Assembly (NCBI GenBank): GCA_951406725.2
Contig: OX597818.1
Span: forward strand, 5,890,001 to 5,954,000
Direction: 5' to 3'
DNA length: 64,000 bases
Source of the DNA: Octopus vulgaris
Taxonomy: Eukaryota
Below, piece after piece: positions 1 to 64,000 of the stretch; the first letter of the stretch is position 1; every line of letters starts with the position of its first letter. The notes under the pieces were generated by a model. That model ran no database searches, was not told the origin of the DNA, and saw only the letters and a program-made list of their open reading frames with translations. A program made the position numbers and the translations under genes.

Positions 1-845
1 ACGCAATGGTCAACCGCAGGTTATAACAGTACGTCAAGATCACCACCAGCATCGACAGCACTTTGAGGACCAATTCGGGAGGGTAACGAAATCAGCTAGT
101 CAGATCACAGGGGCTCACCACAGACCCATTTGTACAGAGACAGTTTTTCCCCAGCTAAGATATTTCAATCTGTCTTGTCGACATCCGGCTAGGGGCCCCA
201 TCATCACAGATGGTCATCGATGGGCACGTTTACAGTGGGCTCATAAACGTCAGAACTGACGATATCAGCAGTAGAAGACTGTAGTCTTCTCTGAGAAAAA
301 AGTTGTTATTACATTTCTATGGTAGATGGCAGAGCTAGGGTTTGGAGAAAGAGTGAACGTCATGCCGATAGCTATGTGGTAGAGAGAGACTCACTGGGAG
401 GACAGAATATCATGTTATGGGGCGGGATTGCACTCAACTAGAACCTTGGATCGATGGTCTTCTAAAACATCGACCAAGGCCGGGCCAATGGTGTAACCGC
501 TTCTAGCTACATCGACCAAATTTTGAGGCCTCACATTATGTCATATTTTGCCCGTCATCGGAATCACATATTCCAACACAATAACGCCCATGCTCATACT
601 GCCAGGCTGACAGCAGACTTTCTTCAGCAGCACAACATCAAGAAACTGAAATTGCCTGCCGTAATAGAGCACCTTTGGGATGAAATCCAAAGAAGGCTAA
701 ATGGCATTCGTCCAAGGCCGACAAATACGGCACAACTCACTGCAAGCTTTAACAGTGTGGGCTGCTATCCCCATGACCTTTATCAATTATTTGCTGCATT
801 CAATGTACAGAACCTGCCCGACGGTAATCAACGCTGACTGCGATC
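1..845 (+). mobile_element. Decayed Tc1-family transposase remnant, 5' end outside the window
   Basis: Manual translation gives RNGQPQVITVRQD...CTETV...GPIITDGHRWARLQWA...*KTVVFSE, DGRARVWRK, IMLWGGI, FQHNNAHAHTA and IEHLWDEIQRRL, all Tc1 motifs, with stops and frameshifts. Confidence 0.85.
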
Positions 846-879
846 ACACGATCCGTTGGGTTAATCTCTTTGGTTCCAA

Positions 880-1225
880 GACACTCCGTTTGCCTTCAAA
901 CAGAACGGAGGGTGTTTTTTCTTTATCTTTCTCGACCAGATTTAGTTAGAACATCTCTCTGGTGTATCTGATATTGCTGTTAGGGATTTGGCCCTGTTCT
1001 TTCCAGACACCGAGAGTTATTTCATTAGATCGTGAGCAGATTTTCCCGCAAAAACGTCTGGTTCTACATCCCATGACGAGAATTTTCACTCGGAATTTCC
1101 TTCCTCCCAGCTTACCCTTCAGACTGTCATATTTTTCACTGTTGAACACAAGTGCTTCTTCTGTTCTACTTTCAACCGGGACGGTAAATTCTATCAAAAT
1201 CAGTTGCAGCCTATTGGAGAAAGGT
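880..1225 (-). mobile_element. Possible C-terminal remnant of a restriction-like endonuclease (RLE) from a HERO/NeSL-type non-LTR retrotransposon
   Basis: LILIEFTVPVESRTEEA...EKYDSL...VMGCR resembles the ILIELTVPWEERIEEA..K.KY...VEVGCRG pattern of these LINEs; degenerate. Confidence 0.4.
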
Positions 1226-2976
1226 ACAAATAATAGTTTATTAAAGAACAAGAGTTTAGATATTACATTTACCAGTATCTATCTTATCAAAAATGTGTAA
1301 AATTTGTGCCTTAATTACAATGTGAGAATATTTAATTTTATATTACATGCATCATAGCAAAGTTACCGATCTCATTTACTCTGTTATATTGTTAGTGTTA
1401 CTCGGATATAGACAAACAAGTTTTATAACTATTCTAGCTTAGCGCTTATTTACATTTCTATATTCCATCAAACGAGATTAATCATATATCGCTGATTCAG
1501 TTCTATGGATTTAGTAATAAGCATTTTAACAAGGAGAAAACAAAATGTAGTTATTGATAAATTATGATCAAACTTTGGCAATATTCAGCATAGATCTTCT
1601 AGATTTGCGTCAGCTATGACAGTAGGGGCCAAAAGGCAAGCAAGCATACAAGATAAACATCAACAACAAATAAGCAAATTTATGATATAAAGATACAATA
1701 AATTTGTATCGATGTCTTTATAAGTACGTGTTCATACGCAAACACAATTATATACATGTGTTTATATACACATACGCACCCTTACACGCATATACACTCT
1801 CATGTATGAGTAGAAAGACTGATAAATTATAAAGGCACAAAAAGTACATTCATATGAAAAGTTTGATATTCAAATTACACGATGTAATTAAGTAATTAAC
1901 TTTACAGCTTTTTCAGATACTCGATGACTGGCGGACAAAACCATGCATATTATGCATAGAAGACCAATATCGAGTGAATAGTGTAGGAATACGTAAAAGC
2001 AAAGGACAAGTGTGAACGAACGCGTATTTTGATAGCTCTATGCAGTTAGTAGCGTTATCCTCATCAGAAGACCCGGGCTAAAGGCTCAATACATCGTGTA
2101 ATTTGTATCTGAAACTTTTCAGAAAAATGCATTCCTTATGCTTGTTATTGTTGGTCAGTCTGTTTATTTACATATCTGCTGGATAATGGTCGTTCTTACA
2201 GCCAACTCTCTACCTCCGTAATATTTATCCCTTATGAAGAAGTGCAAGTTTAAGATTCCGTTTCCTATTAATATTTTTATAATCTAACATAACTGAATTT
2301 CGAACAGGCGTACAACACTCATTAATACTTTCGGGATTTCAATAGCAATCGTCAATGAAATAATGTCGGAAAACTCTTAGTATGAAGAGATTTCTGTGTG
2401 GAAGAAGCAGTAACGGATTCCATCGTATCCTCGATTTAACTTCATTCTAAGTTGAGAGGAATCAAGTAAATGTCTGCAGCATTGTTATGCAGTGTTGTTT
2501 ATAACCTAAACTGATAAGGTATTTCTGAGTGCTTCATGGATATTCAGTGTGACCTGCAAAACTTGAACGGCCTGGCGTTCTCAGAAATGAAATAATAGCT
2601 CCTTGCGAGTAGCTTATACTTTTACGTAGTTTGTGCTCATTAAAATTACTTTCCAAATATTGTTTTTCTCGAAATATGAGGTGATATTTTATTGGGTCGC
2701 TCTCTCGCATATGTAAGATCCGTTCTGAGAGGTCGCTCCAAATCAACTATAAATGAAAATCCCGCCCATGTATACTGTAAAGATTTCGTAATTGCAATTT
2801 ATTTCCCTTCATAGGAATTTCTAAGAGAAAACTGAACAAGGAATTGCAGGCGACAAGAGTATGTGGGACCGATGCAACTCTCATTTCCCGTGAACATCGA
2901 TGTGTTTGATTTAACAACAGTGTGATTAAGAACAGTGCAACAAATATTCATATATATATATATATATATACACATC

Positions 2977-3049
<73 letters not shown>

Positions 3050-3252
3050 CCCAATACATTAAATATAAATTTAAGTGTTCACTTTCGGACTCTTTCACTC
3101 TGTGAGAGCCTCAGTTCAAATCGCACGTGTCTTGAATGGGCTGGAGTATTTCTATTTTGGATGTATTTGGGGTACTTAGTTGTGCTCATGACTTAGTGTT
3201 TAGCTTCTTCCATGGGTATGAGTAAGTATCTCATTTATTTCTTTGCCACGTT

Positions 3253-3305
3253 TATCACTGACGAAGGGACGGTTCTTACGAACTAACCCTGAAATCGGTC
3301 CGATA
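3253..3305 (+). ncRNA. Type I hammerhead ribozyme (slightly decayed) in a PLE pseudo-LTR-like fragment (~3047-3540) between (TA)n tracts
   Basis: tatca-CTGACGA-AGGG...CCCT-GAAA-tcg-GTC-cgata; stem I tatc/gata, stem II AGGG/CCCT. Confidence 0.7.
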
Positions 3306-3546
3306 TGGTAATAATGGAATTTTTAGAGATTTCTGTCGGCTTTTTTTCGAGTGGCGTGCGTATTGTGAAAAATGATATGTTAATGGACAATATGTCCAAT
3401 TTTCGGCATATTTGGCATTAGAAATTTTTTCGTTTGCCCTTATTTATAAGTTGTTTATAATTTTAACCTTTAAAGGTATTTTTTAATATGCTGGCCATTG
3501 ATAAAAATTTTTTTTCGAAAAATATTTTATCCTACATTAAATATAA

Positions 3547-3589
<43 letters not shown>

Positions 3590-3594
<5 letters not shown>

Positions 3595-3800
3595 CACCAC
3601 GTGTGTACCGTTGGCGATTTTTTTCCTCTGTCTTCCCTTCTCTGGATCTTTCCTTCTCCTATGTTTCCGACGAAGAGCTCCGCTCGAAACAGTAAACCCT
3701 CCATCTTTCCTTCTTTCCTGAGCGTCCAATAATACTATATTTGTTCCACGTCCTGTGTTGTTGTGTTTTTTTGTGCTTTCATGTTTGGGTTAACTTTATA
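3590..3800 (+). mobile_element. PLE pseudo-LTR fragment (family A) with minimal HHR at ~3663-3697
   Basis: gttt-CCGACGA-a-GAGC tcc GCTC-GAAAC-agtaaac; close homolog at 4735-4915; flanked by (TA)n. Confidence 0.7.
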
Positions 3801-3821
3801 TATATATATGTATGTATATAT

Positions 3822-4598
3822 ATAACAAAGTGGAGTTGTAGGGTACCGCACGAGTGGAATTATATACGAAAGAAGGTTTGAAAATGCAATTTAAAAGATG
3901 TATATTTACTTTGCCGGTTTCACTCTTTGGAGAAAGTTTGTCAAAAGTAACATGTAGAAGTTTGGTTGCGTTAATTATTGGTTGTTACAAATTGCTACAT
4001 TACATATATACAGTCTTTGGTAACAGGGACATGTTAAGGACATAAAAAAAGTTCAACAAGTTCCTTAAAATATTGGACACAAAAGATTACTACATAAATA
4101 TACATTCTCAAGGACATGCTTAAGATAGTTTCCAGGAGGAATTGATATTGGTATTGGTATTGTATCTGTATATTCAAACATGCACAGAATATTTGTTGAC
4201 ACAGAGTACTACAATTCATATAAATATACATTCTTTGGTGACAAGAGCATGTTGAGAATATAAAAAAGTTTAACAAGCTCATTGAAATATTGGGCACAAA
4301 AGATTACAACAAATATATTATACATTCTCAAGATAATTTCCAGAAGGAATTATTAAAAAAGTTCAGTAAATATTGGTGTACACGTACAGAATATTATGAG
4401 TTCAAAAAGGTTTACATTATTTTTATGTCCTTAACATGTCCCTGTTACCAAAGACTGCATGCGTAATGTAGCAATTGTAACAACCAATAATTAACGCAAC
4501 CAAACTTCTACATGTTACTTTTGACAATCTTTTTCCAAAGAGTGAAACCGGTAAAGTAAATAAACATCTTTTAAATTTTATTTTCAAACCTTCTTTCG

Positions 4599-4603
<5 letters not shown>
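3822..4603. repeat. Fold-back element: inverted arms 3862-4047 and 4421-4603, spacer of degenerate tandem repeats, decayed HHR at 4515-4559
   Basis: Arms are reverse complements with scattered substitutions; ttactt-TTGACAA-tcttt ttcc aaaga-gt-GAAAC-cg-GTA-aagtaa; bounded by (TA)n. Confidence 0.85.
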
Positions 4604-4646
<43 letters not shown>

Positions 4647-4650
4647 TATT

Positions 4651-4709
<59 letters not shown>

Positions 4710-4734
4710 GATCTTTTGAGTACTACCAGCAAAA

Positions 4735-4915
4735 ATATTTTTTTCCTCTGTCTTCCCTTCTCGGTATCTTTCCTTCTCCTTGTTTCCGACGAAGAGCTCT
4801 GCTCGAAACGTTAAAGCCTCCTTCCCTTCTTTCCTGAGCGTCAAATAATACTTTAATTGTTCCACGTTCTCGCCTTGCTGTGTTTTTTTCTGTGTTTTCT
4901 TGTTTAGATTAACTA
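4735..4915 (+). mobile_element. PLE pseudo-LTR fragment (family A) with minimal HHR at ~4782-4816
   Basis: gttt-CCGACGA-a-GAGC tct GCTC-GAAAC-GTT-aaag; homolog of 3590-3800. Confidence 0.7.
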
Positions 4916-5262
4916 TACCACCCGCCTCACTAGCACCCACCATCGACTCTATCCCATCATCCACTCCTTCACCTGCACCTCCAGCAATATTATCTATTGC
5001 GTCTCTTGCTCTCTCTGCAATTCCTTGTACATCGGACAAACGGGACGCCGTTTGGCTGACCGGTTCGCGGAACACCTTCGTGACATCCACCTTGCGAACG
5101 ACACACCGGTCTCACGCCATTTCCGCTCCACCGGTCACTCCTTGCAACACCTATCTGTGTTCGGTTTGTCCTTACACAGAGGCCATCCGGATTCCCGTTT
5201 GCGCCGTGAACAGGAATTAATCTTCTCTCTTCGCTCTTATACGCCATTTGGTCTCAACTCTC
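4916..5262 (+). pseudogene. 5'-truncated Penelope-like element, GIY-YIG endonuclease domain
   Basis: In frame: FTCTSSNIIYCVSCSLCNSLYIGQTGRRLADRFAEHLRDI...PVSRHF...REQELIFSLRSYTPFGLN, the hallmark PLE GIY-YIG C-terminus. Confidence 0.92.
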
Positions 5263-5925
5263 CCCCCTCCTCATCTAACCCCCTCTCCCCCTCCTCACCT
5301 ATCCTTCCCCCCCGGACCCCTACTTCTTCAGTCCTTCATCCTTTCAACCCTACTGCCCTTCCCTTCTTCCCTCTTTCTCCCTCCCTCCTTCCCTCTTCCC
5401 CTTCCCTCTGCTCCCTCACTCCCCTTCTCTCTCCCTCTCCCCCTCTTTCCTCCTTCCCCCTCCCCCTCCTCTCCTCTTCCCCCCTCTCCTCTCCCTCTTA
5501 TTCCCCTCCACTTCTCCCCCCCTTCTCCCCCTCCCCCTCTTCTCACTACACCACACGACTTTACACATCACATCATACTAATACATACACCAACTAATAC
5601 ATACTAATACGTACTAATACATACTAATACATACTAATACATACACCAACCCTATACATACACACGTCCAGGCCCCTCATACGCACTTATACTCTCTCAT
5701 ACACACACACACACACTTATACATACTAATACGTACTAATACATACTAATACATACTAATACATACACCAACCCCATACATACGCCTGTCCAGACCTATC
5801 CTACGCACTAATACTCTCTCATACACACACACACACACACACACCCTTATACATACTAATACATACTAATACATACACCAACCCTATACATACACACGTC
5901 CAAACCCCTCCTACGCACTAATAGG
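5263..5925. repeat. Polypyrimidine tract (5263-5545) followed by ATACATACTA-type minisatellite and (CA)n, in the PLE 3' region
   Basis: C/T-only runs and tandem 10-mers are directly visible. Confidence 0.9.
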
Positions 5926-6093
5926 TGGTCATTCAACCCTATAATCAACCCTATTATCTCCTCTTATTTCACTCTCGCGTCTCATGTTTGATCTTTGACT
6001 TCTGGCTGAAATTAGATCGCCATGTTGATTCGTTAGTTACTGCACGCATTTTTTTTCTCTCCTTCTTTCTGTGTTTTTTTCTCTCTCTGTGTA

Positions 6094-6131
6094 TCTTTCT
6101 GTTGAAGAGCGTAGGCTCGAAACGTTAAAGA
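6094..6131 (+). ncRNA. Minimal HHR-like motif (family B, core CTGTTGA) in the 3' pseudo-LTR (~6000-6230) of the PLE at 4916
   Basis: tcttt-CTGTTGA-a-GAGC gtag GCTC-GAAAC-GTT-aaaga; 5-bp stem I; homolog at 33116-33153 (-). Confidence 0.65.
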
Positions 6132-6228
6132 CTTGTTTTATTTATATTTCCTGAGCGCCATACTAATACAATTGTTTGTTTGTTTTCCACCTGCCTTCGT
6201 CTTTTGTCTATTTTCATAAAGCTTCCCG

Positions 6229-6274
<46 letters not shown>

Positions 6275-6507
6275 ATGTATGTATGTGTGTGCGTAAATAT
6301 GTATGAATATATGTGTGTGTATGTGTGTACATGCACAAACACGAAACTACTTATCTAAATATTAATCTTCATGAATGTTTTTCACCTTAGTATTTGAAAT
6401 ATTGTGTTTCATTAATATTTTTTTACTTTTATTCATTCTCGAACCGGATGGGCATATAAAACAAACCAGCTGACACAAAAAGTCTCTAGTGAGACATCTT
6501 TACCAAT

Positions 6508-6551
6508 GTACCTGAAGAGGCCCAAACGAAACATACGTTGCACCGAATAAA
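6508..6551 (+). ncRNA. Decayed HHR-like motif followed by AATAAA
   Basis: gtac-CTGAAGA-ggcccaaac-GAAAC-atac-GTT-gcac..AATAAA; stem II poorly paired. Confidence 0.4.
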
Positions 6552-6614
6552 GTCTCATGCGAAATCTATCTCCTACTATTAGTTAACACTATATATATAT
6601 ATATATATATATAT

Positions 6615-7227
6615 AGTACGTTTAAATATTTGTTGTGCAAGATTTTTTATGTGAAGTCGTGTGTTGAAACAGATATTGTTATATTTCGGAATGGTCATTT
6701 TGCCAGTTTAGCCAATAAAAATACACGCACTATATATTTGGTGTTACTTTGCTTCAGTGTTATTTATTGTTTACATAAATCTTAATCTTATTTCGGCCAG
6801 AGTTCTTTCGTCACACTCCTCTGACCGCATCAGTGGTCCTTTGTTTTCTTCTCACTTATTTGTGTCTCTCCTTACTAACCGTCAGCCATTTTGTATTTCT
6901 ATTGTATGTCTTCATTTGCGCATGCTTATATCTCTATGTGTGTTTATGTTTATTTAGTGTGCGTATGTGTGGGATGCCTGTAATATTTGTATCTTCTGTT
7001 TATATATGTTCATGTAATTTGTAATTTTATATGTTCATGTAATTTGTAATTTGTATTTTGTTTTTTGTTTTTTGTTTTTTGTTGTTTTTTGTTTTTGTTT
7101 TTGTTTTTGTTGTTTTTGTTTATTCTTATTTTGTTCATGTGTTTACATCCACCCATTATTATCATTACATATGCTTGTATGTATGTATAACAACAATGCT
7201 ACTAATAATAATAATAAATTCAATCGA

Positions 7228-7268
<41 letters not shown>

Positions 7269-7279
7269 CATATACATAT

Positions 7280-7310
<31 letters not shown>

Positions 7311-7662
7311 GTTATTTATTTATTTATCTGTGTATTTATTATGTTTTCAGGATCCTCTATCGTCATATGTTGTGGTGTGAGTTAGTGCTCCATTCTAGTT
7401 TTCTATTCAGGCTAGGTTTATTTTCTATTATGTGTGTAGCTTCTGTAATTTGTCTAATTGTTGCATCTGATCTATGTGTGGATAATATTTTAATTTCTAT
7501 GTTATTGATTGATCCCCCGTGTGACGAAAGAACTCTGGCCGAAATAAGATTAAGATTAATGTAAAAAATAAATAACACTGAAGCAAAGTAACACCAAATA
7601 TATAGTGCGTGTGTTTTTATTGGCTAAACTGGCAAAATGACCATTCCGAAATATAACAATAT
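6615..7662 (-). mobile_element. PLE 3' fragment with inverted terminal arms (6673-6816 and 7519-7662)
   Basis: Arms are near-identical reverse complements; minus strand encodes IKILSTHRSDATIRQITEATHIIENKPSLNRKLEW (GIY-YIG C-terminus-like); decayed HHR-like CTGATGC-GGTCAGAG...CTCTGGCC-GAAA at ~6790-6833 (-). Confidence 0.75.
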
Positions 7663-7680
7663 ATATATAACAATATATAT

Positions 7681-7750
<70 letters not shown>

Positions 7751-7754
<4 letters not shown>

Positions 7755-8994
7755 GATGTTACAGATGAATTGAGACCAATCTTAATCAGTTGACTTAATG
7801 GGTTAAACATTTCAGTATTTGACAAAACCTTGCTTGCTTCAAAATCTAATTAGCCTCTTTAATTTTCAGGTAAATAGCGAACTGATTCGACAACAAAGAG
7901 TCATGGTACAATAGAATCGTCCAGCCATTGTTATTTTAGCGAGCGCTGGGCACACTGCCAATAAAAATGTTAAGTTGACGAAACTTCTAAAGTCGAATGT
8001 TTATTGTGTGTATGAACAATTTAAAAAAGAAGGGAAGATTGAGAGAAAGGAACACATGATTCGAAGTGATTCCAAGCGCACTTCAAAGTTTCTCATTGGC
8101 CTCAAACGCTCAATTGAGGCCAACCCATCTACATCCAGGACTTACAAAGAACGCAATGTGTCCATTTCCTCGGTATTCAGAGCTGTGAACAGGAAGCTTA
8201 GCATGTCAAGCTATCTTCGACGACGACGTCACCTCTTAACAGCCAAGGCCAAAGCAATCAGAGCCGAGATATGGCAAGAGCTTGTCATTCATCAAGTATT
8301 AACGTGCAGGAAAAAACATCTCGTGTTTGTGGACGCTGGGGTGATCGCAGTAATTCTCGAGTTATTGCATAGAAGAACCCTTATGAAGTCCCCTCTGCGG
8401 TTGAGACTAAAAATCTTGCCTCTGTAATAGTATTTGGAGCCGTGGAGTATTATGGAAGTGACATGGACACACACTTCATTGAGTCTGGTTTCAAGATCGG
8501 CACAAAGGAGCAGCTGGACATACTGAAGGACACTCTATTATCTCGGATGGAGCAGATGTTTGGGCTTGCCAGTGTAAGGTTTATCCAGGATTTTTCACCA
8601 TGCCATGCGTCAAAAGAACACAGGCCTTCCTTCGTGAGAAGGTGCCATATTTTGTGAGGGTCAACATCTGGCCCAGTAACAGCCCAGATCTCAACTTACT
8701 CTATTTATTTTTATGAGACGTACTTCAAGCAAGGAAGAATGCTCCACTACATCCGTGCGTCAACAGTTTGAAGATATCCATCGTGCGTGCGACACGCAAA
8801 ATCAAAAAGGTGGAGGTTGTGGTAGATGTAAAAAAAATTCCTTTACGTGTGGAAGGTCGGCCATATGGAATGATAAATATTTTTGTTGTAATAAATGTTA
8901 CAATCAAATTAAATCTGTCTACTACCATTGTTTTAGTATTTATAACTAGTTCTATGCATCGTAAATTTGTCTCAATATATTTGCAGATCGCTGT
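7751..8994 (+). mobile_element. Degenerate full-length Tc1/mariner-superfamily transposon (maT/DD37D-like)
   Basis: Imperfect TIRs acaggatgttacagatgaattgagac / gtctcaatatatttgcagatcgctgt within (TA)n; peptides KRSIEANPSTS, SYLRRRRHLLTAKAK, FIQDFSPCHASK, WPSNSPDLN. Confidence 0.8.
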
Positions 8995-8996
8995 GG

Positions 8997-9068
<72 letters not shown>

Positions 9069-9166
9069 TATTAATTAGAGACAAAACCGCTATTATGCAA
9101 ATCAAACAAAGAAAGACTTAATCCAATACATAAAAATTTTATATAAATTAAATAAAATTAAATTAG

Positions 9167-9212
9167 CCACTACAATTGTTTCGTGTCTCTTCTAAGGACA
9201 TTCATCAGGTGG
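9167..9212 (-). ncRNA. Canonical type I hammerhead ribozyme in a PLE-like fragment (9069-9812; 39-bp inverted arms 9069-9107 and 9692-9730)
   Basis: Minus strand: ccac-CTGATGA-aTGTCc ttagaag aGACAc-GAAAC-aatt-GTA-gtgg. Confidence 0.85.
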
Positions 9213-9807
9213 TTTTCAGATCTAAAAATAATCAATATTTTTTAGATATAAATTTAAAATGACTAAAAAATATAAATAATATAAATTTATCAATGAAAAA
9301 ACATATATATAATCTATATATAATTATGAACTAAAATAACCTCTATAAACAATTGAATATAATGAAACCTAGTATTTAAGTTCTCATATTTAAAGATGAA
9401 GAATCTAATTTCAAAAAACAAAAAGCAAAAAATAAAATATATATACACACATGCTCATACACATATATCTAAGTATATATATAAACATATCTAAATACAT
9501 ACACTAACTCACACACCCATATATATATATCTATACATACACATAAACATCTAGGCAACGATAAATTAATAAAGTAGCCGTATACTTCTACACATTACTT
9601 ATTCATACTCCCACACACACACATACAACCCTCATTCATAAACACACTCACTCAGCATGACAACAACACAGAGGAAACACCACATCCAGCAGTTTGATTT
9701 GCATAATAGTGGTTTTGTCTCTAATTAATATTATATAATATTTTGCTATAAAATTGGATTCAATCCTAAATCTGATTTTTCCCTGTAAATTTGGATTTAT
9801 TCCCTAA

Positions 9808-9868
<61 letters not shown>

Positions 9869-10339
9869 GAGGTGTGTGGATGTATGGGTGTGTGAATGCA
9901 ATTAGTTGTATGTGCGTAGCTGTATGTATGTGCTTGTGAATACGTGTGCGTTAGTGCCTGTTAGATAAGTGCGGACGCGAAAAAGCATTTATTATGCGAC
10001 GCGCGTGTATACGCATGGAGAAAGCTATGCGTGTGTATGCGTTTATATGATGTTTTTATTTATGTATACGGGTGTGATGTATGCGAGCGTAGTTAGGTGA
10101 ACGTATGCGTGTGAGCGTGTGAGTATTTGTGTCTGTGTGGATGGTGGAGCATATACGTGTATGTATGAGGGCGTGCGTTTGTGTGACGTGTTTGTACATA
10201 TAGGTGTTTGCATGTGCAAGCATATGTACCTGCGTGTGTGTATGCGTACGTGTGATTATGTGTGGAGGTGTGGGTGTTTATATGTTTTAATTGATCTGTA
10301 CATGCCCCTATGTGAAGGCGAAATTAGGGGTTTGTAGGA

Positions 10340-11500
10340 GAGTCATAATGTTGTGGTCGGTCTGGTTGGTGGTTAGTAGCCCTTTTTCTTGGTAGCACAG
10401 CTGCTAGAGTAGAGGAGTGGGCGATGTTAAGGTGGTATTTCAGGATTGTCGGCAGCCAGGAGGACGTAGCAATGCAGGAAACAATAGCATTGTTTCTATT
10501 CTCTCTTGATAGATACTGCAGATTGAAGGAGGATGTACAATCTTGCACGGAGGAAGAGCTGGCAATTGCGAGCCCTGTTTACGATATTCCATTCGATACT
10601 AGGGGGTTCATTCAGAAATCACCGAGCCACTAGAGTAAACGAAACAAAGTATTGGCTTTCCCTCTATATCTGTATCTGAGCCAGTGCATGTACTGTATAT
10701 ATCTTCCCTTGAAAACGTTGGCTGTCATACCCGTGTATACCTTTGGATAGGGTGAAAGTGGCTCTTTAGAATACAACTCTTAAAAGCCAGTATCCTCCTA
10801 AAGCTCAGCTAGCAGTGTTTCTGGAGTTATAGACTGGTGTTGTGAGTTGTGGAGGTGTATGTTTGTGTATCTTGTAGCATGCGATATTAGAAGTGATGCT
10901 ATCAAAGCAGTAGTAGCTGACGTCGATGTTATGTGGGTTAAAGAGCTTGTAGTACTTGTGACAACTATGGAAATGCTCGTTAAATTCTCGGCGAACACAA
11001 TCCTAGTCAGAACATCATTGTAGTGTCCCTTTCAACAGAGAGCTTGGATATTCTTTTATTAACGCTTGAGATCGTTTCCTATTGCAGCTTTCTTTAAGGG
11101 TAGTACTTACACTTATCCAAGTCTAAGGATACGTCCAAGAACACGACCATGGTCAGGTTGGTGGTAACCATCATAGAAAGACCGAATTCCTTGACTATTT
11201 TAAGTAGGTCCTTCTTGAACTTGTCCATGGCGTGGTCGTTTATATGGCTTGAGATGTCCAAGCCACTAAAATTCATGGTATCCAGAATGCGCTTACAAAG
11301 AATATCTATAAATCACTTTTTGAGGGTTTGATCAGTCTGCAAATGGGGCTGCAGAAGAAATTAGGTTTATGGTCCTTAAGTATAATGTGGGGTGTTACAT
11401 GGCCAGGCGATCCTCATGATCCTCAATGTTAAGGACGTGTATGAACCTCATTAGCTTACAGCTATCTCAGCTTTATCATGCAGTGGCATCAATAGCATCC
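10340..11500 (-). mobile_element. Decayed Penelope-like element (Nematis-like RT and GIY-YIG fragments)
   Basis: DKFKKDLLKIVKEFGLSMMVTTNLTMVVFLDVSLDLDKCKYYP (PLE RT FLD motif region) and YTGMTANVFKGRY (GIY-YIG-like). Confidence 0.7.
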
Positions 11501-11795
11501 TATAGCTTCGTCGGAATCTCGAATATGAAGTACAATACACAGACAAGGCATTACGTTTAAGATGTATACGAAAAAGAGTACGTCCAAAAGGCAATTAGAT
11601 TTACAAAGATATATATGTATATATACACACGCACGCACGCAAAAACGCACGTAGATGCCCCTCCACACACACACACAACGCACAGATACACATACAGAGG
11701 TATATATATATATAGGTATATATATACATAGGTATATATATATATATATATATATACGAGAGTGCATGTATGTGTGTATATATGCGGATGTGTAC

Positions 11796-11834
<39 letters not shown>

Positions 11835-11964
11835 GTCTTTTATTCTTTTATACGTTTCAGCTCTAAGGCTGCAGAACAGTATATATATATGCATGTGTGC
11901 GTGTTTGTGTGTTCGCGCGCGCGTGTATGTACACATCCGCATATATACACACATACATGCACTC

Positions 11965-12362
11965 TCGTAGGAGTGGCTGTGTGGTAAGTAGCTTGCTTAA
12001 CAACCACATGGTTCCGGGTTCAGTCCCACTGCGTGGCACCTTGGGCAAGTATCTTCTATTACAGCCTCGGGCCGACCAAAGCCTTGTGGGTGGATTTGGG
12101 AGACGGAAACTGAAAGAAGCCCGTCGTATATATGTATATACATACATACATATATATGTGTGTGCATATATGCTTGTGTGTCTGTATTTGTCCCCAAACA
12201 TCTCTTCACAACCGATACTAGTGTGTTTACGACCTCGTAACTTAGCGGTTCGGCAAAACAGATCGATAGAATAAGTCCTGGGGACGATTTGTTCGACTAA
12301 AGGCGGTGCTCCAGCATGGCCACAGTCAAATGAGCGTAACAAGTAAAAGAGTAAAAGAGAGA
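11965..12362 (+). mobile_element. tRNA-derived SINE
   Basis: A-box-like tggctgtgtggtaag and B-box-like gggttcagtcccac, simple-repeat tail; second copy at 58362-59042. Confidence 0.85.
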
Positions 12363-12571
12363 GTCACACATGCAAATACACATATGCAGACAGCAAAAAG
12401 AAAAAAAAGATGGAGGCAGAGGCCGATCTCCACACGCATTCATGTGTATATACAAAAACACCTACACAACACATACACATATATTCATATATACATACAC
12501 ACAGACATACATGTATACACGCACACAGACACATACATACATATATACATACACACACACATACACACACA

Positions 12572-12627
<56 letters not shown>

Positions 12628-12879
12628 CAGGCAGACATGTACATACACTCATAAAAACATATACGCACTGACAAAGATTCGTGAAGGAGAACGAGAACGT
12701 ATAAAGTCATTACATTTTTTAAAGAGATGTAAAAGGATTTTCGAAAAGTTGGACGTTATGGCTTGCATGTGAGTGTGAATGTGTGCATCTGTATGCTCGT
12801 GCGCGTGCGCATGTGTTCGTGTACTTATAAATAGTTTTTAGTAAGTGAAAGATAGTGTGATAACGTTTACGGACATAGA

Positions 12880-13690
12880 GACTGCTCCAGTCATCCTCAA
12901 CTGAAGACATATTGGGACTGAAAGATCTGCAAGAGTTCAAAAGGGCTCAAGATACATCGAGCTAGGTCTGACTGTTGAAAGGAGTCCCACAGTCACAGAA
13001 TATGGACAATAGGAAACCCTGTTGAGACATCATTAGCTGGGGAAGTGTTGGGAGTAAAATGTCACTTCGGAAAGCTCTGCAAGAATGCGAAATGGCTCAA
13101 GATACACCGAGCCAGGTCCTACTGTGGAAAAGAAAGGCCGCGAGTGCAGCGCACAGTGATAAAATCTGAAAAGACGCAGGAGAAGTCCAGACAGGAAGCA
13201 CCTCCTCAAAAGACTGGAAATTTTTCGTTAGTTGTGTCACCTCAAGTCTCCAGGAATGGCAACCCACCCAATACCACCCCAGAGGGCCAATCTCACTCAG
13301 CGAGAACTCGAATCAAATGGCCCAAGGTGAATGAGACAAAGGAATGGTAAAAAATTGACCAAGATCTTGACATAATATTCCTTCTACTGGATCGCAGGGA
13401 TGAGAGATGGCATCCATGGTTTTTCCGAGTCGAGGTTGGTTATTGGGGGTTTCCTGCTCAGTCGGCAGCCATTGGGATGGAAGGGAAATGGCGAAGGGTG
13501 GTTCTGTGCAGGATGGGAGAGGAGTTCAAAGAGCCAATTTTGGCATTGGAGCTAGAGAATGGTGTAAAACTGGAAGGATAAGGACTTGGCCACCTCTGCA
13601 TACTCACCAACGAGAGGTCGTTACGGTTCAGGGTCGAAATACCCAATGAACGTTGGAAGACACCAGTTCTTCCTTGTCGATCCTCCATTC
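12880..13690 (+). mobile_element. Internally deleted HERO/NeSL-type RLE LINE: N-terminal Zn-finger region joined to the C-terminus and 3' UTR
   Basis: CHFGKLCKNAKWLKIHRARSYC...QRT...RIKWPKVNETKEW*KIDQDLD, then WFFRVEVGYWGFPAQS; 3' end matches 60810-60845 (-). Confidence 0.75.
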
Positions 13691-14730
13691 ACTTTGGTGA
13701 GTGGAGAAAACATCTCTTTCTAGGTGTTATTAACACACACACGCACATATACTTGTATGTAAATATGTGCGCATACATATTAGTGTGTGTATGCTGAGAG
13801 GGTCAAAGAGGATGAGTGGGAGAGTGAGAATGAATGAGAAACAAACAGGCAAGCAAACAGGCAGTTAAGCAAGCAGGCAGGTAGGCAGGCATACAAGAAG
13901 ACTGACAAGCAGCATTATAAACAAAAACGTATTGAGAATTATGGGATAATAAGAATTATTTAGCTTCATTCAAAATAATTTAAAAAACAAAACAAAATCT
14001 ATATAGCGTCACGTAAACTATATAAGTGACAATATTGAATGTATTAAAAGTAAATTCTGCTTGACAGAAAGGAAGTATTAAAGAAGTCGGACAGTGCTTC
14101 ATAATTTATTAAAAATAATCAGAAACTATCTTCGCTGACAATCGATAATTCAAAAGAGAGAAAAGCTAGCATGTAAACCATATTCATGTGGGACAGGAAA
14201 GAGAAAGCAGAAAACAATATAGTTTTAATTCCACACCACAGACGTTCTTTCAATGACAAAATCCAACTACAAAATATTTTGATTGTGAAGATATATGAAA
14301 ATAAATTCTCCCACCACACACAATCTCGAGGACGAAAACGCATGTTTGTTATTAAGGCGCTAAGAATGCTTTATCTGCAAATTCATTATATACTCTTGCT
14401 ATTTTCATTTCAGAATATTTATATTTATATATTTAAAAAAATTTTTCTCTAACTTTCTGAATGATGTTTTCTTTCTAATATTATATTACTTAGTTAATTT
14501 GATAGTGTCATTCATTGGCACTATTCACTTATGAATCTTGCTGTTCCGTGTCAAGTTTATCAAAGGAAATTAATCCAAGACTTTTTTTAAAATATTTGCT
14601 TTAGAAGTATGCCAGTTATTTTGATATTTTGAGCAGGAAACACAAGCAGTGAACAACATTGCAAGTATTTCACAAATATAGCTTCTCATGTTTCTTTTAT
14701 TTGATACTTGATACGTATGTGTGTGTGTAT

Positions 14731-14778
<48 letters not shown>

Positions 14779-14791
14779 GTGTGTGTGTGTG

Positions 14792-14831
<40 letters not shown>

Positions 14832-14837
<6 letters not shown>

Positions 14838-15279
14838 ATTGAAGAAATGGAGTTGAACGAAGATTGAACAGAAATCGTTTTATTGCATTCTACACGTGTT
14901 TCGAAAGGCACAATTTACCAAATTCCGATTGAATAAGGAGACCATATTGTGTCTTTCTCTTCAGGAAGAAATAGGAAATCCGTTGGAAAAAAAAACAGAA
15001 CAGAGGCGGAGCAAAACAAATCGAATGAGGCTCCTAAGAGCCCATGGCCAAACTAAGAGTTTGGCCATGAATCTTAGGAGCCTCATTCGATTTGTTTTGC
15101 TCCGCCTCTGTTCTGTTTTTTTTTCCAACGGATTTCCTATTTCTTCCTGAAGAGAAAGACACAATATGGTCTCCTTATTCAATCGGAATTTGGTAAATTG
15201 TGCCTTTCGAAACACGTGTAGAATGCAATAAAACGATTTCTGTTCAATCTTCGTTCAACTCCATTTCTTCAATTCACTA
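14832..15279. repeat. 448-bp near-perfect palindrome with a unique tail at 15280-15437, inside (TA)n
   Basis: Arms are exact reverse complements except a gcc/aa bubble near the centre; 3-nt loop at 15055-15057; mirror ORFs 14896..15150(+) and 14961..15215(-). Confidence 0.97.
15144..15223 (+). ncRNA. Type I hammerhead ribozyme; mirror copy at 14888-14967 on the minus strand
   Basis: ttc-CTGAAGA-GAAAGaCACAAT...ATTGTGcCTTTC-GAAAC-acgt-GTA-gaa, followed by AATAAA. Confidence 0.88.
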
Positions 15280-15433
15280 ATAATATTAAAATTCAATTAT
15301 CCGCACCAACGCACGGTTGCAACACCATATGGTTGTACCTCCAACCGTGCTGTCTTCTGCTGTGATTTTTGCTACCAAGGTATCGGTTAAACTTTTGATT
15401 AATCTGCAACAAGATTATTCATCTTTCTATTTC

Positions 15434-15491
<58 letters not shown>

Positions 15492-15644
15492 ATGTTTCAT
15501 TTTCTCTGTTTTTTCGTTGTTCGAAAAAGGGTCGTTTCTATGTTTTTCTTTTTGTTTTCGTTTCTCATTGTGTTCAACGTTTTTTGATCTCCTGTACACA
15601 TTTTTATGTAGGTGTGTACATATATGAATGTATATATGCATATA

Positions 15645-15730
<86 letters not shown>

Positions 15731-15959
15731 ATATGTACATATATATGTGTGTATATATGTATATATATACAGTATAAATGATCGTGGGTAAGGCCAAAAC
15801 AATGCGAAGTAAATGCAAGGTAAAGCACAAGAAAGCAAATATATGAATTAATGTAGACTTACCTTGTATACACTATTTCGGGGTTATGACGCCATTTTTA
15901 AAAAATTGACGAATTTTGTCGATGTGCGTATGTGAGAGCGTATGTGGAGTGGATATGCG

Positions 15960-16890
15960 CAGGAAAGGGTTGCTATTGTAACCAGCTAGCTCCTTGTAAC
16001 TTTCTTTCATTGTTGATCATAGGTCTCTTTTGTTGTAGGAGAATGGCCTCAGAGATTTTAAGGTCACCACTGTTCCACTGTGTTGCCTCGATGAGCACTG
16101 TGAATTCCCGGCTCTGGCAATTCTGCAGATGTTTCTTCACGGAAGTGTCCACCTGCATGTGTTCCTTAGTGCAGTTTTTATATCGTGCTTTTGATGTAGG
16201 ATGCGCCACATTTGACACAGATGATCTCATATATCTCAAATTAAAAAATATTTTTGTTGTTTTTGTAAAATCTCAGAAAATAATTAAAAATTCACATTTT
16301 TTATCAAATTATTTTGTTATATTTGTCTATCTATCCAACTGTAAACATTTTAAATATTTCACTAACTTTTTGTTATAACTTGGTAAAAGGGTACATATTT
16401 TGCCAAAAATTGCCAAATTTGTTCCCACAGTCTTATTTATCCACAACCATATGTCCATATGTCCTCCGGTACAATTCAGGATCATTGATAGTGTAGACAA
16501 TGTACACTCTTCGGAGTATCGTGAGGTGTTGTTCTTGGACAGAGATTTTCTCATGGAAGGGGCCATGTGTACTATCTTTAAGTGGAGTCCTTCCCTAAGG
16601 ACAGCGTATTGTAGTTCTATCGCTAAAGTGTGGTAGCTTTAGGAAGCATGTACCGGAGTATGATGGTTCTTCTGGGATTTATTGACCCTGATGTTCATCA
16701 GTCGCCGTTGTTTAGCTAAAGATGACGGGTAGCTGTTCAGGGTTATGTCTCTGAAGAACTGTTTGGTGTTGACGTCTTTGTCGATCACGTTGCTGCAATT
16801 GTTGTTTATACGTGCAACCTCGTTTCTCACGTATGCAGCTTTGGCTCTTGAGGGCAAGGCTGATTGGTAGTGGACGAAGAGTTTTCTATT
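15960..16890 (-). mobile_element. Decayed Penelope-like element (RT C-terminus and GIY-YIG), interrupted by an AT-rich insert at ~16230-16430
   Basis: LFVHYQSALPSRAKAAYVRNEVARINNNCS...LNSYP; YEIICVKCGASYI; LKISEAILLQQKRPMINNERK. Confidence 0.75.
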
Positions 16891-17052
16891 AGCAATTCCA
16901 TTATAATGTATATATATATAAGTTCAGCAAAATTTAGATTCAGATGAATACGGTACTTAAGTTAAAGGCACCAGAATTTTGTATGGTATTATCCATATAA
17001 ATCAAATGGGGTGATTATAATGAAAATAAGCAGCAAGGATATCCAAGGTAGA

Positions 17053-17138
17053 GTAGTACAATTGTTTCATGCTACTTCATTTTATTAAACATTGTATGTA
17101 TTACATCAGTTTTAAAATGTCGAGCAATCTTCAGCCAC
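17053..17138 (-). ncRNA. Type I HHR in a PLE pseudo-LTR-like fragment (~16920-17400)
   Basis: Minus strand: gtgg-CTGAAGA-tTGCT...AGCAt-GAAAC-aatt-GTA-ctac; homolog at 29968-30053 (+). Confidence 0.75.
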
Positions 17139-18334
17139 ATATAGAATTTTCCAATTAAACGGACAATGTACTTCTTATTTCTATTTCATTTGCCAACATT
17201 ACAAAGAGGGTAGATATATAGACATAGAGGTTAATTTCATCATTAAGAACATGATGGTAGTATGTTCTTCTCCATCTGTAGATTTTATCATTGAGTTCAC
17301 TTTGTTATTTAGATCTATCAGTGGGGAGGGTTTTCTTTTATTCTTGGTTGAATGGAGACAAACAAGCATTTTTTTCTATTTATAAATAGAGGAAGGAGTA
17401 GTACATTTCATATTTATATATATATATATATATATATCCATTTCTATTAATATATAATCATAATTAACTAGTAAATAGTGATTGATTTTATTAGTGAGTT
17501 GAATTAAAAGAATATGTAAGACATAATATTTACTAACTTGATATGCTTTTAAATGGTGAGATAACACGTTTGTGTGATGCGTGTATTTACATTTGTTTTT
17601 GATATGCTATTCATTACCCATGAAGAAATGGGTTCCAGCTTTTTCATCAAGATAGCTGTCCAGACGAATCTTTTATGTGAAGCCGTTTTCCGAATGAAAA
17701 AATGATCACTGGATATTATAGAACGCTAAAACACAACGTCCCACTAAGTTCGTAACAGCTAATCATATTCATCATATTTTCGAAACCTATGTATACTCTT
17801 TAATTAATTATATCTAATTAAATATAGAATGGTATATTTAAAGAAAGACGTGGAATCGCAGCGACAACAACACAAAAAAACAATAATAATAATCATTTGT
17901 ACTATAGGCAAAGAACTGATCGTTGGACCTCGAGTCGTAAAAATCTGATCTTTGGACGTTACAAGATGGCTGTTCAGTCATAAAATAAAACCATATCTAT
18001 AATGTAAAAATGGCAGCTTAGTAGTGGGACGATTTTTCTTCGAAAGACAGTATTTAAATTATGCTTCGTCCACTGATGGCTAAAGAGAAATCGCTGTATG
18101 ATTCGTGATGCGGACATAGAATCCAATATAGACTCTGTCAAGTATTCCGCGGTATTGTAGAAAATTGCAATGAAGTGTTGAAGTGGTTCGTCTCCAATGA
18201 AGAGCATGGGAGATGAAATACTTTGAAATAAAAAATTGTTTTGGTGGTTTTTGGAAAGTATTATAAAATACCAGGTACATTTAGTTTAAATAAAGAGAAA
18301 ACCCAGAAAATTCCAGGCCTTTTGCTTATAGGTA

Positions 18335-18452
18335 AATGGCCTGGGATTTGTGCGGAGAGAGACAGTCGATCACATCGACCCCAGTACTCAGCTGGTAGTT
18401 GATTTATCGTCCCCGAAAGGATGAAAGGAAAAGTCGAACATGGTGGAACTGG
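18335..18452 (-). mobile_element. SINE fragment followed by (AAT)n
   Basis: atcgaccccagtactcagctggta...ccccgaaaggatgaaaggaaaagtcga is shared with the SINE copies at 27.5, 31 and 59.2 kb. Confidence 0.7.
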
Positions 18453-18453
18453 A

Positions 18454-18524
<71 letters not shown>

Positions 18525-19078
18525 AAAAAATTACACATATTTTCCTTCCTTTCCTTTCTTTCTGAGAATACGAAAATGTAAACAACATCCTATTTATTTC
18601 AAGAACGCTACAGTTTTTTCTATCAGATATACAAACGATCATCTTGAGAAACTTTTAAAACTTTAATATCTACAATATTCTACGAAAAGTCTACCTTCCT
18701 TTTCTTGCGTTTCCTTTCTCCCTGAATATTAGAGAATATAAACATCCTCTATTTTATTTCAGAAACACTACAGCTTTCCTGGCTAGACATACAAACGATA
18801 ATCTTTAGAAAATCTAAAACTTTAATATCTACAAATTTCTCTGAAAAGTTTACTCTTCTTTTCTCCCTAAATACTCAAATATGTAAACATACTTTTTATT
18901 GTAACAAATTCAGCGCACGATAAAGCTAATGAGATAAGCACCTGCCAATATTTACTAAACTACACAATTACGATAACTGTAAACAGAGCAAAACATGTAA
19001 AAAGAAAACGAAAATTCAAAAATTCAAAAACAAATTTAAAAAATCCCCAAATTCAATAGTTCAACTTTGTAAACATTA

Positions 19079-19159
<81 letters not shown>

Positions 19160-20992
19160 AAAAATCGGTGTGTGTGTGTTTGTGTCGTTGTTAGCTAACT
19201 CCTCCTACATCGTTTTATTGATTTTGATTAAAATTAACACGTGATTAGAACTCATGTCTGTAAACCTCGTGACTGACTTAGATTGTTGAAAAAAATCAAT
19301 AATACGGCCCATGGAAGGAATCATTATATCTACCCCATATAACTAATTTTTTTAACACCAAAGATAAATAACCCATAGCACCTACACGTACAGTTGTTAG
19401 TTTTTAGTGATGCAATTAATATTCGATTCTTACGATCAGCAGACCTAACTCCACATTTCATTACTCTCAGTTTCCAACTGCCAAACATTATTATTGCACT
19501 TTCTTGATCCATGTACAATTTCAATGTCAATAACTCCGATAATTCTGCATTTTAATTCTGCAGTTAAAATTTTTCGATCACCGTACATAAATTTTGATTC
19601 CAAAACGTATTTAGTAAGTGTGTCCCAATATAATGAACGCATACTTTGAATGCTTACAATTCTTTAAAAAATGAAACCAAACTTCCACACCACATTCAGT
19701 TGGGACACCATGTGTTACTTATACTTATTTTACAAATCATATTTATTGCTTATTTACAGTTCATACAACTATTTTATGAAATTAACTGAGCTATCGAATT
19801 TAGAAATATTTTACAGATTTCATTGTTTATGTTCAATTACTTTGAATATTGATTTTTTTGTGTCTCCAATTTCTAATTTTTGCAGATAATATCACACTTA
19901 TACTTTATTTGGCACGTGAGTAGAACTCACGTCTGGAAACCTCGTGACATACTTAGCCTGTTGAAAAATCGATAATAGGGCCCCTCCAATGTATCCTTCT
20001 ATCTACTGCATATTACTAATATTTTATTTAAACAACCCAAGGGAAATAACCCACACCACCTGCAGTTTTTAGTGAAGCTATCAATATTTGATTCTCACGA
20101 TCAGCTGAACTGATTCGGCATTTCACTACAGTATTGAAATACTAAACATTATTATTGTACTTCCTTGATTTGACTATTAAACCTTAAAGACGCCATTAAT
20201 ACATTTCTATACATATATACGTTTTTCAATGCCCATTACTCCGATTACTCTGCAATTTTACAGTTACACTTTTTCCATGACAGTAAATAATTTTTTTTTT
20301 ATTCCACATTGTATTTGTAGTGGCTTCATGCATGCACAGTGCAGAATCTATCCTCGATTGCAAAATTTCACTTAACATTTCCACAGCGCTTTTCTCACTC
20401 TAAAACGATAGTTTTTCTGTGAATGACGGCAGTTATATATTTCCCAGATGCCTTCGCTAAGCAGAATAATGTCTTTGCCACTTGACCCTTCTAACCTCTT
20501 CTAGGCCACCAGGGCTGGAATGGAGATAACAGACCTCCAACGAAATCATTTGTTCTCAACAAGATGTCTATCCTTCTGGCTGCTTTTCGATAGTTATAAA
20601 AACAAGAACACCATAAGCTAAAAGCAGTTACTAAGCGTGACCATTAGTGAGTGTATAATTATTATTGCATTTTCTTCATTTCATTCTTAAAAATTAAACA
20701 CTACATTCATTTATTTTTATACATATATACTACATTTATATATTACCTTTAATAAATTAGCCTTCATAAACTTCACCTTTAAAATGCTACGACGAGTCAG
20801 AGTACTTTCTCGCCAACCTCCAACAATCTCTCCCTCCTCTAGCTGACAGTTCTTTCAACTTTATGGCGACGGAAAGTACACCTTTTGTGGCAGTTATAAC
20901 GAAATTGCTTTCTTATATCAGAGTAATGAGACGTTCGATAGAACATCCTTACTCCTGAATTACTGGGTACACGAGCAAGTATATATATGTAT

Positions 20993-22069
20993 AAAAAACT
21001 GTAGCAACTTATTTTGGCAACACGCTGGCGGAAGGGGGACGGTGACTTACTTTCATTCACCCTTTGAATTTCGTGGTACTGGTAAGGCTTACGCTCGCTC
21101 TGATACCATGAGTTGAGGTGATGTCTTCTAGTGCCTTCAAATTTAATACACAATTATTAATAATTGAAACGCAATTATTTATAATTGAAGAGTCCTACGC
21201 CGAGGAGGAAAATAGTCAGGTAAGACATAATTATTTAATTTTTATGCTCTGCAATGACTTAATTCCGAAACGTACGTCCGTAGGTAACTTAATATAGAAT
21301 GATTTTCGTCATTTCTTTCTCTTTTACCTGCGTCGTTTGCTTTTTAAGTGCTTTGGTTTTACTGGGATCTCCCCTTTTAAGTAGAAAGAATAGCCAAAAC
21401 TTTTTGACTGCTATTTCTAAATTCGGTGTGTGGTGAGGCAAATCGTTGCTAAACCCTTAATTACTTAGTATTACTTGAACCTTCCTTGAATGGGTCTTTT
21501 ACATGCCGAACTCTACTTGGTGAAATTAATGCTTATTTCTAAATTAATTAATTTCACCCTTTATTATTGATAATTGTATTTCATCCCAGTAAAAAAACTG
21601 TAGCATCTTATTTTGGCAACACGCTGGCGGAAGGGGGACGGTGACTTACTTTCATTCACCCCTTGAATTTCGTGGTACTGGTAAGGCTTACGCTCGCTCT
21701 GATACCATGAGTTGAGGTGATGTCTTCTAGTGCCTTCAAATTTAATACACAATTATTAATAATTGAGACGCAATTATTTATAATTGAAGAGTCCTACGCT
21801 GAGGAGGAAAATAGTCAGGTAAGACATAATTATTTAATTTTTATGCTCTGCAATGACTGAATTCCGAAACGTACGTCCGTAGGTAACTTAATATAGAATG
21901 ATTTTCGTCATTTCTTTCTCTTTTACCTGCGTCGTTTGCTTTTTAAGTGCTTTGGTTTTACTGCGATCTCCCCTTTTAAGTAGAAAGAATAGCCAAAACG
22001 TTTTGACTGCTATTTCTAAATTCGGTGTGTGGTGAGGCAAATCGTTGCTAAACCCTTAATTACTTAGTA
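20993..22069 (+). mobile_element. Retrozyme-like or PLE pLTR tandem: 478-bp direct repeats (20993-21470 and 21592-22069), period 599 bp, one HHR in each
   Basis: About 7 substitutions between copies by eye; no meaningful ORF; HHRs at 21194-21284 and 21793-21883. Confidence 0.85.
21793..21883 (+). ncRNA. Canonical type I HHR; the twin at 21194-21284 has a CCGAGGA core
   Basis: cctacg-CTGAGGA-GGAA..AGTCA..CATAA..TTATG..TGACT..TTCC-GAAAC-gtac-GTC-cgtagg. Confidence 0.92.
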
Positions 22070-24193
22070 ATTGCCTTTATTTTCTTTGCTTACTTCTATA
22101 ATCTGTCTTTCTCGCCCCCTTTCTATCGCATGACTTTGTTAATGAACAATCTACTGTAATTATTTTAATGGCCTACAAATGTACACAGTACGTTTCTCTG
22201 CCTTTGGTGTCTGGAGGGCACTCGGTAACAAAAGGAAACAAAATTGAAAGAAGATGATAATGAAAGTTATAGTAATGTCAAATCTCGGTAAAAAAAGGAA
22301 ACAGAATTGAAAGAAAATGATAATGAAAGTTATAATAATGTCAAAAATATTTGATTTAGGAGTTGCACACATACACACTACAACGTTACAGTCCACCAAA
22401 AACGTACAAGAATAAACTCATTGTGTAAATATCCAGCAAAATTAACAAAACCCATAACATTTGTCATAGAAGGTAGATACTCGACAGAAGAACACAACCT
22501 GCGCTACACAAACAACATGCAATATATAAATTAATAGAACAGAAAACTCAAGTAAGTCCTCATAACACAATGTACTGATACAATACAATATCTCCACTCA
22601 CTCACTAAAATGCAGCACACACCACCCCACCAACAGGAAGGTGCAACAAATGATGAAGTATTCAGTTACTTGAAATTTTCAGATGTCGAAAAAATAGTGG
22701 TGATGACGAGGGTCACGAACGTTACCTTCCCTTTTAAGGGAAGGCCTCTCGCTCGGCAGTGGATCTCTACCCAGTGGCAAGAGTAGCATGATTATACTAT
22801 ATGGGCAGGAGTAGTAAGGGAGTCGGAAGAGGATTAATATTAGTATAAAACTACGTGGAATTAGCTAGAATGAATATAGAATCCTAGGTAGGTAATAGAG
22901 AAGAACATTTATTAAAAGATGCGAGAGTCACAGCAAGACAGGGAGACCATAAACACACACGAACTCAAAAATCAGAAAAAAATAGAAATTATATCAATGA
23001 CAGAAGACGTTGCACGGTAGATTCCCAAAGATAGTTGCTGTAAAGACATATTGTAGGAAGTGAAACTTGGGAATTGGCTTGCTTCATGCTAAAGGTCACC
23101 AATGATGCGAACACTAATGCAAGCGTCAACTTGAGAAATTGATATACCTTAATACAAATCGACATAGCTTAATAGAAATGGACATTGCTTATACGTTTAG
23201 ATACTGCCCACTAAATCTCTGTGTCGTCTTCAAATACCTCCTTAGTCTACTGGTACACGGAGTAATAATTAAAACGTTCTCCTGTTACAGAAACAGAACA
23301 CCTTTCCATATAATGGAGAACCCTGCGATACTTAGTTTCTTTTCTAAATGTTATACTATTAGCCATATCTATTCATTAGCTAAAGTAAATCCGGATCATT
23401 TCACGGTGTCGAATATTGGTAACAACATTCTAGCAGGTTTTTTTTAAACTCCACCTGTTCTTATAGCTTAGAGTGATATAGGCAGAATTTAGTAGTCTAT
23501 CAATTAGTTGCATTTGTTTAAGGTCAGGATACTGTTCTTTTGTTCCCAACTCAAATGACAAAAAGTGTTGCTCTTCTAAGTCTTCATAACATCGACATAT
23601 TGGTTTCGATGAAATCTGGTGTAGAGCTAGGAAAAGTGTTGTTTCAGCTGTAACCGTCTTCTTCATTGACTTATACTGAGAGCAGAGTAGCTTCTTTAAA
23701 AATCTGCGAAGTTTCCTCCTACAACACGCCAGAGTACTCCATCATTAGAACCTCTTTCAAGTGTCACCAAATCCTGTTTTGGTGATGAAAGGACTACTTA
23801 TTTGATATCAAGTGATTAATAGAATGCTTTTGCGCTTGCATTGGCTGGTGGGCATTATAATCCGAATTCAGTCAAATTATTTCGGCAGTGCCATTCTGAT
23901 ACCTTGAATTGGAGAAAGAAACTTTACTGTTTACAGCCATGTTAAATTATTTTCATCGCGTGATTATGAGTCACGTGCAGTTCATGATTTACCAGGAATT
24001 TCAGCACACAGACTCTGATCATCGGTAAGCAGGATCTCACATATTTATTATGATCAAGTATTCTTATCTAGAAGTAAGAAGTATGTAAAATATATATATT
24101 TATTTTAACGTGTATGATAGGATTTTGTTGATTAATTTTCTTCGAGCAATCTCTTACAGACACGCACTCACATATTTGTGTTTATATATAAAT

Positions 24194-24466
24194 ATGTGTG
24201 TATGTATGTATGTATGTATGTATGTATGTATGTATGTATGTATGTATGTATGTATGTATGTATGTATGTATGTATGTATGTATGTGTGTGTGTATGTATG
24301 TATGTATGTATGTATGTATGTATGAATGAATGTATGTATGTATGTATGTATGTAGGTAGGTAGGTAGGTAGGTAGGTAGGTAGATATGTAGGTATGTATG
24401 TATGTATGTATGTATGTATGTAGGTATGTAGGTAGGTAGGTAGGTAGGTACGTACGTATGTATGTA
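24194..24466. repeat. (TATG)n/(TAGG)n compound microsatellite
   Basis: Directly visible. Confidence 0.98.
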
Positions 24467-25669
24467 TAAATATGCCGCTTATTTACATGCAGTGGTATCT
24501 AATTAAAATATCTTGTACAGACGAAACAGATATATTAGGGATAAAATCAGGAAAACATAGAAGCTGAAAGAGGAAACGAAATTTAGTCGAATACATCAAT
24601 GAACCCGAAACTTCAATAAACTCTCCTTTTCTCCTTCTATAATACTCACTTATCTTTTAAGTCTATACATATACAGTTAGACATAGTATCTGTTTACATG
24701 AATATCGTCTGTATGTTGCACAATACGATACAAAACTATATTTTATTTTAGATTTCAATTTCCTTTTATTCATTTGATTCAGCCTCGAGCAAAATATAAT
24801 CATTTTAAGTTGATTAAGTTAATTTTTCTGTAATATCCTTCCAATTATTTTGTTCCTCCTGGTAAACAACTCCAAATATCGTTCCAATTCCATTAGCTAG
24901 TCGATATCTGATGGAGAAATACATAAAAAAAATGACATCTTTGAGTTGTTGCAAAAAGATTTTCAAATGAATATTGTTTATTTAGAATTTCTAGAATTAT
25001 AGGTGAATTTATTATTATCTGCATACTACTTTAGAATTCTTTTTTATTTTGAAAATTTTGAGATTTATAAAATATATATTACCAATGATATGGGGAACAA
25101 TAATTGGATGAATATGTCAAAGAATATAAATCGAATGTGTTTCTATAAATTTAAACCAAATATATATACATTCATATATTTTTAAATAGCTGATTTTATT
25201 GTATCAAAATATACCATCACTCCTATTAACGTCTATATTTGAATTCAGAACAATAGGAAGTGTTTCATTTCTCGTACCGATCGAAAAATTATTCAATGCT
25301 TATAATACATGAACTTATCTTGTCTACTTGTAATGAGTACTAAACTGATAAACTAAAGTTGTATATTCATTACAGTTACTTAACGTTGGTGTCTTGTTTG
25401 AGACTGTAATAGTAAGTTTTAACTGACATGCAGTTATGGGGTGCCTTTTCCTCGTGAGTTTCAATAGAATGAAATCACATCAAATAGAAATTCCGACACT
25501 CATGACAGACGAATCTTGTCTGCTACGATCTATGGAACTGCTTGTGTGTGTACATGAGATAATATTTAAAGACTAACAACGTAGTATTCAGTATTCTAAC
25601 AAGGCACCCCCGTTAAGTTGTATATAAACATTACCTTATCTGTGTATCGCTGACTGTGTGTGAATATGC

Positions 25670-25970
25670 GTAGACTAGAGGTTAGGGTGTTGCACTCACG
25701 ATCTCAAGATCCTTGATTCGATACGCAGAGCAAGCGGTGCGTTGTTTTCTTGAGCAAAATGCTTCATTTCACATTGCTCCAGTCCACTTATCTGTAATTA
25801 GGTAACACTTCGACAGAATATCCTTTGGATAAAAGTGAATGTTAGCCTACTCACTTAGCTAGCGGGGTGAGAGCATTCCAAAGCATGATTGATGCAAATC
25901 ACATAGTAACCAGTGATATATATCACACCGTTCAATAATTTGGTTGATTATATCATCAGGTGATTATATG
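25670..25970 (+). mobile_element. Degenerate tRNA-derived SINE
   Basis: A/B-box-like gaggttagggtgttgcactcacgatc...gattcgatac, followed by ttgagcaaaatgcttcatttcacattgctccagtccact. Confidence 0.6.
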
Positions 25971-25989
25971 ATTATATATATATATATAT

Positions 25990-26540
25990 GGTGGCTGCCC
26001 CCTCGTTATCTAGTATAGCCATTGCATGAAGCTTGATCAATGTTGTTATCGTGCAATGCCTGTGCAAGAAGCTTATTTTTAAAGTGAGGAAAGGCTGTGC
26101 ACTAAGTCAATCCCACTCACTAAGCAACAGCAGCCATAATCCGAAAAGAAGTCCAAGTCAACATCATCGGTAACAACTGAGCCGCAGGTTTTATGTCGGA
26201 GTTATCCCAGCTACCTGAGTTACCTTCCCCTAGAAGGATGCCCTAACAAAGGCTAGAAGTCCTTCACTCCCAATGGTTTAACCGCGCGATCGGGTATTCA
26301 GCCCGATTACTTCTATATCCCCGTGCATGATTCAGCCTTAAGACATTTATTGGATGACTGTTGACTCTCAAGAGTTCCTCTGCCCTTTGACAGGTTTTGT
26401 TTTCCATCCCGCAGGGTGTCCAATAAACACCCTCCTCACCAAGCAAGCTTGGTGGGGATGCCGGTTTAGTCGCCGACGACCCGACCATGCAATAGGTTGT
26501 ACTGGGTTACATGTTACCAGTAGCACTCGAAAGTGACCTG
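25990..26540. repeat. Unclassified interspersed repeat between (TA)n tracts; its terminus recurs inverted at ~43545-43592
   Basis: ggctgccccctcgttatctagtatagccattgcatgaagctt versus aagcttcgtgcaatcgccatactcgataacgagggggcagcc. Confidence 0.6.
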
Positions 26541-26555
26541 ACATAATATATATAT

Positions 26556-26588
<33 letters not shown>

Positions 26589-26605
26589 GACATATATATA
26601 TATAT

Positions 26606-26990
26606 ACGTGGTCAGATCAATAAGTATCGAGACTTTTGCCTTAGTAACAGTAAAGGTAAGCAGAGTGAAGCTGCTTGGCACATATTGATATTTAACTCTG
26701 CTTTGCATGCGCACTAAGTTTTAAAATTCTAGCTCACTTCCTCTGTTTACAACAGTGCTTGAAAGGAAGGTGCGTAGCGTGTGATCATCACATTAATCAT
26801 GACAGAGAAATTCGAGCACAGAAACTGCGTCAAATTTTGCCAAAATACCTGCTCAGAGAACTACACACAATTTTCAAAAATGTTCATCGCTCTCAACACA
26901 ATGAAAGAGATCTTGTACAACTGAAACCCACGTGTGCTTCTGGCCAGGTGAAAGCAGATCTGGCACAAACTTAGCAGACACGCATCTCAT
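26606..26990 (+). mobile_element. Mariner 5' fragment
   Basis: TA then cgtggtcagatcaataagtatcgagact (mariner-like TIR), and a frameshifted MTEK..EHRNCVKFCQ N-terminus. Confidence 0.6.
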
Positions 26991-27504
26991 ACCCATACTG
27001 ATATGGACAGAACTGAACCGTAACTAATCTTCACATACACCGATAACACACGAATGGTAATTCGAAGTTTTCCCCTTGCACCTCCCGTATATCTGCGATG
27101 TTTTTCTCAGTTCTGTAATTTGCGAGTCTCCCTGAATGCTCGTAAATATCTACATTTTTTACCATCTTCGATACGTCTGAAGCATTCGTAAACTCGTACG
27201 CTTCTCTCCATACACCTTCTGCAACTTTGCGTAGGCCTGTGAAACCGGCCCTTAGGAGCCTGGTATGGCTCGAGATGCAACAAACAACAATGCATGTAGA
27301 GTGAAATGCGTACATCAATATTGTACTCTCATTAGATGGAGTACTCACTTTGTTGGTTTCAGTCATTTGACTGCGGCAATTCTGGAGCAACGCCTTTATA
27401 TATACACATGTGTGTGTGTGTGTATGTATGAATGCATAGCGAATTCCTGGAATACACAACCACTAACGACGCTTATATTTTAAGAACAATAAATGTTTGT
27501 ATTT

Positions 27505-27717
27505 CTTTATTACCCACAGGGGGCTACACATAGAGCGGACAAACAAGGACAGACAAACGGATTAAGTCGATTATATTGATTCCAGTTCATAACTGGTGCT
27601 TATGAAAGGATGAAAGGGAAAGTTGACCTCGGTGGAATTTGAACTCAGAACGTAACGGTAGACGAAATGTCGCTAAGCATTTCGCCCGGCGTGCTAGATT
27701 TTTGCCATCTCACCGCA
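27505..27717 (-). mobile_element. tRNA-derived SINE (MetaSINE-like central domain)
   Basis: Minus-strand tRNA-like head with B box gagttcaaattcc, then gaggtcaactttccctttcatcctttc. Confidence 0.85.
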
Positions 27718-28229
27718 TAAATGCATTCTTAGAATGTGTGGTGAATCCTCCTTATTTGATTGATTTAATATATATTTTCCATTAAACGTAATGAATTATT
27801 TGCGGTATACGATACTAATTTATACCTTGGGTAGAATCTCTCAATATCTGCCACTCATACTATGATTCATAAAAGAGCACAAAGGTTGAAATTATAACTA
27901 ACAAGTAACGTGTTGATTTACGTTTAGTTATATTGACATTATCAAATTACCCTGAAACTATATTATATGGCGCTTTGAGAATATTTGGAAATATGATAAG
28001 AGTGGAATGTTATTATTAATGTAGCAGAGCATGAGATGATCATCAATGATGCAGCCAAAATCTATTATTCATAATTCTTTAAACGATTTGGCAAAATGTT
28101 AAAAGCAATGTTATCCGCAAGTTCTTCAGCTTAAAGCTGTTACTTTGGCACGTTGTTGCTGGTGATACTGCGGATAACATAAAATACATGTATACATGCA
28201 AGCATGCATACACACATATGTCTATATGC

Positions 28230-28271
<42 letters not shown>

Positions 28272-28339
28272 CTGTGAGTGTGTGTGTATTTATATATATG
28301 TGTGTGTGTGTGTGTGTGTACGTACGTATATATATATAT

Positions 28340-28383
<44 letters not shown>

Positions 28384-28669
28384 ATAATACAGTGATTGTT
28401 TCTTATCAGGAACAAAATGTTTAATAGGACTGCTAAGGAAGTGCTCAATTGAAAGAGACAAATATATCAAACTAAGGTTATAGAACAAACAAATGCAAGG
28501 TCATCCACAATAATATACCCCTGAAATGGCCATAGGGAATGTAAATATGGTTTCTTCTTTTTTAACTATAGGCCTCTCTTACTTGTAAAGTAATTTTTTA
28601 TAAGATTTTCTAAACGATGTACTTTTATTTTATTTTACATTACATATATTATATCTTTTTAATATGCTT

Positions 28670-28708
<39 letters not shown>

Positions 28709-28711
<3 letters not shown>

Positions 28712-28892
28712 GGAGTAAGCACATAAATGTGAAACAAGGTGGAAAAAAGAGTACTCAAATACCAGTGGTAGAGTAATATGCTTTATTTTAAGCAGCAGAA
28801 AATTCAACAAAATCTGTTACTAGTTTCTCGTTGCCGTTCGGAACGGCAACGAGAAACTATATTTTGTTGAATTTTCTGCTGCTTAAAATAAA

Positions 28893-28893
<1 letters not shown>
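28709..28893 (-). mobile_element. Fold-back pLTR element (family C): tail 28709-28780 plus palindrome 28781-28893
   Basis: Homolog of 32248-32478 in opposite orientation; bounded by (TA)n; centre falls inside the HHR core. Confidence 0.85.
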
Positions 28894-28933
<40 letters not shown>

Positions 28934-29245
28934 TATAAATATATATATTTATATATTTTTATATACCTATATATTTATATATTACTTTATACTATATTCT
29001 TACGTATTTACCTTCTAGGTGTTGTAATGTTTTTTTAAAAAATATTTTTCTTAATCGCTAAAGTATTAACTTTTAACCGTGATGAACTGTATTCACACAT
29101 TTTTTCTTGCACTTTCTTATATGCTTGTACAGATGAGTTATGTTCCATCTTCCGTGATGTTTAAATGTATATTCTATGATTAAATGTTCGAGTTATGAAA
29201 TGTTATGTGGATGACCTTGCATTTGTTTGTTCTATAACCTTAGTT

Positions 29246-29330
<85 letters not shown>

Positions 29331-29967
29331 TATGTATATATACATAGGTATGTATGTATATATATACATCTTTCTCTATATATATGTATTTATCTGTGTA
29401 CGTATGTGTAAATAAATATCCTCCTTATTACTTATATCCTTAGTAATATATATCCTTTATTACTGTAAAGCCTACCTGCATATGGAAAGTTAGAAGATAT
29501 TTCTATCCCTATATAAGATACTAAAATTTATTGGATATTGGATATTTAAAATTCACAAGCAGAATTATGTCCGTTAAATGGTAAGGAACATTGAAAACTT
29601 TTAGAGCCTTAGTAATCTCTATTCTCCCTACCCCACTAACTTCAGCCGACTATGTCTAAGTTAAATTCCTCAAAATGAAAATGGATTTATGGCTTTGACA
29701 TTCGTACTACCCCTTCCTCTATCTATAAATAGAAAAAATTCTTGTTTGTATCCATTGAACCAAGAATAGAATCCCCCCCCCCCACTGATAGATCTAAATA
29801 ACAAAGTGAACTCAGTGATAATAAAATCTACAGATGGAGAACATACTACCACCATGTTGTTAATGATGAAATTCACCCCCCTGTCTACATATCTACCCTC
29901 TTTGTAATGTTGGCAAATGAAATAAGTATAAAAATGTGCATTGTCTGCTTAATCAAAAAATCTGTAT

Positions 29968-30053
29968 GTGGCTGAAGATTGCTCGACATTTTAATTCTGA
30001 TGTAATACATACTGCATTTAATAAAATGAAGTAGCATGAAACGATTGTACAAC
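29968..30053 (+). ncRNA. Type I HHR in a PLE-like 3' fragment (~29420-30090)
   Basis: gtgg-CTGAAGA-tTGCT...AGCAt-GAAAC-gatt-GTA-caac; homolog of 17053-17138. Confidence 0.68.
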
Positions 30054-30193
30054 ACTACCTTGGATATCCCTGTTGCTTATTTTGATTATATATATATGAT
30101 GTATTGTGAATTTATGGAAAGAAAGCCCATAAAACGCAACAATTTTGTTTAAAATGGAGAAGAGATGTAAAAATATATAAGAAAATTTTAATT

Positions 30194-30296
30194 CCTGAAG
30201 ACGATCGTTTCGTACAGAGATATAAAAATGATGCAAATTCATGGTTGAATTGAATTAATTAAATTAATTATATATCACTGTACTCATCAGTTCAAG
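30194..30296 (-). ncRNA. Canonical type I HHR with long stem II, in a PLE-like fragment (~30100-30680)
   Basis: Minus strand: cttgaa-CTGATGA-GTACAGtGATATA...TATATCtCTGTAC-GAAAC-gatc-GTC-ttcagg. Confidence 0.9.
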
Positions 30297-30840
30297 AAGT
30301 ATAAACAAATTTTTTTTTACAAAGGACTTGAGAAAGGAAATAGCAGAATAGAATCTAAGAGATTCATATTTATCCGTATAAGAAAAAGACATGTGAGTCC
30401 AGTTAGGTATTAACCATAAAGTCTATAACGGTTATTTGAAAATATAAGTAAAAGAGGTTTCAGAGACGTTATATGGGTGTTAAAATTTCTAATCTCCTTA
30501 CTCATATATAGAGGGAACGTCTCTGAAAACCCATTTACTAATATTTCCATAATTTCCCAACACATTATATAGAAGCATTATTTTGATATTCGCACATTTA
30601 CGCATGTAAACTTCTAGCAAAATATGAAGAATCAATGTTAGAAATCTTTTTTAGAAACCTCTAAATTAAAGGACGAATCTAATTCAATATCTTTTACACA
30701 CGCACACACACATACACACACACACGCACGCACGTACGCACACACGCGCACACGCACACACACATATATTACTTATTATGTTTAATTGTTTTAATATTAT
30801 ATGGTATTGATTTCCGTAAATCAGTAATTTGTTTATATAT

Positions 30841-31471
30841 CCTTTTCTACTCTAGCCACAAGGCCCGAAACTTTAAGAGAGGGGGCCAGTCGATTAGATC
30901 GATTCCAGTAAGCAACTGGTACATAGTTTATTGACCTTGAAAGGATTAAAGCCAGAGTGGTACTTATTTAATCGACCCCGAAAGGCTGAAAGGCAAAGTC
31001 GACCTCAGCGCAATTTGAACTCAGAACGTAGCGGCAGACGAAATACTTATTTCTTTACTACCCACAAGGGGCTAAACACAGAGAGAACAAACAAGGACAG
31101 ACAAACGTATTAAGTCGATTAGATCGACCCCAGTGTGTAACTGGTACTTATTTAATCGAGCCCGAAAGGATGAACGGCAAAGTGGACCTCGGCGGAATTT
31201 GAACTCAGAAAGTAACTGCAGATGAAATACCTATTTCTATTTCTTTACTACCCACAAGGGGCTAAACACAGAGGGGACAAACAAGGACAGACAAGCGGAT
31301 TAAGTTGATTACATTGACCCCAGTGCGTAACTGGTACTTCATTTATCGACCCCGAAAGGTTGAAAGGCAAAGTCGACCTCGGGGTAATTTGAACTCAGAA
31401 CGTAACGGCAGACGAAATAAGGAAACGCATTTCGCTCGGTGTACTAACGTGTCTGCCAGCTCGCCGCCTTA
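30841..31471 (-). mobile_element. Head-to-tail array of about three tRNA-derived SINE units
   Basis: Repeated atcgaccccgaaagg.tgaaaggcaaagtcgacctcggcggaatttgaactcagaac; full head (ccagctcgccgcctta) only at the right end. Confidence 0.9.
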
Positions 31472-32143
31472 ATTTGTTTATGTATCAAAAAAAGCAAAAT
31501 TACATACTCGATCAATCACGTGCGCAACTGGCACATACCACACACACACACACAAACATAATCACAGACTCACACGCACATACATTTACACATACAAAGT
31601 ATGAAAATGAACAAAATTTCTACAACTATTATTATAATTCTTTTAGATGAATTAAGGCACAAATAAAAATAATTGATATGTATTTCATTTAGGTATATTA
31701 AATATTTTTACATTACATTTAAAACAGTTTTCACTCTGGGGCACTTCACAGAAAAATGAGAAATTTCGGACAAATGACATGCCGATACAATAATGAGAAT
31801 CTGATATGCAGGAAAATATAGATGTGAATATTTTGTTGGTGGAGGAGTAGCTGTGTATCAGATAACATGGCGATGTGTGTTTACGACAGCTTTTTGACTC
31901 CAGACAGATTATGAAAATATGAATGCTTAGCCATCTGATGTAAAATTCCACCAAATTTACAAAAATTTGATAACATGTATAAGATTTAGTAACATACACA
32001 CATGCATAAAAGCGAGTCGGCTCACACACGCGCGCACACACACATACACGCACGCATACGCACACACACACACACACAATATATATATATATATATATAC
32101 ATATATATACATATATACATATACATATATACATATATATATA

Positions 32144-32179
<36 letters not shown>

Positions 32180-32182
32180 TAC

Positions 32183-32233
<51 letters not shown>

Positions 32234-32247
32234 CATATATATATATA

Positions 32248-32478
32248 CTTTATTTAAAAGCAGCAGAAATTCAACAAAACATGTTACTCTGAGTATCACG
32301 TTCCCGTTCGTCGGACAGTTTTTGTTAACAAAAACTGTCCGACGAACAGGAACGTGAGACTCAGAGTAACAGGTTTTGTTGAATTTCTGCTGCTTTTAAA
32401 TAAAGCATATTACTCTACACTTGGTATTTGAGTACTCATTTTTCCACCTTGTTTCACATTTATGTGTTTACTCCGGTA
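32248..32478 (+). mobile_element. Fold-back pLTR element (family C): loopless palindrome 32248-32405 plus tail, decayed HHR at 32335-32372 and its mirror
   Basis: ctgt-CCGACGA-ACaggaaCGT-GAgAC-tcaga-GTA-acag; centre gttaac at 32324-32329; third family fragment at ~60618-60690. Confidence 0.88.
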
Positions 32479-32529
32479 TATATATATATTAATATATATT
32501 ATAAAAATAGGCTTCAGTAAAATAATTTA

Positions 32530-32690
32530 CTTTACCACACACCGAACTTTTTAGAAATAGCAGCCAAAAATTTTAGCCATTTCTTCTACTGTAAGAAAAA
32601 TCTCCCAGACAATGCATACTCAAAAATAACTCACACAGGTATAGAGGGACAAATAACGAAAGATCACACCTATATAAGATTACCTGAATT
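32530..32690 (-). repeat. Diverged fragment of the 599-bp retrozyme-like family
   Basis: Reverse complement aligns by eye to 21282-21433 (aggtaa...tacctg...agtaga..ctgctatttctaa..ttcggtgtgtgg). Confidence 0.7.
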
Positions 32691-33026
32691 TGTGAGTTCT
32701 TTCCTTTTCGCCATTATTACGATACTACTTCATGTTGTCTCAGTACTGAATGAAGAAGCTAGCGTTTTGACACTTAAAAATGACAACTGATAAGATTATG
32801 GGAACATTTTAGCAGTATTTTGTGGCATAGAACATCATAAATTTATTCTGTACAAATACTGTTTTCACCCCTAAATATTTATAATTGTATATAAATTCAT
32901 TAGTTACTATAATTTATTGGTTTCTTTTGCATATTCTTAGTTTATATATCCCATTTATTTTCATTAGAAATTAAATAAATAAAGAATTTTGACATGAACG
33001 AATATTTATTCCCCCCCCCCTGTATC

Positions 33027-33224
33027 TAGGGAGAATTCACAAAAATCAAAAGACAAAGACAGGCGGTGTAGAAAACAAACAGATGTTTTAGTATAGCGTT
33101 CGGGAATTGAAAAATTCTTTAACGTTTCGAGCCTACGCCCTTCCACAGAAAGGAACACAGAAAGAAACGAGGAGAGAAACAAGGAGAGAAAAAATATGTG
33201 TAGTGGTTAGCGATCTATCATGAC

Positions 33225-33225
<1 letters not shown>
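33027..33225 (-). mobile_element. PLE pseudo-LTR fragment (family B) with minimal HHR-like motif at 33116-33153
   Basis: Minus strand: ccttt-CTGTGGA-a-GGGC gtag GCTC-GAAAC-GTT-aaaga. Confidence 0.72.
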
Positions 33226-33276
<51 letters not shown>

Positions 33277-33467
33277 GAAATTTACTGAAAAGCAAAAGAT
33301 GATGACAGGTGTATAGACAGCAAGCGGGTTGTTTTAGTTCGATGCTGGGGTATCAAACAGAAACGAACACGTAGAAATAAACAGAGGGAATATAAAAAAA
33401 AAACTTGTGGATTTTGCGCGATTGATCGTGGCGACTGATATATATATATATATATATATATATACTA

Positions 33468-33841
33468 CTCAGTTTCGAGCTATTTGACTCCTCTTCAGTC
33501 GCGAGGACATGCGTGCCAGGGAGATATCCAGAATGTACTACTGCTAACAATATATTGTAAACAAAGTGACAATTTATCACTGATTTGAAAGAAGCAAGGT
33601 AACTACTTTTAAAGTCTGAAGAAGAGATACAGTGGTAATATATATTAAATAATAAAGCCAGTCGCCATATCAAAGTGGCAGTTGAATGTTACTACTAATT
33701 TTACCCCTGGCAGATGCTCCACCAGCTGCTTATTGGTGCAACACCCTGCAGCCTTTATATACAATATATTGTTGAGTGGGGGAGCGAAACTCCTCCACCC
33801 TCTACCAGCTAAAAGGATCGCGAGACTGGCTCAGTTTCGAG
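33468..33841 (-). mobile_element. Circularly permuted 362-nt retrozyme-like monomer with an HHR split between its two ends
   Basis: 12-bp terminal direct repeat ctcagtttcgag (33468-33479 and 33830-33841); joining the ends rebuilds tcgcga-CTGAAGA-gGAG..CTC-GAAACTG-agc-CAGTC-tcgcga. Confidence 0.8.
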
Positions 33842-34314
33842 TTACATGAATATATGTATATCCACACACACATGCACATAAACACACACACGCACATAAA
33901 CACACATAGACAGACACACACATTGACATTATTGTAAATAACAGTTGATAAGTTAATATTTATTCAGCTGGAAGTTATAATGATTATTATACTAAGTTAA
34001 CCACCTTGTCGATAAAACTCAATATATGTTTTAATTAATGAACTTAACACACTTTGCACCTCTTGAATTAATATATATCTCAGGTTTTAAGCGTAAGATA
34101 TTTGATTTTAGTTAACAAGAACTAGTAATTTTATCGATGGTCTTAGAGCTGGAAGACCTATTGGATGGGTCACGTACTATATATTTAGCATAGTTGTTAA
34201 AAATCATCTAATTCTAAACTTTTTATTATTATTTATATTCATAATTCGTGTTTTCTTATTTCCTGCCAATGTCACATATAAAATGATGCATTGTATTTTC
34301 TAAACAAGGGGATA

Positions 34315-34677
34315 TCTTTATATATAAAAGTCAAGTTGTGTGTCTGTCTCCTACGATTTAGATTCCTAACTACTCCCACATTTTGCGGTACAGTATAACC
34401 AAAACCGGGTATCTTATAGTCGTGATTCATATCGAGCCCTTCTGGGTATTAGCGCGCGTCTACGATGAGTCTACGATTTTAAAAATAATTTACCATCACT
34501 TTTTTCCATTTTAATGCATTTTTTCGGTATTATATAAGGGAAGTAACTCTCTAAAAATGTCATTTTTTTTCCATTTTTAATGCATTTTGTTTTGCTATTT
34601 TTTGGTTATAACTCTCTAAAAATGCGTATATAGTTATTTCCCTTACAAACCCGAGCAACGCCGGGCGATACTGCTAG
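34315..34677 (+). mobile_element. Non-autonomous Helitron
   Basis: 5' TC(tttatatataaaa), subterminal hairpin cccgagcaacgccggg (34650-34665), 3' CTAG, inserted between A and T, no TSD. Confidence 0.85.
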
Positions 34678-35463
34678 TAGGTTATAAAATTAAATGCTCA
34701 CAGCTGTATTGGATGTAGCTTCAAGCACGTTCATGTCGTGCAAAAGCACCACTGATTTTCCGGAAGCTCATGATCTTAAATCTCCTTTCATCCTAATAGA
34801 ATACGAGGGGCAATTTGATATTCCCGTACCTGCTAGTCTAAACCTTTCCCCTCTGCAGTGACATTGTGTGTACCGAGTGTTTATATGAACTTGTTTGTGG
34901 CGATACCAAAATTTTGAGAGATTATCTACATATTTAACCTAAAGATAACTTTGACTATGGCTCCACAAATGTACAGTCAAACGTAAATACCAAACAATAT
35001 CACTGTAAGATAAAGTAGAACCATAGAAAAAAGAAAGACCGTGATGTTCTGGAACGTAATATAATTAGTAATTAGTATATAATTAGTAGGCTAACTGTGT
35101 TGATGAATTATTATAACGTGATCTCTGTGCCAAAGTGGACAGTGCTTTTTATTATTTCGAGACCTTCGAAATAAGAACCAATTAAGCACGGGAGTCGATG
35201 TAATTGACAAGTCACGTTCCCCAGAATTTTATACCTGAAGAAATATGTTGTCTGCAATAATCATTACTCCGTCAATGATCGGAGACCAAAGGTAAGAGAA
35301 ATATGTTGATTCAGCTGTATCTTATTTCAGGTTTCATGTAACATTGGTCAATCAAAAATCTAGCGGTCAAAGCCAGTTCTAAGCTCCAGATAGAGAGTTG
35401 AATATTTATTTTGGTGGTAACTCATGAGTTTAGTTACTTCGTTTCCTAAGTATGTTTGAACTA

Positions 35464-36716
35464 TTAGGTTGTTCCGAAAATAATGGCAAAATGTAATTTT
35501 ATCATAGTATGTTAATTATATTTTAGGTGAATTTCGACATACATAATTGATGTATTCTCTTTAATAATTTTCTAATATTTCAGACACAAATCATGCTTGA
35601 AGCATAGATGCCCGTAATTATGAACATGACAAGAAAATCCTTCGCTTACTTTTCTTGCATGAATTCAAGCTTGGGCACAATGCCTCCCAAACTGCTGTCA
35701 ATATCAACAGAGCATGGGTAGAGGGGACCACAAGTGATTGCACAGTACGAGGGTGGTTTCAGAAATTCTGCAGTGGTGATGAGAGCCTTGAAGATGAAGA
35801 AGCTATAGGACAGTCCTCCAGTCTTTGCAATTGAGAATTGAAAACAATTATTGAACAAAACCAAAGTGAAAGTGTCAGAGAAACGTCTCAAGCACTAGGT
35901 GTTGGTATTGCAAAGATCTCACGCAATCTGCAGAAGATTGGTAAGATGAAAAAGCTCGATAAATGGGTACCGCATGAGCTCAATGAAAATCAAATTGTTA
36001 GGTGTTTTGAAGTGTGCTCGATGCTCTTTACGACACATCAATGATCCTTTTCTTGACCGAATAGTCACTTATAATGAGAAGTGGATCCTTTATGATAACA
36101 GTAAAACGATCATGTCAACGGCTTGATCGTGATAAGTCCTCCAAACATTTCCCGAAGCCAAAGTTGCTGAATCAAAAAATTATGGTGACTGTCTGCTGGT
36201 CTGCGATTGGTGTTGTCCATTACAGCTTTCTGGAAAGTAATCAGAGCTTTACGGCAGAGGTTTACATTAATCAACTCGGTGAAATGCATGTACATTTGCA
36301 TGCAAAAAATGAGACCTGCATTGGTGAATGGGTAATGGCCGAATTCTGTTCCACGATAATGCAAAGCCACATGCTGCAAGAATGACGCTACAGAAACTCA
36401 CAGATTTGAGATACGAGACTTTACCACATCTTCCATATACTCCTGATATTTCACCCACTGACTACTGTTTTTAAGCATTTAAATACGTTTTCAAAGTGAT
36501 AAAACTTTCAGGTCCAAACCAGAGGTGGAATCGGCTTTGAAAGATTTTTCAGCATCAAAGCGAAAACTTTTTATCAACGAAGCATTAAGGATCTCGTTGA
36601 TCGATGGCAGAGATGCATAGATGTTCACGGCCCAGACTAATCAAAACATTTCTATTGTTAATTTTTCCAGAATAAAATTGTTTCTGAAATTGGCCATTAT
36701 TTTCGGAACAACCTAA
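35464..36716 (+). mobile_element. Full-length mariner transposon (1253 bp) with disrupted transposase
   Basis: TIRs ttaggttgttccgaaaataatggc / gccattattttcggaacaacctaa, TA TSD, motifs KLDKWVPHEL, HDNAKPH and PYTPDISPTDY; frameshifts. Confidence 0.96.
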
Positions 36717-38429
36717 TAAAAACAAATCTGTGTGAGTTGAATTGTAACTGTGAAGAAATATCCCTTATTTTGTAACAATTAGAAGCTCACCGTTTGTAAA
36801 GGCTATGATTTTCAATATAACCCCATATACAAGGATATTTGTGCTTCATGAAATAGTATAACAGTTTAATTTATTTCACACAGTTTAATTGTATAATGTG
36901 AGTTTATTTATTAGTCAGAGGCAAGGATATTTCATTAAGTGAATTAGTGTATCTGTAACTTGTTTCCAGGTATTATGACAACATTGTAAAGAAATTATTT
37001 GGATTCAGAATAGAAGCCACACGTGTAATTTAATTTGTATTTTTATCATATTAATTCAATCACATAAATTACATTTTCTGAATGCCGCTCATAATAATAA
37101 TAATAATAATAATAATAGTAATGGAATGTATAACATTGATTTCATCAAAACTTGCTCAGCTGCCTATACCTAGCAAAGAAGCTGTATAGTGAGGACTATA
37201 ATGTTTCTGAGTTAATTCTTGTTAAGTATGAAATTAAAAGCTCACCGGAAAATAATAGGTTACATAATAAATACAATAGTTATTACTGTAATAAATATCA
37301 AAATCAATATATGATTTGAAAACTTAAAAGCATTAAAATTATTATTGAAAGATATATAGGAAATATTGATATTGGTGGAAAATATTTTCAATTTGGTGTG
37401 AAATTTCACTGGAAGGATTATAATCACGAGATTATTAAATAATTAAATAAGAAAATAAGGTAGAAAGAATATAGCTGAACAGGTAGAGTAATTCATTGCT
37501 GACTGTAGGAAATAATCTGAGAGAGAGAGAGAGAGCGCTCGCGCGCGAGAGAGAGGGAAATGCGCATTATTATATATGTGTGTGTGTGTGTCTGTGTGTC
37601 TGTGTGTGTATGCATGTCTCAAGCCATAGTTAACTGTCAGGTGTTTTGGTTTTAAATTATCAAAATAAGCAACAAGGATATCCAGCAGTACGATCGTTTC
37701 AAGCAACTCCCTTTAATTGAACAACGCAATCATTACATCAATTTAAATGCAGAGCATTTCTCAGCTGCATCAAGACATAGAATTAAATTAAAATAAAGCA
37801 GATGGATACATTAGAATAATTTTACCTAATACCTCCAAGAGAGTAAGGAGATAGACAAAGAACATGCTGTCTTCACTTCAGCGTAGAATCTACTAAGGTA
37901 TCAGAAAGAAAGACTTGTTTGAGATCTAGCTAGTCATTTTATTTTGGGGTCAAGTTTAATTTATAGTCTTGTTTATCAAATCTTTGTATATCAAAAGTTG
38001 TGAGGATAACGATATTGTTCTATATAAGCTAAGTATGAATTTATAGGGGTACAAAATAGATTTGGTTTATAAATAAAGGCTATTATAAATAATAAAATGA
38101 TCAGGTAGGGTAGAACACCATAGAAAATGAATAAAATAGCTTAATCACTAAAAACCATGATAAAGTATTTATACATTATTAACATCAATAGAGAAGATTT
38201 ATAGAAAATGTATAATAATTTATGTATTTCAAACGAAAAATTGTTTATTTACTTACTTAGCTTGTATCAAAAAAGACTGATACCTGGTATTAGCTAAAGG
38301 AATATTGATGTTGTAGGATATGGTAACTATATATTAATTATTTATTTATTAAGGGGCATATTATAGGTTTTAGAATATATTATTCATGTGAATCTAATTT
38401 TTTTGCTTAACTCGTATATATACATACGT

Positions 38430-38513
<84 letters not shown>

Positions 38514-38584
38514 TCGGTGTGAGTACTTGATAATTATAAGCACCTGTGTATACCGTTTGGTGGTGTAGGTGGTGGAGTAAATTG

Positions 38585-39147
<563 letters not shown>

Positions 39148-40892
39148 ATATACATACATACATACATGTATATTTAACCAGACTTTGATAAGTAGTGGGT
39201 TAGATGCTCTAATTAGTTTTATTCTGCATTCTAGATTTTGTTTGGATGAAAGAACTCTATGAGAAAAATCTTATGGTAAAAACCTTCTAAAAAGATATTA
39301 GCTACATAAAGAATTGTTTGGCTTGAAGTGCCTAAAATAAGTGTGATTATTTTAAGAAATAAAAATACTTTTGTCCTCTTAAGATAAAAAAGTTATTATT
39401 TGAATTCAAATGAGTGAGTTCATCAAGACCAATATTTTGGAGAAAATCTATCTAAAAAATTATGCATAAAAATTATAGTAATAGAATCATTACCTGGAAA
39501 AAAGTGAACGAGAATAAAAAATGCGGGCGCAGATTTCTAAAATATTCCGAAGCATTTAACCTGGAAAAGAACAAAACAAGCAAGTAATTAAGCCTGGAAA
39601 GTAAAGGACAAGAGAAAAAAATTTAAAATATTACTGCTGAAGTGAGAATTTATTAAATAGTTTTCTGAAATTGTTCAATAACAGTGTGCGGTGTTTTGTT
39701 TTTATATTCGTTGATGATTATTGCATTAAAAAAAATTTAAGTTAATATTTTTGATTAATTTTTTTGTATTAAGCCTAATCATTTCTGCCTTATTTGTACA
39801 ATTATAGTATTTTTCAATTTGATTTTTTTAACGAAATTCATTATCCAAAAATTTTATATCATACGTATTGTGTTATAAAGCTAAAATCATATAGAATATG
39901 TATAATCTAAAACGAAAAAAGAGCAAAACAAAATTTGTTTTTAAAGAAACAAACGAATTAATTCCTTTAAAGCTTGCATCAACAGACAACAAAGTAATTT
40001 ATAGAAAGCTAATAAAGAAACTGAGTGCAAAATGTAAAAACTAATCTCCATTTCTTTTTAGAAAGGAGTTAGGGTTATTATTGTCACTTTTGCTTATTGT
40101 CAGATTTTTTTTACATATATAAATTTGTAATAACAAATTTTCAATGTGTAAACTTGCAGGCAATTAGTCTTTTCACTAGAATTGAAAATAAATAGCTTCT
40201 TGAGTATTTTTAATCTAAATTTTATGTAAAAATAAGAAATAAAAATCGGCATTTATTACTATTGTAGCTTTAAAATTCTGACTCCGGCGGCAATATTTTC
40301 ATTCTTCTCCTGTTCTTTTCCAGACTGAATTACTGCTTTTCCAAGTTCAATACGAAAGAACTTTCTGGGATTTTGCTCCCGCGCGTTTCATTCTAGTATA
40401 TAGATATTGTGGGTAATAAAGGAATAGGTATATAGATATTGACAAATACAAAGAGACATTCGTACGTACAAGCATACGTACGTGCATGCATGCGTATATA
40501 CATACATACGGACGGAAAGATAGGTAGATGGACGGATAGACTGACAAATAGACAGAAAGACAGACGGATAGATAAACAGTCAGACAGACAGGCGGATAGA
40601 TAGATAGTTAGGTAGGTAGGTAGGTAGGTAGGTAGGTAGGTAGGTAGGTGGGTAGGTAGGTAGGTAGGTTTGCAGGCAACTTGTCAGGGTATTCAGTAAT
40701 TGTGTATGTAATACTCTAGAGTGTACAACAGTAAAAGAGTGGAATAGAAAACGCAATATATAAATGCCTCATTGCAAAATGATGTATTATTGAGGTTCAT
40801 TATTTGTGTTCCTTAAAATTTCTTCGACACAAAATCATAACATCGGCTACCAATTGAATTATTGTGCATTCTTAGTTTTTCCATACCTCAAC

Positions 40893-41002
40893 TAATAGTA
40901 GTAGTAGTATTAGTAGTAATAGTAGCAGCAGCAGCAGTTGTTGTAGTAGTAGAAGTAGCAGTAGTAGTAGTAGTAGTAGTAGTAGCAGCAGCAGCAGCAG
41001 TG

Positions 41003-41051
<49 letters not shown>

Positions 41052-41068
41052 CAGTAGTAGTAGTAGTA
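40893..41068. repeat. (GTA)n/(GCA)n trinucleotide microsatellite
   Basis: Directly visible. Confidence 0.97.
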
Positions 41069-42411
41069 TGAGGTCATCCGCTGCATCTACCATTTGTTGT
41101 TGATTTCCTACTCTGCCAGGTGTAACGCCCAGCTAAACGAAAACTGTTCTATGTAGATTAATATGTACCTATCAATCACACACGTACACCTACACAAAGG
41201 CGCACGCACACAAACAAAGACATATACAAGAACACAAGAACAAAGACACACAAGAACACACATATACAGACCATATGTACATATATCTGTGCGTGTGTTT
41301 ATGTTTAGATTACTATGAATTAAATATCTTTATTATCATAACAGGTTATGAGCTTAATAGGACTTATGAGAATAGAATTAAGTTATTCATTCCCGTAAAA
41401 TCCATTTTCAATATATTATATATACAATGGTGTTTATAAACTGAGTGTATAAAATGCTCTTTAAAATATTTGTAATGTAATGCCTCCCCAAGTGTTTAAT
41501 TAACTTTCATTAAAAAATAAATACGCTCTTTGAAATATTTTCGATGATTCCCAATACATAATTATGACTCAAATGCTTTTTGAAGACTTTTAAGAATTAA
41601 TCCATCATAATATTTAATTGCTGATTCTTGAGAAAAAGTCTTTCAAAATGTCTCGCGAATGCATTTGTATTTTTCTACTTCTTGGCTTTACGAAATTTCT
41701 ATAATTACTAGCGTGAGCTTAATCATTGTTTAACTGACTTCCGTTATTTCGGCTTTCTAGTCAATATTTTTCACATTAAATTATCTCTTTCTCTTTTCTC
41801 ATCAAATATTGTTCTTAACTATTTATTATGCTTGACTGCTATACTTGTTACAGTGAGTTACATATTAGTTGCCCGTCGTCTATCCCGATAGAGTCATCTC
41901 ATCTCACCTAATTATTGTCATCATCTTTTTCTTCATAATCATCTGCTTTCTTTCTCTTACCCTACTCTCACCCTCTCTCTCTCCCTCTTTCTCCTCAATG
42001 CCTCTGTGTTACGGAGTATAAATTATACGTGTATATATGTGCGTTTGCGCGGATCGTTTGTACGAACATTTATTTTTGTTTGAAGACGTCTAAGTTATCA
42101 CGTGTACTTCAATACATCCTTCGCTTCTAATCAGCGATGTATGCGTATACTGCGTGAAGAGCAGAGGTGAAAGTTTTAATAAATTTAATATGCTCTGTCG
42201 TGCAGTCTTGCGTTGGTTTAAACAATTCTGAATTGCGAAGCTACAGTTAACCGCTAACGATAGCAGTATTTGAATTTAGTGCTTTTGCTCTTGAAAAATA
42301 AGAAATAATATAAAAACTACTCCGAAGAATTTACACAATTTACATTGACATACAGCAAAACTAACTCAAGGTCACTTATGCAATCACTACTCTCCTTATC
42401 AGTGACGATCT

Positions 42412-42457
<46 letters not shown>

Positions 42458-42461
<4 letters not shown>

Positions 42462-42682
42462 TGAATAAGGATGGAAATTGATGTTAATCAATTAAAACCA
42501 GTGGCCTACCATATTAAAAAAATCCGAAGATTAAAATATTTTTTACATACAAAATTTGAAGGTCTTACCACTAAAAGTGGACTGTCATTTGTATGTAAAA
42601 TATATTTTAATCTTCGGATTTTCTAACATGCTAGGCCACTGGTTTTAATTGATTCACATCAATTTCTACTCTTATTCAATTT
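42458..42682. repeat. Imperfect inverted repeat (arms ~95 bp) abutting (TA)n
   Basis: aaattgaataag...ttacatacaaa / tttgtatgtaa...cttattcaattt. Confidence 0.88.
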
Positions 42683-42884
42683 TAAATAATAAAAAAAATG
42701 TTCTCTAACCGGTAAATTGCCTGCTGCAGTTTATTAACTGCAGGGTAGATTTTCAATCTCAGCGCGCCAAAGTGAAGGCATTTGAAAAATACACATATAT
42801 ATAATTTGTTGAACTCTATGTATGCTGGACTCTGGTCAAGCGTTTTTGTATCTAGTTCTGGAAATTATGTTTGTAAACGACAGA

Positions 42885-42959
42885 CTATGCTGATGAGCTT
42901 GCAGATTTTTGCGTATGCACATACGTGAATGTTAACAAGTGAAACTGATCAGTACATAG
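42885..42959 (+). ncRNA. Canonical type I HHR in a pLTR-like fragment (~42805-43105)
   Basis: ctatg-CTGATGA-GCTTG...cgtatg ca catacg...CAAGT-GAAAC-tgatca-GTA-catag. Confidence 0.9.
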
Positions 42960-43103
42960 GTAATCGTGTTTGATTTCGTATATTTTCATTTGTCTTACTT
43001 ATTTTTAACACTTTGGTTTTGTACTGAGTTTTTTCTTGAGAACACTTTCTTCGTGGAAAATAGCGATTTTGACGTCTATATCTAGCATATTGACCGTCCA
43101 CTT

Positions 43104-43148
<45 letters not shown>

Positions 43149-43493
43149 TAGAAGCTAGCAGATAGTTAGGCGCAATGTAGTTCTCTAAAGGGAAAAATAT
43201 AAGCGTGACTAAGTGTGTCGATGCACCTGCATTGTTAGAAATAAGATTTAGCAATCTTAGTGATGTAAGGAGAGTGCAATGCATATACACTGACAGGGAA
43301 GTAACCGCCCTATGATCATCTCTAGAAACACTAGACTAGACTTGGTTTTGCCTATTTTGTAGACATCGTCAGACGTGACTGCTCAGATTAATGGTTTGCC
43401 TAATTCTGTCTAGCAGTATATATATTCAGAGAAATGCTAATCCCTATACTAAAAATTAACAAACAGGTAGTCGGTTACCTCCCCTGTCAGTGA

Positions 43494-43541
<48 letters not shown>

Positions 43542-43586
43542 ACAGTTAAGCTTCGTGCAATCGCCATACTCGATAACGAGGGGGCA

Positions 43587-43634
<48 letters not shown>

Positions 43635-44596
43635 CCCTCTTCCTACAACATTAAGAGTTGTTAACACTCATTTCTAGCAATGTAGTTGATTTAGCACACT
43701 TAGTGACGAGTAAATGTTTTTTTTTTATGGAATTACCTTATTACATGTCCTATGTATTCACGGTAATTTCCATATTCACTGTATCAATATAGATATTACT
43801 AATCTCAGAACGTACTTCCACGAGAGAAATGAATTTTTTTTTAAAAAGCGAAAATATACTTGATGATGGCCAGGAGAATGAAAACGTGTACCATGAAAGG
43901 GAAAGGTCATATTGCAAGAAATAGTTGCTTGGAAAACTTTTTGTAGCTACAGACGAAGTTCGAAAAGTTAACAGCTTGACATATCTGAAGAAAAGTAGCA
44001 TGAATAGAGAAACTGAAAGAATGATTGTGATTTCACAACGACAAACAACAGAAAAGTCATCGTCGTCGAAGAAAATATTGACATGAAGTGTAGAATGTGT
44101 AATGAAAGAGAAGAAACCTTTACACATGTAGTTTCAGACTACATGTGTGAAACTAGCACAAAATGAGAAAAAAAATTGGAGATCTGAGAGTGTGAGAATG
44201 TGAACTGAGAGGTTTCCCTTCTTCCGAAAAGTGCTATAATTAGAAAGTAGAGAAGCTGCTGGAGAATGAAAATACAACGAACTTGGGTAAGACATAAAAC
44301 TCTCTGCTCTGTTTATCTGGGACGATAAGACCGCTCAGATACATATTGGATACATTTTGTCACATTATATGATTTGCTGTCCAGCAGAATGCACTGGCAT
44401 AACACCTGAGACGGATAATAATTATAATAGGGTTCTTGAAGAATGACCAGTGAACAAGTGTCACCTTAGTCTGCTGGCTGCGGATATCTGACACTTTCCA
44501 TCATACCCAGAAAATTCAGCTGTGAGTTTTCATATAATAGTAATAAAAATAACAACAACAACAACAACAACAATAATAATAATAGTAATAATAATG

Positions 44597-44671
<75 letters not shown>

Positions 44672-44674
<3 letters not shown>

Positions 44675-45560
44675 GAATATGGGATGAAAATGGATGTTTT
44701 GAAGCATTTGCCCAACGACTGTTAGACCAAGCAAGATCAATCCGTTGGAACGACTGGATTACGAGAGTAGAGAATGAAGAAATTCAGAGAAAATGAAAAA
44801 TAAGCAGAAGAAGAGTGAAACAGCAGTAGCAGGAAGCGGTAAGGAAGGGGTAAGAGAGGAAGAATACGAAACAGATGGAAACCGCAGAGTACCATAGGAT
44901 ACTGATAAAGTAACTGATGAAGACGACCTAGATGGACAAGTGAGAGAAAGTACTGCACAAGATTTGAATGATGAAGAGGACATTTAAGAATGTTGCGAGG
45001 TAATATGACTGAGGAGTACAATGAAGTACTCCCAAAAGTAAGGTATATGAATAGAAAACAGGTGAAAAAAGCCACAGGCAAAGTAAATGACGTTTAAGCT
45101 TCGTTAAAACAGAAAATATCAGTGAAACAAACCAGTTAATCATAGCTGCTGCTAATGTCGTAGCTAACATAATAGGCTACAAGTGAAAGATTGAAGATAT
45201 AGAAGCAAATGAAAAGAAAGAACCAAACTGGAGGAAGAGAATACAAATGAAGGTGGGAAAGACACGGAAAAAACTGGGGCAACGGAATAGGATACTGATA
45301 GGAGAGCTCAAGAATAATTTAGTAATCAGAAAATTCAATGGACAGTACTGTTTTGAAGAAGGGAGAAAATAAATACTTCAGGGAAAAATTGTCTCAAAAG
45401 GTGACAGCATTAAGGATGTGATGCTAGTTGCAACGGTTTCGAACAGAATAAACTGTTCCAACCAAATACAAGGCGTCTATTTGAGGAAATAAAGGAGGTT
45501 AATACCAGCGAACAGGTTCCAGATGTGGAAAAATGTAAAGAATATTGGGGAATAAACCCA
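44672..45560 (+). mobile_element. R4/Dong-like LINE N-terminal fragment of a second family, next to (AAT)n
   Basis: ENISETNQLIIAAANVVA, KEPNWRKRIQ and QNKLFQPNTRRLFEEI...PDVEKCKEYWG resemble the pre-RT region of R4-clade ORFs. Confidence 0.65.
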
Positions 45561-45935
45561 GATCGCGGCGGGACGCGCAAAGAAGAGCAGCTGGACGGTG
45601 CTGCACTTCTAGCATAAATATTCAAATGCAATTCAAATAGCTATATACTCCATCTAATAACCAAATGATAAACTAATGGAATAGATTTTCTATCTAAATG
45701 AAATCAAATACAATTGCGGTATGGAAGGTGTTTATGCTAAAAATCCTGGACATACAATGAAGCAACAAAAATACCCATATAATTGGGACAAGTCCCATTC
45801 CCATAACTGGAGAACCCTAAAATACCCCTGGACAACAGGATACAAGACTTATGATATGGAAGACTTTGAGGACAGAACCAAACGGCTCTTCTTATTGTTC
45901 CTTTACCTTCTGGAGGTGTAACATCAATCCATAAA

Positions 45936-45971
<36 letters not shown>

Positions 45972-45986
45972 AATTATTATTATTAT

Positions 45987-46094
<108 letters not shown>

Positions 46095-46111
46095 GATTAT
46101 TATTATTATTC

Positions 46112-49100
46112 AGTAGTTTTATTTTTTATAGCGTGCTTACACTTCACTACCGAGCGCAGCTCTGTGTGCCTTGGGTATGTGCTGTGATTTGTTGAGATGC
46201 TCTGATGGTTATTGTATGGAAAGTGTTCTGCGTAGGATGTATGCAGTGCCTAGTAGTGCAATTTTCTGTATGTTATATGTGTTTGTAAGTCCTGGTGTTT
46301 TTGTAATGTATTTGTCTGAATATTTTTTATCATGCCTAATGCACCTACTATGATAGGAATTGTTTCTGTTTTTAGATTCCACATTATGGTTACCTCCATT
46401 TCCAGGTCTTTGTATTTTGAAAGTTTCTCCATTTCTTTTAGAGACATGTTGTCACCTGCCGGTATTGATACATCAATTAGAAAGCATTTTTTTCCTTCAT
46501 GGTCTCTGACAACTATATCTGGTCTGTTGGCCTTAATTTCTCTATCTGTGTGTATCGGCATATCCCAGAATATGGTTGCTTTCTCGTTTTCTGTGACCTT
46601 TTCTGGTGTGTGCCTATACCATCTTTTTTCTGTTGTTATTCCATAACGTTGGCATAGCTTCCAGTGTATGTAGGTTCCAACTCTGTCATGTCTGTGAATA
46701 TATTCCTTCCGGGCAGCCAGAGATAATATGATTTATTGTTTCTTGTTCATCTCCACATATTCTGCAGTTACTTGTTATATTTCTTTTCATTACATGTTTT
46801 TGGTAATTTCTGGTGGGGAGGCTTTGGTCTTGTGCTGCAAGTAAAAATCCCTCTGTCTCTGCTTTGAGTCCTGAGCTTCTCAACCATTGCTGGGATTTTT
46901 CTTTGTCTATTTCTTTTGCATTTAGTTTAGTCCAGTATTTACTGTGGAGGGGTTTTTCTTGCCATCGTTTTATCATGGTTTTGGCTGTTCTAGTTTTAGT
47001 TTGGATTTCATTTGTTTTATAGCTTTTGTTGTTGTTTCTTCTTCTTCTTCTTCTTCTTCTTCTTCTTCTTCTTCTTCTTCTTCTTCTCCTTCTCTATATT
47101 TGTTAGGTGGTATGATTTCTTGTTTGTATTTGTCAGCTTCCTTAAATACTGAGAACAGTTTTTTGTTTTGCTCGTGTTTTGCCGCTATTTGTATCAGTTT
47201 TCCTTCCTTCTGAAGTAGATATTTTTGAAGTCCTATGGTGGTTATTTTATAGTAGTTTTCCAGCTGTATAAGGCCTCTACCACTTTCTATACGTTGTATA
47301 TATAGTCTTTCTATGTCAGATTTTGGGTGATGCATCCTAGACCCTGTCATTATTTTTCTTGTTTTCTTATCTATGTTGGTCAGTTCATTTAGTGTCCAGT
47401 TAAGGATATTGTAGCTGTAACTTATAACTAGGACAACTAAAGTGTTAATACCTATTATCTTGTTTTTAGCATTGAGCTCTGTTTTTAATATTGATCTAAC
47501 TCGTCTATAATATTCATTTTTTATTTCTCTTTCATTTGTATGTGTTGTGTCTTATCTAGTTCATGGATTCCTAAGTATGTGTAAGTTTGGCGTTGGTCTA
47601 ATTCTTTTATTTCATTGGTTTTATTTAGTGTGATGTTGCTACTCTTAACTAGTTTTCCTCTTTTCCTGGTTACTTTGGCACATTTTTCTAATCCAAATTT
47701 CATATCTATTTCTATGGTTAATCCATGAACTGTCTTTAATAGTGTTTCCAGCTGTTTGTCATTTGCAGCGTGTAGTTTTAGGTCATCCATACACGAGGGG
47801 CGTTCAATAAGTAATGCCCCTGATCCACTTCCCATAGCAGTAGAGCAACGAAACTTGGCACAGTCATTAGTCTTTTTCTACATAGGAACCAACCAGAGTT
47901 ACGCATTTCTCCCATCGTTTGATGCGGCTCTGGAGACCGTTTTTGTAGAAGAACCCAGCTTGGTCCTCCAACCTCAACGTGACTTCAGAAATCAAGGCTG
48001 CATCATCTGGGAAACGCTTTCCTTTCAAAAGCAACTTCATGGCAGGGAAGAGGTGAAAATCAGAGGGTGCAAGGTCAGGAAAGTAGGGGGATGGGGGAGG
48101 AGTTCATAGCCGCACGCCTGTGCTTCTGATCTGGCGACATCGAGTTGTGGACCGGAGCGTTGTCTTGCAGGAGGAGGATGCCTTTGCTGATCTTGCCCCG
48201 CCTCTTGATTTTGATAGCTTCTCTTAATTTCCTCAAAAGTGAAGCATAATAGGCTCCTGTAATTATGCTACCCTTTGCCAGGAAATCTGTCATCACTACT
48301 CCGTCCTGGTCTCAGAAGACTGTGAGCATAACCTTGTCAGCGGAGGGCTGCACCCTTGCCTTCTTTGGAGGAGGTGAGTCACGGTGTTTCCACTGCTTTG
48401 ACTGGGCTTTGGTCTCTGGATCATAGTGATGGACCCAGGTTTGATCCTGTGTAATCAGTCTTTTGAAAAATTTTGACTCATCTTGGCATATCTCCAAATT
48501 CATCCTCGAGCACTCGACGCGTTCTTGCTTCTGGAAAGGTGTGAGCAGCCTGGGAATCCATCTGGCAGATACCTTTTGCATATGCAAATGGTCATGAATG
48601 ATAGTTTCCACAGACCCGGTTCTAATCTTGACCTCATGGGCTATTTGGCGAATAATTATGCGTCGATCTTCCAAAATGGCAGCCTCAACTTGATGGACAG
48701 ATGCCTCATCAATGGCAGAAGGGGGCGACCAGATCTGGGAGCTGTTTCCACAGAGTTCCGATTATGTTTGAATTCACGATGCCAGCGTTTTACAAGGTCA
48801 TATGATGGGGCATCATCACCATAAGTTACTTTCATTTCATCAAAAGTCTCCCGTGGTGTGCGTCCTTTCAAATACAAAAACCGGATCACTGCTCGACACT
48901 CAACAGGCTCCATTTCACACTTGACTCAGTTCAAACACCTGTAAATCAGAAACCACAATTAGTTAAGAGCTGTAATTTGCTACTTAATCTATAGAGATAT
49001 AAAGAATTATACATGCAAAATTTCAGCTAGATCAAACAACTGCAAGTTGGTCGGGAGCATTACTTATTGAACGTCCCTCGTATAAAAGGTGGCTGATCGT

Positions 49101-50850
49101 TTTCCGTAACATTTATATCCGCATTCAGTTCTATTTAGCATATCAGATAGAGGTGATAGTGCCAAGCAGAAAAGGAGTGGAGAGAGAGTATCCCTGGAAT
49201 ATTCCTCTTCTAATGGGGATGGCTTTGGTTTTCATGAGTCCCTCTTTTGTTTGGAGCTGTAGCACTGTTTGCCATTTATTCATAGAGTGCCCAATGAATT
49301 TTATAATTGTTGGTGCTACTTTGTTAATGGCTAGTGTTTCGAGGATCCATGTGTGGGGGATGCTATCAAACGCCTTTTTGTAGTCAATCCAGGCCATACT
49401 GAGGCCTTTCTTCCTTCTGTGGCTGTCTTCAGTTATGGCTTTATTGATCATTAGTTGATCTTTACAGCCGTATGAGCCTTTGCGACATCCTTTCTGCTCT
49501 TCTGGAATCAGGTTGTTTTCGTCCATGTACTTGTTCAACCTTTGCGATATCACTGCAGTAAATGCCTTGTACATTGTAGGGAGACAGGTTATTGGTCTGT
49601 AGTTTTCTGGTTTTGCTGTCTCATTTGATTTGGGAATTAATATGGTTTTCTCCTTCGTGAGCCATTCAGGCATTGTCTCTGGCTCTGCTAGTATGTTGTT
49701 AACATTTTCAGCCAGCTTTTTGTGCATTCCTGTTAGATATTTCAACCAGAAGTTGGGGATCTTGTCATGCCCAGGTGCCTTCCAGTTGCTTAGTCTTTGC
49801 AGTGCCTAGGTGACCTCTTCAGTTGTTATGGGGGTCCAAAGTTGCCCAGATGCTGAGTTTGTTATTTCAATACTCCTTTTTTTTGGTTGTTCGTTCGCCG
49901 ACCATATTTCTCTCCAGAATTCTTCCACTTCTGCCGTTGGTGCTGCAGTGATTTCTATTTTATTTTTGCCAAGTTCTTGGTAGAACTTTTGGGGGTTGGA
50001 GTTGAACTTTTTGTTTTGTTCAAAGAAGCGCTGGCGTTTCTCGTACCGGCGGATCCTTTGTGCTTTGGCAAGGATATCTGCTTTAGCTTTTCTTTTATCT
50101 CAGGTAAATCTTTTTGTGTGGTTGTATTTGCGGAGTATTTTTGTTTTCTTTTTGTTGCTCAGTAGCGTTGATTGTCTACTGATTTCATTAAGAATCGACA
50201 GATCTTTTCTTATTTTTTGTATTTTGTTTTGGATGTTATTTATCCACAGGGTTTGTTTGGGTAGTGGTACTCCTGTTTGGACGGGTTTGAGTGAGTATCC
50301 AGCTTCTTTTGTGGCTGCAGTGGCTGCTGCGTATACTAAGTCATTTAGCTCAGTGATATCGCTTTTTGTTTCAGTGGCTATTAGTTCCGTGACGGCTAGG
50401 TTAATGCTGTTTATAATTGGTGTTGTTGTTTCGTCTATTTTGATTTTTGGGAGGTATGGTCGGTGGTCCATTTTGAGCTCTGTGGTTTTTAGTTCTTTGA
50501 ATATTCTACTTTTTATATTATCATATTCATTAGGCTCCCCTTCATTGTTTCCAGGTTTTAGATTTGTGTCGTTTTCTTTCTTATCTGTATGTTTGTTTGT
50601 CGTGTTGGGAGTGTTACATTTGTCTTCTTCGTGTTTTACTGTTTCAGTGTTTATATTATTGGGCATTGTTGTTTGGCTTCTATCTACATTTTCCTGGTGT
50701 ATTTTTTCTTTTAGATGTTCTATTTCTATTTCTGATATTTTTTTTGCGTTGAGAATATATCTCCGTATATTTGCCAGTTTGTTAGGGTTCATTGCTATAT
50801 CCAAGTCTATATTTATGTTGTTTTCCTTCCATATTTTATATGTATGTGTT
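46112..50850 (-). mobile_element. Dong/R4-clade non-LTR retrotransposon (RT, CCHC, RLE), 5'-truncated and disrupted
   Basis: NYRPITCLPTMYK, EQKGCRKG, AWIDYKKAFDSIPH, RRGIFQG, (Y)MDDLKL, YLGI, CRICG..ETINHIISGC, RPDIVV..LIDVSIP..EKLSKYKDL; (TAA)n on both sides. Confidence 0.95.
47794..49080 (-). mobile_element. Full-length mariner nested in the Dong/R4 reverse transcriptase
   Basis: TIRs cgaggggcgttcaataagtaatgc / gcattacttattgaacgtccctcg; transposase from 48913 (MEPVECRAVIRFL, WIPRLL, TWVHHYDPETK, QDNAPVH) with frameshifts. Confidence 0.95.
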
Positions 50851-50872
50851 GTTGTGTTTTCTTCTTATTCTT

Positions 50873-50982
<110 letters not shown>

Positions 50983-51009
50983 CATTATTATTGTTATTAT
51001 TACATCATG

Positions 51010-54000
51010 CAGTAGTCTTATTTTTTCACGTGCTTTCACTACTGAGCGCAACTCAGTGTGCTTTGGGGATGTGCTGTGGTTTGTTGAGATGCTCTTACAG
51101 TTACTATATTGAAAGTGTTTTACGTAGGATGTGTGCGGTGACTAGAGCTATTTTCTGTATGCTATATATATTTGTTAGTCCTGGTGTCTTTGTTATGTAT
51201 TTGAATATTTTTTTAATCATAGCTAATGCACCTATTATGATAGGAATTATTTCTATTTTAAGACTCCTCATTCGAGTTACCTCTATTTCCAGGTCTTTTT
51301 ATTGTGATTGTTTCTTCATTTCTTTTAGAGAAACGTTGTCATCTGTTGATATTGATACAACAATGAGAAAGCATGTTTTCTTGATGATCTCTGACTACTA
51401 TATCTGGCCTATTGGCCTTAATTTATCTGTATGCATGTATTGGCATATCCCATAGCATGGTTGCTTTCTCATTTTCTGTGATTTTTTCTGGAATGTGCCT
51501 ATATCATCTTTTTTCTTTTGTTATTCCATTATGTTGGCATAGCTCCCAGTGCATGTAGGTTTCAACTCCGTCGTGTTTGTGAATATATTCTTCCTTAGCA
51601 AGGAGTTGGCAGCGAGAGACAATATGATTTATTATTTCTTGTCCTTTTCCACATATTCTGCAGTAACTTGTTATGTTTCTTTTCATTATATGTTTTTGGT
51701 AATTTCTGGTGGAGTGGTTTTGGTCTTGTGCTGCAATTAATATATCCCTTCAGTCTCTGCTCGAGTCATGAGCTTTTCAACAATTGTTGGGTTTTTGTTT
51801 TTGTCTATTCCTTTTGCGTTTAATTTAACCCAGTATTTGCCTTGAAGAGGCTTTTCTTGTCATCGTTTTATCATGATTCGCTGCTGCTCTAGCTTTAGTC
51901 TGGATTGCAGTTGTTATACAGCTTTTGTTTCTTCTTCTTTTTCTTCATAGTTGTTACGTAGTATGATTTCTTGTTTGGATTTGTGTGCTTCCTTAAAGAC
52001 TGAATTTTGTTTTTTTTCCTGTTTTGTGGCTATTTGTATTAGTTTTCTTTGCTTCTGAAGTAGGTATTTTTGTAGACCTATGGCGGTTATTTTGAAATAG
52101 TTTTCTAGCTGTATAAGACCTCTACCGCCTTCTATGCGTTGTGCATTTAATATTTCTATGTCAAATTGTGGGTAGTACATACTAAATGATGTCACTATTT
52201 TACTTGTTTTTCTGTCTATTTTGATATTGTAGCTGTAACTTATAACTGGGACGGCTACAGTTTTGTTACCTCTTATCTTGTTTTCCGCATTGAGCTTTAT
52301 TTTCAGTATTAATTTAACTCTTCTATATGAATATTTAAAGAAATTTTCTCTTTCATTTGTATGTGTTGTATCGTATCTAGTCCATTGATTCCTAAGTATC
52401 TGAATGTCTGGCTTTGGTCTAATTCTCTTATTTCATTTGCTTTATCTAGTTTGATGTTGCTACTATTAACTAGTTTTCTTCTTTTCAAGGTTACTTTGGC
52501 ACATTTTTCTAAAATAAATTTCATGTTTATTTTTTTGGTAAATCCATGTATTGTCTGTAATAGTGTTGCCAGTTGTTTATCATTTGTAGCGTATGGTTTT
52601 AGGTCATCCATATATAAGAGTTTTTCCATAACAGGTGTATCCACCTCCAGTTCTGTTTAGTTCGTCAGATAAAGGTGTCAGTGCCACACAGAAAAGAAGC
52701 GTGTCTCCCTCTTCTAATGGAGATGGTTTTGATTTTTATGTATTTCTCTATTGTCTGGAGCTGTGGTACTGTCTTCCATTTATTCATGGAATGTATTATA
52801 TATTTTATGATTATTGGTGCTACCTTGTTCATGGGTAGGGTTTCTAGGATCAATGTGTGGGGAATACTATCAAAAAGCCTTTCGGTAATCGATCCAGGCC
52901 ATACTTATACCCTTCTTTTTTCTGCGGCTGTCTTCAATTATGACTTTATTGAGCATTAGTTGATCTTTACAGCCATATGAGTCCTTGCAGCATCCCTTCT
53001 GCTCTTCTGGAAACAGGTTGTTTTCTTCCAGATGTTTTCTCATTCTCTGCGATATTATTGCAGTAGATGCTTTGTAAAATTGTAGATAGACATGTTATTG
53101 AACTGTAATTTTGTAAATTTGCCGTTTCAGTGGATTTGGGGATTAAGATAGATTTTCCTTCTGTGAGCCATTCAGACATTGAATCTGGATCTGTTAGTAT
53201 GTCATTAAATTTCTCAGCCAGCTTTTTGTGTGTTTCTGTCAGATATTTTAACCAGACTTCGGGGATCTTATCGTGCCCGGGTGCCTTCCATTTGTTTAGT
53301 TTTTGCAGAGCCTGAGTGATCTCGTCAGTTGTTATATGGGTCCAGAGCTGTTTAGGTGCTGGGTTCATTGTTTTGAAAGGCATTTTCCTTCGCCGACCAT
53401 ATTTGCTTCCAAAATTCTTCCAGTTCTTCTGCTGTTGGTGCTACATTGATGTCTATTTTATTTTTGCCAAGTTCTTACTAGAATCTTTTGGGGCTAGAGT
53501 CAAACTGTTTGTTTTGTTCAAAGAATAGTTGGCGTTTATCATACCGGTGGATTCTTTGTGCTTTGGCGAGAATATCTTCCTTTAGCAATTGTTTTACATC
53601 AGGTATACCTTTTTCTGTATTTTTTTCTTTATACAGTATGTTTGTTCTCTTCTTGTTGCTTAGTAGTTTTGATTGTCTACTGGTTTTGTTAAGGATTGAC
53701 AGATCTTTTCTGTTGTTTTCTATCTTTTCTGGATATTATTTACCCACAGGGTTTGTTTGTGTGGTGGCACTCCTGTTTCGATGGGTTTGAGGGAATATCC
53801 AGCTTGTTTTGTGACCACGGCGGCTGCTGCATATATTATATCATTTAGCTTGGACATGTTGACATTTGTTTATGTGGTTATTAGTTCTGTGACGGCCGGG
53901 TTCATGCTCTTTAATACTGATGTTGTTTTAGTATCAATTTTAATTTTTGGGAGGTACAATCGGTGGCCCATGCTGAGATCTGTGGCTTTCATTTCTTTGA

Positions 54001-54800
54001 TTAGGCACATTTTTAGGGTATCATAATCATTAGGTTCACCTGCACTGTTTCCGAGTTTTAGCTTTGTTTTGTAATCCCTCCCGTTCAGATTTTTGTTTGT
54101 GGTGTTCTAGTTTGGTGCATTTTCCTCCTCATTATACATACCTACGGTCTCGGTTTGTTGTCTTCAGTTGTTTACTTCACATTTGTTGGAAATGTTACAT
54201 CTTTCTTCGTATTTTACAGTCCCAGTGCTCATGATATTATTTGGCATTGCTATGTGGTTACTGTCTATGTTTTCCTGGTGAATATTTCCTTTTAAGTGTT
54301 CTATTTCTGTTGCTGATATTTTCTTGCCTTCGGAATTTATCTTCGTATGTTAAATCGTCTATTAGGGTTCCTTGCTGTATCCAAGTCTTTATCTCTGTTA
54401 TTTTTCTTCCAGATTTTATATGTATATATTGTTGTATTTTCGTTCTTTGTAGAGCACGGCCGTAAAATTAGTCTGTAGGATTGAAATATGTTCCTCACGT
54501 GTTCATTTCTACTTTTTGATTTTATTTGCGTGACATGAGGAATAACCTCCGGGCCTTTATTTTTCCAGTTATCATTATCGTCGGGTCATTTCTGGTGTTG
54601 AATAGATTTGCACATGTAGTTTTTCGTACTTTCGTGCAACAAGTTTAAAGTACGTACCTCCCGATTATTATTTTTAGGTTGAATACTACAGGTATTATTT
54701 AATATATTATTAATTATTTTGTACATGGTGTTTGGGAACGGAGATATTCTGGTGTTGATTAGATCGTAACTTGGCGAGCGTGATTACATGTGTTGTGCGA
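51010..54800 (-). mobile_element. Second, more decayed Dong/R4 copy in tandem with the first
   Basis: KWKAPGHDKIP, LLYMDDLKPY, YLGI, IEGGRGLIQLE, CRICG...HIVSRC; colinear with 46112-50850; ends near (TAA)n at 54858-55000. Confidence 0.92.
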
Positions 54801-54887
54801 GCAATAGAGATGATACACAGTTAAAATACATCATTTAATTTGGAAAATAGAAATAAATTATTATTATTGTTGTTATTATTATTGTTG

Positions 54888-54921
<34 letters not shown>

Positions 54922-54922
54922 A

Positions 54923-55006
<84 letters not shown>

Positions 55007-57232
55007 TATTTTTACGATCATTATATATGTATTATTTATCTCCACTTAAATGCTAGAAGAAACAAGTGTTTTGCATGAAAGGCTAAGTGTTTCTCTCATG
55101 GTAACTACCACAGTTTAGTTTGTTTTAACAGAACATTCACATTTAAGCGGGATAAATATTACCCCCCGGTATTAAGCCTACCTCTGTCCCTAATATACAT
55201 ACACACACCCATGCAAATGAATAGATGTACATATTTTTGATCTGTACAATTGTACTAAGCAATTCCGTCAGTATCATTATTATATCATTTTTATAGGATA
55301 GATATACGTATGGAATGTATCTAATGTATATGTGAAATGACGTAATGTAAATACCAATTCTTGATATGATATTAACGTGTCTGCTCTATCATAATTTTGA
55401 ATGAAGATATAGAGATATTCATCCTCTGTTATCTAATCGGTTTCTTAAGTGTAAAACTGTTCGAAGCGATTTACATTGCTAATATGAAACAATGATTGGG
55501 AAGCCGTATCTGGATAAGCATTTAGTTTTATGCATCAACTTTATCCAACTTAATTAAGCAGTAAATTAAATTAAAACCAATGGAAAACAATACTACATTT
55601 AATAACATATACTACAAATTATTTCAGGAAACGTTACAATTTATGTGTCTGCTGAGAATTATAATACCTAATAGCAATGGAAGCAGCATTTATGTTGTAA
55701 TGACATCCTGAGGAATACTCCGGAAAAAATATCAATAATAATTGATTGTGAAATTTAATTAGATACACTACTGAAATGCTGCTTAAATATTCATTTCATT
55801 AGTTTTACCTTCTTCCTATATCATAATATTTGGTAGAAGTCCTCCGTATAAGGACTATGTAGTCAGGAATGAAAATTTACATGCTTGCATTAATCAACAA
55901 GAAATTCACTGAATAAATTTAATTTAGTTTATATAACATTAAGCCTCAATCCTTAAATCAGTAACTCATAATTTACATTTAGAAATAAAAATTCAGATAA
56001 GTTTTTGCCTTTCACGAGATTTTAGGTTGCCGTATATTTATTCACTTAGTAGTGCTGATTTAAAGCAATTATGATAAAAGCACTCCATCCATGATCAACT
56101 CGTATCGTTTTAGGTATACGGTACTTAGAACAACTTTACTCAAATTGTAATTTTTATTTATATAAGGAAGTGTGAAAGGGCAGAGATTTGCTGTTTGCCT
56201 TAAATGTTTTATCGTCAGGTTCATCTTAAAATTTATATAAAGACACAGAAATAGAAATTTCTGTGTCCAAAATTAAATTCTTATATTTTGTGTTTTCATT
56301 CCGAGCTGTAACTGAATTTATCTACAGTTTCTCTTATAATGCTATGAATTGTATAAAAAATAGTAGGAAACCTGCATTTCATTGTTTCAATTTATCAAAA
56401 TAATTTATGTAAATTTAAATATTCATTTCACAGCATTAATTTAATTACGTGCTCGTTGTACAACGTTCAGAATCTTATCCTAGCAATATACCTGAAGGAT
56501 ATATCGATTATATATTCTCTAGAATGCTCATGTAACTAAAGACATACGATAACCCACTCTAGTTTAGATATGCATTATAATTAATAATTAAACTTCGACA
56601 TTTTCGCAAACTGTATCGCGCTTCGATAGTTTTTAAGCGACTGTTTTTTCCGCCAACATATACCGAACTTTGTTTATTAACTTTCTTAACAATTTTTAAT
56701 TTATGATTTAAACGCACATCCAGAGAGAATTTTTTATTCGTACGTTTCTGAAGGTCCAGCAATTCATTTTAATATATCTTATCATTGTGTGTATCTTTAT
56801 AAAATATTAGAAGTTACATTTCCAAGTGGCTATAATCCTATTGAATAATATTACCTAAAAATAATGTATTAGAATATTAAATTATAATTTATTTTAATTT
56901 ATTTTTATCTCTTTATCAATATAAGTTTTTCCAGCAGAGATTACAATCGTTTAAAGATATATAGCTAACTTCCTTCACATTATTTTCTCGTTTGCATATA
57001 TTTAACACACTTGCCTCTTCCTACGAGTGCATATACATATTTAGTGTACATGTGTATGCTTTATATGTGTTTATATCAATTTATATGTATAGTTAGTATT
57101 CGGCTTTGTATTCAAATACTTTGTCTATGCGCGTGCGTATTTATATGTATGTTTGTATGTATATAGGAAAGTAAGTATATGGTTTATACAAATGCAATTT
57201 ACGTATCCCTGTAAGTATTTATATTCACATAT

Positions 57233-57280
<48 letters not shown>

Positions 57281-57597
57281 GAGCATGTTAGCGTGAGCGT
57301 GTAGATGTATCTGATATATATATTTAAGTTCGAGTTTCCTAGTTTAATTAAGCACTAATCGTAAAATATAAAATGGAATATACACGTGCGAAAAAAGGTG
57401 CTTAATTAAACTAAATTATACTCACCCCGCCCTAATTACCCAACGAAACTAAGCATTCTACCACAAGAAAACCTCTACGCAACGAATTCATCAGCGCAAC
57501 AGCAGAATTTAATGTAAGAATTACCACTTTTGTTTACATTACTATCACATATGTATAATTTATTTTCGCATCCTAACCGATGCATCTATCTGTATTC

Positions 57598-57648
57598 GCA
57601 TTCTGAAGAGTGTTACTTAAACCAGTAAATTGAAACGATCGTAAATGC
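57598..57648 (+). ncRNA. Type I HHR in a pLTR-like fragment ending at (TA)n at 57882
   Basis: gcatt-CTGAAGA-gtgTTACT taaacc AGTAAatt-GAAAC-gatc-GTA-aatgc. Confidence 0.85.
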
Positions 57649-57660
57649 TATTTTCATCTC

Positions 57661-57878
57661 TCCTTCTTCCTTCTGTGTTATCTAATTAATTAAAGACACT
57701 CCAGCGAAAACCACGATCTTCCCAATGTTATTATAACCATTTTCTTCTCCTATATAACCTAAACTTCAGTTTACCAACCAAACCACTTGCTACCGTACAA
57801 CCTTACAAAAGACTGTACCTACCCAGGTAATAACCAGGAGCGACTCTGGAATTAATTATCCCCTCTAACTGATACCTA

Positions 57879-57919
<41 letters not shown>

Positions 57920-58624
57920 CATATATGTCTTTATGCTTTCCTCCACTCTCCCTGATGCATATATGCGCTCATGCACTGTTCTATTATACCTTCTACATTA
58001 GTGTCATAGCTTACACTTTCTATTTTTAGGTTTATATTCGTTACACAATGGTTACAAACCAAAGCGTTCATGAGCTTATCAACTTATTTCGCCCTTCCCG
58101 TCATATATCGCCAACTGTTGTATTCTCAGTCTCTTTCAATCTCTAGTCTCTATCTGTCAATTCTTCTTTCCTCTTTGTTACGCTACTTCCTCCTCCCAGA
58201 CACGTTTCATGGATGTGTGTATATGTTTTGCTTCTATGTACTCTCTCTCTCTTTGTCTCTCTCTCTATATATATACACACATACATATATATATTGCATA
58301 CATCTGAATCTATATACTGTTTTCTGGCTTCAGTCATACGACTGCGGCTGTGCTGGAGCACTGGAGTGGCTGTGTAGGAAGAAGCTTGCTTCCCAACCAC
58401 ATGGTTCCAGGTTCAGTCCCACTGCGTGACATCTTGGGTTGGTGTTTTCGGCTATAGTCTCGAGTCGACCAAAGACTTGTGAGTGGATTTGCTAGACGGA
58501 AACAGAAAGAAGACTGTCCCATATATATATATATATATATATATATGGGACAGTCTTCTTTCTGTTTCCGTCTAGCAAATCCACTCACAGGGAGAGTGGA
58601 GGAAAGCATAAAGACATATATGGG

Positions 58625-58656
<32 letters not shown>

Positions 58657-58877
58657 GTGTAGGTATCAGTTAGAGGGGATAATTAATTCCAGATTCGCTC
58701 CTGGTTATTACCTGGGTAGGTACAGTCTTTTGTAAGGTTGTACGGTAGCAAGTGTTTTGGTTGGTAAACTGAAGTTTAGGTTATATAGGAGAAGAAAATG
58801 GTTATAATAACATTGGGAAGATCGTGGTTTTCGCTGGAGTGTCTTTAATTAATTAGATAACACAGAAGGAAGAAGGA
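57661..58877. repeat. Nested inverted duplication: 57661-57954 / 58588-58877 plus inner palindrome 58478-58589 centred on (TA)n
   Basis: Direct reverse-complement matches; the outer arms differ by two substitutions and by (TA)n length. Confidence 0.93.
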
Positions 58878-59042
58878 CATATATGTGTATGTATGCATGT
58901 GTGTGTATATGTTTGTGTGTCTGTGTTTTTGCACGCCCAACATCGCTTGACAACCGATGTTGGTACGTTTACTTCCCCGTAACTAAGCAGTTCGGCAAAA
59001 GAGACCGATAGACTAAGTACTAGGCTTGCAAAAAATAAGTAT
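58362..59042 (+). mobile_element. tRNA-derived SINE interrupted by the inverted duplication
   Basis: Homolog of 11965-12362; head 58362-58520, body resumes at ~58878. Confidence 0.85.
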
Positions 59043-59184
59043 CCTGGTCATGAGCTGTCAACTTACTCTCGTCTTATATTGTCCTTTATTCAACATAGGC
59101 ACAGTATTCTAGTCTTAGATTTAGCAGTTGATAAAGAGATAAATGAATTAGAAATCAATTACAACCCTTACAACCTATTTCGTT

Positions 59185-59410
59185 TCTACTCCCAAGGGGC
59201 TAAGCACAGAGGAGACAAACAAGGACAAACAGACGGATTAAGTCGATTATATCGACCCCGGTACGTAACTGGTACTTAATTTATCAACCTCGTAAGGATA
59301 AAAGGCAAAGTCGACCTCGGCGGAATTTGAACACAGAACGTAACGGCAGACGAAATACTGCTAAGCATTTCGCCCGGCGTGCTAACGATTCTGCCAGCTA
59401 ACCGCCTTTA
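59185..59410 (-). mobile_element. tRNA-derived SINE (MetaSINE-like)
   Basis: Same family as 27505-27717 and 30841-31471. Confidence 0.88.
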
Positions 59411-59778
59411 CAACCCTTACAATCCAATGACCCCCCCATGCTGCATGTGATTCTTAGAAATTGTAGTCTAATCTTAGTTACAATAGCAACAACATGAATT
59501 GCTTCCATCTTCTTGTTCTGTTAAAATATTTAAGAAAAATTATATGAATGTGTCCTACATGTTAAAATTCCATTTATTCATTTATGCTATCGAGGATGGC
59601 ACTGCATTTGAATCGATGTAATGATTGTATTCATCAGTTAAATGGAACTTCTTAAAACGGTCGCACTACATTACTACCATGCTGCTTAATTTGATCTTAA
59701 TCACCTTATTTTGAGCTCTGCGGATAATGCTGGACTGATTTGGTGCTTCAACTTAAGTACCTAATTCAATATGTATAT

Positions 59779-59983
59779 AGCAATATTAAATTCTGAACGA
59801 GCGAGAAGTGTATAGTAGCAGCACAGAATCCTAAAGTATATCTTCCACCTAAATGTGGCAGTCCCATAGGGGACGATGCTATTGTAGCATCGACCCCTAT
59901 GGCACCACCACATTTAGGTGGCTAATATACTTCATGATTCCGTACTGCTACTGTTTACTTCTCGCTTAGAGATTTAATATTGC
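59779..59983. repeat. Imperfect ~205-bp palindrome (MITE-like); partial third arm at ~60244-60281
   Basis: gcaatattaaa...gcgagaag...ccacctaaatgtgg..ccatagggg.cgatgcta / tagcatcg.cccctatgg..ccacatttaggtgg...cttctcgc...tttaatattgc. Confidence 0.85.
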
Positions 59984-60287
59984 TTTTTTCTCCTTTTTCG
60001 AGGTCAGTGACAGTTTGCCACTGGAAAAAGCATATACTATTTTGCGTTTGGAATGAATTCTTACCACTAACTGGTGATTATCACACACTGTTGACTTATT
60101 ACTATCCAGAAACTCGGGTCTGTGTGTATCACATACGGCTAGAGATGGGAACGATGATTTTCAATCGCAAATACTAATCAGACACAGACAGTGTGTCGTT
60201 AGTCAGCTACAGGAGGTATCTTCCTGGGGCTATAAATAACAGTAGAATCGTCCCCTATCGGACCGCCACATTTAGGTGGAAAACAAA

Positions 60288-60325
<38 letters not shown>

Positions 60326-60774
60326 CATACACGTTACTAAAATCCTTCACGTATAGTTATTGATTTATGTTTTGAATCTCACGTTTTAAATACCCAAACT
60401 GCGATCCTATTTATTGAATTAAAATATTAATTGTCTATCTTCTGGATATACATTTCCCCCATTTTAAACAACTTTTTTGCGATGTTGTGATATTTATATG
60501 TTCATGTTAATTTTCACTCCACCACCAACAGGTAACGAAAACCACACCGTTGAATTCTACTACATCATATCATATTATGTTACATGTACCTTTGCAATTT
60601 TAATTCAGTATAACCGCAACTGTTCGACGAACGGGAACGTGAGACTCTGAGTTATAGTTTGTGAAGAGTTTTGCAGCTTTAATAAAAATATATATACAAA
60701 TGAGTGTGCGTGTGTGTCTGTTTGTTAATGACACCTAGAAAGAGGTGCTTTTTCAACTTACCGAACTGAATCTC

Positions 60775-61860
60775 TTTGGCCAGGAGGATCTGATGTCATC
60801 GGACGGTAACCAACGTTCATCGGGTATTTCGACCCTGAACCGTAATACATTGGTGGCTCCGCGGAGGTGGCCAAATCACTGCTCCTCACCTCCCGGCTTC
60901 CAGCTTCACATCTCTCGCTTTTTCGGCTTCCTCTCCCATCCTACACACAGCCATCCTTAGCTCCTTTCGTCTTATTCCAGTGGCTGATCAGGGAAACCAC
61001 TGCAACTAACTTCGACTTGGAAAAGCCATAACTACCATCCCATCACCTTGTAATCCTGCAGAAAGCGTTCATTTGACGAGCTTCGATTCATGAGCCTCAT
61101 CACACCTCTCTTCCCATGGGACTCTGGGCTCAGTTAAGATAATTTTCTTGGTCTTTACAGACCACAGGAAGACACCTGGCCACAAGCTTTTATGGACGAT
61201 CTAGGGAAACTGTAGTCTTTTCCCCAGGTCCACTAATTGGGATCCACACCGCAAGCTACGTGTTTTCTCTTTTTGGCTGACATTACTGGCTTCTCTCCAT
61301 CTTTCACGAACTTAAATATTGATGTTATTTTCTCTTGATGATCTTTATATTGACACTTTCCTCATCCAGTGTGTGAGCAAGTATGTTAAGCACCATATCA
61401 TCGCGCCTCTTGTATCTTCCTTGAAAAAGTGCGATACTGCACCCTGACAAGATGTATGCCAGTGTGTCCCTTTCTCTACAAACACACTATTTAGATAACA
61501 AAAGAACACTGCATATAATACTACAGTTTCTCTATAGCAATACGGAGACTATATGAACATTGTTTGTTGAGAATTATCGAACATGAATGTTCTATGTGTT
61601 TCGCCATCTTCTCATTCGTCATACAATCACATGACATTCTGAAGGTTAATTTGAGATTTCACACGTAACATACAGTTTATTGTTGGTTCATGTTGCCAGT
61701 ACATCCACGGTTGGTATCCACAAGGTACTCTCCCTGTTATCCTCGTTGGCGTCGGGAGTGTATCATACAACGCCCGTAGCAGGAAGGAGATGTGGATAGG
61801 TTCCAGTCTCCACAAGTGAGTCCATGTGACCTTTTACAGAGGGTCCCACTGAGATACCAG
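60775..61860 (-). mobile_element. 3' part of a HERO/NeSL-type RLE LINE, interrupted at 61480-61743
   Basis: WRLEPIHISFLLRALYDTLPTP; TLAYILSGCSIALFQGRYKRRDDMVL; LWSVKTKKIILTEPRVPWEERCDEAHESK. Confidence 0.85.
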
Positions 61861-62522
61861 CTCCACATTTCCATCGTGTGGTTAATGATTAATGTTTCAT
61901 TCTAGGACACATTTTCTCACTTCAATTTATTGTTATCCTATTAATCATGAAATGTATGAGTATCTCTTACTTAATTTATATACACATGTGCATTTAGACT
62001 GACAGTTACTAATTTTAATACTTCCATATGAATTCACACCTGTTCACCCAAGACTAGAAAGAAAGTAATTTTACGCAATTGTATTACATAGTGCATTTGT
62101 TGGCACTTATTATATCTCCATCAAAGAAATATTGCTCTTCTTTTCATCGACAGATTATTAACTCACAGCTTTTAACGTTCTTATAATTTAAGGTAAGTTC
62201 AATTTGCACAACGGGGCAGATGTTGGAAACATAGAATTCGTGAACCATATTACATGAAACACACTATTTAGATTTTAAAAAAGGACACTGCATATACTCC
62301 TACAGTTTCTCTGTAACAATACGGAAAGTATAAGAACATCGTTTGCTGAGAATTACCGAACATGAATGTTGTATTTGTTTCCCCATTTTCTCATTCGTCA
62401 TACAATCACATGGCATTCTGAAGGTTAATTAGAGATTTTAAACGTAATATACAGTTTATAGTTGGTTCATGCTACTAGTACATCCACGGTTGGTATCCAC
62501 AATGTACCCTCCCTGTTATCCT
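61480..62522 (+). repeat. Direct repeat pair of ~265 bp (61480-61743 and 62257-62522)
   Basis: aaacacactatttagat...catccacggttggtatccaca...ccctgttatcct occurs in both. Confidence 0.9.
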
Positions 62523-64000
62523 TATTTTTCATTCTGTGAGAGGACATAGCGACTTTTTATATTAAAGTGCGTAGAGCATGAGAACTAGCCTATGTAACAA
62601 ATATCGGTCCAAATATTATGAAGGTGTAGAGACCTTACTACAACAATGAATGTGAAAATTTGACGGAAAAGAAACATGGCTGTAGATGGAACATATAAAG
62701 TAGCTCAGCCAGGTCGAGAGCATCTTTAGATTAATGTTGAATACTTTGAACGCATTCGCAAAGTACAATTGGTTGAGATCTAGACCATGATCTCACGCAG
62801 ATGCCTCCACCGATGTAAATGTTGAGTGTTTCAAATGAAGGGAAACAATTGGAGATCTCTATGACTAGAAGACGCTAACAGTTTAAAAATCGCGGATATA
62901 TAAAATGTGGAAGCATCGACATGTAACTTTGTGGATCTCAATTTTGGTCAGCATCAGGGTAGCAAAAGCAGAGTGTTGTAGGATGGTTTGTTTGAAGCTT
63001 ACTTTAACGCTAGTCGGCAATGCCGTAACTGAATAGGCGTAGGTGGTCGAGGAGTGCATCACTCTAATGGTGTAATTTGAAGGGTAGTAATCAATATCTA
63101 GTTGGGGTTGCAGCTAAAATAATCTGAAGGGGATAAAAGAACATATGAATGGATGTATTGAAAAGCAGCGAGAGTTCAAATCATTGCGTGGTCGACCGCG
63201 ATAGCTTCTTAAATACGTGCAAAGAAATGCTCATTTTGTGGCAAATAATGTAGATAATTTGATGGCAAGTACTGAGCTTTTGGGCAGGTGATGAGCGTTA
63301 CTTCTACCTACCACGAAACTGTAACCAAAACGAAAACTAAAAAGGCATGATTTTTAGTGTGACAAGTAAAATCAAAGTAACGGCTTGATATTTATTATTA
63401 AAAAAGATTTGATTGAATTTCGAAATCTGTCTACCAAAACTGGAGACCTGGATGAAATTCAATGAAAATTTTGTGTGTAAATATGCACGTGTGTATGTGT
63501 AGGTGACGGCGTCACTTTATGTAACGATTTGAGAAAACAACCGATGATTAAACATTATTTTCATTTATTTAATTGCTTACAATCCAACCAATGATCTTTT
63601 ATTCATTTTAATACATACTATTTTAATATGTTAATTTGAAATTAACATTGAAAATTTTTTTAGTGTTAATAATGCCACTTAAATGAAGTGTATTTAAAGC
63701 ATGTAAACGATATACAGTATGTCCATTTGATACAAAGCCGGATATAAACGTACAGTCCACCTTGCGCCACTTCCAATCGATTGGTCATTCCCTGCAACAT
63801 GTGTCTGTGTTCGGACTGGCCGTGCACAGAGGCTACTTGGACTTCAGCGTCCACCGAAACCTGGAATTAATTTCAGGATTAATTTCAGTTCCTCTTGGTC
63901 TTCAGTTCTTCACATCACTTCATCTAAACCCAAATCCACACACATTTACACGCACCAAACATCTCCCACATTCTAATGCCTTTTCTAGTCTAGCATCCCC

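Follow-up and report, generated by a model that had tools for sequence, protein, structure and literature searches.

A decayed non-LTR retrozyme copy in the Octopus vulgaris genome, likely inserted at a TA microsatellite by Penelope-like retrotransposon enzymes

A 362-nt repeat copy with a split hammerhead

The window, i.e., the whole stretch of 64,000 nucleotides of the Octopus vulgaris genome that was analyzed, carries a repeat copy on its minus strand that runs from 33841 to 33468 and consists of one 362-nt unit plus a 12-nt exact terminal overlap. Unit coordinates are given below as cN, which corresponds to window position 33842-N. The copy and its 3' junction comprise the following features:

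33468..33841, minus strand: decayed copy covering 1.04 units of a non-coding hammerhead repeat with a 362-nt unit (from the sequence and the family consensus)
33830..33841, minus strand: first copy of the overlap, with the end of stem II, GAAA and the start of stem III (sequence, direct repeat)
33818..33838, minus strand: 3' half of the hammerhead, with GAAA, stem III (3-nt loop), GUC and the 3' strand of stem I (sequence, alignment)
33473..33504, minus strand: 5' half of the hammerhead, with the 5' strand of stem I, CUGAAGA, an extra base, the 4-bp stem II with its CAAAUA loop, and GAAA (sequence, consensus comparison)
33464..33479, minus strand: second copy of the overlap, exact to 33468 and in agreement with the consensus to 33467 (or to 33464, c17, allowing for the loss of one base)
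33438..33464, no strand: (TA)n microsatellite at the 3' junction, the likely target (sequence)

The minus strand starts at 33841 with CTCGAAACTGAG-CCAGTC-TCGCGA. It ends with TCGCGA (33504-33499), CTGAAGA (33498-33492), a G, GAGT-CAAATA-GCTC and GAAACTGAG, which extends to 33468. Against the family consensus, the overlap is 12 nt when counted exactly and 13-17 nt when decay is taken into account. The 3' end of the copy accordingly lies at c13, or at c17 if one lost base is allowed, which is 1-5 nt before the predicted cut.

A type I hammerhead is split between the two ends of the copy. The joined halves contain all 11 invariant core letters and the GUC triplet, with a 6-bp stem I formed by the palindrome TCGCGA, a 4-bp stem II (GAGT/GCTC) capped by the CAAAUA loop, CUGAAGA, one extra base, GAAA and a 4-bp stem III. 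The predicted cut falls between 33824 and 33823. Of these elements, a preliminary description of the locus had proposed the split hammerhead, the 362-nt unit, the 12-nt terminal overlap and the palindromic stem I, all of which were borne out by the sequence and by the spacing of the direct repeat, which is 362. An Rfam search of the window gave no match at gathering scores, and a search around the element with E values up to 10 found no hammerhead, in keeping with the split motif of this copy. An intact sister copy gave a weak alignment with HH9 (14.8 bits versus a gathering score of 52).

Elsewhere in the family, 80 arms span the ribozyme junction unbroken and 31 of them keep the whole core; core letters are kept at 0.93 in the junction-spanning arms, versus 0.80 for other non-CpG letters. 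The family unit is thus predicted from its sequence to carry a self-cutting type I hammerhead. The extra base, located between A9 and G10.1, is G in the window copy and U in 65 of 80 family copies. In this respect the octopus ribozyme resembles the hammerheads of Penelope-like elements (PLEs), in which a base between positions 9 and 10.1 is conserved (PMC4209133). It has the full form, with stems I, II and III of 6, 4 and 4 bp, in contrast to the minimal form usual in animal PLEs.

Upstream of the window copy lies a simple repeat. Downstream, the 3' end is joined directly to the (TA)n run, beyond which a different repeat family begins. We considered whether the ribozyme continues past the TA run, where TCAGTC is found at 33437, and rejected this; TCAGTC opens the other family, copies of which elsewhere in the genome start with the same CAGTCGCC. 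Because the downstream sequence belongs to a different repeat family, the overlap is part of the unit itself. It is no target duplication within a pre-existing hammerhead element, which the preliminary description had named among the findings that would overturn its reading. Inspection of the sequence around the copy revealed no evident target-site duplication, and (TA)n ends blur such duplications.

The window copy shares 307 of 362 bases (85%) with the family consensus. Exact or near-exact pieces of it, 94-158 nt long, occur in public-run contigs from three organisms (contigs from four runs), and no contig of those four runs bridged one of its junctions. Hundreds of relatives have the same period and motif, so its arrangement is not due to chance. 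The window copy is a worn, atypical member of an old, scattered family, and its split ribozyme is an individual oddity rather than a family trait.

The family and the anatomy of its insertion ends

The family search covered the window's own 2.8-Gb genome and returned 607 first-look candidates, the best 40 of which were scored and gave 76 matches. A 362-nt consensus was built by script from 55 other loci. The median identity of arms longer than 150 nt to this consensus is 84% (maximum 92%), and such a median indicates that the family is old. The unit is short and non-coding, with a GC content of 45%, a longest ATG frame of 17 aa and no LTR features, and its head-to-tail period was demonstrated for the family. 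Two preferred 3' ends were found, both of which are internal in the window copy:

33627..33657, minus strand: site A (c185-215), the first preferred 3' end (54 of 143 arms; 125 of 343 arms)
33585..33614, minus strand: site B (c228-257), the second preferred 3' end, ~45-50 nt past A (54 of 143 arms at c230-257; 109 of 343 arms)

Together, A and B account for the 3' ends of 108 of the 143 arms (89 distinct loci). The 5' ends of the same arms are scattered, every 20-nt bin from c1 to c360 being occupied. The 89 loci contain 30 back-to-back arm pairs, 13 of which join A with B, and no pairs facing each other with their 3' ends. A microsatellite follows 57 of the 108 A or B ends and 6 of the 35 other 3' ends, and it precedes 14 of the 143 5' ends. 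As a control for selection by similarity, we collected every exact match to a 17-letter ribozyme motif, 82 in total. Of these arms, 47 have their 3' end at A or B (P about 1e-10). The ribozyme is intact in 81, which cross the cut site, and no arm continues into another unit downstream. Termination at the cut site was rejected as a common feature of the copies, since it was seen in one arm of the 82, at c17.

The preliminary description had suggested looking for variable permutation points among the copies and for 362-bp tandem arrays. Neither received support: the 3' ends fall mostly at two fixed sites, and in an extended set of 343 distinct arms (204 loci) two arms end inside the ribozyme and none reaches two full units. 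The longest arm is 1.91 units. Two ribozyme sites are covered by at least five arms, with lengths of 1.70-1.91 units, and when a 1.9-unit query was used, none of the best 40 of 2,076 candidates, which were scored, contained a longer array. Two further loci are recorded here. At L177:451-822 (G000:C5, near 124186250), a second solo permuted monomer runs from c53 to c62 over 372 nt, with a 10-nt overlap and an intact internal ribozyme. At L004:1437-2574, a TA run is flanked by an inverted duplication that comprises an insertion together with its 3' flank.

The marks described for PLEs are 5' truncation, partial tandems, an inverted copy at the 5' end, a 30-40-bp tail and a bias toward microsatellites (PMC8557442). 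The octopus family shows partial tandems, an inverted 5' arm, a tail-like second end and microsatellite targets, and it shares 5' truncation with the PLE terminal repeats as well. Its second end, ~45-50 nt further along, is similar to the 30-40-bp PLE tail. The end anatomy therefore likely points to insertion by PLE enzymes, although the unit, unlike PLEs, has no open reading frame. We infer a PLE partner from this anatomy rather than from an identified element.

The search for a partner covered one young PLE family. The genome holds a young, abundant element with RT and GIY-YIG domains (16,218 candidates, with 96-98% identity among the best); these domains were read by eye, and the Pfam match to GIY-YIG has an E value of 0.001, below its cut-off. 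No similarity between the unit and this young PLE was found at 30 loci with 1.5-kb flanks (best E value 0.10). A survey of 237 arms at 164 loci revealed no RT or GIY-YIG sequence attached in sense upstream of an arm. Flanks common to several of these loci consist of small groups of simple repeats and of repeats that we take to be SINE-like. GIY-YIG fragments are present in the flanks of five loci, in no case directly upstream of an arm in its sense.

The window itself contains a 5'-truncated piece of the young PLE at 4700-6230 on the plus strand, from a family with thousands of 96-98% identical copies. Within this piece, the GIY-YIG frame (4908-5597) is preceded by a small hammerhead-like motif with a CCGACGA core near 4785 and followed by an end similar to a terminal repeat, which has another hammerhead-like motif near 6100 and is joined to (TA)n.

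Fold of the unit and comparison with known retrozymes

The circular consensus was predicted to fold at -147.5 kcal/mol, compared with -101.2 +/- 5.6 kcal/mol for 40 shuffled sequences (z -8.25), with stem I extended into a long rod. In the fold of the cleaved monomer, c19-90 pairs with c278-345. The two strands of the rod correspond to the following positions in the window:

33752..33823, minus strand: strand 1 of the long rod extending stem I (consensus fold; 43 of 57 rod pairs are kept in the window copy)
33499..33564, minus strand: strand 2 of the rod (consensus fold, covariation, comparison with the window copy)

The antisense consensus folds nearly as well relative to its own shuffles (z -8.0). 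The consensus is highly self-paired, and this stable fold is lost in the window monomer (z -1.2).

We used 71 of the 80 junction-spanning rows for a covariation analysis, after excluding nine that aligned poorly or had large deletions; the structure used was that of the consensus itself. In these rows, 83.7% of the cells pair. Changes on both sides of a pair occur in 87 cells versus 60.3 in shuffled data, a number reached in none of 500 shuffles, and relatedness among the 71 rows may inflate this count. One rod pair takes six pair types. Covarying pairs (24 versus 22.0; 135 of 500 shuffles) and pair types (77 versus 74; 99 of 500 shuffles) were not above the shuffles, and RNAalifold returned no consensus structure on the 71 decayed junction rows. 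These results give moderate support to the suggestion that the subfamily masters kept the rod.

The proposal that the locus holds a retrozyme-like non-coding hammerhead unit is supported by the ribozyme, the size, the lack of coding capacity and the fold. Metazoan non-LTR retrozymes were described by Cervera and de la Pena (2020; PMC7229834), and the repeats of Mytilus galloprovincialis are 350-390 bp long. The octopus family resembles them in its type I hammerhead, its non-coding 362-nt unit with a GC content of about 45%, its self-paired fold, its many dispersed copies, its head-to-tail period and the presence of PLEs in the same genome. However, the full-unit dimers and multimers of the published tandem retrozymes were not found among the 343 octopus arms, and the family further differs in having two fixed 3' ends and inverted second arms and in being old and decayed. 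Li, Clavereau and Pollet (2026; 10.64898/2026.07.22.740005) regard non-LTR retrozymes as non-autonomous PLE derivatives with units of 51-972 bp. The octopus unit falls within this range, and its monomers are likewise scattered over chromosomes with a proposed PLE link. In contrast to the elements in the accessible text of that study, in which no mollusc is sampled and insertion ends are not described, the octopus unit has no sequence link to a PLE terminal repeat, as judged from one young PLE family.

The words "Octopus" and "cephalopod" are absent from the main text of PMC7229834, and our literature search, with subscription journals and preprint supplements outside it, found no paper on a cephalopod retrozyme family. 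Most likely, the octopus repeats represent a new, extinct family of an already known kind, the metazoan non-LTR retrozyme. In published work, the copying of animal retrozymes from circles and the enzyme used are still mostly inferred (PMC7229834), and Li and colleagues state that their own evidence on the life cycle is limited (10.64898/2026.07.22.740005). The octopus family adds an insertion anatomy that points to PLEs and two countable tests of the template, namely, stops after one turn and stops at a second cut. It is old and noisy, so younger families would be better material, and the single window copy decides nothing.

The template of reverse transcription and neighboring repeats

We consider it probable that the window copy is a decayed copy of a non-LTR retrozyme that was inserted by Penelope-like retrotransposon enzymes at TA microsatellites. 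In the proposed mechanism, the template would be an RNA with more than one unit's sequence, either a circle or a partly cleaved linear multimer. Reverse transcription would be primed at a nicked (TA)n site, in most cases with site A or B as its starting point, and the other DNA end would often prime a second arm. For the window copy, the simplest reading of its end as a primary one is that priming occurred unusually, within 1-5 nt of the cut site, as would happen if a self-cleaved RNA were used from its 3' terminus. Synthesis of one unit and a few more bases across the uncut or religated site would then have left the ribozyme split. The copy is a fossil that would not release a monomer on its own.

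The preliminary description had envisaged reverse transcription just over once around a circular or multimeric RNA. Part of this claim is upheld. A sample anchored on a motif near site A comprised 99 arms (99 of 105 matches were recovered), and together the motif samples contained 127 A- or B-ended arms out of 170. The first cut site is crossed by 43 of 48 arms, which indicates that the template was not a cleaved linear monomer but contained more than one unit or was circular. An accumulation of 5' ends at this site was likewise considered and rejected, as the 5 of 48 arms that stop there correspond to background. The single turn did not hold up in the same way: the one-turn signal is weak, and because arm lengths vary continuously, a single turn around a circle cannot be read from one copy of 1.04 units. 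A circular and a linear template appear about equally credible for the family, and both may apply.

One tentative reading is a closed 362-nt circle on which the enzyme tends to stop just past one turn, the window copy being the footprint of such a turn. Consistent with it, the arms cross the first cut site without extra stopping, and 8 of 24 arms at risk stop at 1.00-1.07 units, compared with a background of 0.148 (P 0.018). The permuted monomer at L177 and the circles formed by mussel retrozymes of similar size (PMC7229834) fit this reading as well. Stops at an arm's own start site (9 of 31) outnumber those at the other site (4 of 32), but this matched-site test is not significant (one-sided P 0.09, or 0.24 when two blurred ends are left out). 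Both preferred sites are AT-rich and draw later insertions, which confounds the one-turn excess, and five of the six other off-site near-monomers are explained by later insertion, internal deletion or fold-back. Moreover, a circle does not predict that no arm reaches two units, nor that four of six arms stop at the second cut site.

These second-site stops are what would be expected from a linear RNA of less than two units, transcribed from a master copy that, like PLE terminal repeats, is a partial tandem, a possibility to which we attach similarly modest confidence. Here, the upstream hammerhead would cut and create the 5' end, and the freed 5' strand would pair within the first unit, holding the downstream hammerhead uncut; arms should then read across one cut site and frequently terminate by run-off at the following one. 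Stops at c11-27 were found in four of six arms at the second site versus 5 of 39 at the first (Fisher P 0.010), in a test that is post hoc with n=6. The length of the longest arm (1.91 units) agrees with this reading, as does the cleaved-monomer fold, and the five A- or B-ended arms extending beyond the second site have their starts at c282-332, all of them within the upstream strand of the rod. However, several arms cross the second site, the ribozyme structure could stall the enzyme on a circle too, and later insertions may have broken old arrays.

Somewhat doubtful is the suggestion that the window copy is a longer ordinary arm, trimmed by deletion or by neighboring insertions into the TA tract, with an accidental 12-nt overlap. 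Several observations would suit later damage. Only 2 of the 343 arms, the window copy and L015, have their 3' end at c10-20; roughly one third of the arms terminate away from A and B, frequently next to SINE-like or Helitron-like repeats; a further repeat borders the TA run of the window copy; and arm lengths are continuous. Against it, the window copy ends 1-5 nt from the predicted cut and passes straight into (TA)n like primary ends, and L015 likewise ends at c17.

It is an unlikely idea that the fossil copies record a PLE enzyme handling three processing states of one ribozyme RNA, with arms of exactly one turn from either start site deriving from a circle, second-cut run-offs from a linear form whose 5' end was made by the ribozyme while the rod blocked the next one, and rare copies such as that in the window from priming at the freshly cut 3' end. 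If true, the statistics of genomic ends would provide a direct read-out of retrozyme RNA intermediates.

Very improbable is the view, raised as a potential objection in the preliminary description, that the copies are terminal-repeat fragments of a long autonomous PLE: the end anatomy is of the PLE type (PMC8557442) and retrozymes match PLE terminal repeats in Xenopus (10.64898/2026.07.22.740005), but in the octopus arms successive units follow each other head to tail beyond the arm's own 3' end point, with nothing between them, and no long PLE body is attached to the 237 arms surveyed, the flanks common to loci and the five GIY-YIG fragments being of the kinds described above.

Several other repeats lie in the window. 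Two TA-flanked pieces of an abundant repeat resembling a PLE terminal repeat are found on the minus strand at 33274-33437 (655 candidates in the genome) and at about 33010-33226. The latter contains a degenerate hammerhead-like motif; the opening 9-letter motif of the former is the reverse complement of the sequence just before site A, which may be due to chance. A fold-back insertion at 32243-32410 has 84-nt arms that are 95% complementary, with no spacer, and lies beside a long TA run, and a SINE-like 190-nt unit is present in 2.5 tandem copies at 30958-31419. The segment at 34310-34460 presumably resembles a Helitron 5' end. Broken frames of a non-LTR retrotransposon, RT-like and endonuclease-like as read by eye, are located on the minus strand at 46250-53440 among trinucleotide repeats.
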